From a virus, in IMG/VR virus record IMGVR_UViG_3300022542_000190, positions 1 through 44,774 of that record: DNA of 44,774 nt. One strand, 5' to 3'. The notes beneath the pieces were generated by a model that did not search any database, was not told where the DNA came from, and worked only from the letters and a program-made list of their open reading frames with translations. The translations under genes and the position numbers were made by a program. Shown here piece by piece: positions 1-44,774 of the stretch (position 1 is the first letter of the stretch; each line of letters starts with the position of its first letter).

Positions 1-141
1 AACTACTGCTATTGATAAAGCTGTATCTGAATCTACTTCTGTAATGAATGAATCTACAGCAGTTAAAGAAATGCAAGCTGCTCTACCATTCACTTCAGAT
101 AAAAATATAGCTCCTGTTGCTGAAGCAGCATTGAAACAAAT
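1..141. repeat. Exact 141-bp terminal duplication (1-141 = 44634-44774), a circular-closure overlap
   Basis: Base-by-base comparison of both window ends. The duplication cuts through an open reading frame. Confidence 0.95.
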
Positions 142-349
142 AATGTCTAACGGTGCATCAGTTCAAGAAGCTGTTAAACAAGTTTCTGCGTTTTTCCAAT
201 CTACGGCAGATGCAGTTTCAGGCGGCAATAATAATTCAGCTAATCCTACTGGTGGAAGTTTTAATCCAAACAGTAACGTAAACAATAACAGTAGCAATAA
301 TAACAATTCAAACCAAGAAGATACTTGGATGGATTTCTTAACTCAGTAA
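1..349 (+). CDS. C-terminal part of the N/Q-rich putative scaffolding protein (continuation of 44176..44633 across the junction; full length about 268 aa)
   Basis: Position 2 is in frame with ATG 44176. The gene lies between portal/lysis genes and the capsid gene. Contains low-complexity N/S/Q tracts. Confidence 0.5.
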   Translation, partial: TTAIDKAVSESTSVMNESTAVKEMQAALPFTSDKNIAPVAEAALKQIMSNGASVQEAVKQVSAFFQSTADAVSGGNNNSANPTGGSFNPNSNVNNNSSNNNNSNQEDTWMDFLTQ

Positions 350-397
350 GACCGACAAAAACATTTTACTTTTTAAATAAAAACGAGGAATATAAAT

Positions 398-1558
398 ATG
401 GCTGTTAAAGGTGTTTTTGCTTCTGACCAAAACATTGCTGGTACAGAAAAAGGAAGTTTTGCAAGTGCAATACTACAACTATATCCAACGGGTACGTCTC
501 CTTTATTGGGCTTATCTTCTGGTATGCAATCTTCAGATGAATCTTCTACTATCATTACTTGGTTTGAAGAAAATCATTTGAACGGTTATCTTACAACTGT
601 CAACAACATTGGCACAGGTACTAACTTAGATTTAGGTTCTGATATCAGTCAAATCGTAGCTGGTGCAGTTATCTTGAATCAGTCTTCTGGCGAATATATG
701 CTAGTTGAATCTGTTTCTGGTAACGTAGCAACTGTTAAACGTGGTTTAGGTGGTTCTTCAGTTACTACTTTCACAACTGGACAGAAACTACAGCGTATTT
801 CAGCGGCACACGAAGAAGGTAGTTCGCGTCCAAATGCAATTGCTAATATTGGTTATCCGCGTTTCAATTACATGCATATCTTCCGTAATTCTTGGTCAGC
901 AACTGCTACGGCAAAAGCTGTTCAATATCATACAGGCGATGTTGTTGCGAAAAATCGTGCTGATGCTGGAATGTTCCATGCAGAAGATATTGAACGTGCG
1001 CTTTTATGGTCTAAGCAATCTGTCGGTGTAATGAACAATCAACCATTCCGTACTATGGATGGTATTGTCAATCAAATTACTACCAATGTATCGTCTCAAA
1101 CTACTAACACAACGTGGGAAGATATCAATACTTTCTTACAAACTATCTTTGAACGTAATATCAAAGGTAAGCCTAACGAACGTATTGCTTTCTGTGGTAA
1201 CACTGTGTTATCTGTACTTAATGAAATTTCTAAATTAGATTCCCAGATTAACATAGTTCCTGGTGAAACTGAATTTGGTTTAAAAATCAATAAATGGTTA
1301 ACTCCGTTTGGCGACATTTCATTAATGACACATCCATTGATGAATGAAAATCCAGTTTGGACTAAGGAAATGTATGTACTACATCCAGGTGCTATTAAGA
1401 TGAAATATCTTCGTCGTACTAACCATGATGCTGATGATAAAAATGGTTCACGTCAAGGTGTTGATGCGGATAGCGGTGTTTATACTACTGAATGTTCTGT
1501 TGAATATGGTGCAGAATTAACTGGTGGTATTTATACAGGTATTGATACTGCGGCTTAA
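398..1558 (+). CDS. Major capsid protein (putative)
   Basis: 386 aa with a GAGGA RBS. Sits directly after the scaffold-like gene in portal-scaffold-capsid order. Size fits an HK97-fold capsid protein, but no motif-level proof. Confidence 0.7.
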   Translation: MAVKGVFASDQNIAGTEKGSFASAILQLYPTGTSPLLGLSSGMQSSDESSTIITWFEENHLNGYLTTVNNIGTGTNLDLGSDISQIVAGAVILNQSSGEYMLVESVSGNVATVKRGLGGSSVTTFTTGQKLQRISAAHEEGSSRPNAIANIGYPRFNYMHIFRNSWSATATAKAVQYHTGDVVAKNRADAGMFHAEDIERALLWSKQSVGVMNNQPFRTMDGIVNQITTNVSSQTTNTTWEDINTFLQTIFERNIKGKPNERIAFCGNTVLSVLNEISKLDSQINIVPGETEFGLKINKWLTPFGDISLMTHPLMNENPVWTKEMYVLHPGAIKMKYLRRTNHDADDKNGSRQGVDADSGVYTTECSVEYGAELTGGIYTGIDTAA

Positions 1559-1610
1559 TTGCCGTAGTTCTACCCTCTTTATTTAATAATTTAATTCGGA
1601 GATATATAAC

Positions 1611-1859
1611 ATGGGTACATTAACAGTAGCACCTTTCGGAACTTACACAGGCGCACAGATTTGTTCTGCGGCAGGCCAGACAGAAATCATTGCTAATTTA
1701 AATTCTTTTTTAGCCTTGTTTACTGAAGGTAATGTCAATGATGATGGGTCTTCTAATGCACATCCTGATTTCGACAAGATTCCGCCTGAATCAGGTGCAA
1801 AATTAAAAGCTGAAATTGATGCTTTAATAGTAATTGTTGAAGCTATGCCTACTGCTTAA
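1611..1859 (+). CDS. Hypothetical protein, head module (82 aa)
   Basis: ORF with a GGAG RBS directly after the capsid gene. Function unknown. Confidence 0.5.
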   Translation: MGTLTVAPFGTYTGAQICSAAGQTEIIANLNSFLALFTEGNVNDDGSSNAHPDFDKIPPESGAKLKAEIDALIVIVEAMPTA

Positions 1860-1911
1860 TACGTAGCTTCTTTAATTTTATTTTTAACACTATAATATAA
1901 GGAATAACATC

Positions 1912-2397
1912 ATGGCAGATTCATTTGAAGCAATTTATGCTTGTGAAAAATATGCTGGGTTTAATTTTCGTTTAGGTAAAACTCGGCATGTATTTGAAAA
2001 GCATCAACTAGTAATTACGGACAAAGACCTCGCAGCAGAATTAGATGATTTTTTATCTAGTAATCCTGCATTTGCAATGAAAGTTAAGAAAGTTGATTTA
2101 GCTGCGGCAGAAGCATTAGTTGAAAATCACAAAGCTACACACGGTGGTGCTCATTCAGGGCCTTTCTCTTCTTCAGCAATGGCGCAAATGGAAACTGATA
2201 AACTGGAAGGTCGAGATAAACAGTTTGCTCAAATGTCGCCAGAAGCTAAAGCTAAAGTTACAGATGCCTTGGCTGCTGATTCAGATTTAATTGTAACTGA
2301 AAAAGTAGACAAACCTGTTGTTGCAGCTGCTTCTCCTGCTTTAACTGAAACAGCTACAAAGCCTGTTTCAATTTTAAATCAAGCTAAAGTAAGCTAA
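1912..2397 (+). CDS. Hypothetical structural-module protein (161 aa)
   Basis: ORF with an AAGGA RBS in the structural gene run. Confidence 0.5.
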   Translation: MADSFEAIYACEKYAGFNFRLGKTRHVFEKHQLVITDKDLAAELDDFLSSNPAFAMKVKKVDLAAAEALVENHKATHGGAHSGPFSSSAMAQMETDKLEGRDKQFAQMSPEAKAKVTDALAADSDLIVTEKVDKPVVAAASPALTETATKPVSILNQAKVS

Positions 2398-2398
2398 A

Positions 2399-3073
2399 AT
2401 GACTGAAATAAACACATTCTCAGCCGCTGTTGATGATGCTGTTGCTAGGTCAGGTCGGCCTGATAGAATCGCAGATATAATCTCTTTTGTTCGTGTTACT
2501 ATTCGTGAACTTCAAGTACTGCGATTCTTTCGGAATGATTTAACTGAAGACACTCTAACTGCTGACGTTGCGAATTATATATGGAATTATCCACAAGAAT
2601 TTCGTGTATTAAGAACTGTACGTTATCCACGTTTTGATGCACAAGGTAGATATATTTATCCGCCTGAATTACTTCCAGGAAAAAAACAAAAAGATTATAC
2701 CGATTATTATTACGGAGGTCCTGGATATTATGTTTTCGCCGGAACTTCTTTAGCTGACTCAATCGCAGTAGCTTATTATTCTTATGTTAAAAAATTAGCT
2801 TATTATGCTGAAGCTGCTAGACCAGCTACTTTTAGTTTAGAAGATGATGCGTGGTCTTATTTATCTAACGGAACTTCAGATGAACAAACAGCTGCACAAA
2901 TTAAAGTATCAAATTGGTTATTATTTAATTATTATGATACAGTAGTTGAAGGTGCAATGGCTAAACTATTAAAAACTGTAGGTGACCCGCGCGCTGTATC
3001 TTCTTTTGCTTTATATAAATCTTATCAGCAATCTTTAATAGCTGGTGAACCTTCTGATTCTTTAAATAAATAG
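2399..3073 (+). CDS. Hypothetical virion protein (224 aa), possible adaptor or tail-tubular protein by position only
   Basis: Tightly coupled to the previous gene (1-nt gap). Y-rich sequence with no recognisable motif. Confidence 0.45.
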   Translation: MTEINTFSAAVDDAVARSGRPDRIADIISFVRVTIRELQVLRFFRNDLTEDTLTADVANYIWNYPQEFRVLRTVRYPRFDAQGRYIYPPELLPGKKQKDYTDYYYGGPGYYVFAGTSLADSIAVAYYSYVKKLAYYAEAARPATFSLEDDAWSYLSNGTSDEQTAAQIKVSNWLLFNYYDTVVEGAMAKLLKTVGDPRAVSSFALYKSYQQSLIAGEPSDSLNK

Positions 3074-3083
3074 GAGGTTTATT

Positions 3084-3488
3084 ATGACTATGGGTTACTC
3101 TACAGCAATTAGAAATGCTGGATTAAATGAGATTATTACACAAATAGATAAAGGAGGTAGCTCAGGTCATTTGCATTTTTATGCTGGTGCGCAACCTGCT
3201 ACCGGAGGCCCTGACACACTTATGTTAGCTGAATTAGTTATGTCTGCTGTTAGTTTTGCTGCTGCTTCTGGTGGAGAAATAGTAGCTAATGCTATTGCAC
3301 CTACTACAGCCTTAGCTACTGGAACAGCTACTTGGTTTCGTATCGATGATTCTGCTGAAAATTTTGCAATAGATGGTACTGTAGGTTTAGCTGGTTCTGG
3401 AGCTGATTTAATTTTAGATAATGTAGATTTTGTTTTAGGTGCAACTGTCACACAAGATTCTTTAACAATTGTAGCAGGTAATCCTTAG
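3084..3488 (+). CDS. Conserved small phage virion-module protein (134 aa), function unknown
   Basis: AGGAGG RBS. The A/G-rich sequence with ...ATGTATWFRIDDS... and ...GSGADLILDN... recalls a small protein family common in phage structural modules. This is a recollection and was not searched. Confidence 0.5.
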   Translation: MTMGYSTAIRNAGLNEIITQIDKGGSSGHLHFYAGAQPATGGPDTLMLAELVMSAVSFAAASGGEIVANAIAPTTALATGTATWFRIDDSAENFAIDGTVGLAGSGADLILDNVDFVLGATVTQDSLTIVAGNP

Positions 3489-3676
3489 TGGCTATTTTAG
3501 TAGAACAAGATGATTCTATGTCTGCATCAGGTTCTGTTGAAGAACTCTATTTAATAGATATCAAAAATTTAAACTTAACTATTCCTAAAGCTGATGAAGA
3601 CCCTGCAGAACAGCAAAGAATTTTAATAGAAAATACAGCTTTAATTCAACAAGCTTTAATCAATTTAGGTCAATGA
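3488..3676 (+). CDS. Hypothetical protein (62 aa, GTG start overlapping the upstream stop)
   Basis: TAGTG overlap suggests translational coupling. Confidence 0.4.
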   Translation: MAILVEQDDSMSASGSVEELYLIDIKNLNLTIPKADEDPAEQQRILIENTALIQQALINLGQ

Positions 3677-3686
3677 GGATTTTATC

Positions 3687-3974
3687 ATGTCATTAAAAAC
3701 TTTAATTGTATCACAGACAGCCGGAGATACTAGCGAGTCGTTTTATGTATCTAAAAATGCACCTGCAAGCATACACTGTACACCAGATTTAGTTAGTGCT
3801 GAAACTGTTACCATGGAAATATCTACAGATAATGAAACATTTGTAACGTATCAAGATGGTGCTGCAGTACGCTTAACAGCTTCAATTAATGCGTTACGTT
3901 TACAGGGTCCTGCATTTTATCGTGTAGTTAAAACTGCAACGGTTTCAGCAACTGCGGTGCAAAAACTGGATTAA
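3687..3974 (+). CDS. Hypothetical protein (95 aa)
   Basis: GAGGA RBS within the structural run. Confidence 0.5.
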   Translation: MSLKTLIVSQTAGDTSESFYVSKNAPASIHCTPDLVSAETVTMEISTDNETFVTYQDGAAVRLTASINALRLQGPAFYRVVKTATVSATAVQKLD

Positions 3975-4001
3975 ATTTTTAATTAATTTTAGAGGTGAGA
4001 C

Positions 4002-5852
4002 ATGTCTACCCCGATAGCATCATGGGCATATACAGATCAATATCCAGTTGGGTATGATTTTGATAATGATACATTAATTGCTGACGTTAATATTGCGATT
4101 GCTGCCTTTGAAAACTTTGAAGGTATTAATTGGGTTCAGTTTGAATTTACTGCGGCTGCTCCTGTTAATTTAACTGATCCAAAAGTCACTAATCCTAGCG
4201 GCAACAATTATCGTGTTTCTTCTCCTTCATGGATAGATGCGCTAGGTGAAGGCAATTTCGGACAGTTTTGGAATCTTCCTTTAGACTTATTAATTGCATC
4301 CCATGACGATACTTACACTGTTTCAGAGATAAGAATCCAAACAGGCGATTTAGTTGAGCATACCTTAATTCTTGATGGGCAAATGAACGCTCGAACTATT
4401 CATATCTGGCGCACCCCTACGATTAAATACTTAGATGCTACATTAGCAACAGGCGCAAACGATGGGACTAGCTGGGCAGATGCTTGGCAAAACCATGCAG
4501 CGGCAGTAACAGGTTCAACAGGCTCAGATATTATTAAATGTCGCGGAACAATGAATGTGACAGGCTCTAATTATATTATAGGTAAAATCAGATCTTCTGG
4601 ATGGTTAATGTGGCTCGATGATGATGGGACTTCAAATTTCATTCACACTGGTGGCAATTTAAAGTTTGCTGATTTTAATGGGTTACGAGGGATTGATATT
4701 TCAATGCCGGCAGGTTTTACTATGCGGGTATCTGTAGCAGATCATGTTAGCTGTAGAAATATGACTATTTCATGGCCTGGCTGGAATTCTGCTAGTTCAT
4801 GGTCTTTAGCATGGGCTACACATTTTGAATTTGTCAACTTCAATCAAGAGAAAGGGTTCAGAGGATTTGCATGGTCTAATGCATATGATGTTATCGTTGA
4901 TGGTGGCACTCTTAACAACTCTGGAACGTGCATGTCAGGGCATTTTAGTAAGACATTAATTAATAAGCGTAACGCTACGAACTGTGCATTAAGTGATAAT
5001 TACGTAAGCGGCACTCATTTTGATTTCTTCCACCCCATTGTATCCGGTACAGCAAACTCAACAGACGATCTGATTATAATGGGTTGTAGCGCATATAATA
5101 ACGGTGGCGGTGTTGATAACAACGCGTATAATTTCTTGTTAATGGTTGATGGTTTCTCTAATGTTGCTGTGATGAATAACTCAACCTATAATCTTATGGG
5201 TTTACAACAAGTACTTCAAATTGCTCAAGGTAATGCCCTATTACCATTTAAGAATTTCCAAGGATTCAATAACACACTTTTAGCACTAGATACCATTGCT
5301 GAAGGTGATGAACGAGGATTTAATGTATCGGGTCAGGGTGGAAGTCAATTAGGTGGGTACGGCTTTGGTGATTTATACTTTGCTAATAATGTTACTAACA
5401 CACTTCTTAGTACAGCAGGAATACCTTCGGATGGTGTGCCAGAAGCTCCATTAGCAGATATACCAACACACTTCACTACTGTAATTTTAGGGGCTAATTT
5501 CTATAGTGATCAAGATGAAACTATTCCCGGACTTCATTCATTGAATGGGTCAGTATTCCCCGGTGACGGCGGTAATGATGATTTTGATTTATCTAATTTA
5601 TCAGCATTACCTCCTAATTTAACGCCAAACAGCACGTCAGGTATAATACCTTCTAACGGAGATATAACACCATTAGCCACAGAGGCATATTTTGATGCTG
5701 ATGGTAATGTTTTAAGTCGAGATGGAACTGATGCGGTTGGTGCTTTTCAGTATGTTGAAGGGGCTGTACCTGAAGATACGGGGCGTGCTGGACTTATAAC
5801 TGGATTTACAAGTACTTTAGTGTCAAATTTAACAACGAGGTTAATACAATAA
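4002..5852 (+). CDS. Tailspike or tail fibre with a putative right-handed beta-helix (pectate-lyase-like) domain
   Basis: 616 aa. The segment LATGANDGTSWADAWQN...GSDIIKCRGT resembles the N-terminal cap of beta-helix tailspikes and depolymerases. The body is rich in N/G/S/T repeats. Confidence 0.55.
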   Translation: MSTPIASWAYTDQYPVGYDFDNDTLIADVNIAIAAFENFEGINWVQFEFTAAAPVNLTDPKVTNPSGNNYRVSSPSWIDALGEGNFGQFWNLPLDLLIASHDDTYTVSEIRIQTGDLVEHTLILDGQMNARTIHIWRTPTIKYLDATLATGANDGTSWADAWQNHAAAVTGSTGSDIIKCRGTMNVTGSNYIIGKIRSSGWLMWLDDDGTSNFIHTGGNLKFADFNGLRGIDISMPAGFTMRVSVADHVSCRNMTISWPGWNSASSWSLAWATHFEFVNFNQEKGFRGFAWSNAYDVIVDGGTLNNSGTCMSGHFSKTLINKRNATNCALSDNYVSGTHFDFFHPIVSGTANSTDDLIIMGCSAYNNGGGVDNNAYNFLLMVDGFSNVAVMNNSTYNLMGLQQVLQIAQGNALLPFKNFQGFNNTLLALDTIAEGDERGFNVSGQGGSQLGGYGFGDLYFANNVTNTLLSTAGIPSDGVPEAPLADIPTHFTTVILGANFYSDQDETIPGLHSLNGSVFPGDGGNDDFDLSNLSALPPNLTPNSTSGIIPSNGDITPLATEAYFDADGNVLSRDGTDAVGAFQYVEGAVPEDTGRAGLITGFTSTLVSNLTTRLIQ

Positions 5853-5977
5853 TGAGCAATCAAATGAAATCTGAACAGCTAGGAACTGGTCTAATGTCTA
5901 AAGCTGCAAAGGCATTAGAAGAACGTAAAAAACGTCAACAAGCGATGAATAAACGTTTCGGAATTTCTTCTCCGTAA
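5852..5977 (+). CDS. Small basic ORF (41 aa: MSNQMKSEQLGTGLMSKAAKALEERKKRQQAMNKRFGISSP), absent from the ORF track
   Basis: TAATG overlap with the tailspike stop. It fills an otherwise empty 157-bp gap. Confidence 0.35.
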   Translation: MSNQMKSEQLGTGLMSKAAKALEERKKRQQAMNKRFGISSP

Positions 5978-6009
5978 AAATCTAACACAAATAACTAAGG
6001 GTTTATAAA

Positions 6010-6438
6010 ATGATAACTACAGCAGGTGAAGAAGCACTACTAGAAGCAATGTTTCAAGGTGTGGATACTAATTTTGTAGCTGCAGGAGCTAATCTGTATT
6101 TAGGTTTATGTAATCAAACGCCTGACAAAGCCGATACAATGTTGGATATTTCATCAGAACCTTCCGTCGCAAATGGATATGCTCGAAAAGCAATTTCGCG
6201 TGATGTTACTGGATTCCCTACTATCGAACAAGTCAACGGTGAATCTCGTATTGTGTCGCTAGTATTAACCTTCACAGCTTCTGGTGGCGATTTTTCATCT
6301 TCTTTTACAAGAGCTTTTTTATGTACCTCAGCTTCAGGTACTACGGGTACTTTAATAGCTTATTCAGGAGCTTATGGCACTCCTATTCTGTTAGCAGATG
6401 GTCAATCTCAACAAATTAAATTTGAGTTCTATCCATGA
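6010..6438 (+). CDS. Tail-associated protein (142 aa), weakly tail-collar-fibre-like at the N-terminus
   Basis: The N-terminus ITTAGEEALLEAM...YLGLCN resembles tail-collar fibre N-domains. ATGA overlap with the next gene. Confidence 0.4.
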   Translation: MITTAGEEALLEAMFQGVDTNFVAAGANLYLGLCNQTPDKADTMLDISSEPSVANGYARKAISRDVTGFPTIEQVNGESRIVSLVLTFTASGGDFSSSFTRAFLCTSASGTTGTLIAYSGAYGTPILLADGQSQQIKFEFYP

Positions 6439-8318
6439 CACAGAGATTCTATCCACGTATCAAGGGTTTAATCCCTCTAATTGACAGAAAACAATCGGCT
6501 GAACCTTTTGTTGTGTCTGGAAAAAACTTTGTTGTTACAGCGCAGGGTTTACTTAGTGGATTAGGGCGCGAAATTGTATCTTATAAAGGTATTGAAGATG
6601 CTGTTAATGTGCAATTTTTTGAAGTATCTGAAACTATAGAATCTTTTATCACAACAGATGAAGGAATTTTTAGACTAGATACGGAAACTAGCAAATTAAT
6701 TCCTTTGTATATATTCTCTTTCAGATTAGATTCTCAATACCCTTTCACGTTGGCTGCTGTAGGTAATAAATACTACTTCGCACGTGAAGGGTATCCTATG
6801 ATTCAGTACACTATTGGTACGAATTCATGGAAAGAATTAGTTGGCGGGTCTATTCCGGCAAACATCTATGCGTGTATAGAATCTGAAGGTAGATTAGTTG
6901 TATTAACAAATATATGGATTGCATGGTCAGCTATAGGTGAAGGAGAAGATTTTGTAGCTTCTCAGTTTACTGGTGCAGGTGCGCAAGCTATTACCAAAAT
7001 TGGTTTTGCAAATTCTACTCCAATTGGTTTGCGAAAAACGCCTGAAGGTTATCTAGCTTTTCTATCTTCTGGTATTATCAGGGGGCAGGCAGTTCAATCT
7101 TTAGTACCTTACAGACATACTATTTTATCACGTGACCATGTTCCATTAAATCCATTTTGTCTATCTTCAACTATTGACCAGTCTATTATTATATTAACCA
7201 CAGCTGGTTTGTTTAGAACACAAGGGCAGATTCCAGAATTGTGGCAACCAATTATGGGGCAGTATTTAAAAGAAAATATAATCCCTAAATTGGATTTAAT
7301 AACCAACCAGAATAATCCTCAATTGTTTTTTGACTTTGATAATTCATGGTTTGTTATAGCAGTATCGGAGAATCAAACTCCCTATGTGTTTACAAAAGCT
7401 TATATTTTAAATATCCCAGTAGATGAATGGGGTTCTTTAGATACTAACTTTGTAACTTTAGTTAATGTTAAGATTTTACCACTGAAATTTATTGGTTTTT
7501 CATACGGTTTAGTAGATGTGCAAGGCTCTATTTCTATTATTAATAATGCTAGAGGTGTAGAAACTATACCTACGTTAACTAACGGATTATATTATAATAG
7601 ATTAGTTGAAGAATTCGAAGGTATTATTAATGGTGATGTTTTGAGATTTGCTGGCGAATTCAACTGGCGAACTGTGCCTGTATCTTCAATGTCTACTACT
7701 GGTTTATATAATCGCTGGGGTGAAGGTGAACATTTCACTGACCCTGAAAATATAACAGCGATGGAAAAAGATACTGTACTAGATGGAGATATATTTGAAT
7801 TTAAAACTAATACTATTTTTAGTGCAGGAATTATCAATGTAACAACTACCGTGGAATCTAAACAATATGATTCTTTGAATTCTTTAATAACTTTTGGCCC
7901 TCTTAGATTAACAGACGAACAATCTCATGATATGTATTCGTATATTAACGGATTAATACTAGGCATGACAGCAGAAGCTGTAGGTGAAACATCCGAAGAT
8001 TGGAACAGTAACATCGAATATCCTGCTGAAATTTCAGAAGATTGGTTATTACTAGATGGAGAAGAAGATTGGGGAGACGACCCTGTAGGTAGTGCGCAGT
8101 TTAATATAACTATTGTACCTACAATTGATGCTTATACGCCTTTTGAGAATGACAATTCTACAATAGAATTAGTTAAGTATGAAGGCAGTAGTTTAGTTTA
8201 TAGTTGCTATGCTAATGGTATCTATCATTTAATAACTATTGATGCAACCAGCGAAGATGATAATTTCTATCTAAAAACTGTTGATGCAAATATTAACTTA
8301 GGCGGACATATGTTATGA
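6435..8318 (+). CDS. Large tail or baseplate-like structural protein (627 aa)
   Basis: Size and position between fibre-like genes, coupled on both sides by ATGA overlaps. No motif recognised. Confidence 0.45.
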   Translation: MTQRFYPRIKGLIPLIDRKQSAEPFVVSGKNFVVTAQGLLSGLGREIVSYKGIEDAVNVQFFEVSETIESFITTDEGIFRLDTETSKLIPLYIFSFRLDSQYPFTLAAVGNKYYFAREGYPMIQYTIGTNSWKELVGGSIPANIYACIESEGRLVVLTNIWIAWSAIGEGEDFVASQFTGAGAQAITKIGFANSTPIGLRKTPEGYLAFLSSGIIRGQAVQSLVPYRHTILSRDHVPLNPFCLSSTIDQSIIILTTAGLFRTQGQIPELWQPIMGQYLKENIIPKLDLITNQNNPQLFFDFDNSWFVIAVSENQTPYVFTKAYILNIPVDEWGSLDTNFVTLVNVKILPLKFIGFSYGLVDVQGSISIINNARGVETIPTLTNGLYYNRLVEEFEGIINGDVLRFAGEFNWRTVPVSSMSTTGLYNRWGEGEHFTDPENITAMEKDTVLDGDIFEFKTNTIFSAGIINVTTTVESKQYDSLNSLITFGPLRLTDEQSHDMYSYINGLILGMTAEAVGETSEDWNSNIEYPAEISEDWLLLDGEEDWGDDPVGSAQFNITIVPTIDAYTPFENDNSTIELVKYEGSSLVYSCYANGIYHLITIDATSEDDNFYLKTVDANINLGGHML

Positions 8319-9175
8319 CAAAGAGAGTTCAGTTAGTACGACATGATAATGCTGGTTCTTCTACATTCCAAGGTAAGCTAGGCGAGATTACTGTTAATAC
8401 AGGTAATAAATCTTTACATGTTCATGACGGAATTAACGAAGGTGGTTCAGAATTAGCTCGTGCAGACTTAGTTAATGTAGCCGTAGCAACTGCTGCGAAT
8501 GTAGGTAAAATGTCAGCACAACAAGCTGCAGAGTTGGCACAAGCTTTGTTGGATATAGTAACTAATGCTGGAGATATTAGTACAAATGCAGCAGATATTG
8601 CAACTAATTTAGCTAATATCACAACAAACATAGCAAACATATTAGCTAATACAACCAAGTTAGCTACTATAGAAACCGGTGCACAAGTAACTAGTACTGC
8701 CCATGTAACTACTGCGGGTGCGTTGATGGATAGTGAAGTTGACGCAGATTTAAAAACCTTTTCTCTGCCTGCAAATACAACTATCAGTGCTTTTATTAAG
8801 ACATTGCTAGATGATACAACAGCTGCACTTGCACGAACTACTTTAGGTTTAGGTAGTTTAGCTATACTTAATCAAGTACCTAATAGTTCTATTGGAACTA
8901 CACAACTAGCATCAGGGGCAGTTCAAAGAGTTAAGTTACAGACTGCTATTGTATCTGCTTCTGGCGGTTTAAGCGGAGGTGCAAGTATAGAGATTTCTCT
9001 AGGAGCATATTCTTTTTACCCTCAACTTGCATCTACAGAGGCAGGCGGTTCTAGAATTGAGGCTATACTTTCTGTAACAAATACAAGTGCTGATACACCA
9101 AAAATAGTTTTATTAAACGCAGAAAAGTCACAATCAAGAAGTTATAACTTAGATTATCGTTACATAAACATTTAA
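8315..9175 (+). CDS. Tail fibre protein with an Mtd_N-like N-terminal domain
   Basis: VQLVRHDNAGSSTFQGKLGEITVNTGNKSLHVHDGINEGGSELA fits the Q-L-R-R...GE...D-G N-terminal tail-fibre motif. It is followed by TN(A/I)xxI heptad-like repeats. Confidence 0.55.
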   Translation: MTKRVQLVRHDNAGSSTFQGKLGEITVNTGNKSLHVHDGINEGGSELARADLVNVAVATAANVGKMSAQQAAELAQALLDIVTNAGDISTNAADIATNLANITTNIANILANTTKLATIETGAQVTSTAHVTTAGALMDSEVDADLKTFSLPANTTISAFIKTLLDDTTAALARTTLGLGSLAILNQVPNSSIGTTQLASGAVQRVKLQTAIVSASGGLSGGASIEISLGAYSFYPQLASTEAGGSRIEAILSVTNTSADTPKIVLLNAEKSQSRSYNLDYRYINI

Positions 9176-9187
9176 AGGGGTACACAT

Positions 9188-9517
9188 ATGAGACATTTTT
9201 GTAAATGTACTATCAATCAAAAAACTGGAGAGATAGAACATGTCGTGGTTAGTGATGCGCCGCTAGCTGCAGATTTACAACTTATACCAACGCAAAAACC
9301 AGACTTAGCTGCTATACCCCCTATTCCGCCAACAATTTTTAGAATTGAAGATATTGAATTTGAATCTGTAGATGGAACTTTTATGCATGGAGATAAAGTT
9401 CTAAATGCTATGAGAGTTTCAGGTGCTGACACTGCAGCTAGGAGGAATCCGAGTGCGAAGCCTGAACTTGTAACAGGAGCTGCAGCAGCTAACATAAAAA
9501 ATATGGTGAACGTATGA
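9188..9517 (+). CDS. Hypothetical protein (109 aa)
   Basis: AGGGG RBS and ATGA overlap with the next gene. Confidence 0.45.
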   Translation: MRHFCKCTINQKTGEIEHVVVSDAPLAADLQLIPTQKPDLAAIPPIPPTIFRIEDIEFESVDGTFMHGDKVLNAMRVSGADTAARRNPSAKPELVTGAAAANIKNMVNV

Positions 9518-9861
9518 ATGCTCCTGAGTTAAAAATAAGCGTTGTAAGCAATGTCTGGATTAAGCAAATGACATTTAAACAAGCTGGTGACTTTATGCAA
9601 GGACATACGCATAAATTTGACCACCAAACTCTGTTAGCTTTTGGCGATTTTGAAATAGTTTTAGATGGAGAAACGTATAAAGCTAGTTCAGGTACTATAC
9701 TATTTATAGAAAGTGGTAAAGTTCACAGTGTTAGAGCCTTGACTGCGGGGGCGTTAGCTTATTGTATACATCCTATTCGTGATGGTGAAAAAGTAGAAGA
9801 CATAGTAGACCCTAGCGACATGCCTATGTACAATGGTTCTATAAATAAAGGTTTTATTTAA
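9514..9861 (+). CDS. Cupin-fold protein
   Basis: Two cupin motifs are present: GHTHKFDHQTLLAFG and GTILFIESGKVHSVRA. Confidence 0.55.
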   Translation: MNAPELKISVVSNVWIKQMTFKQAGDFMQGHTHKFDHQTLLAFGDFEIVLDGETYKASSGTILFIESGKVHSVRALTAGALAYCIHPIRDGEKVEDIVDPSDMPMYNGSINKGFI

Positions 9862-9891
9862 TGAGTTCCATAAAAAACAATGGAGAATAAT

Positions 9892-10137
9892 ATGGCTGCA
9901 CCAGACCACAATGTTTGGGTTTTATTATTTGAACAGACACCTATTACTTTAAGATGGATTTTGGGAATATTAACTGGCGGCATATTTTGGTTGATACAGA
10001 AATTGTATTTAAACCATAAAGAACGTGTTAATAGATTAGAACTTTTAATCATTTCAAACAGTGCTACCACTAATAAAAATATAAAAGATGTACATTCAAA
10101 AATTGATAAATTAACTTTGTCGCTGTTACAAAAGTGA
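9892..10137 (+). CDS. Small membrane protein (81 aa, one TM helix)
   Basis: Start moved to ATG 9892, which has GGAG 6 nt upstream. Hydrophobic helix LRWILGILTGGIFWLI. Confidence 0.45.
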   Translation: MAAPDHNVWVLLFEQTPITLRWILGILTGGIFWLIQKLYLNHKERVNRLELLIISNSATTNKNIKDVHSKIDKLTLSLLQK

Positions 10138-10147
10138 GGATAAGATT

Positions 10148-10903
10148 ATGGCTGCAAGTGGTAAACTAAGTTTTACTAAGACAAAAGCTTCTGGAACAGA
10201 GAGTGCACAATCAAAAATTACTAAAACAGAAGATGAATTACAGAAACAAATACAAACACAAGAACAAATTTCCAAAGAAACTGGTATTACAACTACGTTA
10301 GATGTAGAAACACAACAGACAGTTAAAGATTTGATTGCGCAAATCAGTGCTGGAGCTGTATCTGTTGATGATACTAGTTTAGCTGAATTAACTGAAGCTA
10401 TTTTAACTAGGTCTAAAACTGCACAAGCTGACGTAACGGGGCAAATTAGTTCAATTACTGAAGATGCCCGATTACAAGGTGAGCAGGAACTGCAGCAATT
10501 ACAAACACAGTTAGCCCAGCAGTCGGGTGGTTCACTAGCTAATACATTAGTAGCTTCTGCAACAGGTGTAGGGCGTGCAAATTTAGAATCGCAAATAGCA
10601 CGAACTCGTGGTGAATTAAATCTGCAAGCGCGTCAAATTGTTACTGATGAATTATCTTCAGCTTTAACGGGTATATCTCAAGTACAAGCTCAAGCAGAGC
10701 GAACGCCAATAGAGAATATAACTAATTTATTAAATGTATTAAAAGGTTCTACAACAACACAAGAACAAACTGGTACACAAGAAACTACCTCGGAATCAGA
10801 ACTTAGTCGTTTGTTGACTTCACTAACTGAAAGTGTAAGTTCAGGTCAATTTGCTACTAAAGGTCAAAAGATTAAAGGTTCTATATCTGGCGGCAATCCT
10901 TAA
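10148..10903 (+). CDS. Q/T-rich coiled-coil virion protein (251 aa), putative internal or ejection protein
   Basis: GAGGA RBS. First of three consecutive proteins of increasing size at the end of the structural arm. Confidence 0.4.
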   Translation: MAASGKLSFTKTKASGTESAQSKITKTEDELQKQIQTQEQISKETGITTTLDVETQQTVKDLIAQISAGAVSVDDTSLAELTEAILTRSKTAQADVTGQISSITEDARLQGEQELQQLQTQLAQQSGGSLANTLVASATGVGRANLESQIARTRGELNLQARQIVTDELSSALTGISQVQAQAERTPIENITNLLNVLKGSTTTQEQTGTQETTSESELSRLLTSLTESVSSGQFATKGQKIKGSISGGNP

Positions 10904-10939
10904 TAATAGTTTGTATAATTAATACGTAGAGGACATAAC

Positions 10940-13051
10940 ATGGCAACTCCAGATATTAGAGATAAGTTAATAAATCAAAGTAAAAACAGTTTAGCTGTGG
11001 CAAACCCAAAAGAAGAAAGTTCTTTTATTCCGGAAATTCCTTCAGCTGTGCGTGATATTGCGTTGCCACCCGCTGTGTTGGATTCTTTAAAGCAGACTCA
11101 TTCTATGTCTACCACATCTATTAATAACGAGCGCCGTCGTATTGATGAAACAGCTGATGCTTTAAAAATAGCTAATACAGAAATTGATTCGGCTACTAAA
11201 AATATTCAAGCAGCGGATTCTAGTTTATTATTAGATTTTCAAGGTATGTTTGATTCCCAGTACAACCGCCAATTTCAACGTGGACGTATAACGACTGCAC
11301 AAAGAAAATTAAAAGTCAAAGATACAGAGTTGACATTAGAACGGCAGCGCGAAGCTTTAGATTTACGTGAAGCTGGATTACCTCTGGACATGTTTAAATC
11401 TGCATTAGCCTTACAAACAAGTAAAGCACAGTTGTCTACGTCACAAGCTAACGCAATTGTTAGTTCTAATAATGCAAGAAAGCAAGTACGTTCTATGATG
11501 CAATCTCAATATTCAGATGATGAATTAGTTAAAATGCATAAGACGGGTTCTCCGGATTCAATTTGGAGTGCGCAAGAATTACAGCAATATGTCGATGATA
11601 AAGACGAATTTAAATTAGATATGGAGTCTAAAGAGATAGCTAATACGTCTAACAGATTAGACTTAGCTGAAAAATTAGAGACAAGAGCTTTAAAGAAAGT
11701 TCCTTTAGCTTGGTTACGTTCATCTATTAATTTAGCTGAAACAACTAAACAACCTTCGATACAAATTCCAGGAACTCGAACTACTGTACCTGCTGATAAA
11801 GCAAGAGTAATTTTGTCCGAACGGTTGAAAGCCCAGCAAGAAGCTTTCCAATCTACGGCGGAATCTCAGATTCAACTAATGAAAAATGACGGTAATATGT
11901 CACAGGCTATGTCAAATTTGGCAAGTGTATCCAGTGTATTTTCTGGTGATGGGCGTAACATGTCCAATCTTGGACAGTTAAATTTACTCAATATTACTGA
12001 AGATACAATTAAAGATATCCCTGTGGATTCTGTGCATCCAGCTTTACGTGCAGATTTCCAAAATGCTTTAGAAGGTGCGGCAATTTTAAATGCTAAAACA
12101 GACAATAATGAACCTGTAACTGTGCAGGATATTCATACTTTCAACCAGTTAGTAACTGAGATAAATACTAAAGCTACAGGTTTACAGAAAACCATGATTG
12201 ATGCTGTTACAGATAAAGGACATAAAGCAGGATTGAAAGAATGGTTTTCTAATGGACGTATGCAAACACAGGATAACTCTGCAGCGGTGTTAGTAGCTAA
12301 TAGTATTTCACTGCCGAATCTTGGAGACGACCAAGCTCTTTCTGCGTCTTACCAAGTCATGTTAGAGAATCTATCGAAGGATATCTTAGGCGATGAAATT
12401 GATTTTTCTACATTAGAACCTGAAGAACGAACTAATGTTATATTTCAAAGTTTACTGGGTGATGGTTTCAAAGGTAAAGTCGCATCAAGAGATAAGATTA
12501 TCAAAGCGCTTCATGCGAAAAATGCGCAAGGTGTATCTCCATTTAGTGCTTACGTAGCAAATCGAGGTGTAGAAATTACAGCTAAAGCTATGCAGAAACT
12601 GGAAGAAACTTATCCTGAGTATGCCGGATTTTTCCAAGCACTTGGGCGCGAAACTGGTTTTCGTAATCCTGCAAAACTCGCAGCTACACTAGCAGAGTTA
12701 TCTTTTAAAATTAAAGAAGCTAATCCAGAAACGCAAGACCATGTACTTAATAGTGCTTTAACTAATTTCATGTCGGATATTATAGGCACAAATAAAAACC
12801 AGTGGGATTCACAGTTGAACCCTGTGCGCGGTTCATTAATGAATTTAATGTTTAGTGCTGACCCTTCGGTTTTAGTTGATGATGCGTTGAGTTCTAGCTT
12901 CGGTTTTGCTACCAGACAAGCTTGGGATACGATGCAAAGCCTGTCTGAACCAAGTGCCCTTGGTGGACTTTCTGCACAACGTAGTCAAGAATTAGGACGG
13001 CCTCAAGCAAACATAGGACAATTCAGCCCTGTACCATTACCGATTAATTAA
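10940..13051 (+). CDS. Large virion protein (703 aa), putative internal or ejection protein
   Basis: GAGGA RBS. Called on position and size only. Confidence 0.4.
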   Translation: MATPDIRDKLINQSKNSLAVANPKEESSFIPEIPSAVRDIALPPAVLDSLKQTHSMSTTSINNERRRIDETADALKIANTEIDSATKNIQAADSSLLLDFQGMFDSQYNRQFQRGRITTAQRKLKVKDTELTLERQREALDLREAGLPLDMFKSALALQTSKAQLSTSQANAIVSSNNARKQVRSMMQSQYSDDELVKMHKTGSPDSIWSAQELQQYVDDKDEFKLDMESKEIANTSNRLDLAEKLETRALKKVPLAWLRSSINLAETTKQPSIQIPGTRTTVPADKARVILSERLKAQQEAFQSTAESQIQLMKNDGNMSQAMSNLASVSSVFSGDGRNMSNLGQLNLLNITEDTIKDIPVDSVHPALRADFQNALEGAAILNAKTDNNEPVTVQDIHTFNQLVTEINTKATGLQKTMIDAVTDKGHKAGLKEWFSNGRMQTQDNSAAVLVANSISLPNLGDDQALSASYQVMLENLSKDILGDEIDFSTLEPEERTNVIFQSLLGDGFKGKVASRDKIIKALHAKNAQGVSPFSAYVANRGVEITAKAMQKLEETYPEYAGFFQALGRETGFRNPAKLAATLAELSFKIKEANPETQDHVLNSALTNFMSDIIGTNKNQWDSQLNPVRGSLMNLMFSADPSVLVDDALSSSFGFATRQAWDTMQSLSEPSALGGLSAQRSQELGRPQANIGQFSPVPLPIN

Positions 13052-13063
13052 AGGTTAATAATC

Positions 13064-16000
13064 ATGCCAACTATTCCATCCGCAGCAGATGCAAAGCAAA
13101 CTAATGTTAATGAAACTACAGGATATCCTGAAGGTTATTTAGAATCTTTAAACAAATCCTACGTAGCTACGCTTAACTTAGATAAAGAAGTAAAATCGCG
13201 CAATCAACAAAACAATGATACTCTAGTCTATGGCATACCTAGAATAGCTCTCGGTGCATTTACTGAAATCGCTGCTGCATTGCCAGGAATTTCAGATGAA
13301 GAAGCTGATACTATGGCTAAATCTTTTACGCCTGATAGTGTGTTTAAAGATTTCTTAGAAAACAAAGAAGGTTCTCAATTAGCTGGTGCATTAGCTACGA
13401 GTTTAATTCCAATCGTAGGTATGACTAAGTTAATGAAATCTAAAAAGGTTTTCAATGCTGTGCAAAAACTAGGCGGGTCTAAAGCTACCAACTTGTTATT
13501 ACCTTCTCGCGTTTCTCAAATGGACAGAGTTGCTAAGTTTAGAGAAGAAGTTTCTGTCATGGCAAGTAAACAACAGATTGCATTTACAAGTGAAGCTACT
13601 CCGATTTTAGATAAGATGCGTAAGAACTTAGCATGGAATGAAGTCTTCGATACGTTGAAAATAGGTCTTGCAACTGATGCAGGTATCTATGCTATGTTGA
13701 ATGAATCTAATTTCTTCTTCCCTGAAGAACTATCTGCTATGGAAACTGCTGCATTTTATGGAGTACCTAATGTAGTTGTGGGCGGATTTGCTGGTGTGAT
13801 GATGCGTTATCAATTGAAGAATGTTTTACGTGATGCAGGTGGCATAGCTAATAAATTTAGAAATCAAGCTGATTTACCTTTGAAGGATATCCTAGCAACT
13901 CCAGGAAATCGCAGCTCGTTTGTATCTGTATTATCTGCGCAGAAAAATATCAAAGAAACTGAATTTGCCAAAGCAACGGGTGATGAAGTTTTGTCTAAGA
14001 ATTTAAACAGCCAAGTACAAGAATTGAAAGTTAATGTGTTTAATCAAGTTAAGTTAATGGCTGACGATAGTGTGATTCCACAAGTAACTAAAAAGTGGGA
14101 GTTAGATGCAGCATCTGCAAATACTATCGAAGCTAGTTTAAAGAAAGATTTCTCTGCGATGCATGAAGCTGTTTCATTGGAAAGTTACAGTGCAAGAAAT
14201 TCCAAAGAGATACTGGAAGCTATCACAAAAAGAAAAGAAAGTATCGGCAAAGAAGCTACTGCAACATTTATTGGATTAGCTAAATTAACTCCTAAATCTA
14301 AAGAACATGTAGCACAGTTAAAACAATTTGAAGATTTAATTAATCAAAAAGAAGCATTGGAATTATTAACACCTATTAAGATTAACACAGATGGTTCTAT
14401 GCAGCTATTGGCAAATTCAAAACCGACCTATGATGATATTCTGACTGGTCGCACTTTGCAAAATTCCAATCAGGCTAAAATTCAATCAACTTTAAATCGT
14501 TCCAACGAAGGCGACATAGTTAAGACTATAGATAAAGCTACAGATAATACTTTTTATTCTGTTAAAGTTGTAGAACCTTCAGGAACTAAGTTTTTGTCTG
14601 TAGATAATCGCATGAAAATGCTGCTGCCAGAAGGCGTGAAATATGAATCCTTGAGTTTCAAGGGCAAAACAGCCCTTCAGAGCTCCGCACGAGCCGCTGT
14701 AGCAGACTTTAAATTGGGTGATGATATATTAAATCCTTTAAGACCGTCTACTGAAATGCACCATGTTGAGCTTGACGCGATGTTAGAGGTTGCTGACAAG
14801 TTTGGTCGTGATAATCCTTCTTTAGTAAGTGCTTTTAAATTTGAAGGTAAAGGTATTAAGAACTTCGATGAATTGGAATATGCCGCAATACAGTCTAAGT
14901 ATAAAGATTTTGTAAAGCAAATGGATACTTTAGGTAAACAGAAAATTGGCATTGTAAAATTAGACGAATTTGATAAGTTCAAAGTTGAAGATTTGATAAG
15001 GTCTTTAAACTTGCCAAACGATGGTGTAACTGGAATGCACCCTGTAGCTAAATTATTCATGGATGGTTATGTAACTAGAACTGAAAATATATTACACGCT
15101 TATCCAGACTTAGCTACTTTCAAGCAAGCTGTGTTAAAATCTGTAGGTGAGACAAGCGATTTAAATAAGTTTATTAAGCCTGAAGATTTACATCTACGTG
15201 GTTCAGTTTATAAGACATATGAAGAACCAAGAAATCCCATTGTTATGTTCTTGAAATCTCGTTATGAAAACCCCTTGCACCGTGAAGATTTAATCAGCAA
15301 TGTTATGCAAGAACGTGTGGATTTTTTGAATAAATTAAAACTGGCTAAAGATAATAATGCTCCGTTGATTTCAGAATTAACTGAATCGGCTATGCGTGAT
15401 GTTGACAGGTGGCAAGCTGCTAGACAAGTAGATACTTTGGTTGAAGGTTCTCAACTAAGAACAGATAGATTTGTTACAACTACATCTGCTGTGGATAACC
15501 AACCTACGATTTTGGCAGTAGATGCTATACGAAATGAGCAAGACAATATCTGGCGTTCATATGCTGCGGCGAAATTCGAACCACACAATGCTACATTTAA
15601 TAAACTATTAGACCATAACAATACTGGAGATTTAACTTCTTTTAATATCTTTGTTAATCAACAAGGTCTAGGTTGGAGAGGTAAACCACAGTTAATTCCT
15701 GTTGAGCAAGAAGGTAAAATCGTAGGTTATAAAATTGCATTGGAAGACCATCAGTTAAATAGAAGTTTGTATAAAGAAGCTTATGGTGAAGCTCCAATTC
15801 CTGATGAATTATTCATGCCACAACCGCTGTTAAAGAAAGGACAGGCTTATAAACCTTTAGTGATATCTCCCCTTGCGGCAGATTCAGTTCGTGCGTTTAA
15901 TGAAATTTCACAGGATATACTACAGCATGTTAATTATTTAAGAACTACATCTGGACGTCCACCTATTCCGTCTAAAGCATTACACATGCCAGCAAAGAAT

Positions 16001-18223
16001 ATGGTTGGTAAAGAATTAGTTTATTTGATTGATAAGAATACGGGTAAACTATCAACAATTAAAGCAGGTAATACTCCAATACAGGTTAAGAGATTAGCTG
16101 ATGAAGAAATTGCTATTGCGAAAAAACAAGGTAGAGATTTGTTCGTAGCTACGGAAACAGAGATTGAGAATTTCAACATGGTGAAGCTTGATGCCTTTAC
16201 ACAAATGACAGATTTCTCCAGTCCATTTTCACAAACAGGCACAGCTACAGGTAAGTCCTTCGGACAGACTATCGAACTGGGTTCTGAAGTAGTTAATCGT
16301 ATGCAGGAAGCTTTGATTAACCAGTATAATACTATATCAAAAGTTTCAAGTGCAATGATATTCCAGCCTGAATTTAAAGCTGCAGAAATGACAGCACGTA
16401 CAGCCGGGTTGCAAAAAACCACTTTGAATAAAGGTAGAACTGTGTGGGATACATGGATGAATCGTGCATTAGGTAAGAAATCGGGTAACAAACAACAAAG
16501 TATCGGTAAGTTCTACGGAGCTACTGAAGATATTTATGATGAATTGTTGCAGAAAGTCTGGGATAAAAAGCTTGAGTTCTTCAAAGGTGGGCAAACTGCT
16601 AAACAAGCACAAGGAAATTTCGCAGCATTAGATAAAGCTGTGCCCGATTTCAATCCATTTAAAGATTCAGTTGAGTTTCTAGAAAACACGATGAAGATTA
16701 AAGCTCCACATTCTATGATTAAACATGCAAGTGCTTTGAATAATGTAACAGGTTTAGCTATGCTTAGAATGTTTGAAGTAGGTTTAGGATTAATTAATAT
16801 TGGTACTTTACCTACGTTGATTCCACCAGTAGCTAAAGCATTGCAGAGAAAAGCTGGACAGTCTGTAGCTGATTGGAAGAAAGCAAATGCAGCATGGAGT
16901 TCTGTAATAGATGATGATGTAGCTATATGGAATCCTACGCGAGCGTTTACTTCAGGGATTCATTTCATGTTTGGTGATGAATGGAAACGTGTTGCTCCAA
17001 TGGCTGCTAAGAAAGGGCATCTATGGCAGAAAACTGTTGAACAATTACAGTTATTTTCAGCACCAGCTATGTCAGCTACAGAGAAGTCAGCTAAAAAATG
17101 GATAGATTTATCTGCGAAATTTGTGGATAGTACAGAGGAATTATCACGTGGAATTTCCTATGCTACGTTTTTTAATATGGGCAAGAAGAATTTAAAACTA
17201 GGTGATGATGCTGCAATGGATTTTGCACACCATATGGCGAATCGTGTCATTGGCGATTTCCGCCCTAATGTACGTCCGCAAGTTTTCCAAGGCGCAACGG
17301 GTATGCCATTTAGTTTGTTTACTACATTTGCGTGGAACTATATGCAAAGAGTTTTTGGTTACGTAGAGAAGGGACAAATGAAAGCCTTCATGAATCAGAT
17401 GGGATTACAGTCTGCGTTTTTTGGTGCGAAATCATTGCCCGGATTTAATCAATACGTAGAAAACTTTACAGATAACTACGACGGTACTGAGAATTTAGTA
17501 GATAGATTACAAAATGGATTTGGTACTGCTGCAACTGATTGGTTGATGCACGGAACTGTAGGTTCATTAACTGGATTAGCTACATACACTAGAACTGATA
17601 TCGTATTGCCAGGAAGTAATTATAATTCAGGTGATTCAGTATTGGATTTCGCGGCAGCTACGTCTATGGTTAAACAAACTTATAAAGGTGTGTCAGATAG
17701 TATAAAATCTATAGCAGCTAATGAAGGTTTAAATGCTAGACAACTGAGTGAGATAGCTAGTAGAAGTTTCCCTATCAGAGCAATGCGGGGCTGGTTCGAT
17801 ATCGCAAACGGAATGCAGGTAGATTCTAGAGGTCAAGTATTAGATAGTAATACTAGAAATGCCCTAGATGTATTTAGTAGATTATCCAGTATTAAGACTA
17901 TTAGAAACCAAGCTGTAACTGAAGAGTTTGCAAGACAGAGAAGTTCTCAAATGAGACAAAATGATATTAGGCAGCAATCAAGAATGGCTTTACGAAGTGC
18001 ATTTCGCGGAGGAACTTTAGATGGTGATTTTGTTAATACACTTGCTGAACGTCATTATAAAGCTGGCGGAGAACCAGCTGGGTTTGTGCCTATGCTACGT
18101 AGTGAAATGCTTAGCGGGTTAGTAGATAAAGCTTATTTACGTGCACTAGAGATAGCTGATAGAGATAGTAAACAAAAAGATTACCGAAGATTATTAGAGA
18201 TTATTTCAACTGATGCAGAATAA
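13064..18223 (+). CDS. Giant virion protein (1719 aa), putative ejectosome or internal core protein
   Basis: Longest ORF and last gene of the rightward arm. Has hydrophobic segments in the C-terminal third. No catalytic motif recognised. Confidence 0.45.
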   Translation: MPTIPSAADAKQTNVNETTGYPEGYLESLNKSYVATLNLDKEVKSRNQQNNDTLVYGIPRIALGAFTEIAAALPGISDEEADTMAKSFTPDSVFKDFLENKEGSQLAGALATSLIPIVGMTKLMKSKKVFNAVQKLGGSKATNLLLPSRVSQMDRVAKFREEVSVMASKQQIAFTSEATPILDKMRKNLAWNEVFDTLKIGLATDAGIYAMLNESNFFFPEELSAMETAAFYGVPNVVVGGFAGVMMRYQLKNVLRDAGGIANKFRNQADLPLKDILATPGNRSSFVSVLSAQKNIKETEFAKATGDEVLSKNLNSQVQELKVNVFNQVKLMADDSVIPQVTKKWELDAASANTIEASLKKDFSAMHEAVSLESYSARNSKEILEAITKRKESIGKEATATFIGLAKLTPKSKEHVAQLKQFEDLINQKEALELLTPIKINTDGSMQLLANSKPTYDDILTGRTLQNSNQAKIQSTLNRSNEGDIVKTIDKATDNTFYSVKVVEPSGTKFLSVDNRMKMLLPEGVKYESLSFKGKTALQSSARAAVADFKLGDDILNPLRPSTEMHHVELDAMLEVADKFGRDNPSLVSAFKFEGKGIKNFDELEYAAIQSKYKDFVKQMDTLGKQKIGIVKLDEFDKFKVEDLIRSLNLPNDGVTGMHPVAKLFMDGYVTRTENILHAYPDLATFKQAVLKSVGETSDLNKFIKPEDLHLRGSVYKTYEEPRNPIVMFLKSRYENPLHREDLISNVMQERVDFLNKLKLAKDNNAPLISELTESAMRDVDRWQAARQVDTLVEGSQLRTDRFVTTTSAVDNQPTILAVDAIRNEQDNIWRSYAAAKFEPHNATFNKLLDHNNTGDLTSFNIFVNQQGLGWRGKPQLIPVEQEGKIVGYKIALEDHQLNRSLYKEAYGEAPIPDELFMPQPLLKKGQAYKPLVISPLAADSVRAFNEISQDILQHVNYLRTTSGRPPIPSKALHMPAKNMVGKELVYLIDKNTGKLSTIKAGNTPIQVKRLADEEIAIAKKQGRDLFVATETEIENFNMVKLDAFTQMTDFSSPFSQTGTATGKSFGQTIELGSEVVNRMQEALINQYNTISKVSSAMIFQPEFKAAEMTARTAGLQKTTLNKGRTVWDTWMNRALGKKSGNKQQSIGKFYGATEDIYDELLQKVWDKKLEFFKGGQTAKQAQGNFAALDKAVPDFNPFKDSVEFLENTMKIKAPHSMIKHASALNNVTGLAMLRMFEVGLGLINIGTLPTLIPPVAKALQRKAGQSVADWKKANAAWSSVIDDDVAIWNPTRAFTSGIHFMFGDEWKRVAPMAAKKGHLWQKTVEQLQLFSAPAMSATEKSAKKWIDLSAKFVDSTEELSRGISYATFFNMGKKNLKLGDDAAMDFAHHMANRVIGDFRPNVRPQVFQGATGMPFSLFTTFAWNYMQRVFGYVEKGQMKAFMNQMGLQSAFFGAKSLPGFNQYVENFTDNYDGTENLVDRLQNGFGTAATDWLMHGTVGSLTGLATYTRTDIVLPGSNYNSGDSVLDFAAATSMVKQTYKGVSDSIKSIAANEGLNARQLSEIASRSFPIRAMRGWFDIANGMQVDSRGQVLDSNTRNALDVFSRLSSIKTIRNQAVTEEFARQRSSQMRQNDIRQQSRMALRSAFRGGTLDGDFVNTLAERHYKAGGEPAGFVPMLRSEMLSGLVDKAYLRALEIADRDSKQKDYRRLLEIISTDAE

Positions 18224-18264
18224 AGTTTGCTGTGGTGATGCCGATTGATTCTTAATCGGATTTT

Positions 18265-18305
18265 GAGGGAGCTAGATTGTCGGGTCTAGTCTCCCTCTTT
18301 TTTTT
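18265..18305. terminator. Hairpin plus T-run terminator at the convergence point of the two arms
   Basis: GAGGGAGCTAGA...TCTAGTCTCCCTC followed by T8. Preceded by a second hairpin, CCGATT-N7-AATCGG (18241-18259). Lies between the convergent stop codons at 18223 and 18304. Confidence 0.8.
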
Positions 18306-18822
18306 ATTTAGGTTTTTTACGCCAAGTTAATGCGTTGTGTAGTTGAACCTGACTCTGTTTTTCTTTCACGTGATTACCCGTACCTTCATCATGCCAACAA
18401 ATACAATCAAAATCATTTGGTGATTCAGCGGGGCAACTGTTAACTCTATAATAATATTGGTAAACTATGCTTGTATCAACAACATTTTGACCCGTTGCAT
18501 TTTTAACTTCAGCAGCTCCGCATCTTGCAGTACAATCTTCTATAGATTCACCCTCATGACATTTGACTAGTTTACCTGCAGTAGCATTTAGTTTAAATAC
18601 TTTATCTAGTTCCTTTTCTGTTTCATCATCAATCAACCAAGTTAAATACTGTTGCGCTTTCTGCAAATCTTCCAAGCCATTCTTCAATTTATACCTAGTA
18701 ACATATTTAACTACGTTACCTTCGAGAAAGTTCATTTGATTAGCTACGATATAATCAATCGGTTCGATTCCGTGAGCTGTGTAATGGTTCTGTGTACCTA
18801 CTCCGTCTTGTTTATTTTTCAT
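18304..18822 (-). CDS. DUF3310-family protein with a Cys-rich C-terminal extension
   Basis: HYTAHGIEPIDYIV...GNVVKYVTRYKLKNGLEDLQKAQQYLTWLI matches the DUF3310 pattern. The C-terminal half carries 6 Cys, including CICWH. Confidence 0.55.
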   Translation of the reverse strand: MKNKQDGVGTQNHYTAHGIEPIDYIVANQMNFLEGNVVKYVTRYKLKNGLEDLQKAQQYLTWLIDDETEKELDKVFKLNATAGKLVKCHEGESIEDCTARCGAAEVKNATGQNVVDTSIVYQYYYRVNSCPAESPNDFDCICWHDEGTGNHVKEKQSQVQLHNALTWRKKPK

Positions 18823-19075
18823 TTTCTTTTTCCTTCTTTGTCAGTAAAATTGCCTTTTTAAATTGATGTATTAATTTACGTAAAGCTGTGGATAAATGTT
18901 TAGCTTCATGTTTTATCACACCTTCGTCTCTTAATAATTTCAGTGATCTATCATACTCAGCACGTATATTTCTAAGCTGTATTAATTCATCTTCGCATTG
19001 TAGTAACGCATCATTGAAGCCTAAGTTATATCCATCTAAATGCGTGCAACCTTCGTCTAGCTGCGGTGTTCCCAT
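18812..19075 (-). CDS. Hypothetical protein (87 aa)
   Basis: Start trimmed to the ATG at 19075, which forms a TAATG overlap with the exonuclease stop. Confidence 0.45.
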   Translation of the reverse strand: MGTPQLDEGCTHLDGYNLGFNDALLQCEDELIQLRNIRAEYDRSLKLLRDEGVIKHEAKHLSTALRKLIHQFKKAILLTKKEKENEK

Positions 19076-19701
19076 TACATGATACCTGCTTTCATCAATG
19101 ATAATCTTAAAAAAGCTACCTGTCGAACACAATCGTATAAAGCATTGTGAGGTTGGAAGTTATCAGAATCAAATTGATTTGCAATATCTTCCAGTGCTCC
19201 TGAATCTTTAATCTCATTTCTGATTTCTAATAAATCCTCATTCATTCCTCTAATCATGCTGGCAATTTCCCAAATGTTTCTATGCTTGAATGGGAATTCT
19301 TCTCCGGTTGCCTCGAAGTATCCACGTAGAAAAGCAATATCAAACTCTGTATGCAGTGCAAAAATATGCCGATGATTTACATTAGTTTGTTTGAGATACA
19401 AGTTAATAGTTTCTGGAATAGATTGTAATGAATCTATGGGAGATAAATCAGCTTCCATTTCTCCGATACCTGTTTCGTGGCGAAACTTAACTGTCTTCAT
19501 ATCATTAACTCGCAACATATCTACATTAATAGCTGAGTTAATTCGATGATGTGAGTAATCCAATATGGATTCACGCAGAGTACGTGCATGTAGATTAAAT
19601 CTAACCAAACAAAATGAAGTCATACCATTTGTAATTGGTGATAACCCTGTTGATTCTATGTCTAACATAAAACAATCTTCTTGAAATAATTCTGGTAACA
19701 T
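19075..19701 (-). CDS. DnaQ-like DEDDh 3'-5' exonuclease
   Basis: Exo I MLDIESTG, Exo II HTEFDIAFL and Exo III HNALYDC motifs. Confidence 0.75.
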   Translation of the reverse strand: MLPELFQEDCFMLDIESTGLSPITNGMTSFCLVRFNLHARTLRESILDYSHHRINSAINVDMLRVNDMKTVKFRHETGIGEMEADLSPIDSLQSIPETINLYLKQTNVNHRHIFALHTEFDIAFLRGYFEATGEEFPFKHRNIWEIASMIRGMNEDLLEIRNEIKDSGALEDIANQFDSDNFQPHNALYDCVRQVAFLRLSLMKAGIM

Positions 19702-19703
19702 TT

Positions 19704-20408
19704 TTAAACTCCTTTATTAAATTCTTTTTTAAACGCCTTTACTGAGGCTGGCACAATAGGTTCAATTAATTCTAATAGTGCATCAGAATAAACTCTGATT
19801 TCATATTGAGCATGTGCATGTGAACGTTCAGCAATAAACTTAAATAAATTATTAAGATTTACAGTAGCAAACATATGGCTGTAAGTACCAAAAGGCAATT
19901 TTGTCCTAGCTAATTCGCGGGGACAGCCAAGTTCTAATAATTTATGGTATTCTTCAAAATCCCTAGTGTTGCCTCTGTGCAAGATAGATTGAATCTCTAA
20001 GGCATTAGGATTAGGTTCATTTGTGCGCATTTGTTTGTTATCAGTAGATTGTGTAGTTATCTGGTCAAGTTCTGGAATATAAAATATTTCAGGCAACTCT
20101 CTGTATCGTGCGCTTAATTCATTATACGATTGAGTACGATGTCTGTGCCACTGCCTGAACACGAAAATAGGAGCTTTGATTTCAAAGGTAAATGTCATAG
20201 CTTCAAAGGGGGTATTATGTCCATTGGCATATAAAAAATTAATTAGTTTTTCATCTTCGGGCCTGCCCTCAGCATCATAAGACACACGCGCGTTGCGAGA
20301 AATTTCTAAATCGCCATTCCAATCATCCGTTTTATTTTCAGGTACTGGTTGCATGTACGATACTAAACGTATTAATCCGTGGTCTAGTACTTGTATATTT
20401 GTTTTCAT
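19704..20408 (-). CDS. thyX: FAD-dependent thymidylate synthase ThyX
   Basis: Signature WHRHRTQSYNELSARY (RHRxxS...S-x-R-Y). Start placed at ATG 20408, which has an AGGAAGG RBS. Confidence 0.9.
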   Translation of the reverse strand: MKTNIQVLDHGLIRLVSYMQPVPENKTDDWNGDLEISRNARVSYDAEGRPEDEKLINFLYANGHNTPFEAMTFTFEIKAPIFVFRQWHRHRTQSYNELSARYRELPEIFYIPELDQITTQSTDNKQMRTNEPNPNALEIQSILHRGNTRDFEEYHKLLELGCPRELARTKLPFGTYSHMFATVNLNNLFKFIAERSHAHAQYEIRVYSDALLELIEPIVPASVKAFKKEFNKGV

Positions 20409-20409
20409 T

Positions 20410-21726
20410 TCAGCCTTCCTTCTTTTGTTGTGGTTCATCTATTAATTCATTAAACACTTGTGATAAATCTTCATTATAAACAAATGCCATTCCATCATCA
20501 GTCTCTACTTTAATTAATTTATGTCCGTTAACTAAATCAGCTACTGCATTTTTGAAATCTATTAATCTCATATCTCTACGCATCATTGCCCATAGTATAT
20601 CTGAATTCACAGGACCGTTTGCATGTTGAATAAATTCAATCATCTTTTGTCTAGCTAGAGCAATCGGAGATAAACCATATTCGCCGAGCGCATCAGGCAT
20701 AGATTTTTCAGTTTCCAATAATATCTCATGGGCTAGTTGAATATCTTTTTGTTCTATTGTTGCACGTTCATTTGTTGCAGCCAGAACCATTGCGACTTTT
20801 TCTAAATGTGTATGGCGGCGCATTGCATAAAACACAAATCGCGTATCAGGTATTTGGATTTCCTGATTATAGATATCATCTTCTAAACTGATTGCGCCTT
20901 TAGATAACATCATTGGAGTTCTGAAATCGTAGAACAAATGTTTATACATGTCACCTAAAGTATCTTCGAGTTCAGGTTTCACGTAGGATTTAGAAGGTGG
21001 TAATTTCTTACCTCGATGTGCTGCATGTACTAATATAATACGTGACATAAAGCCTTGACCTATCGCTTCCGCAGGTAATAGAGAAGCTAAATCTGCCGAA
21101 GTAGTACCGCCTAGTAAGTTTAACAATGCGTTTTTCAGCGTATGATGTTCCTTGCGGATTTTGTATCTGTAATCTTCCGCATCCCACATCTTGTTTAAGA
21201 ACCTTGTCATTTCTAGAGAGCCTTGTCCTAAGAAAGAACCAAATTCTGTAGCACAGATAAACAAAGTATGAGCATCTGGATTACTTGCGAAAACTTCCAT
21301 CTTAGTATTGCCCAATAAATCTATATCGGAATCTCCATCGAATAGATTAATATCTGTGACAGTAGAATCCTGCAACTGTGCAGCGATGTTATCTTTTTCT
21401 GAATCTTCTAGTGCTACGATTAAACCTTGGCGCTGTCCACCTGTATCATCAGGTGCGAATTTCACATTCGTATAACGCTTCATGAGATTAACTGGATAAT
21501 TAATCGCTGCATTTTTGCGAGTTCCTGGAGGCCCAACTAGAAGGCAATACATATTAGGATAGACATTGCCTATACCTAGTTTTAAATAAGTATGCCTGCC
21601 CAAACACGCAGCTGCTGTACACAAAGCCGCCCAAGTATGCATTGTTAAAGGGGATTCAGTATGTTCAACGTAGTCTAAATGTGTTTTAAGGAAATCGTTT
21701 TTGTTTACTAAGTCAACTATGGACAC
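20410..21726 (-). CDS. P-loop NTPase, DUF3987-like putative replicative helicase or primase-associated ATPase
   Basis: Deviant Walker A LLVGPPGTRKN preceded by HTWAALCTAAACLG. Located in the replication module. Confidence 0.45.
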   Translation of the reverse strand: MSIVDLVNKNDFLKTHLDYVEHTESPLTMHTWAALCTAAACLGRHTYLKLGIGNVYPNMYCLLVGPPGTRKNAAINYPVNLMKRYTNVKFAPDDTGGQRQGLIVALEDSEKDNIAAQLQDSTVTDINLFDGDSDIDLLGNTKMEVFASNPDAHTLFICATEFGSFLGQGSLEMTRFLNKMWDAEDYRYKIRKEHHTLKNALLNLLGGTTSADLASLLPAEAIGQGFMSRIILVHAAHRGKKLPPSKSYVKPELEDTLGDMYKHLFYDFRTPMMLSKGAISLEDDIYNQEIQIPDTRFVFYAMRRHTHLEKVAMVLAATNERATIEQKDIQLAHEILLETEKSMPDALGEYGLSPIALARQKMIEFIQHANGPVNSDILWAMMRRDMRLIDFKNAVADLVNGHKLIKVETDDGMAFVYNEDLSQVFNELIDEPQQKKEG

Positions 21727-21729
21727 AGA

Positions 21730-22029
21730 TTACTTCTCCAAATGGCCTGTTGATTGAGCATATTTAATATATTTTAAAGATCTTTCTTTTTTATTGTCTA
21801 TTAAATATCTATCTAGGTCGGGTACTCTGTCAAATTCATCACAAAACATTTCATATGCAGCAATTAAATCATGTAGTTCGTGACGTATCTGTACCCAAGC
21901 TGTATTTTGTGTTTCTGGATTTACATCAAACATACCAAATCTAGTTGCTTTACTTATAGCTTGTACAATTTCTCCAGCTTCTTCACTAATGCAAGATAAT
22001 TTATAATCTAATAAAGTTCTTTTATTCAT
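21730..22029 (-). CDS. MazG-like nucleotide pyrophosphohydrolase (99 aa)
   Basis: ISEEAGEIVQAISKATRFG motif. Start trimmed to ATG 22029, an 8-nt overlap with the polymerase stop. Confidence 0.55.
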   Translation of the reverse strand: MNKRTLLDYKLSCISEEAGEIVQAISKATRFGMFDVNPETQNTAWVQIRHELHDLIAAYEMFCDEFDRVPDLDRYLIDNKKERSLKYIKYAQSTGHLEK

Positions 22030-24538
22030 TTTGTTTACTCCACCAATTTTTATCATGCTGTTCAATTTCTGCATAAAGATCTTTACTATGCAGAGTAATA
22101 TCCTCATACCAATCAATCATTCGCTTGCCCCAGCCCAACCCAACCTCACCTTCTACTGGAACTACAAAAGTCCTGCCATGTATTACACACTCTCGTTCCA
22201 TTTGTTCTTTTAAATTTTTAAGTAAATGCAATTTGTCTTTTCTAACTTGTCCGACTACTGAATCATGTACTTGAAAGAATATCATTATATCTGTAGAATC
22301 ATTGATAGTTGATTTATTAGTTTTGAAAGGTGAATTAGGGTAATGGAAATCATCCATGAAATTATTAATGTTACCAGCCGTGCCAGCCTGCCCAAAGAAC
22401 GATGCGAGTTCTCGTAGTGTAGCTTTATTGTGCATGATATCCCCAAAGAATAACCTCGTTGCACCACCGAAAGCTGTAACCATATTGGAATTTTGCGTAG
22501 CTGCTAGCTTCTGTTCTTCTAACCAAGGTTTTAAAACTGGATACATCTGGAAATAAGATTCTATAAAGCTATCACAGAGTTTAATTAGTTGTTTGTAGTT
22601 CCACGAACCTGCATTATCGTAGCCTAAGTGTTTTGCCGCAGCCACAACTGCATCTTGTCCCATTGTTAAGAACAAAGTATACCCTGTCATAAGATAATTC
22701 GCACCGTAGACTACACGTTTTGTAATGGAACGAACGCCTGTCAGTTTATGTATGCACCAATCTTCTTTATTCTTCTTACCTTCTACGAGTTTCTCAAAAG
22801 GTATCTTGAAGAAATGCGCAGCGTGTAGTAGATGAACATCATGCGGAGATAACATATTCTCCATATACTTAGGGTCTTCTGATTCGAAGGCTGTGAAGTA
22901 AGAATCTGATTGCGAATAATCGAAATCAAATAGCACATAGCCGTCGTCTGGTTCAAACAAAACGCGCATCGGTGACGGTACATTTTGCACATTAGTTCCG
23001 TACCAAAAGTCAGATGCTTTAGATGCAAGTCGCCACGATTCTGTACCCGCGGCAGATAATTTATACATCATGCGTGAGTTTAGTAATTTAAGTTCACCAT
23101 ATTTGGAAGCATTGTTGGCTGGTTTTTTAGCATTCCAGAGTTGCTGGATAATACGTTTGTATAACGGGTGCTGCGTAGCAACTAGTTTAAATACAGGTTC
23201 TACCGTTGTGCGTTTTTGGCGCGGAATTTCTTCAGCATTTAGTATATCGTAGACTAATTTCTGTACTTGCTTCGGCGAGTTGGCATTGAAATCTGGATTC
23301 CCTGTCATTTGTTTGAGTTCAAAATCCGCAGCATCAGCTTCCAGTGTCAAGTCCATAAACATTTTAGATTGGATTTTCTGATTCCATTTAGTACCCCGCA
23401 TTGATGCAGATAAACAAGGGCCGATTTGCAAACGGAATTCCTTGACGTAATTTTTTACTGCCCAATCCATTTGCGGCGCAGAGTATACCAATAGTAAGTA
23501 CATAGAATCTAATAGAGTATAGTAGCAGTCGAGTGCATTGTATCGCCAGTATAGTTTTAATCCGTATTCCGTTTGCGGAATTTTAATATCTTTCTTATCA
23601 TCTTTTTCTTCCTTAGATGATTCATCTTTCCAGAATCTGTAGAAGTCTAAACAGATTGACGAGATAAAGTCTAGCCGTTTGGGAGCTTCAGGCCAGATAC
23701 AGTGGAACAAATGCATAGTATCTACAGTATAATTGTTAAGAGGCAGATGATAAGTAATAAAGTGAGTGGAGTCATAGCTACCATTCTGCATAACTTTGTA
23801 ACTGGTAGTCTTATGTATCTCTTTAAGTGTTTCAAACGCATAAATTTCATCCTCTGTGTTGCGCCAGTAACGCCCATCTGGTTGAGTAGTATCCACGAAT
23901 GGGATTACGTAAGTATGCATAATTCCATCACGTCTCAAGCAGGCATAACCAGAACAAGTAATCATTATATTTTTACCTGTTCCAGATGTTTCGATATCAA
24001 CTCCGATAGCTACAGATTTAATAGCTGAAGTTACAGCTGCATCTAAGTGTTCTCTAGTCTGGCAAACTGTGTAGGCAAACTTAGGTTGATGCCTTTGAGT
24101 TCCTGTTAGCCAGCGTTTTAGTTTTAATAAATCTTGGCGCAAAATCCACTGGCCTTCATTCATTATCTTTGTCTTTTTAATATCATCTATCACGAGACAG
24201 TTGACACCTTCGAATAAATAAATAGATGAACGAGTCTGTGCTAAAGAAATATAATCTTGCGTGATAAAACCTAATGCGGCTTTGTCATTTATGATTATGA
24301 AATCTGGTTGAAATTTGGCAACTGATGCTGCGAATTTTGGATATAGTTTCTGATTCCAAGTGTATTTGTTCTTGGATTTTTTGATAAGACAGTGTTGTGT
24401 TAGGCAGACGACAGTGATTCGTGCATCAGATAGACCTACTTGTGCTAAATTATTTTTTAATAAAGATTCTAGGCCGCCTGAAAATTGCGGAGGACATAGC
24501 CAGAGTATTCTTTTATATTTATATTTATTATCTTGCAT
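22022..24538 (-). CDS. Family A DNA polymerase with a 3'-5' exonuclease domain and an N-terminal degenerate UDG-like extension
   Basis: Exo motifs VDIETSG, QNGSYDSTHF and YNALDCYY. Pol motif A DFDYSQSDSYF, motif B RSITKRVVYGANY and motif C QVHDSVV. Start set at ATG 24538 (AAGG RBS) because a terminator hairpin occupies 24560-24601. Confidence 0.9.
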   Translation of the reverse strand: MQDNKYKYKRILWLCPPQFSGGLESLLKNNLAQVGLSDARITVVCLTQHCLIKKSKNKYTWNQKLYPKFAASVAKFQPDFIIINDKAALGFITQDYISLAQTRSSIYLFEGVNCLVIDDIKKTKIMNEGQWILRQDLLKLKRWLTGTQRHQPKFAYTVCQTREHLDAAVTSAIKSVAIGVDIETSGTGKNIMITCSGYACLRRDGIMHTYVIPFVDTTQPDGRYWRNTEDEIYAFETLKEIHKTTSYKVMQNGSYDSTHFITYHLPLNNYTVDTMHLFHCIWPEAPKRLDFISSICLDFYRFWKDESSKEEKDDKKDIKIPQTEYGLKLYWRYNALDCYYTLLDSMYLLLVYSAPQMDWAVKNYVKEFRLQIGPCLSASMRGTKWNQKIQSKMFMDLTLEADAADFELKQMTGNPDFNANSPKQVQKLVYDILNAEEIPRQKRTTVEPVFKLVATQHPLYKRIIQQLWNAKKPANNASKYGELKLLNSRMMYKLSAAGTESWRLASKASDFWYGTNVQNVPSPMRVLFEPDDGYVLFDFDYSQSDSYFTAFESEDPKYMENMLSPHDVHLLHAAHFFKIPFEKLVEGKKNKEDWCIHKLTGVRSITKRVVYGANYLMTGYTLFLTMGQDAVVAAAKHLGYDNAGSWNYKQLIKLCDSFIESYFQMYPVLKPWLEEQKLAATQNSNMVTAFGGATRLFFGDIMHNKATLRELASFFGQAGTAGNINNFMDDFHYPNSPFKTNKSTINDSTDIMIFFQVHDSVVGQVRKDKLHLLKNLKEQMERECVIHGRTFVVPVEGEVGLGWGKRMIDWYEDITLHSKDLYAEIEQHDKNWWSKQNE

Positions 24539-24559
24539 GTTATACCTTAGAATGTTTAT

Positions 24560-24601
24560 TAAAAAAGACTCTGCAAACAAAGGGGATTATCTACAGAGTC
24601 T
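24560..24601 (-). terminator. Minus-strand hairpin plus T-run (attenuator or terminator) just upstream of the polymerase gene
   Basis: On the minus strand: AGACTCTG, 20-nt loop, CAGAGTCT, then TTTTTT. Confidence 0.6.
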
Positions 24602-24632
24602 AAGCTTATAATAATTGTATATTATTATTAGT

Positions 24633-24656
24633 ATTGCTTTATTGCTTTATTGAATT
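24633..24656. repeat. Three tandem 8-bp units: ATTGCTTT, ATTGCTTT, ATTGAATT
   Basis: Read directly. Abuts or overlaps the stop codon of 24655..25179. Confidence 0.8.
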
Positions 24657-25179
24657 AACCTTCTTGTGCTGTTTGAAAATCCGCAACAGTCATAGGCTTC
24701 TTCAAGTTAGCATAAACATAATCAGGATTATCTTTGTTCTTAACATTAGTAACGTCAGAAACAAATTCAATTCCCTGTGCTTTAGCTAGCAAGTCAGTCA
24801 ATGAACCTGCACCACCAACACCGATATCAATTAAGAACGCTTTAACACGACCTAAATCTTTATCAGCATTGTTAATCCAGATAGTTTCATTATGTTTAAT
24901 ACCTACATAATTAGCTGGGTCTAACTTTTCATCAACCAGCGCAAAACAATTTTGAGATTCAAGTTCAAAGTTGACAGTTGGCTTAGAAATTTTCGGACCT
25001 TGAGGATCATCTTTGTTAGTTGCTTCACGAGCTTCCAACTTAGCTTCAACTACACGCCAGAGAAATTTGCCAGCGGGGGTTGCCGAAGCACGATACTCTT
25101 CGACTTCATCCATGCTTATACCAGCTAAATCCATTAACGAAATTTCTTGTTCACCAATTAATACTGTATCTTCAGACAT
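24655..25179 (-). CDS. Acidic protein (174 aa), possibly a DUF669-like ssDNA-binding partner of the Sak4-like ATPase
   Basis: AAGGA RBS. Positioned next to the Sak4-like gene as in many phage recombination modules. Sequence resemblance is weak. Confidence 0.35.
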   Translation of the reverse strand: MSEDTVLIGEQEISLMDLAGISMDEVEEYRASATPAGKFLWRVVEAKLEAREATNKDDPQGPKISKPTVNFELESQNCFALVDEKLDPANYVGIKHNETIWINNADKDLGRVKAFLIDIGVGGAGSLTDLLAKAQGIEFVSDVTNVKNKDNPDYVYANLKKPMTVADFQTAQEG

Positions 25180-25240
25180 TTTATAGTTCCTTTTTTAGTT
25201 TTATAAAAATTATAATTATAGATAATATAATTATTTGTAG

Positions 25241-25268
25241 ATTGCAAATTGCATATTGCTTATTGCTC
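25241..25268. repeat. Four tandem 7-bp units: ATTGCAA, ATTGCAT, ATTGCTT, ATTGCTC
   Basis: Read directly. Overlaps the stop codon of 25260..25445. Confidence 0.8.
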
Positions 25269-25445
25269 GATGTAACCTTCGAACACGATGATACCTGTGC
25301 CAAGGTCTTCGACTAGATGAACAGAATCAATCTGAGCACCTTCGCCTTCAACTTCACTAGTTTCATTAGCATTGCCAATGATAACGATTTCTTTGTCGAC
25401 TAAGTTCTTGTCGACAATTGCTTTGATTAAATCAGAACCTAACAT
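25260..25445 (-). CDS. Small acidic hypothetical protein (61 aa)
   Basis: AAGGAA RBS. Confidence 0.45.
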   Translation of the reverse strand: MLGSDLIKAIVDKNLVDKEIVIIGNANETSEVEGEGAQIDSVHLVEDLGTGIIVFEGYIEQ

Positions 25446-25567
25446 TTTAATATTCCTTTTTAGTTGTGGTGGTGTAATAATTTAGCTGGTTACAATATCC
25501 AGTGTGACCCTTCGTTGTCACTGCACTATTTAAAGATACGCCTGATACCCAAGTCGAACAGGAAAGA

Positions 25568-26569
25568 CTATACGGCTTTTTTAATTAATCCTTTTAAACC
25601 CAATTTTGCTGGAGCTGGATTTATTTTCGGCGGTACATTTGTTTCAAGGGAAGTTCCTCCTGTAGGTAAGTCGGGTTTAAAATCTAAGTATGGTAAATCA
25701 GCGGGGGGTAACGGAATGTTTGCTAAGGCGCAAATTTTATCCCATGTTAAATCTGCCCACATATATGAATTCGGCGGTATAATACGTGAACCACCTTCAG
25801 CATCTTTGTCAGCGCGAGTTTCTACTTTAGTAACAGAAGCAGACGCATTGTTGAAGAATAAAATATCAGAGAATTTATCTCCGATAGTAAGAGAATGGGG
25901 ATTAGATGTAGATTTTACAACACGTCTAGACCATTCCATTTTCTTTCCATCTTTAGAATACTTTTCATACTGAGAAGCATGACCTATAACAATTACGTGG
26001 CAAGGTAGTTTAGTGATTCGTTCGAGAATAAAAGAAGCTAAACCCCCTGAAACTGCGTAGCCATTGCGTTTAACATTCATGTCTTTAGAATCATCTTCGG
26101 ATAAATCAGTTAAATCTATCTGGCGTTCTTTGGCATACGCGAATTTCAAAGAGTTTACAATTGCTGTGTAAGAATCTAGGATTAAAACTGTGTTAGAGTT
26201 TAAGTGTTTATCCTTTGACAGTTCTACACAGTTCTCGTTTAAATCTTTTTGAAATGGGATAACTTTTAATTCTTTTTCATCAAACCATACTTTGCCTTGC
26301 TTTAAAAATCGTGCAAGGAATTGGGAAGCAACTGGTTGTGTTAGAGAATCACGACACTCGAATAGATTAAGACGTTTTTTCGCAGCATCAGATAAGTTAC
26401 GTGTGAGAATATGATAACCGTGGTCTGCATCTAATAAGATTACGTTGAACCCTGCTTCGGCGGCTGTACCTGCGAGCCAAGTTTTGCGTGTCTTCGGTGC
26501 GCCGTAGAATAACTCGCGGAGGAGAATAGAGTTTTCAGCATTGATTGTTTTAGTTTCTAGTGTGGGCAT
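25568..26569 (-). CDS. Sak4-like (AAA_24 / RecA-fold) ATPase
   Basis: Deviant Walker A FYGAPKTRKTW and Walker B VLILDSY. Followed by ...VIVIGHA.... Confidence 0.5.
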   Translation of the reverse strand: MPTLETKTINAENSILLRELFYGAPKTRKTWLAGTAAEAGFNVILLDADHGYHILTRNLSDAAKKRLNLFECRDSLTQPVASQFLARFLKQGKVWFDEKELKVIPFQKDLNENCVELSKDKHLNSNTVLILDSYTAIVNSLKFAYAKERQIDLTDLSEDDSKDMNVKRNGYAVSGGLASFILERITKLPCHVIVIGHASQYEKYSKDGKKMEWSRRVVKSTSNPHSLTIGDKFSDILFFNNASASVTKVETRADKDAEGGSRIIPPNSYMWADLTWDKICALANIPLPPADLPYLDFKPDLPTGGTSLETNVPPKINPAPAKLGLKGLIKKAV

Positions 26570-26775
26570 TAGTTGGATTCCTTATTTTTTAAAGAATATA
26601 TTGCTAAATTCTTTCTGCACATTACTTCTTGCCAAGCCATATAAGCTATTTTTATATATAATTTATAATGTTTGGGTGGGATATCTTCTTTATTAGGCAG
26701 TATACGCCAAGCGTTATCAGCAAACCAAGCTTCAAATTCTTTACGTTCCTCTAATGCTCTTTGTTCACTATCCAT
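26569..26775 (-). CDS. Hypothetical protein (68 aa)
   Basis: Start trimmed to ATG 26775, which has an AAGGA RBS and sits just after the upstream stop. Confidence 0.45.
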   Translation of the reverse strand: MDSEQRALEERKEFEAWFADNAWRILPNKEDIPPKHYKLYIKIAYMAWQEVMCRKNLAIYSLKNKESN

Positions 26776-26776
26776 T

Positions 26777-27112
26777 TTATTTATCCTTATTAACATGTTG
26801 TTCTAAACAAAGTCCAATTCGCGCAATAATACTCGGACACAATATCGTAGTTCCAGGAATTATGTGCTGTGAAGTCATGGAATAAACACCCTGTAAATCA
26901 CTAGCAATAATTAAAGGGTCAACTTCTGCACGTAAAGCCATTGAAACTAAGCGAGTAATTAGATTTACGATTTCGAAGTGCTCTTTAGAATCTATACGTA
27001 CGAATAACTCTGTGATTTTGCCAGATTCATCTGAATTAATTGTGATGTAGATAGGTAAATCATCTGCGAATAATTCGTAAGTTGTGCCTTTTGTAACGGA
27101 TTCTATTGTCAT
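26777..27112 (-). CDS. Stand-alone TSCPD-domain protein
   Basis: IYITINSDESGKITELFVRI...LITRLVSMALRAEVDPLIIASDLQGV...TILCPSIIARIGLCL fits the TSCPD domain found at the C-terminus of class II RNR. The motif is degenerate (ILCPS). Confidence 0.5.
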   Translation of the reverse strand: MTIESVTKGTTYELFADDLPIYITINSDESGKITELFVRIDSKEHFEIVNLITRLVSMALRAEVDPLIIASDLQGVYSMTSQHIIPGTTILCPSIIARIGLCLEQHVNKDK

Positions 27113-27168
27113 TTGTATGTTTAATCCTAAGCCTGTGGCTGTGTGCTATATGCTGCAATGATGTAGCT

Positions 27169-27555
27169 CTATTGAAGTAATATCTTCGACTGATTAGTGA
27201 AACGATACTCGTATAGATAAGGCAGTAAAGGTAGATTTAAAAGTTCACACTGTCTATCTATAACAGACCACGCTTGTATCATTTCTTCAGGTTTCACATC
27301 ATATAAACCTGCGATAGAAGTAAAGAGTTCCTGAAAATTATACTCTGGGTCTTTCTCACCTTCATAAACTATTGGAGAATCCAAAACATGTTCTTCGTAA
27401 GTTCGGCGCGCATTGAGATAGTAATAAAACAAGGCATGCTCAACTGGATTAGGTGTGAATAAGCCTAAAGGAATTATATACTGATGAAAAATCGGCAGTT
27501 CTATAATAGTATCTTCGGGTAATTCAGCTAAGAGATTTTTGAAATTAACTGACAT
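27169..27555 (-). CDS. Hypothetical protein (128 aa)
   Basis: TAATG overlap with the upstream gene. Confidence 0.5.
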   Translation of the reverse strand: MSVNFKNLLAELPEDTIIELPIFHQYIIPLGLFTPNPVEHALFYYYLNARRTYEEHVLDSPIVYEGEKDPEYNFQELFTSIAGLYDVKPEEMIQAWSVIDRQCELLNLPLLPYLYEYRFTNQSKILLQ

Positions 27556-27866
27556 TATTTCGTACCACTAAAATATACATAAGCCGCATTACAAACAGCT
27601 TCGTTAATTGTTTTGCCTTCGCCTAATACACATAGGTTTTTGTCTATGACACGGTATCTGTTAGTAAATGTAATATTGATGCCGCTAAAAGCCTGCAGCA
27701 CTAACTTATCTATTATCTCAACCATTTGGTCGTTGTTTGCGAGTGGGTTGTAAATAATCCTATGAAATCCATTTTTAGGATATCCTTGAACATCCTTGTC
27801 TAAATTAATCCTAACATATTCATAACCCATCTTTTTCGCAATAACTTTTAACTTTTCGGGTTTCAT
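27555..27866 (-). CDS. DUF2591/NinX-like hypothetical protein (103 aa)
   Basis: The pattern ...YNPLANNDQMVEIIDKL...GKTINEAVCNAAYVYFSG resembles DUF2591, but only weakly. Confidence 0.4.
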   Translation of the reverse strand: MKPEKLKVIAKKMGYEYVRINLDKDVQGYPKNGFHRIIYNPLANNDQMVEIIDKLVLQAFSGINITFTNRYRVIDKNLCVLGEGKTINEAVCNAAYVYFSGTK

Positions 27867-27868
27867 GA

Positions 27869-28138
27869 CTAGATAGTTCCAGATTTAGAATGCAAGTTTA
27901 ATTTCAAAGGACGTTTCGGACCTTTCATAGATAGAAGTCCACGTTGTACGGCTTGACGCATTTTGCTCATATGCACAATTTTAACAGGCGCAGTTTTCTT
28001 AATCATTGCATCGTAGAATTTCATTAGTTTTAAATAGCCACGATGTTGGATTAATACATTGCGTAGAGATTTACGATATAAAGGTTTACTGCGTGATTTA
28101 CCTGTACCATATGTAGATGCTACTAATTGATTTCTCAT
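27869..28138 (-). CDS. Highly basic small protein (89 aa)
   Basis: AAGGA RBS. K/R-rich throughout. Confidence 0.45.
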   Translation of the reverse strand: MRNQLVASTYGTGKSRSKPLYRKSLRNVLIQHRGYLKLMKFYDAMIKKTAPVKIVHMSKMRQAVQRGLLSMKGPKRPLKLNLHSKSGTI

Positions 28139-28142
28139 TTTG

Positions 28143-28313
28143 TTATTCCTTATTTAATAATGGGTGATTTGGTACTAATAGTCTTTCTGATTCATCTATT
28201 ATATGTTGAAATAAATCACAATATTTACCGTTCATACACCGTTCAGCTTCTGTGCAACCTTTTCGCGCTGTACGCAGAATGTTTTCAACTAAAACTGTTT
28301 CTTCTAAAGTCAT
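28143..28313 (-). CDS. Small ORF (56 aa: MTLEETVLVENILRTARKGCTEAERCMNGKYCDLFQHIIDESERLLVPNHPLLNKE), absent from the ORF track
   Basis: Fills the 176-bp gap exactly. Starts 1 nt after the upstream stop and ends 4 nt before the next start. Confidence 0.5.
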   Translation of the reverse strand: MTLEETVLVENILRTARKGCTEAERCMNGKYCDLFQHIIDESERLLVPNHPLLNKE

Positions 28314-28314
28314 T

Positions 28315-28599
28315 TTATTCTTCCGTTATAAAAATATTAAACTTCTCACGATAAGCTAGTTCTTCTTCAACAGGTTTTAATAAATTATTATAACAACTGT
28401 TTTCTTCCAGCATACTTTCAGATAACATCCAATCGAGATAGTAATTCGGAACATCTTCAATTGATACACCTTTGAATTGGCCAAATGGTAATATAGATTC
28501 AGCATCATCTAAGGATTTAAAATCTTTATTGATTACAGCTTCGAGTTCTTGCTGATTTCTAATTTGTTTTACTTTAGTTGTCATTTTGCTGGTGTCCAT
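28315..28599 (-). CDS. DUF3820-like protein (94 aa)
   Basis: LPFGQFKGVSIEDVPNYYLDWML matches the PFGKYKG...P..YL.W motif. Confidence 0.5.
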   Translation of the reverse strand: MDTSKMTTKVKQIRNQQELEAVINKDFKSLDDAESILPFGQFKGVSIEDVPNYYLDWMLSESMLEENSCYNNLLKPVEEELAYREKFNIFITEE

Positions 28600-28820
28600 T
28601 TCATCACTGTAAGAGCATTGAATTTTTTAAATCTTTTTAATAGATTAGCTGCCTTAGCTTGTTTATTTCTACAATATTTACAAACAGTTAGACGTTCTTC
28701 GTAGCAATAACGCCAGCCAAATGCGTTGATATCTTTAGGATATTTGCAACCAGTGCAGATTTTAGTTTCCGAAGGTGCGTGGGTTACTTCTTTTAAAACA
28801 GGAATATTTAATTGCATCAT
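28581..28820 (-). CDS. Zinc-ribbon protein (79 aa)
   Basis: CTGC...CKYC cysteine pairs. Start trimmed to the ATGA overlap with the nuclease stop. Confidence 0.45.
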   Translation of the reverse strand: MMQLNIPVLKEVTHAPSETKICTGCKYPKDINAFGWRYCYEERLTVCKYCRNKQAKAANLLKRFKKFNALTVMKWTPAK

Positions 28821-29746
28821 TCTATCTCCAAATCCAAAGTAATCCAAGGGTCAAATGGTCTTTCAGTTTGCTTGACTTCTTTTGAACTCAACATTAATTT
28901 AATAGTAGCTAGATTTCGCGATTCGCATAGTTCATAAAATTTGCAGACTTTACCAAATCCAATACAAGACGCTCCACGCCTAGGAAACCATTCAGTTTGA
29001 ATATAAGTTTTAATTGCTGTTAAATCTACGATTAAATCCTGTGTCCATTCTTGTATATCTTGTTCAGATTTGTAATATTCTAAAGGGATAATTTCTGATT
29101 CTAGTAAGTGCACTTTCGTTACTAAGTATTCTACGTCTAAGTCTTTAATATCTTGGTTTAGCGCGCGTTTTAATACGAGTGCGTAAGGTAAACACTGAGA
29201 ATCCCAGCGCCATTTTGCATGAATATCTTTAATATTGTAAGTAGTACCTTTGAGGTCAACTATTTTATATTGGTTTTGTAGACGGTCATAGAATATGAAA
29301 TCGATATAACCGCGATAAACTACAGGCATTAAATCTTTAATACCATGATGGATATTGATTAAGAAAGGTACTTCAACTGCTTGCTTTCCGTCTATTATGG
29401 CAAGTTCTAATTCAGGGTGTAAATCTATGTAAGTAATTAGTTTCATTAAACCAGCATAAGTAGCTTCTAAAGACCAATTCCATAATGGATTAGAGCATAA
29501 GTCAATAGGGTATTGTAACATGAGTTCTAAAATTGCTGCTGTTTTGTCTTTAGTTTGGAGATACACACCTGCTGCTGCGTGTAAAGAATTACCTGCTTCG
29601 CCTGCTGTACCACGGTCGCGCAAATTGTATTTGAACAGCTTGGCGAATTCTAGTTTACGTGGGCAAGAATGATACGCTTGTACAGTAGAATGAGATAGTT
29701 CTAATGTAGTAGCAGGGTAGCCAGAAGTTTGAGTTAGGATGTTCAT
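28817..29746 (-). CDS. Cas4/RecB-like PD-(D/E)XK exonuclease with Fe-S cluster cysteines
   Basis: N-terminal YHSCPRKLEF, the core GYIDFIF...IVDLKG, and C-terminal C-x7-C-x5-C (SCIGFGKVCKFYELC). Confidence 0.75.
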   Translation of the reverse strand: MNILTQTSGYPATTLELSHSTVQAYHSCPRKLEFAKLFKYNLRDRGTAGEAGNSLHAAAGVYLQTKDKTAAILELMLQYPIDLCSNPLWNWSLEATYAGLMKLITYIDLHPELELAIIDGKQAVEVPFLINIHHGIKDLMPVVYRGYIDFIFYDRLQNQYKIVDLKGTTYNIKDIHAKWRWDSQCLPYALVLKRALNQDIKDLDVEYLVTKVHLLESEIIPLEYYKSEQDIQEWTQDLIVDLTAIKTYIQTEWFPRRGASCIGFGKVCKFYELCESRNLATIKLMLSSKEVKQTERPFDPWITLDLEIE

Positions 29747-29750
29747 CTAA

Positions 29751-29915
29751 TTATTCTTCTTTGCTAAAATGGTCATGAATCCACGTAGAAAGATTTTCTT
29801 CAAACTCTTCAGGTGTTGTGTCTGGATTCTTTGATTTCATATCTTGTATTCTATTCATGATATATTCTGCACATTCAGCACATTCATATTCTAATTGTGT
29901 TTGTTCTTTACTCAT
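29751..29915 (-). CDS. Small acidic ORF (54 aa: MSKEQTQLEYECAECAEY...), absent from the ORF track
   Basis: Strong AAGGAG RBS 6 nt upstream. Fills the 179-bp gap. Confidence 0.55.
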   Translation of the reverse strand: MSKEQTQLEYECAECAEYIMNRIQDMKSKNPDTTPEEFEENLSTWIHDHFSKEE

Positions 29916-29925
29916 GTGGAACTCC

Positions 29926-30684
29926 TTAAAACTTCAACATATCTAGTGAATTCAAAATATCATTTTGTTCTGCTGCTTTTTTAACTCGTTTAGCAGATTT
30001 TTGCACTTGATTAGTTGCAACGTAGCCATACGATTTAGCCATTGTTTGTACCAACTTGCCAATTTCCGCTGGTTTTAATATCTCAGCTAAAAAAGCATGT
30101 TCTTTCATGAATTTTAAAGTATCAGATAGAACACTAGGAATATCAGAACCAACTGCATCTAGTAAACCATCTAACATACCAGAGAATTTTAAAGCAATTT
30201 CTTCTGTAGATTCATCTGGCTGTTCTGTAAAAACAAATTTAGATAAATCTTCTATGGTTGCAGAACGACTATTATTCTGTTGAATGGACGATGTTTGCGC
30301 GGACGCTTCGGCATCATCTGGCGGCGATGTTTCCGCAATTTCATTTGAGATATCGCCGAGGATACTAGAGATTGAATTATCAGATAGTATGGAGTTAGTT
30401 TGCATAACAGAGGCAAGTTCTTTAAGAGGTGAATTACTACTGACTTCGTCGTGTATTGTAGTCGGCTGTTCTTCATCTGTAGATACTGGTTTAGTTTTTG
30501 CCACTCCGATTCCAAGTTTAAATGGTTTAGGTTTTGCGTTTGTATTAATACATTGCTGCACGGTTTTAACTGGTTCAGTAGGTCGTCTGTTTTTGAGTAT
30601 AAAGCTAGTTTCTGTGACTGCTTGTTTAATTCCAGTTTCATTTGATAAACCTTTTGAGTTTTTTAACGTATCTAAGATTGACAT
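29926..30684 (-). CDS. Acidic S/T-rich hypothetical protein (252 aa)
   Basis: Longest ORF at this locus, with an AAGGAA RBS. Confidence 0.5.
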   Translation of the reverse strand: MSILDTLKNSKGLSNETGIKQAVTETSFILKNRRPTEPVKTVQQCINTNAKPKPFKLGIGVAKTKPVSTDEEQPTTIHDEVSSNSPLKELASVMQTNSILSDNSISSILGDISNEIAETSPPDDAEASAQTSSIQQNNSRSATIEDLSKFVFTEQPDESTEEIALKFSGMLDGLLDAVGSDIPSVLSDTLKFMKEHAFLAEILKPAEIGKLVQTMAKSYGYVATNQVQKSAKRVKKAAEQNDILNSLDMLKF

Positions 30685-30695
30685 GATTAAATTCC

Positions 30696-31190
30696 TTATT
30701 CTGGATTAGTTAAGAAATCTAAAACATCATTGATTTCTTCTGATTTTTTCTTGGCTGCGCGAGCACGTTCTTTAGATTTAATTAAAGTAATAACACATTT
30801 GATTTCAGATTCTATTACAATGGATTGTGTTAAAACGTAAAAGCGATTTAATGGTTTATTAAGTTTGATAATTTGAGCACGAAAACGGGATAGCTCAACT
30901 CGCATACGCTGGATAAACATTTGCGCGGATTCATACGTACCATTATGTGGTATAATATAAGGGGAATCGAAGGGTGCTGTTTTTATGAATTCGATTAGAG
31001 TTTCTTTGGCTGATTTATTCGGGACTAATTCTTTTGTCGTTGTTTCGAGAATATCATCGGCGAAATCGAAATCGGAATCGGTGAAAGAAAGAGAGTCCAT
31101 AGATAAATCTGGTACTATTTTTTCATCATCAATAATGATTGTGTCTGGACGAGATAATATATTTAATTTAGGTTTTGTTTCATCAGTCAT
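30696..31190 (-). CDS. Hypothetical protein (164 aa), first gene after the minus-strand promoter
   Basis: AAGGA RBS. A consensus promoter lies 25 nt upstream. Confidence 0.5.
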   Translation of the reverse strand: MTDETKPKLNILSRPDTIIIDDEKIVPDLSMDSLSFTDSDFDFADDILETTTKELVPNKSAKETLIEFIKTAPFDSPYIIPHNGTYESAQMFIQRMRVELSRFRAQIIKLNKPLNRFYVLTQSIVIESEIKCVITLIKSKERARAAKKKSEEINDVLDFLTNPE

Positions 31191-31214
31191 AATTTAGTAT
31201 CCTTGTGAAGAATC

Positions 31215-31243
31215 AGTATAGCACAGGGTTGGTCATTTGTCAA
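31215..31243 (-). promoter_or_regulatory. Near-consensus sigma70-type promoter with an extended -10 and an upstream A-tract
   Basis: Minus strand reads AAAAAAAGC TTGACA, N17 ending in TGC, then TATACT. Confidence 0.7.
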
Positions 31244-31257
31244 GCTTTTTTTAATGT

Positions 31258-31461
31258 TTATTCGGTTAATTGTTTTACAGCTAAATTAAGTTCTTTTTGT
31301 AGTTGGATAAGTTCATCGTTTATATCTGGAATACAAGAGCTTTCATCTTTTTCTAATAACGTAGTTAAAAATGCAAGACGTACACAGGCTTTATATATGA
31401 ATACAGCTAGAATTGGTGCATAGTTATCTATAGTTTCTTGTGTGTTTTTTGTATCAGTCAT
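31258..31461 (-). CDS. Hypothetical protein (67 aa)
   Basis: ATGA overlap with the upstream gene. Confidence 0.45.
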   Translation of the reverse strand: MTDTKNTQETIDNYAPILAVFIYKACVRLAFLTTLLEKDESSCIPDINDELIQLQKELNLAVKQLTE

Positions 31462-31718
31462 TTTTCTTGCTCCAGTTTGTTTATATAATAATTAACAGCT
31501 GTATTATATTTATGAGTTAAACCTAAATTTATATTTTCTTGCTGTGGTAAATCCCAAAAAGATATAAATTTAGAATCATCTTTTTTAAACATGTTTTTTA
31601 GTTTAATAATAGCTTCGCCACAAGTGTAACAATAGATAGTGAAATTTTGTTTTTCAAAACTAATCCCTGTAGGTTTTTCGCATAAACTACATTTGATTAT
31701 ATGATGATTATTACTCAT
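31458..31718 (-). CDS. Zinc-ribbon protein (86 aa)
   Basis: CSLC...CYTC cysteine pairs. Confidence 0.45.
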   Translation of the reverse strand: MSNNHHIIKCSLCEKPTGISFEKQNFTIYCYTCGEAIIKLKNMFKKDDSKFISFWDLPQQENINLGLTHKYNTAVNYYINKLEQEK

Positions 31719-31986
31719 AGTTTAATTCCATGTAATCATGTATTGCATCTTCTGAGGGTTCATTCAGTTTAGACGCGCCACAATAAGGACAGCATTCAAT
31801 ATTGGATTTATATAAAGTAGTACCCAGTTTTATACAGTTATGTGACCAGTTGCCTTCTTGACCTAAAGTATTTAAAATATCGTATCGTTCTTCCCAAGTC
31901 CACGGGCGATACTTTAAAAATTTAACTCGCCATAACGGAAAATAGATAATGTTGTTTTTAATATTTGTTTGGTCATACGTATACAT
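31711..31986 (-). CDS. Hypothetical Cys-containing protein (91 aa)
   Basis: Start trimmed from the TTG at 32046 to the ATG at 31986. Contains a CPYC motif. Confidence 0.45.
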   Translation of the reverse strand: MYTYDQTNIKNNIIYFPLWRVKFLKYRPWTWEERYDILNTLGQEGNWSHNCIKLGTTLYKSNIECCPYCGASKLNEPSEDAIHDYMELNYE

Positions 31987-31988
31987 AG

Positions 31989-32129
31989 TTATAAACTCAG
32001 TAAACCCATTAAAATAATAAATCCCACAATCCCTAGTGATAGCCAAAATTCCACCAATACTACAAACAGAGCTATTGATAACTGAATGAATTCTTTCATA
32101 GAATAATAGATATTTGCAATATGGCGCAT
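31989..32129 (-). CDS. Candidate small membrane peptide (46 aa: MRHIANIYYSMKEFIQLSIALFVVLVEFWLSLGIVGFIILMGLLSL)
   Basis: ATG with GGGAG about 11 nt upstream. The stop lies 2 nt before ATG 31986. Competes with the TTG-extended reading of the downstream gene. Confidence 0.35.
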   Translation of the reverse strand: MRHIANIYYSMKEFIQLSIALFVVLVEFWLSLGIVGFIILMGLLSL

Positions 32130-32153
32130 TTTGATTTTACTCCCTATTAATGT

Positions 32154-32453
32154 TTAATGTTTAAAGAATACTGATTTAAAACCAGATTCTAGTTTGTAAA
32201 TAACTGCATCATCTGTACTTGATAATTTGCGGAATACTTCCATTATGTATTGCACAGAATTTGAAGCATCTATGGTTGAGGAATGGCGTTGAATTTCATA
32301 CACAGGCTTTAGAGGGTCAACATCTGCGGAGGGTTTTAAACCTTTGGGCTTCTCATTTTCGCGTAATGATTTCAATTGGTTCAATCTTATCATTGCACAT
32401 TGTTGGTAGTGCGAATGGTTGCGAAATGATGTTTCTGTTTTTATGTTTAACAT
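32154..32453 (-). CDS. Hypothetical protein (99 aa)
   Basis: ORF in the gene run. No motif recognised. Confidence 0.45.
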   Translation of the reverse strand: MLNIKTETSFRNHSHYQQCAMIRLNQLKSLRENEKPKGLKPSADVDPLKPVYEIQRHSSTIDASNSVQYIMEVFRKLSSTDDAVIYKLESGFKSVFFKH

Positions 32454-32482
32454 TGTAGTAGTTCCTTTTTGGTTGGTTGTTG

Positions 32483-32683
32483 TTATAAATTTAATGCGAT
32501 TCTTATTTTTATAAAATCTAACATTTGTGCTTTTGTGTAATGTAGTTTGTTATCATTTAAAGGTGCTCCGATACTGTATAAAATATTATACACATCATCA
32601 TGGCCTTTAGCGTATAGTTTTATTTGTTCTTTTAAATCTTCTATCTCTAATTGTTGCTTAGTTATCAGTTCATTTTCATTCAT
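32483..32683 (-). CDS. Hypothetical coiled-coil protein (66 aa)
   Basis: AAGGAA RBS. Confidence 0.45.
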   Translation of the reverse strand: MNENELITKQQLEIEDLKEQIKLYAKGHDDVYNILYSIGAPLNDNKLHYTKAQMLDFIKIRIALNL

Positions 32684-32970
32684 TTTTATAGTTCCTTATC
32701 TGCGGTTGTAATAAAATCAAAATCGTTTATCAGGGTGGGTATTATTGCCAAATTAGTCAGGAGTAAAGCGTAACCATTCGGCAGATTTTCACTTTTAGAA
32801 CGCAGAACGTTATCCGTCCTACGGACATGGTAAATTGCGTAAAGGTTCTTAATTCTAAACTCTCAGGGCTTTGCAGCCCTTCTAGTTTAAACAAATCAAA
32901 ACCCAAATATTTGAAATCTACGTTTCGCATTGCTTTGTTTCGCTCACGCTCCACGGCGCAAAACTCAACC
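32684..32970 (-). other. 287-bp non-coding gap with structured elements (candidate ncRNA or regulatory region)
   Basis: No convincing ORF. Extended hairpin at 32854-32891 capped on the minus strand by a GCAA (GNRA) loop. Second hairpin GTCC-GTA-GGAC. Long-range complementarity between GCGAAACGU and ACGUUCUGC. Confidence 0.4.
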
Positions 32971-34758
32971 CTAGCTAATCTCCGTCGGTTCTGCCAAATT
33001 CGGCATTATAGTATCTTGCTTACCTGATAGTTTAATAAACTGCTCTGCTTTCTCTGCAATAGTTTTGCCTTTTAGCAATTGGCGGTTGATAGCTTGTGTA
33101 ATTCCGCGCTGATTAGTCAGTAGGATAACTCTTTCTTTCGCTCTAGTTGTAACTGTGTATAACCATTCGCGTGTAAGCATTATTAAATTAGCGGAATGAA
33201 CTAATATAACAACAGTTGGATATTCTGAGCCTTGTGACTTATGACCAGTCATTGCGTATGAGTGAATAATCTTCTGAAATGAACCCGCACTTTCAAAGTA
33301 AACAGGTTCATCTACATTTTGAAACTTAACCCGCATTGAGTGCGAGGCCTGCCGTTCGGATTCCTCAACTTCATCTTTTACATTTTCCTGCGAGTCTATC
33401 TCGTCTTTCAAATTGGATAAGTCTATAATCGCATCTGATTTTAAACCAGCTAACATTTGTTCTGCTATGGCTTCGCCTTTGAATCGTTTGTTAGGTGCGA
33501 TTTCCTCAATCACGCCTATCATTCCATTAGTTAAACCTTTCTCACGGTCGTTAGCTGTCAACATAACCTTGTCGCCGATTGCGAAAGTATGATGGTGATA
33601 ACCCGCTGTAATAACTACAGGTGGATTAATCGGAATACCTTCAATTTCGCGCGTAGGATTGAAATATCTAACTAACTTTTCATTAAAAGCAACTTGGCCT
33701 AGTGTATCTTTATTTTGTGGAACTATGAAAGCATCTTCTAATGGATTGAATAATCCTTTTTTATGTAACGTCTGGATAACCGCGCAGGATTTCGTAAAGG
33801 CGGAAAAGGCGGAATCGGGCAAATCCATAATCACGAATTTCTTATCATCTTTCACAGGTCTACGGCCTTTTATAATTCTATCTGCATTGGCTATTATAGG
33901 ATTGTCCGCAGCTTGGCGGTGAATCGTATCTAGTACGAAAGTCGGCCATTTAGTTATTGCGAAGCCTAGAACAGAGCGACCTGTAACTGGTGGCAACTGG
34001 TTTAAATCCCCGATTAATATAAATCTACAATTATCAGGACAAGCTGCGATAAGTTCATTCCATAGATAAATAGGTACACTACCAGCTTCATCTACTATTA
34101 CAAGTTTCAAGTTTAATTTGTTATGCTTCGTAAATTGAGGACGGAAAACCTTAACTTGGCGCATTTCCTTAGTTTCTGGGTCTAGTTTATCTATGTACTC
34201 AGGCGCATATCCCAGCGTGCTATGTATAGTATTGCAAAGTTCGTGATATTCAGTAGGTAATGCACGTTTAATTTGCTGAACTGCTTTACCCATAAACGAT
34301 ACAAAAGCCACAGATATATTTAAATCTTTTGTATCTGTTCGGTGATTTTCCAATCGGTTTTGGTTTAAATCTATCGTTGGGATAGTCGGTAAAATCCTGT
34401 TTAATATTTCCTTAACAACTGTTGTTTTACCCACGCCAGCCTGACCGATTAGACAACCGTATTTTTGAAACTCTAAACCCTCTACAGCTTTTAACTGAGA
34501 ATCATCTAATATAATACTAGAATCGGTTAAATTAGAGGGTAAGTTTAAATCAATTAAACCCTCTAATTCTTCTCGATGTTCTTTGCCGAATTCGTAACTC
34601 TTAGCCTGCTGCTTTTCTATATCTCGCTCAGCTTGTTCGGCTTTACGTTTGGTAATACCTGAGCCGCGAATTGTGGAATTAACCACGGATTTTATAAGTG
34701 GCTTGTGTTTCGTTTTACTGGATTTATTTAATAAATCTTTCAGTGATTGTTTACTCAT
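32971..34758 (-). CDS. RecD/Dda-like SF1 DNA helicase
   Basis: Walker A GQAGVGKTT, Walker B VIVDEAGSV, then GDLNQLPPV, TIHRQ, MTGHKSQGSEYP and YTVTTRAKERV. Confidence 0.85.
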   Translation of the reverse strand: MSKQSLKDLLNKSSKTKHKPLIKSVVNSTIRGSGITKRKAEQAERDIEKQQAKSYEFGKEHREELEGLIDLNLPSNLTDSSIILDDSQLKAVEGLEFQKYGCLIGQAGVGKTTVVKEILNRILPTIPTIDLNQNRLENHRTDTKDLNISVAFVSFMGKAVQQIKRALPTEYHELCNTIHSTLGYAPEYIDKLDPETKEMRQVKVFRPQFTKHNKLNLKLVIVDEAGSVPIYLWNELIAACPDNCRFILIGDLNQLPPVTGRSVLGFAITKWPTFVLDTIHRQAADNPIIANADRIIKGRRPVKDDKKFVIMDLPDSAFSAFTKSCAVIQTLHKKGLFNPLEDAFIVPQNKDTLGQVAFNEKLVRYFNPTREIEGIPINPPVVITAGYHHHTFAIGDKVMLTANDREKGLTNGMIGVIEEIAPNKRFKGEAIAEQMLAGLKSDAIIDLSNLKDEIDSQENVKDEVEESERQASHSMRVKFQNVDEPVYFESAGSFQKIIHSYAMTGHKSQGSEYPTVVILVHSANLIMLTREWLYTVTTRAKERVILLTNQRGITQAINRQLLKGKTIAEKAEQFIKLSGKQDTIMPNLAEPTEIS

Positions 34759-34898
34759 AGTTTAGCCTCTTCTTTTAAATCATATAATAGTTTGTTAATT
34801 TGTTCACCTGTGAAATGTTTAACAGGTTTCTGTTTTGTTGCTAAAGCTAATAAAAACTCTATTACGTCAATTACTTCGTCTAGTGTATTGTCGTCCAT
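34755..34898 (-). CDS. Small ORF (47 aa: MDDNTLDEVIDVIEFLLALATKQKPVKHFTGEQINKLLYDLKEEAKL), absent from the ORF track
   Basis: AAAGGAA RBS. ATGA overlap with the helicase start. Confidence 0.5.
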   Translation of the reverse strand: MDDNTLDEVIDVIEFLLALATKQKPVKHFTGEQINKLLYDLKEEAKL

Positions 34899-34902
34899 TG
34901 TT
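34881..34902. repeat. 22-bp direct repeat, copy A (TAGTGTATTGTCGTCCATTGTT)
   Basis: Matches 35001-35022 with 1 mismatch, exactly 120 bp away. Covers the start codon and first 6 codons (MDDNTL) of a small ORF. Confidence 0.9.
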
Positions 34903-34922
34903 ATTTATTCCTTTTTAATTAA

Positions 34923-35018
34923 TTACAATGTACCCAAATATATCAAAGTATAAAATAATACACACCATAATATAATGCTTAAAATGTTTAATACTTTACA
35001 TAGTGTATTATCGTCCAT
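34923..35018 (-). CDS. Candidate hydrophobic micropeptide (31 aa: MDDNTLCKVLNILSIILWCVLFYTLIYLGTL)
   Basis: AAGGA RBS. Shares its first 6 codons with the next small ORF through the 22-bp repeat. Confidence 0.35.
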   Translation of the reverse strand: MDDNTLCKVLNILSIILWCVLFYTLIYLGTL

Positions 35019-35022
35019 TGTT
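35001..35022. repeat. 22-bp direct repeat, copy B
   Basis: See copy A. Confidence 0.9.
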
Positions 35023-36246
35023 TCAATCCTTATCTTTATTTATATTAATATTTAACTTAAGTTTAAAACCTTGCTTCGGTGCTTTAAATCTGTTTAAGGG
35101 TTCACCTGTAATACAATCTAAACCTTGCTGATTAGCATCGAATAATCTCGAATTTCCGCGCCCTTTGAAATCTTTCAACAAATCATCGTTTTCCGTTTCC
35201 TTATCCCAGAAGCCCTTCAAATCATATAATATAGACTCTTTGTTATTCTGATTTCTGATTGACGGCTGTTTATGAAAATTCGACAACCCGCTAAACCTAG
35301 CTTTAATTTCTGCAATTGTTCCCGAATGCAAATTTTCATTCTTTAACTTAACTGCATAGCCTTCTTGTTTCTTATGCTTAACTCTTTTAAAGTGCGTAGT
35401 AAATAATAACTTAATCGCGGTCTTTAATTCTTCTGTAAACAGTTTTAGACTTGTACTATCTTCTGTAACTTCGTGCAGGAATGAGAATGAAAACTTAACT
35501 AGACTAGCGACTTTCTCCGGATTCGCTAAACCTAAAAATCGCCGCAACAACTCGTTGCATTCAGTTATATCTAATTCATCGTGATATAAGTTTAAATTTC
35601 TATTCGCTATTATTTTATCTTGCAAGTTAAAATATCTCACAGATATATTAGCCGGTATATCATTACTAAAGAAATCCTCGGGCTTATCTTGTTGTGGAAA
35701 GTCACTAAGGAAATCTGTTAAATTCTTATCTTCTGTACTTTCCTTGCCAGCTTGTGACATTGGCGGTTTTGTATTTAAATTGGATTTCTTAACAATATCA
35801 GCATGGAATAAATAACTAGCTGCATAGATGAAAAATCCCTGTGGGTCGAAGTACATCAACTTATTCAGCGTTTTCGGTTCCGAGTGCAACCATAGTGGGT
35901 TGTACTTCGCGCAAGCATCCAGCCTTAACAATTCCAATGCTTCCTCTTTCCCATGTACTGCAATCAATAACTTTAACTTATCAATATCTACTTTGTTCAA
36001 CTCCGCACCTGTTTTATTACAATACTGAATCATCAAAGGTGCAAAATCTTTGTCATTTGCCGTTAACAATAAATTCAAATCTATTTTACTAGTCTCTCTT
36101 TCTATCTTATTTTCTACTGCATTTAAATTAACACTAATTAATCTATCTAGTGCTTTTTCAAATATCTTTTTATTGTGTAAAATCTCATTCTTTTTGTATC
36201 TTTTTCTGTTTGTTTTATTCTCTATTTGTTCTGTAAATTCTATCAT
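35023..36246 (-). CDS. Orphan 407-aa protein, first gene of the leftward arm next to the repeat hub
   Basis: AAAGGA RBS. K/N/E-rich with no recognisable catalytic motif. Confidence 0.6.
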   Translation of the reverse strand: MIEFTEQIENKTNRKRYKKNEILHNKKIFEKALDRLISVNLNAVENKIERETSKIDLNLLLTANDKDFAPLMIQYCNKTGAELNKVDIDKLKLLIAVHGKEEALELLRLDACAKYNPLWLHSEPKTLNKLMYFDPQGFFIYAASYLFHADIVKKSNLNTKPPMSQAGKESTEDKNLTDFLSDFPQQDKPEDFFSNDIPANISVRYFNLQDKIIANRNLNLYHDELDITECNELLRRFLGLANPEKVASLVKFSFSFLHEVTEDSTSLKLFTEELKTAIKLLFTTHFKRVKHKKQEGYAVKLKNENLHSGTIAEIKARFSGLSNFHKQPSIRNQNNKESILYDLKGFWDKETENDDLLKDFKGRGNSRLFDANQQGLDCITGEPLNRFKAPKQGFKLKLNININKDKD

Positions 36247-36359
36247 TACTTATTTATCCTTTTAATTAAATTTAATATTCTAATCCTCACGAATTGCTAT
36301 TTATAATTTAATCTTAGTTGTTATTACTTATAAATCAATTTTTATTTTCTAACCCTACG

Positions 36360-36388
36360 AGGGTATCATATCCTTTAATCCTTGTCAA
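36360..36388 (-). promoter_or_regulatory. Candidate leftward promoter: TTGACA, N17, TACCCT
   Basis: Minus strand reads GAAGAAAGGAC TTGACAAGG ... TACCCT. The upstream and -35 block resembles 43744-43766. The palindrome ACCCT-CGT-AGGGT overlaps the -10. Confidence 0.4.
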
Positions 36389-36470
36389 GTCCTTTCTTCA
36401 TATTTATTCTTGAGGGCTTTCCCCGCTTCTATTCCTTATATATAGGGCTTTAAAAAACTATTCTCTTACA

Positions 36471-36542
36471 ACATTTCATAAACCATAACATAACAACATT
36501 TCCTTTCCACATTTCATAACCCATACCATTACGGATTACACC
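36471..36542. repeat. Left arm of a long imperfect inverted repeat (perfect 20-bp core ATACCATTACGGATTACACC at 36523-36542)
   Basis: The reverse complement of 37035-37098 starts with ACATTTCAT and ends with the identical 20-mer. The arm also contains the direct repeat ACATTTCATAA(A)CC at 36471 and 36509. Confidence 0.85.
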
Positions 36543-36628
36543 ACTTTATGACCTGCACACGCAAAACCCTAATTGACCCCTATTTTCAAAACTCCCTATA
36601 ACTTTTATTCACCCCTTAATCTATATCT

Positions 36629-36664
36629 AGTTATCCCTATAGTTATCTACCCAGTTATCACCAG
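36629..36664. repeat. Three tandem 12-bp units AGTTATCnnnnn
   Basis: AGTTATCCCTAT, AGTTATCTACCC and AGTTATCACCAG, read directly. Confidence 0.85.
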
Positions 36665-36760
36665 TACTTCTATCCCTCCCCTTATGATTATTAAATTTTA
36701 GCAGGGGTCTATATACTATGTTATGTTATACCTTATGAAATCTCCTTTATGCCTTTCACT

Positions 36761-36814
36761 TATCTATTTTATCTATTCTACCTGTACTATCTACTCTATC
36801 TATTCTATCTGCAC
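36761..36814. repeat. Six tandem 9-bp units (consensus TATCTAYTC), iteron-like
   Basis: TATCTATTT, TATCTATTC, TACCTGTAC, TATCTACTC, TATCTATTC and TATCTGCAC, read directly. Confidence 0.9.
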
Positions 36815-36949
36815 TAACTAATAATACGTCTAAGGGGACTTTTTTTAATAACCTCTTATCTAAATATACCCCCCTTCTAAATTTCAATAATCATATATAC
36901 CAATAACTATCCTAACTCTATCTAGTCTAGATCCTAACTGTACACACTA

Positions 36950-36967
36950 TATCTATTCTATCTGTAG
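36950..36967. repeat. Two more copies of the 9-bp unit (TATCTATTC, TATCTGTAG)
   Basis: The 15-mer TATCTATTCTATCTG is identical to 36797-36811. Confidence 0.9.
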
Positions 36968-37034
36968 ACACCAATCGCTAGGATGTTTTCAAAACTACCC
37001 CCTATTACGATTCTGCGTCTGCACCCTAGAAATC

Positions 37035-37098
37035 GGTGTAATCCGTAATGGTATCGTTATTGTTATGGTTATGGTTATGGTTATTAACCATGAAATGT
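37035..37098. repeat. Right arm of the long inverted repeat; includes five tandem GTTATK hexamers (37056-37085)
   Basis: GGTGTAATCCGTAATGGTAT is the exact reverse complement of 36523-36542. The hexamers are GTTATT, GTTATG x3 and GTTATT. Confidence 0.85.
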
Positions 37099-37131
37099 CG
37101 TTGAAATCTAAACAATTATTTAATTATAAAT

Positions 37132-37159
37132 TTGCATACTGATTTATCTATGTTATACT
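37132..37159 (+). promoter_or_regulatory. Sigma70-type promoter with extended -10 (TTGCAT, N16 ending in TGT, TATACT)
   Basis: Read directly, 60 nt upstream of ATG 37219. Same architecture as 38083-38110. Confidence 0.65.
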
Positions 37160-37218
37160 TAATAAGTAAGTTAAAAAAGTAGATACTTAATTAATCATAA
37201 TCAAAAAGGAACAGCAAA

Positions 37219-37992
37219 ATGAACGAAGCAAACACAGCAGAAGTAGCAGAAGTAGCAGAACATGAAGCACCTCAAGCACCAAATAACAGTGAAGTAACTG
37301 TGCAGGACATCGAAAAGAAGCATTTCGCACCTGAACAACTTGAAGCTGGTTCTAATTACATCAACGAAGTTATGCAAATCTGTTCTAAAGAAAACATTGA
37401 GCCGATTTTCAACTTTGACCCAGAAGGCGAATTTCCTGAAAGCTACGGTCTAGCAATTATCCCATTGCAAAAACGTATACCAGAACGTGGCAATTTAACT
37501 TACGGCATTGTAATTGCAGCTATTCCTTCAGTTGATGCACTTGCAGCCGAAGAAGCTGGGATTAACTACATCAGCAAACTAGTAACAGATGCTTTAATTC
37601 GTCAAGTTACAGTTTCAGCTAAACCAAAAGACGAAGGCGCGGCAATTTCTATTCCGTTTAAATTGGAAGAGTTCACAACGACTTCTCGCAGTTCTGGCCT
37701 AGCTGCATTCAACGCGGTTGCAACTGACTATGTTAAAGCATTAAAAACTAAGGGCTTAAAGTTCATGTCTAAAGTTTTACTTCGTCAGGTTCTAGCATCA
37801 GCGCAATTTGCTGAACAACAGTTTCCTCGTTTATCACAGGAAAATTGGCAACTAGTTTTACAGTCAATGATTCAACACGTGAAAGCTAAAGGTATGGAAT
37901 CTGGTATTTTGGCTCATTGGGTTAAAACTCGTGATGAAGTAGAAATTGATGTAACAGAAATTGATCTTTCAGATTTAGACTCTATGGTCTAA
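37219..37992 (+). CDS. Orphan 257-aa protein in its own promoter-terminator cassette
   Basis: AAAGGAA RBS, acidic N-terminus. Promoter at 37132 and terminator at 38024. Confidence 0.65.
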   Translation: MNEANTAEVAEVAEHEAPQAPNNSEVTVQDIEKKHFAPEQLEAGSNYINEVMQICSKENIEPIFNFDPEGEFPESYGLAIIPLQKRIPERGNLTYGIVIAAIPSVDALAAEEAGINYISKLVTDALIRQVTVSAKPKDEGAAISIPFKLEEFTTTSRSSGLAAFNAVATDYVKALKTKGLKFMSKVLLRQVLASAQFAEQQFPRLSQENWQLVLQSMIQHVKAKGMESGILAHWVKTRDEVEIDVTEIDLSDLDSMV

Positions 37993-38023
37993 TAAAGATA
38001 GATTAGTTTTATCATAATGTAAT

Positions 38024-38057
38024 AAGGCTGGGATAATAGAGTCCTAGCCTTATTTTT
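38024..38057 (+). terminator. Rho-independent terminator
   Basis: AAGGCTGGGA, 8-nt loop, TCCTAGCCTT, then ATTTTT. Confidence 0.75.
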
Positions 38058-38082
38058 AATTTAATTCCTTTTGATTGTTTAC

Positions 38083-38110
38083 TTGCTTTATCTCTCTACT
38101 ATGCTATACT
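38083..38110 (+). promoter_or_regulatory. Sigma70-type promoter with extended -10 (TTGCTT, N16 ending in TGC, TATACT)
   Basis: Read directly, 34 nt upstream of ATG 38144. Confidence 0.65.
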
Positions 38111-38143
38111 TATTATAAGTTAACAATCAAAAGGAATCACACC

Positions 38144-38350
38144 ATGTACGCAGCCTTCAACACACTACAGTTAGAACTCGAACGCCTTCTATTACTACAG
38201 CAATCAATAGAATCATCAGGGCAAGCCGACGTAGAATCTCAACAACTAATACGTCTATCAATTAAAATACGCTCGCACGAAAGAGCAATTAAATTAATTA
38301 ATCGTGAACATCAGCAAGTAACAAGAACAGGTGCAGTACTAATTAATTAG
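38144..38350 (+). CDS. Small coiled-coil protein (68 aa) in its own promoter-terminator cassette
   Basis: Start moved to ATG 38144 (AAAGGAA RBS), because the promoter lies inside the longer ORF-track reading. Confidence 0.55.
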   Translation: MYAAFNTLQLELERLLLLQQSIESSGQADVESQQLIRLSIKIRSHERAIKLINREHQQVTRTGAVLIN

Positions 38351-38373
38351 CTCTGTAAATTAATTATTTTGAA

Positions 38374-38399
38374 GGGGGGCGGTATCCCCCCTTTTTTTT
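38374..38399 (+). terminator. Rho-independent terminator
   Basis: GGGGGG, CGGTAT loop, CCCCCC, then T8. Confidence 0.85.
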
Positions 38400-38500
38400 A
38401 ATCTCCGTGGGGGTATAAATTGTCACTCCTAAATTTTTACTAAAGATTTACAGAATTACGATTTTGACCAAAATTTAAATAATAAGAAGGATAATCCGAT

Positions 38501-38869
38501 ATGCATCAGCATCCACAAACTTTCGATAAAACGAAACATGAAATAGCCCAAAGTAAAAATAATATTGTAAGGAATCAACCCATGTTTCATAGAAAAGATT
38601 TCGAAGATAAAGATACTGTATTAGTGCTAGCGAAAACTTGGGGGGCAGCAAATCTGTTTTTCTATCAGACCGTATTGTGCAAATTTCGCAAAATGAAAAT
38701 CGAATATTTAAGCAAAGGTTCACAGATTAAACCTGAAATGTGCCGAAGTAATACAATAGTAATTCAATTATCACAGGCAATTCATTCAGAAAGAAATGTT
38801 AGATTAGTAACATTGTGTAAAGAAAAGAATTTAAAAATATTAAAATATGGAATCTCAACCGGAGTCTAA
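38501..38869 (+). CDS. Hypothetical protein (122 aa); coding status uncertain
   Basis: AAGGA RBS 9 nt upstream. The stop lies 8 nt before the small terminase start. No motif recognised, and an antisense ORF of similar size overlaps it. Confidence 0.45.
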   Translation: MHQHPQTFDKTKHEIAQSKNNIVRNQPMFHRKDFEDKDTVLVLAKTWGAANLFFYQTVLCKFRKMKIEYLSKGSQIKPEMCRSNTIVIQLSQAIHSERNVRLVTLCKEKNLKILKYGISTGV

Positions 38870-38877
38870 TTGCAAAA

Positions 38878-39480
38878 ATGGAAACTAAACACGTAGAGAA
38901 AATTGCAAAAATGGTTATGGCAAATGTACCACAGAACCAAATTGCTGCAGCGTGTGGAGTTTCCGAAGGTCGTATAAGTCAATTAATGGAAACCAATGAA
39001 TATAAAATCATTGAGCAATCTGTAGCTGTTGCGAAATTCGAAGAGAGCCAGTTGATAAATCAGGGCTGGGATTCAGTGGAAGCTCTCGGAGTTAAATCAA
39101 CTATTGTTGCATTACAACATAATCCGGACCCTGAATTCGCATTAAAGGCAGCAGTCGTTGCGAATAAAGCTATAAGAAGAGGAACTTTCGAGAACAATCC
39201 AATCCCACAATCTGCCGGAGTTCGTGCAGTCATTCACCTGAATCCAGTTTTCGTAGATAAGCTTCAGCAAAACTTCGAAGTATCAGCAAAGAAAATGAAT
39301 CTATTAGCAGAAAAACCTAAGGATTCAGATTTCATGCCGGCTGCCGAAGTACATAATTTATTAGGTTTAGGTAATGATGGTAAAGTTGTAGAAAATAACG
39401 TAGCGATTCCTGTAACAAGTCCTGAGATAGATGCAGATTTACCACTATTAAATGAGTTGGATTTAAACAATGGCGAGTGA
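38878..39480 (+). CDS. terS: Terminase small subunit (putative)
   Basis: N-terminal HTH (NQIAAACGVSEGRISQLM). Sits immediately upstream of the large terminase and overlaps it. Confidence 0.6.
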   Translation: METKHVEKIAKMVMANVPQNQIAAACGVSEGRISQLMETNEYKIIEQSVAVAKFEESQLINQGWDSVEALGVKSTIVALQHNPDPEFALKAAVVANKAIRRGTFENNPIPQSAGVRAVIHLNPVFVDKLQQNFEVSAKKMNLLAEKPKDSDFMPAAEVHNLLGLGNDGKVVENNVAIPVTSPEIDADLPLLNELDLNNGE

Positions 39481-40939
39481 ATCAGTCCCAGTCCAGCTGT
39501 CAAAAGAACAGATTAAGTATGCCTTGCAGCATGATAGAGAATTCTTTATCCAATTCTTTTTGGGTTCTGAAATAGATTTACCTGTTCCAGCATTTCATCC
39601 TGAGATTTTCTCTCTCATGGTAGATGACACTTCAGACAAGTTTGCCTGTGCTGTTCCTCGTGACCACGCGAAAACTACACTGGCGAAATTGACAGCAGTT
39701 TGGTATTTCTTATATTCCGATTTCCGTTTTATCCTATACATGTCTAACACAGTTACTATCGCAGTTCCTTCTGTAAATGATATTATAAACTTTCTGGAGT
39801 GTGATAATTTTAGAGCAGTTTATGGCGAATTACAGTGGCATACTCGACAAGATGGTAAAGGTCTATACAAATTTAATATTGGTAAGAAAGTTTGCATATT
39901 AAGAGCCCACGGCGCAGGCATGCAAGTTCGCGGTATTAACATTGATAACCAAAGACCTCAGTTATTAATTTGTGATGATATAGAAGATGCAGTTAATATA
40001 GCTACACCTGAATTATTCATGAAATTAAAGCGGTGGTTCTACGGCCCATTAAAAAAGGCTATGGATAAATTCAAACATAAGATTATTCATATTGGCAATC
40101 TCGTAGAGAACAGATGTTTAATCGCAGAACATTGTCAATCTAAATATTGGTCTTCACGAATTTACGGTTGTCTATTATCTAATGGTGAATCTTTGTGGCC
40201 TGATGCTTGGCCTGTTGATAAGTTACGTAGAGATTTCATGGAATATTTAGAAGCTGGGCTGGCCGATGTATGGTTTGCGGAAATGATGAATATGCCAACG
40301 GCTGGCGGACGTGGAATTATACGTGCAGAAGAGATATTCTATGCTCCGCCGAAATTACCCGAAGAGATGGAATTCGGTTTTATCACAATTGATTTGGCAA
40401 TATCAGAACAAACTTGGGCACACAAAACTGTAGTTGCTTGTCACGGGTTCTTTCCTGAAGAATCAGTTAACGGAATGTGGCAAGCTGTAGATTATGCAGG
40501 TTATCATGGAATTGACCCGATTCCACTATTCTGGGAAGTTATTAAATTCTGCAAAAAGTGGAAAATCGCAACGGTGGGAATCGAAGCTGTTGCATATCAA
40601 GCGGCATTGAAACCAGTTTTCGAACATGAATGTCTACGTAATGGCATTGTCGGAATTGAATTTGTACAGTTACAAGCTATTGGCAGAAAAGCACAACGAA
40701 TTATAACTTGGGCATCTATGATTAAAGCTAAAGAATATGCATTAACTCATGGCGATTTTACAATAACCCAAGAACTTCTAACCTACCGACCAGACAAAAG
40801 AGACAACACAGACGATCATATTGATTGCTACGCATATGCACCTCAAATGATGAATAACTTTATGCACTTAATCATGCAAGAATATACCGTCAACACACAC
40901 AATGAAATTTCAGGCTCTTATTCGATTTGTGAAATTTAA
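39470..40939 (+). CDS. terL: Terminase large subunit
   Basis: Walker A-like AVPRDHAKTT, Walker B LLICDDIED, and nuclease acidic residues ITIDLAIS and DDHIDCYAYA. Confidence 0.9.
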   Translation: MASESVPVQLSKEQIKYALQHDREFFIQFFLGSEIDLPVPAFHPEIFSLMVDDTSDKFACAVPRDHAKTTLAKLTAVWYFLYSDFRFILYMSNTVTIAVPSVNDIINFLECDNFRAVYGELQWHTRQDGKGLYKFNIGKKVCILRAHGAGMQVRGINIDNQRPQLLICDDIEDAVNIATPELFMKLKRWFYGPLKKAMDKFKHKIIHIGNLVENRCLIAEHCQSKYWSSRIYGCLLSNGESLWPDAWPVDKLRRDFMEYLEAGLADVWFAEMMNMPTAGGRGIIRAEEIFYAPPKLPEEMEFGFITIDLAISEQTWAHKTVVACHGFFPEESVNGMWQAVDYAGYHGIDPIPLFWEVIKFCKKWKIATVGIEAVAYQAALKPVFEHECLRNGIVGIEFVQLQAIGRKAQRIITWASMIKAKEYALTHGDFTITQELLTYRPDKRDNTDDHIDCYAYAPQMMNNFMHLIMQEYTVNTHNEISGSYSICEI

Positions 40940-40957
40940 CTTTTAGAGGAATTACAA

Positions 40958-42859
40958 ATGCCAGTTAATTTAGGAAGTAAAAAGAGATTTAAACTTGATA
41001 TTGATTTAACTATCTCAGAGAAAAACCACACAGAATTGGTTAAACATCTGGTAGATAAGTTAGAATTCAGCAAACAGATGCGCGATTCGCAAGCTGACAA
41101 GTTTGAAACTATAGACAGAAAAGTTTATGGTTATTTAGTATTAGATGATGATGATGAAAAACGCGAAAGAGATAACCAAAAAGGCTACGGTGTTAAACCT
41201 ACCGACACTGTGCTGCCCTTGACACAAGTACAAATTGACGATGCGATTACTTTCTTGATAGAAGTTCTCGGCGTTGATAATGACATGTACGGCGCTATTG
41301 CACCCAAAGATAAACAGCACGTAGCAGTTGGATTTGCATCAGTAATGAATGAACATGCTTCTAAATTTTCACACATTATTCAACTAAATAAATTCTTATT
41401 AGATGCTTTTAAATATAACTTCGCTGGAATGATTCCAGAATGGGAGCAGGTTTATGGAAACAAGATTAAGTCAGGAATTGGTACAGGAGTCGAAACAGAC
41501 TATGGAATTGTCTATGAAGGGAATAAACTTACTACGATTGACCCTTATAATTTCTTTTATGACGTTTCAGTCAATCCTACAGTGCTGCAAAATGAAGGTG
41601 AGTTTTTCGCAACCTGTGATGTTTACTCAGAGTTCAAAGTCCGCAAAATGGAAGCAGACAACAAGATTTTTGGGTTAGCTAATTTCATTGATAATAAAGA
41701 TTTTAAAATTAAGTACTATCGCGAAAAACCAATCATCCGCGCAGACCGAAACTCCAATAATTCAACATCATGGCTTTCAATGCTATCAGCTGGTGAAAGT
41801 AAGACTTCTTCAAAAGGTGTTGAATTAACTAAGTTCTACATCTGGTTATCACCTAAGGAATTTGGCTTAGGTACAGAAACTACACAGAATATATATCGCG
41901 TTATATTAGCCAATGGCGAATACGTAGTACGCTTGCAGAAAATGAATAACGCACATGGTTTATTACCTATCGGTATTACAATGCCTTGGGAAGATGGATT
42001 TAAAGAAGAAACTAAATCTTATGCTGAGATTTTATTACCATTGCAAACTTTCGCAAGTGCTCAAATGAATGTACATCAGAAAGCTAATCGCAGGGCGCTT
42101 TATGGGAATACGTTCTACAATAAAAACGTGATGAATCTTGATGATAATTATGATCCTATTGCGGCGAAAATCCCGGTTAACGTTCCGCCAGATTTTGACT
42201 TACGCAAAGCTCTTGTACAAACAAATGACGCTCCGGATACAGCTAATACAATGCGAGATATTGGACAAGCTATCGAACTCATGCAGCAGATTTTACCCAC
42301 TGATATTTTAAAACAAGTAGCTGGTTTAGAACGAGCTACACAATATCAAGCTGCATCAACTGTACAGGGTGCAAATCGTAGAAACTTAAAGATTGCTAAG
42401 ATTATAAATGGCCAAGGTTTCACGCCCATCAAGCAAATGCAGATGTATAATATTTTACAGTATCAGAAATCAATGGAGATTCTAACTCCTGAAGGAGACT
42501 TAACTGAAGTTAATGTGAATGATTTCCGCGATACCAAGATTGAATTTGCAATTAGTGAAGGTTTAAAAGGTATAGATAAACTATCTATGATTATTAATAT
42601 CAAAGAAGTTTTGAATTCTATACTGCAATCTCAACAAGCTAATCAGCAAATTAATGTAGTAGAGATTATTAACTACTGGACTTCGATGCTAGGAGATAAA
42701 ACGGATTTCAGTCAGTTCAAGTTTAAATCTGAGATAGATAAACTTCCTCCTGAGTTGAAAGATTTAGCATTCCAGTTATTGCAGCAAGCTCAAGCAGCCC
42801 AAGAAGGAGGAGAAGGTGGTGCAGGCACAGCAGCGCCAACGGGTATTCCAGCAGTTTAA
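40958..42859 (+). CDS. Portal protein (putative)
   Basis: 633 aa, directly after terL, with an acidic/Q-rich C-terminal tail. Confidence 0.7.
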   Translation: MPVNLGSKKRFKLDIDLTISEKNHTELVKHLVDKLEFSKQMRDSQADKFETIDRKVYGYLVLDDDDEKRERDNQKGYGVKPTDTVLPLTQVQIDDAITFLIEVLGVDNDMYGAIAPKDKQHVAVGFASVMNEHASKFSHIIQLNKFLLDAFKYNFAGMIPEWEQVYGNKIKSGIGTGVETDYGIVYEGNKLTTIDPYNFFYDVSVNPTVLQNEGEFFATCDVYSEFKVRKMEADNKIFGLANFIDNKDFKIKYYREKPIIRADRNSNNSTSWLSMLSAGESKTSSKGVELTKFYIWLSPKEFGLGTETTQNIYRVILANGEYVVRLQKMNNAHGLLPIGITMPWEDGFKEETKSYAEILLPLQTFASAQMNVHQKANRRALYGNTFYNKNVMNLDDNYDPIAAKIPVNVPPDFDLRKALVQTNDAPDTANTMRDIGQAIELMQQILPTDILKQVAGLERATQYQAASTVQGANRRNLKIAKIINGQGFTPIKQMQMYNILQYQKSMEILTPEGDLTEVNVNDFRDTKIEFAISEGLKGIDKLSMIINIKEVLNSILQSQQANQQINVVEIINYWTSMLGDKTDFSQFKFKSEIDKLPPELKDLAFQLLQQAQAAQEGGEGGAGTAAPTGIPAV

Positions 42860-42879
42860 TTTACTAGGAGTATAACAAA

Positions 42880-43221
42880 ATGACATTAGGTGAAAAGCAA
42901 GAACTGTTCATGCGATTGCTACCTCAGTTGTTAGATAAAGCACATGAGCTAGGTTATGAAATTCGCGGTGGTGATTTATTCCGTGATAGAAGAGTTCACG
43001 GGGATTTAGGTGAACGACGAGGTTATGGACACAGAAACTCCGCACACAAGTTAAAACTCGCAATAGATTTAAACCTGTTTTTACAAGGTGCGTTTCTGCA
43101 AAAGACTTCTGACCATCAAATACTAGGTATGTGGTGGGAAAATCAGCATGAGTTGTGCAGATGGGGTGGACGTTTCAACGATGGTAATCATTATTCATTA
43201 GAACATAACGGAAACAAATAG
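42880..43221 (+). CDS. Peptidase M15 family endolysin (VanY / L-alanyl-D-glutamate peptidase-like)
   Basis: Zn-ligand motifs SAHKLKLAIDL (H-x6-D) and DGNHYSLEH. Confidence 0.8.
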   Translation: MTLGEKQELFMRLLPQLLDKAHELGYEIRGGDLFRDRRVHGDLGERRGYGHRNSAHKLKLAIDLNLFLQGAFLQKTSDHQILGMWWENQHELCRWGGRFNDGNHYSLEHNGNK

Positions 43222-43232
43222 GAGATTTAATC

Positions 43233-43736
43233 ATGTGGCAATCAATATTAAAAACTGTAGCTCCAATTCTAGGAACAGCAATTGGCGGACCGTTTGGTGG
43301 AATGGCTACTGATTTTCTACTCGATGCGTTTGGCGACGACGACGAAGTTAATTCAGAAGAAGAATTGCAAGCGAAGATTCTCAAAGCTAATCCAGAAACT
43401 TTATTAAAACTCAAGCAACTCAATGCTGATTTTGAAGTCAAGATGAAAGAGCTTGGCCTCAAAGAGAAAGACCTAGCTGCGCAAGATAGAGCTGATGCTC
43501 GCGCAATGGGTATCAAAACTACTCTATTACCACAGATGATAATCTCTACTATCTTTGTCCTAGCATTTTCAGTAATCCTGTACACTGTATTTACTGAATC
43601 AATCGAAATGTCGGATACGCAAAAAACCATGACTACTTATCTACTGGGCATTTTGTCTGCCGGAATGATTCAAGTTATGAATTTCTGGTTCGGTTCTTCA
43701 TCAGGTTCAAAAGAAAAAGATACACCAAAACTATAG
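43233..43736 (+). CDS. Holin, 3TM (GTA-holin-like) type
   Basis: Adjacent to the endolysin. G-rich N-terminal helix, a charged coiled segment, and C-terminal hydrophobic helices (LLPQMIISTIFVLAFSVILYTVF and YLLGILSAGMIQVMNFWF). Confidence 0.55.
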   Translation: MWQSILKTVAPILGTAIGGPFGGMATDFLLDAFGDDDEVNSEEELQAKILKANPETLLKLKQLNADFEVKMKELGLKEKDLAAQDRADARAMGIKTTLLPQMIISTIFVLAFSVILYTVFTESIEMSDTQKTMTTYLLGILSAGMIQVMNFWFGSSSGSKEKDTPKL

Positions 43737-43756
43737 TACATAAGAAGAAAAAAGAT

Positions 43757-43784
43757 TTGACAAGGGCTGCGAGAAAGATAGGCT
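43757..43784 (+). promoter_or_regulatory. Candidate promoter: TTGACA, N16, TAGGCT, with an upstream A-tract
   Basis: GAAGAAAAAAGAT TTGACAAGG resembles the minus-strand element at 36380-36402 and the A-tract/TTGACA of the 31243 promoter. Confidence 0.4.
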
Positions 43785-43869
43785 AACGTGCCGAGGCGGT
43801 GGATGGAGCGAAGCGATAATCCTCCACCGATAGCACTGCCGTTATCTTTTGAAGCTCGGGCCCCTTGTC
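43759..43869 (+). other. GC-rich extended imperfect hairpin (about 111 nt) in the holin-downstream intergenic region
   Basis: Nested pairings traced by hand: 43759-66/43862-69, 43770-73/43855-58, 43774-80/43843-49, 43781-83/43838-40, 43788-91/43833-36 and 43797-803/43823-29. The apical mini-hairpin is GCGAAGC. Confidence 0.6.
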
Positions 43870-43895
43870 ACAAACTTATTTATGAGAGGTTTAAA

Positions 43896-44165
43896 ATGAT
43901 TACTATGAGTTTTGCTTTGTTATCTGAAGCAGAGAAACTACAATATTTTGAAGTTGCCACAAATTCTATTTTACAAAAACTTATTAATGACGAGATTAAA
44001 AATTTGGAGGAGCAAATATTGCAATTAGATAAAAGAGAGTCAGAATCTGATGGTGATTTTCGCAGAAGATTTGATTTATTAAGTGTAAATCGCAAGTTAT
44101 TAATAGATTTTTACGAAATAAATCAGCAAACAATAACTGAAATACAAAATTTACAACATACTTGA
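43896..44165 (+). CDS. Hypothetical coiled-coil protein (89 aa)
   Basis: Start moved to ATG 43896 (GAGAGG RBS 6 nt upstream). The GTG-extended reading would translate the GC-rich hairpin. Confidence 0.5.
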   Translation: MITMSFALLSEAEKLQYFEVATNSILQKLINDEIKNLEEQILQLDKRESESDGDFRRRFDLLSVNRKLLIDFYEINQQTITEIQNLQHT

Positions 44166-44175
44166 GGATATAATC

Positions 44176-44774
44176 ATGCTTGGATTTATGAATAAACAAA
44201 ATAACGATAGCAATAACCAGAATCAGAACCAAAATCAGAATAATAACCAAAATAACCAGAATCAAAATCAAAATTCTTCTGATAACAATAACGATAACAA
44301 TAACAATAATGATAATGATAACAACAACAATAACCAAAACAATAACATGGACAATAACACGTCTATTTGGGATAATAATGCTAATGATTCAGAAAACAAC
44401 AATCAACAACAGCAACAACAAAACAATCAAAATGCTGAAACACGTACGCCAAATGAAATTTTCAACGAACATGTTGCAGGTTTAGATTTAACTTCTGGAA
44501 TTGATTTAACCCAGTTACAAGAAGATGCACAAAACGGTAATACAGATTCATTAAATAAAGCTTTTGAAACTGTAGCATCAAATGTTTACAAAGCTTCTCT
44601 ACAACAAATGAATACTTTAGTTGATAATAAAATAACTACTGCTATTGATAAAGCTGTATCTGAATCTACTTCTGTAATGAATGAATCTACAGCAGTTAAA
44701 GAAATGCAAGCTGCTCTACCATTCACTTCAGATAAAAATATAGCTCCTGTTGCTGAAGCAGCATTGAAACAAAT
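44176..44774 (+). CDS. N-terminal part of the N/Q-rich putative scaffolding protein (continues at position 2 across the junction)
   Basis: ATG 44176 with a GAGGA RBS. About 80 residues are almost pure N/Q/D, followed by an alpha-helical-looking body. Confidence 0.5.
   Translation, partial: MLGFMNKQNNDSNNQNQNQNQNNNQNNQNQNQNSSDNNNDNNNNNDNDNNNNNQNNNMDNNTSIWDNNANDSENNNQQQQQQNNQNAETRTPNEIFNEHVAGLDLTSGIDLTQLQEDAQNGNTDSLNKAFETVASNVYKASLQQMNTLVDNKITTAIDKAVSESTSVMNESTAVKEMQAALPFTSDKNIAPVAEAALKQ
44634..44774. repeat. Second copy of the 141-bp terminal duplication
   Basis: Identical to 1-141. Confidence 0.95.

Follow-up and report, generated by a model that had tools for sequence, protein, structure and literature searches.

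Genome organization and the intergenic region

The window, by which we mean the whole stretch of DNA that we analysed (44,774 nt), begins and ends with the same 141 bases, and because this overlap is identical we consider it to be a complete, circularly closed phage genome of about 44,633 bp (44.6 kb). It matches a JGI metagenome contig with full identity. The genes form two arms. The leftward one extends from 36246 to 18304 and encodes a 407-aa protein, a RecD/Dda-type helicase (32971-34758), an exonuclease, a Sak4-like ATPase, a family A DNA polymerase (PolA), a DUF3987 primase-type protein (20410-21726) and ThyX. The rightward one starts at 37219, crosses the circle junction and ends at 18223; it encodes a TerS-like helix-turn-helix (HTH) protein, the large terminase (TerL), a portal, a scaffold-like protein and the major capsid protein (MCP). 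Between the arms lies a divergent intergenic region of 972 bp (36247-37218), and this is where the tandem array is located. In the whole genome, 36266-37200 is the only stretch longer than 157 bp that has no open reading frame (ORF) of at least 50 aa on either strand. We also looked at 32454-32970 as a possible non-coding gap and found that it contains short genes.

35023-36246, minus strand: 407-aa protein, first gene of the leftward arm, from a widespread uncharacterised family
36360-36388, minus strand: promoter P_L, sigma-70-type, TTGACA-N17-TACCCT, with its -35 box inside the palindromic CTTGTCAAG; kept in relatives
37131-37159, plus strand: promoter P_R, sigma-70-type, TTTGCA-N17-TATACT with TG, driving the rightward arm
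38878-39480, plus strand: 200-aa protein with an N-terminal helix-turn-helix, overlapping the start of the large terminase gene (39470-40939)

The 200-aa protein is probably the small terminase, and the TerS-like and TerL genes begin 1.7-2.3 kb to the right of the non-coding element. P_L was read from the sequence and from the alignment of the relatives, as a simple promoter scan alone was not significant; the counterparts of P_R in the relatives have the form TTGCAT/TAGACA-N16/17-TATAAT. Scanning the region as a whole gave 9 promoter-like sites against 6.6 +/- 2.6 by chance. One rightward site, TTGTCA-N17-TATTCT at 36382-36410, is kept in four of five close relatives, in a scan that is overall not above chance. 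The flanking genes carry an AAGGA Shine-Dalgarno sequence.

Base composition is strongly skewed here. The plus strand is depleted in G from about 35,900 to 36,990 (GC skew of -0.4 to -0.7), and over the left arm and centre of the palindrome described below it is pyrimidine-rich, with only 5–12% G. The cumulative GC skew reaches its maximum at about 18.3 kb, the point at which the two gene arms converge. Comparing the region with 50,697 phage records gave no DNA similarity, Rfam had no match (the window at the gathering threshold, the region at E<=1), and there are no tRNA or tmRNA genes in the window. Bacterial genomes and plasmids contained no relatives that would assign a host or suggest an episomal form.

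The tandem array

36761-36787 and 36788-36814, plus strand: tandem array of two 27-bp units (TATCTAYTY, TATCTATTC and TAYCTGYAC in each), on the dyad axis of the palindrome
36917-36929, plus strand: degenerate copy CTCTATCTAGTCT, a weaker repeat match
36950-36967, plus strand: distal direct copy, the 18-mer TATCTATTCTATCTGTAG, in the right arm; kept only in the window and in one relative, L032

The original prediction was an iteron-like array of TATCTAYTC-type units with an exact 9-bp period at 36761-36814, and both direct reading and TRF bear out this period. The six units read TATCTATTT, TATCTATTC, TACCTGTAC, TATCTACTC, TATCTATTC and TATCTGCAC. TRF reported 5.6 copies of a 9-bp period (78% match, score 65) and, with a better score, 2.2 copies of a 27-bp period (84% match, score 85). 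Since TRF favours the longer period, we describe the array as two 27-bp units of three 9-bp units each, where two of the three are of the TATCTAYTY type and the remaining one is the divergent TAYCTGYAC. There are six tandem copies, as described, and the two distal copies mentioned alongside them are a single 18-mer, TATCTATTCTATCTGTAG.

The 15-mer TATCTATTCTATCTG recurs as predicted: the genome has exactly two perfect copies, 153 bp apart at 36797 and 36950. Allowing up to 3 mismatches gave 13 matches, five of them in this region, compared with 2.8 +/- 1.8 in shuffled sequences, and none of 100 shuffles reached 13. The 972-bp intergenic region holds 10 of the genome's 39 plus-strand TATCTA hexamers and only one on the minus strand. 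There is also a second weaker copy of the repeat at 36621-36631. The repeats are genuine, lie where they were predicted and exceed what is expected by chance.

A large palindrome surrounds the array

We aligned the region locally with its own reverse complement and found an imperfect palindrome with the array at its centre.

36468-37101: imperfect palindrome of 634 bp, from the self versus reverse-complement alignment
36470-36573, plus strand: left arm, a CATTTC/CATAAC hexamer array followed by the conserved blocks CATACCATTACGGATTACACC and TGCACACGCAAAACCCTAAT
36683-36714, minus strand: I2-left, inner inverted-repeat arm with the left-pointing family motif (reverse complement TATAGACCCCTGCTAAAATTT), core 36693-36708
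36749-36761, plus strand: conserved 13-mer ATGCCTTTCACTT, directly left of the array, in the window, L032, L033 and L045
36864-36895, plus strand: I2-right, inner inverted-repeat arm with the right-pointing motif ATATACCCCCCTTCTAAATTT, core 36868-36884
37004-37101, plus strand: right arm, the mirror copies TTCTGCGTCTGCA and GGTGTAATCCGTAATGGTAT followed by a GTTATG array and ATGAAATGT

The alignment score was 180, compared with 45 +/- 12 in shuffled sequences and 46–64 in coding controls. The dyad axis falls at about 36785-36789, which is the junction between the array's two 27-bp units. The GTTATG array of the right arm includes six copies of ATGGTT (37048-37084), and the conserved blocks inside the outer arrays are mirror images of each other (CATACCATTACGGATTACACC / TGCACACGCAAAA). 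We considered ATAACA x13 at 44.3 kb as a third array of the arm type, and it proved to be a coding, Asn/Gln-rich low-complexity stretch. Nearer the axis, the two I2 arms are 32 nt long, 84% complementary and bracket the array. The ATATACCCCCCTTCTAAATTT motif block is the best conserved of the region; only two C6 runs exist in the 44.6 kb genome, and one of them is inside the I2-right motif.

Helix stability is low over 36,580-36,940 (about -42 to -47 kcal per 40 bp), and this centre is flanked by more stable, symmetric clamps at 36520-36580 and 36960-37060. The least stable DNA of the region lies at its edges, not at its centre. We saw no compensatory changes between the I2 arms; the right copy is conserved and the left copy is decaying, a pattern that speaks against any need for a hairpin or RNA stem. 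When folded, plus-strand DNA gave z = -1.2 and minus-strand RNA z = -3.2, with the array always unpaired. We also considered a hairpin telomere made by a protelomerase. We rejected it as no perfect palindrome lies at the axis, which is formed by a direct repeat or by an asymmetric motif, and as we found no tyrosine-recombinase-like protein.

Conservation in related phages

We collected relatives by scanning IMG/VR with TerL and the helicase, which gave 30 loci, and from 13 database homologues of the 407-aa protein (37–89% identity), which gave eight syntenic loci. Related loci carry handles such as L032. TerL, the helicase and the protein database were the only routes by which we reached them. 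Single-protein IMG/VR scans with the 407-aa protein and with a 257-aa protein gave no close relatives, and the exact motif TATACCCCCCTTCTAAA had one match in IMG/VR, in the unrelated L042, which we attribute to chance. A metagenome scan with the 14-mer TATGCCTTTCACTT, a pattern that is too short, returned at least 120 random matches, none of them related by blastn or tblastn.

Palindrome. Equivalent palindromes of 390–750 bp are present in 16 related metagenomic phage loci. In the close clade, all eight genomes have one in the same place (600–730 bp, with scores of 108–306 against 43–84 for shuffles), and nine more distant loci have one of 380–750 bp. The architecture is kept across phages whose TerL proteins are 41–84% identical.

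Axis motif. The family shares a C-run/A-run motif, TA(T/G)ACCCC(CC)-N2-8-(C/T)AAAA(A)TT(T), or TATACCCCCC..AAATTT. It is single and on the dyad axis in L037, L044, L004, L024, L023, L022, L005 and L003. Five phages (the window, L032, L035, L045 and L046) have two inverted copies that face outward, 90–160 bp apart, on either side of the axis. All eight close-clade members have the motif on the axis or as a divergent pair straddling it. Within the genome it occurs only at this site, and Pseudomonas phage 119X has a looser version in its divergent region. The axis motif and several of the arm blocks are conserved despite the diverged DNA around them.

Arm repeats. The repeats in the arms are specific to each phage, for example TAACCTAAC in L004, CCTGACG/TGACGCA in L023 and ACACTGACGATA in L024. 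When we counted shared 8-mers, a left arm proved closer to the reverse complement of the right arm in the same genome than to arms from other phages. Because of this, we conclude that the two arms evolve in concert, which points to a single co-evolving binding protein.

Array. The spacer between the paired motifs, where the array sits, is the least conserved part of the region. Periodicity is significant in the window only (27 and 9) and marginal in L032, whose 407-aa protein is 89% identical to that of the window. L032 has TATCTATTC followed by 2.7 copies of TAACTATAC, a 9-bp array whose unit differs and whose copies are fewer. The distal copy is also present in L032 and shares a T-to-A change with the apex copy there (both read TATCTATTCTAACT). 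In L035 there are three units of 10 bp with a sequence different from the window's, the spacers of L033, L045 and L046 have no significant periodicity, and in L037 and L044 the spacer is missing. By its own terms the original prediction would be refuted if the repeats were absent or unphased in close relatives with the same gene order, and for the array this is the case in L033, L035, L037, L044, L045 and L046.

The array is a young, lineage-specific amplification of an element common to the window and L032 and does not belong to the conserved features of the palindrome; the palindrome, rather than the array, is the functional unit. Replication slippage most likely amplified an element of 18–27 bp in the variable spacer at the dyad axis.

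The 407-aa protein

The gene next to the region had been called an orphan and suggested to encode a protein that binds the repeats. The first part does not hold: in addition to its 13 close homologues, a profile search found 184 cluster representatives at 50% identity, and the gene adjoins the palindrome even in distant loci. We found no DNA-binding domain and no Pfam, PDB, NCBIfam or PHROG match for the protein, and no family member with a meaningful Pfam match. AlphaFold gave a pLDDT of 53 with an alignment of 13 sequences and 77 with one of 72 sequences, in which two helical domains exceed 90; a Foldseek search of the 72-sequence model against PDB and BFVD returned nothing (E>1). Synteny makes the protein a legitimate candidate binder and nothing indicates DNA binding, so that naming it as the protein that recognises the repeats is pure conjecture. 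The TerS-like HTH protein and the DUF3987 protein are at least as plausible.

What the palindrome may do

The original prediction offered two roles for the array, as an iteron-type origin or as a set of DNA-looping operators. We agree that the non-coding region has the anatomy of a cis-element recognised by protein, but neither role is supported for the TATCTAYTC array itself. Iterons are typically 17–22 bp long and occur as 3–7 or more copies in helical phase, conserved together with a Rep gene and placed beside DnaA boxes and an AT-rich unwinding element. The iteron origins of plasmids and lambdoid phages resemble the window in that their non-coding or control DNA contains direct repeats in tandem and a distal partner. 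However, the units in the window are 9/27 bp long, their copy number is unlike that of classical iterons, the array is not conserved, the adjacent 407-aa protein has no Rep-like domain, and 36247-37218 contains no TTATCCACA-type DnaA box at up to 1 mismatch.

Proposed concatemer junction. Our best explanation, which we hold tentatively and at somewhat less than an even chance, is that the palindrome is the junction of the phage's concatemers, where the physical ends of the genome lie, together with the region recognised by the terminase. We favour it because the palindrome occupies the sole long non-coding space, between the replication and packaging arms and upstream of the terminase genes; because cultured phages with two such arms have their ends at or beside the equivalent junction; because the axis motif is unique in the genome, as expected for a single cut or recognition site; and because the arms evolve in concert and the spacer with the array is least conserved.

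From this anatomy we infer where the ends would lie, how the DNA would be cut and what might bind it. The element itself is layered, with divergent host-type promoters on the outside, inverted phage-specific repeat arrays within them and the C-run/A-run motif or motifs in the centre. Loading onto the arm repeats would fall to the small terminase (the HTH protein at 38878-39480, which is a candidate for binding them) or to another phage protein, and cutting would take place at the C-run motif or motifs. Since the paired motifs are inverted, one enzyme could nick opposite strands 90–160 bp apart, for which an inverted pair of identical sites would be the simplest means, and fill-in synthesis might then produce a short direct terminal repeat with the array inside it. 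In that case the array would be spacer or terminal-repeat DNA, whose exact sequence is of little importance. A replication origin may share the same element.

Several cultured phages have a comparable layout. The Caulobacter phage Kuura has a 606-bp direct terminal repeat (DTR) by PhageTerm (PMC9959647), and this repeat spans the divergent junction; its MCP is 28% identical to that of the window. LUZ24 and tf have DTRs of 184 and 186 bp at the two-arm junction (PMC3517423), a length comparable to the 90–160 bp between the paired motifs in the window's clade. The repeat boundaries in LUZ24/tf fall between GGGGAATATC and CCCCC and between GGGGGGAAT and ATCCC, and the ends of the 119X record lie in a TATCCCCC / ATAGGGGGTTAAAAAATT cluster. 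The axis motif resembles these LUZ24, tf and 119X ends, in a loose likeness that could be coincidence. Like the window, LUZ24, tf and Kuura have a non-coding junction of about 1 kb or longer between a divergent early or replication arm and a structural arm that begins with the terminase, with outward host-type promoters; C-run/G-run and AT motifs mark their repeat boundaries. Unlike the window, they have no long palindrome at these junctions and their ends are mapped, where ours are predicted; their proteins are at most 27–30% identical. We had also considered PaP2, 119X and PaMx41 as LUZ24-like phages, but their records place them in the Fredfastierviridae, which means that LUZ24 and tf serve as layout analogues only.

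In classical systems, too, arrays of short repeats or protein-binding sites stand on either side of the cut site or terminal repeat. The T7 concatemer junction has its terminal repeat flanked by the SRL and SRR short-repeat arrays, and in lambda cosN/cosB/cosQ the cosN site is two-fold symmetric, with nicks on opposite strands. Neither has sequence similarity to the window, where the symmetry is far more extensive and the function is predicted.

There are points against a junction. The contigs of all relatives run straight through the region. Contig ends were no guide to the physical ends: L043 stops within its left-arm repeats, which is an assembly effect, and the other contigs pass through. 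Packaging is directional and terminase recognition is usually asymmetric, and therefore 600 bp of dyad symmetry is unexpected for a pac or cos region. The best cultured matches of TerL are only 27–29% identical, in Tiera and in PaP2/119X-like phages. For the latter the literature says only "terminally redundant" (PMC13348215), and the type of end in Tiera is not reported. Finally, in the c2-type lactococcal phages the equivalent region is a proven origin, and cos is elsewhere (PMC7150918).

Possible replication origin. The element may instead be a dyad-symmetric bidirectional origin, which we regard as possible though doubtful. An initiator or helicase would bind the inverted arm arrays, which would be the true iterons, and melt the centre, so that the forks would move co-directionally with transcription of each arm; the TATCTA array would be variable centre DNA or extra initiator sites of this lineage. 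The SV40/polyomavirus core origin, the papillomavirus E1 site, HSV oriS and the P4 origin all show such dyad symmetry, with inverted recognition repeats flanking a centre that melts easily. Those origins measure tens of bp to about 150 bp and have a known initiator, in contrast to the roughly 390–750 bp of the element family here. In the window, inverted phage-specific arrays flank a low-stability centre between two stable clamps and the arms evolve in concert, although the lowest stability is found at the edges of the region. The position of the element where the arms diverge, with the skew peak at about 18.3 kb where they converge, also fits an origin, but gene orientation confounds the GC skew. 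Replisome proteins are phage-encoded (PolA, the DUF3987-containing primase-type protein and the RecD/Dda-type helicase), but the candidate proteins carry no known origin-binding domain and the region has none of the DnaA boxes discussed above. If the region is transcribed leftward, its pyrimidine-rich plus strand with the conserved C-run would favour a stable purine-rich RNA:DNA hybrid. Against an origin, the C-run motif resembles the terminus sequences of other podoviruses.

The closest experimental precedent for an origin is the c2-type (Ceduovirus) ori, a non-coding region between divergent early and late blocks that lacks ORFs and ribosome-binding sites and is highly variable from type to type (PMC7150918). 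The c2-type phages are small, lytic and about 36% G+C, and their ori sequence diverges quickly while its position and function are kept (PMC7150918). They differ from the window in that two early promoters and a non-coding primer transcript define the c2 ori, rather than a 600-bp dyad, in that the c2 cos ends are far from the ori, and in having no sequence or protein similarity to the window. The concatemer junction and an origin are not mutually exclusive; we rank the junction above the origin.

A conceivable system of its own. The palindrome and the 407-aa family might together form a previously undescribed origin or terminus system, in which the protein would bind the arm repeats as two opposed assemblies and open or cut the DNA at the axis C-run/A-run motif, with the apex repeats as extra sites. 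The protein is structurally novel and widespread, has a confident all-helical model and is always encoded beside the element. We think this reading improbable.

Looping operators. It is quite unlikely that the repeats are looping operators through which a phage regulator co-ordinates P_L and P_R. There are conserved sigma-70-type promoters at the outer edges with an arm array upstream of each, and the apex and distal 18-mer copies, 153 bp apart, share the concerted one-base change in L032. The TATCTA array, however, lies some 370 bp away from each promoter, a poor position for an operator; it overlaps neither of them, unlike lambda OL/OR-type operators, and is missing in most relatives that keep both promoters. 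The arm arrays are 80–160 bp upstream of P_L and not over it. No repressor-like gene adjoins the region, and the sole HTH protein nearby is TerS-like. Strictly symmetric control of an early and a late promoter would also be hard to rationalise.

Small ORF. The period of the array is a multiple of three, and a plus-strand ORF of 28 aa at 36735-36821 (MKSPLCLSLIYFIYSTCTIYSIYSICTN) reads the 9-bp units as Ile-Tyr-Ser. L032 has an in-frame ORF of 21 aa that starts from the conserved TTATGAAA (MKSYICLSLIYSNYTNYTNYR), and L035 has one of 26 aa with the same start. We nevertheless consider a coding function very unlikely: the small ORF has no Shine-Dalgarno sequence, unlike the flanking genes, the frame is lost in L033 and L045, the segment is missing in L037, the repeat period in L035 is 10 bp, the conserved blocks have no third-position pattern, and the region is depleted in G regardless of frame.

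No sequence-specific function. That gene conversion between inverted duplicates merely keeps the palindrome and slippage noise makes the array would suit the array's lack of conservation and the fact that palindrome apices are known slippage hot spots, but we give this very little credence in view of an architecture kept across TerL identities of only 41–84%, an axis motif and arm blocks conserved amid diverged DNA, and the sole long non-coding stretch tolerated in a tightly packed genome.

Significance

Annotation hardly ever covers the origins and packaging sites of uncultured phages, and yet these sites decide how such genomes are replicated, cut and oriented. The clade is well suited to a clean comparison, with one non-coding element that combines a conserved dyad and axis motif with arm repeats that evolve in concert, and the concerted pattern should make the binding protein predictable and testable. 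The array is the most visible and least conserved part of this larger conserved cis-element, and under either reading a tempting interpretation, that visible tandem repeats are functional iterons, is corrected. Should the element prove to be an origin, it would be a dyad-symmetric one of a size unusual in bacteriophages. If the genome ends map to the paired motifs, the clade would have a simple route to short terminal repeats, by one site-specific enzyme nicking inverted sites, and this would give a rule for orienting the metagenomic contigs of the group.

Gene beside the palindrome

The imperfect palindrome adjoins a gene of the 407-aa protein family in every case, both in the window and in three related metagenomic phage loci (L003, L005 and L024).

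35023-36246, - strand: 407-aa protein gene (window)
L003 3962-5026; L005 3558-4745; L024 4383-5126: family members

The original prediction described this gene as an orphan. We do not find this to be so, as its family comprises 184 clusters at 50% identity and is widespread in phages, where it is uncharacterised. The AlphaFold model of the protein is confident (pLDDT 77, with two helical domains above 90); the model has no structural neighbour in either PDB or BFVD, and the protein does not match Pfam.

In some relatives, a small extra gene of 57–89 aa sits between P_L, the promoter of the leftward arm, and the 407-aa homologue. Because of these genes, we regard the leftward-arm leader as a hot spot for gene insertion.

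L032 about 1283-1456; L043 152-382; L044 2583-2852: extra small gene

Composition and a short ORF at the dyad axis

The + strand is extremely depleted in G across window 35900-36990 (GC skew -0.4 to -0.7), with G down to 5% across 36468-36682. The depletion begins inside the 407-aa gene, towards its 5' end, and runs across the dyad axis, so the palindrome does not account for it. It is common to all close relatives, where G makes up 9–11% of the intergenic regions.

The tandem 9-bp units on the axis lie within a short ORF.

36735-36821, + strand: 28-aa ORF, MKSPLCLSLIYFIYSTCTIYSIYSICTN

It starts at the conserved TTATGAAA, and the units would translate as Ile-Tyr-Ser. Short ORFs with the same start are present in the related loci L032 and L035, and the frame is not maintained in L033 or L045. 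We found no ribosome-binding site for the 28-aa ORF.

Genome closure and gene arms

Window 1-141 is identical to 44634-44774, and from this terminal identity the window is a complete, circularly closed phage genome of 44,633 bp. A 141-bp overlap is presumably the product of a k=141 assembler.

from about 44176, through the junction, to 349: scaffold-like protein ORF
38024-38056 and 38372-38400: intrinsic terminators

Short tandem repeats (AATCAA, ATAACA x13, AAC x10) are densely clustered at 44215-44432. This cluster is coding, and gives a low-complexity segment rich in Asn, Gln and Asp close to the N-terminus of the scaffold-like protein, whose ORF lies upstream of the major capsid gene. Two clear intrinsic terminators (for example GAAGGGGGGCGGTATCCCCCCTTTTTTTT) follow the 257-aa and 68-aa genes, with a promoter-like TGnTATACT site between them at about 38072-38110. 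From these signals, the first two rightward genes each look like a separate transcription unit, ahead of the terminase operon.

The "primase" gene (20410-21726, - strand) has a DUF3987 domain (E 3e-16), and its product is a candidate origin-binding helicase or primase. The next gene (19704-20438, - strand) encodes a ThyX-type thymidylate synthase (E 2e-43).

Comparison with cultured phages

Pseudomonas phage 119X, NC_007807 (L049/L050): record ends and 1718-2095
Polaromonas phage Tiera, OQ067478 43392-44171 (L048 93-872): divergent intergenic region

The record ends of 119X fall within a mirror-like cluster, TATCCCCC...TATCCCCCTTATA | TAAG...GATAGGGGGTTAAAAAATT, and its divergent intergenic region contains GGGGGGAGGGGGGTGTATCATATACCACTCAACAAAAATTT; both are similar to the C-run/A-run axis motif of the window's family. 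In the divergent intergenic region of Tiera, a segment of about 72 bp (AGTATCCGGTGGGCGCG...GGGGATATAACGAAC) is perfectly duplicated in tandem and flanked by outer inverted repeats (TCGATGTAC...ATGTTCGTTAT / ATAACGAACAT...GTACATCGA). This duplication between outer inverted repeats is a looser form of the layout found in the window's family.
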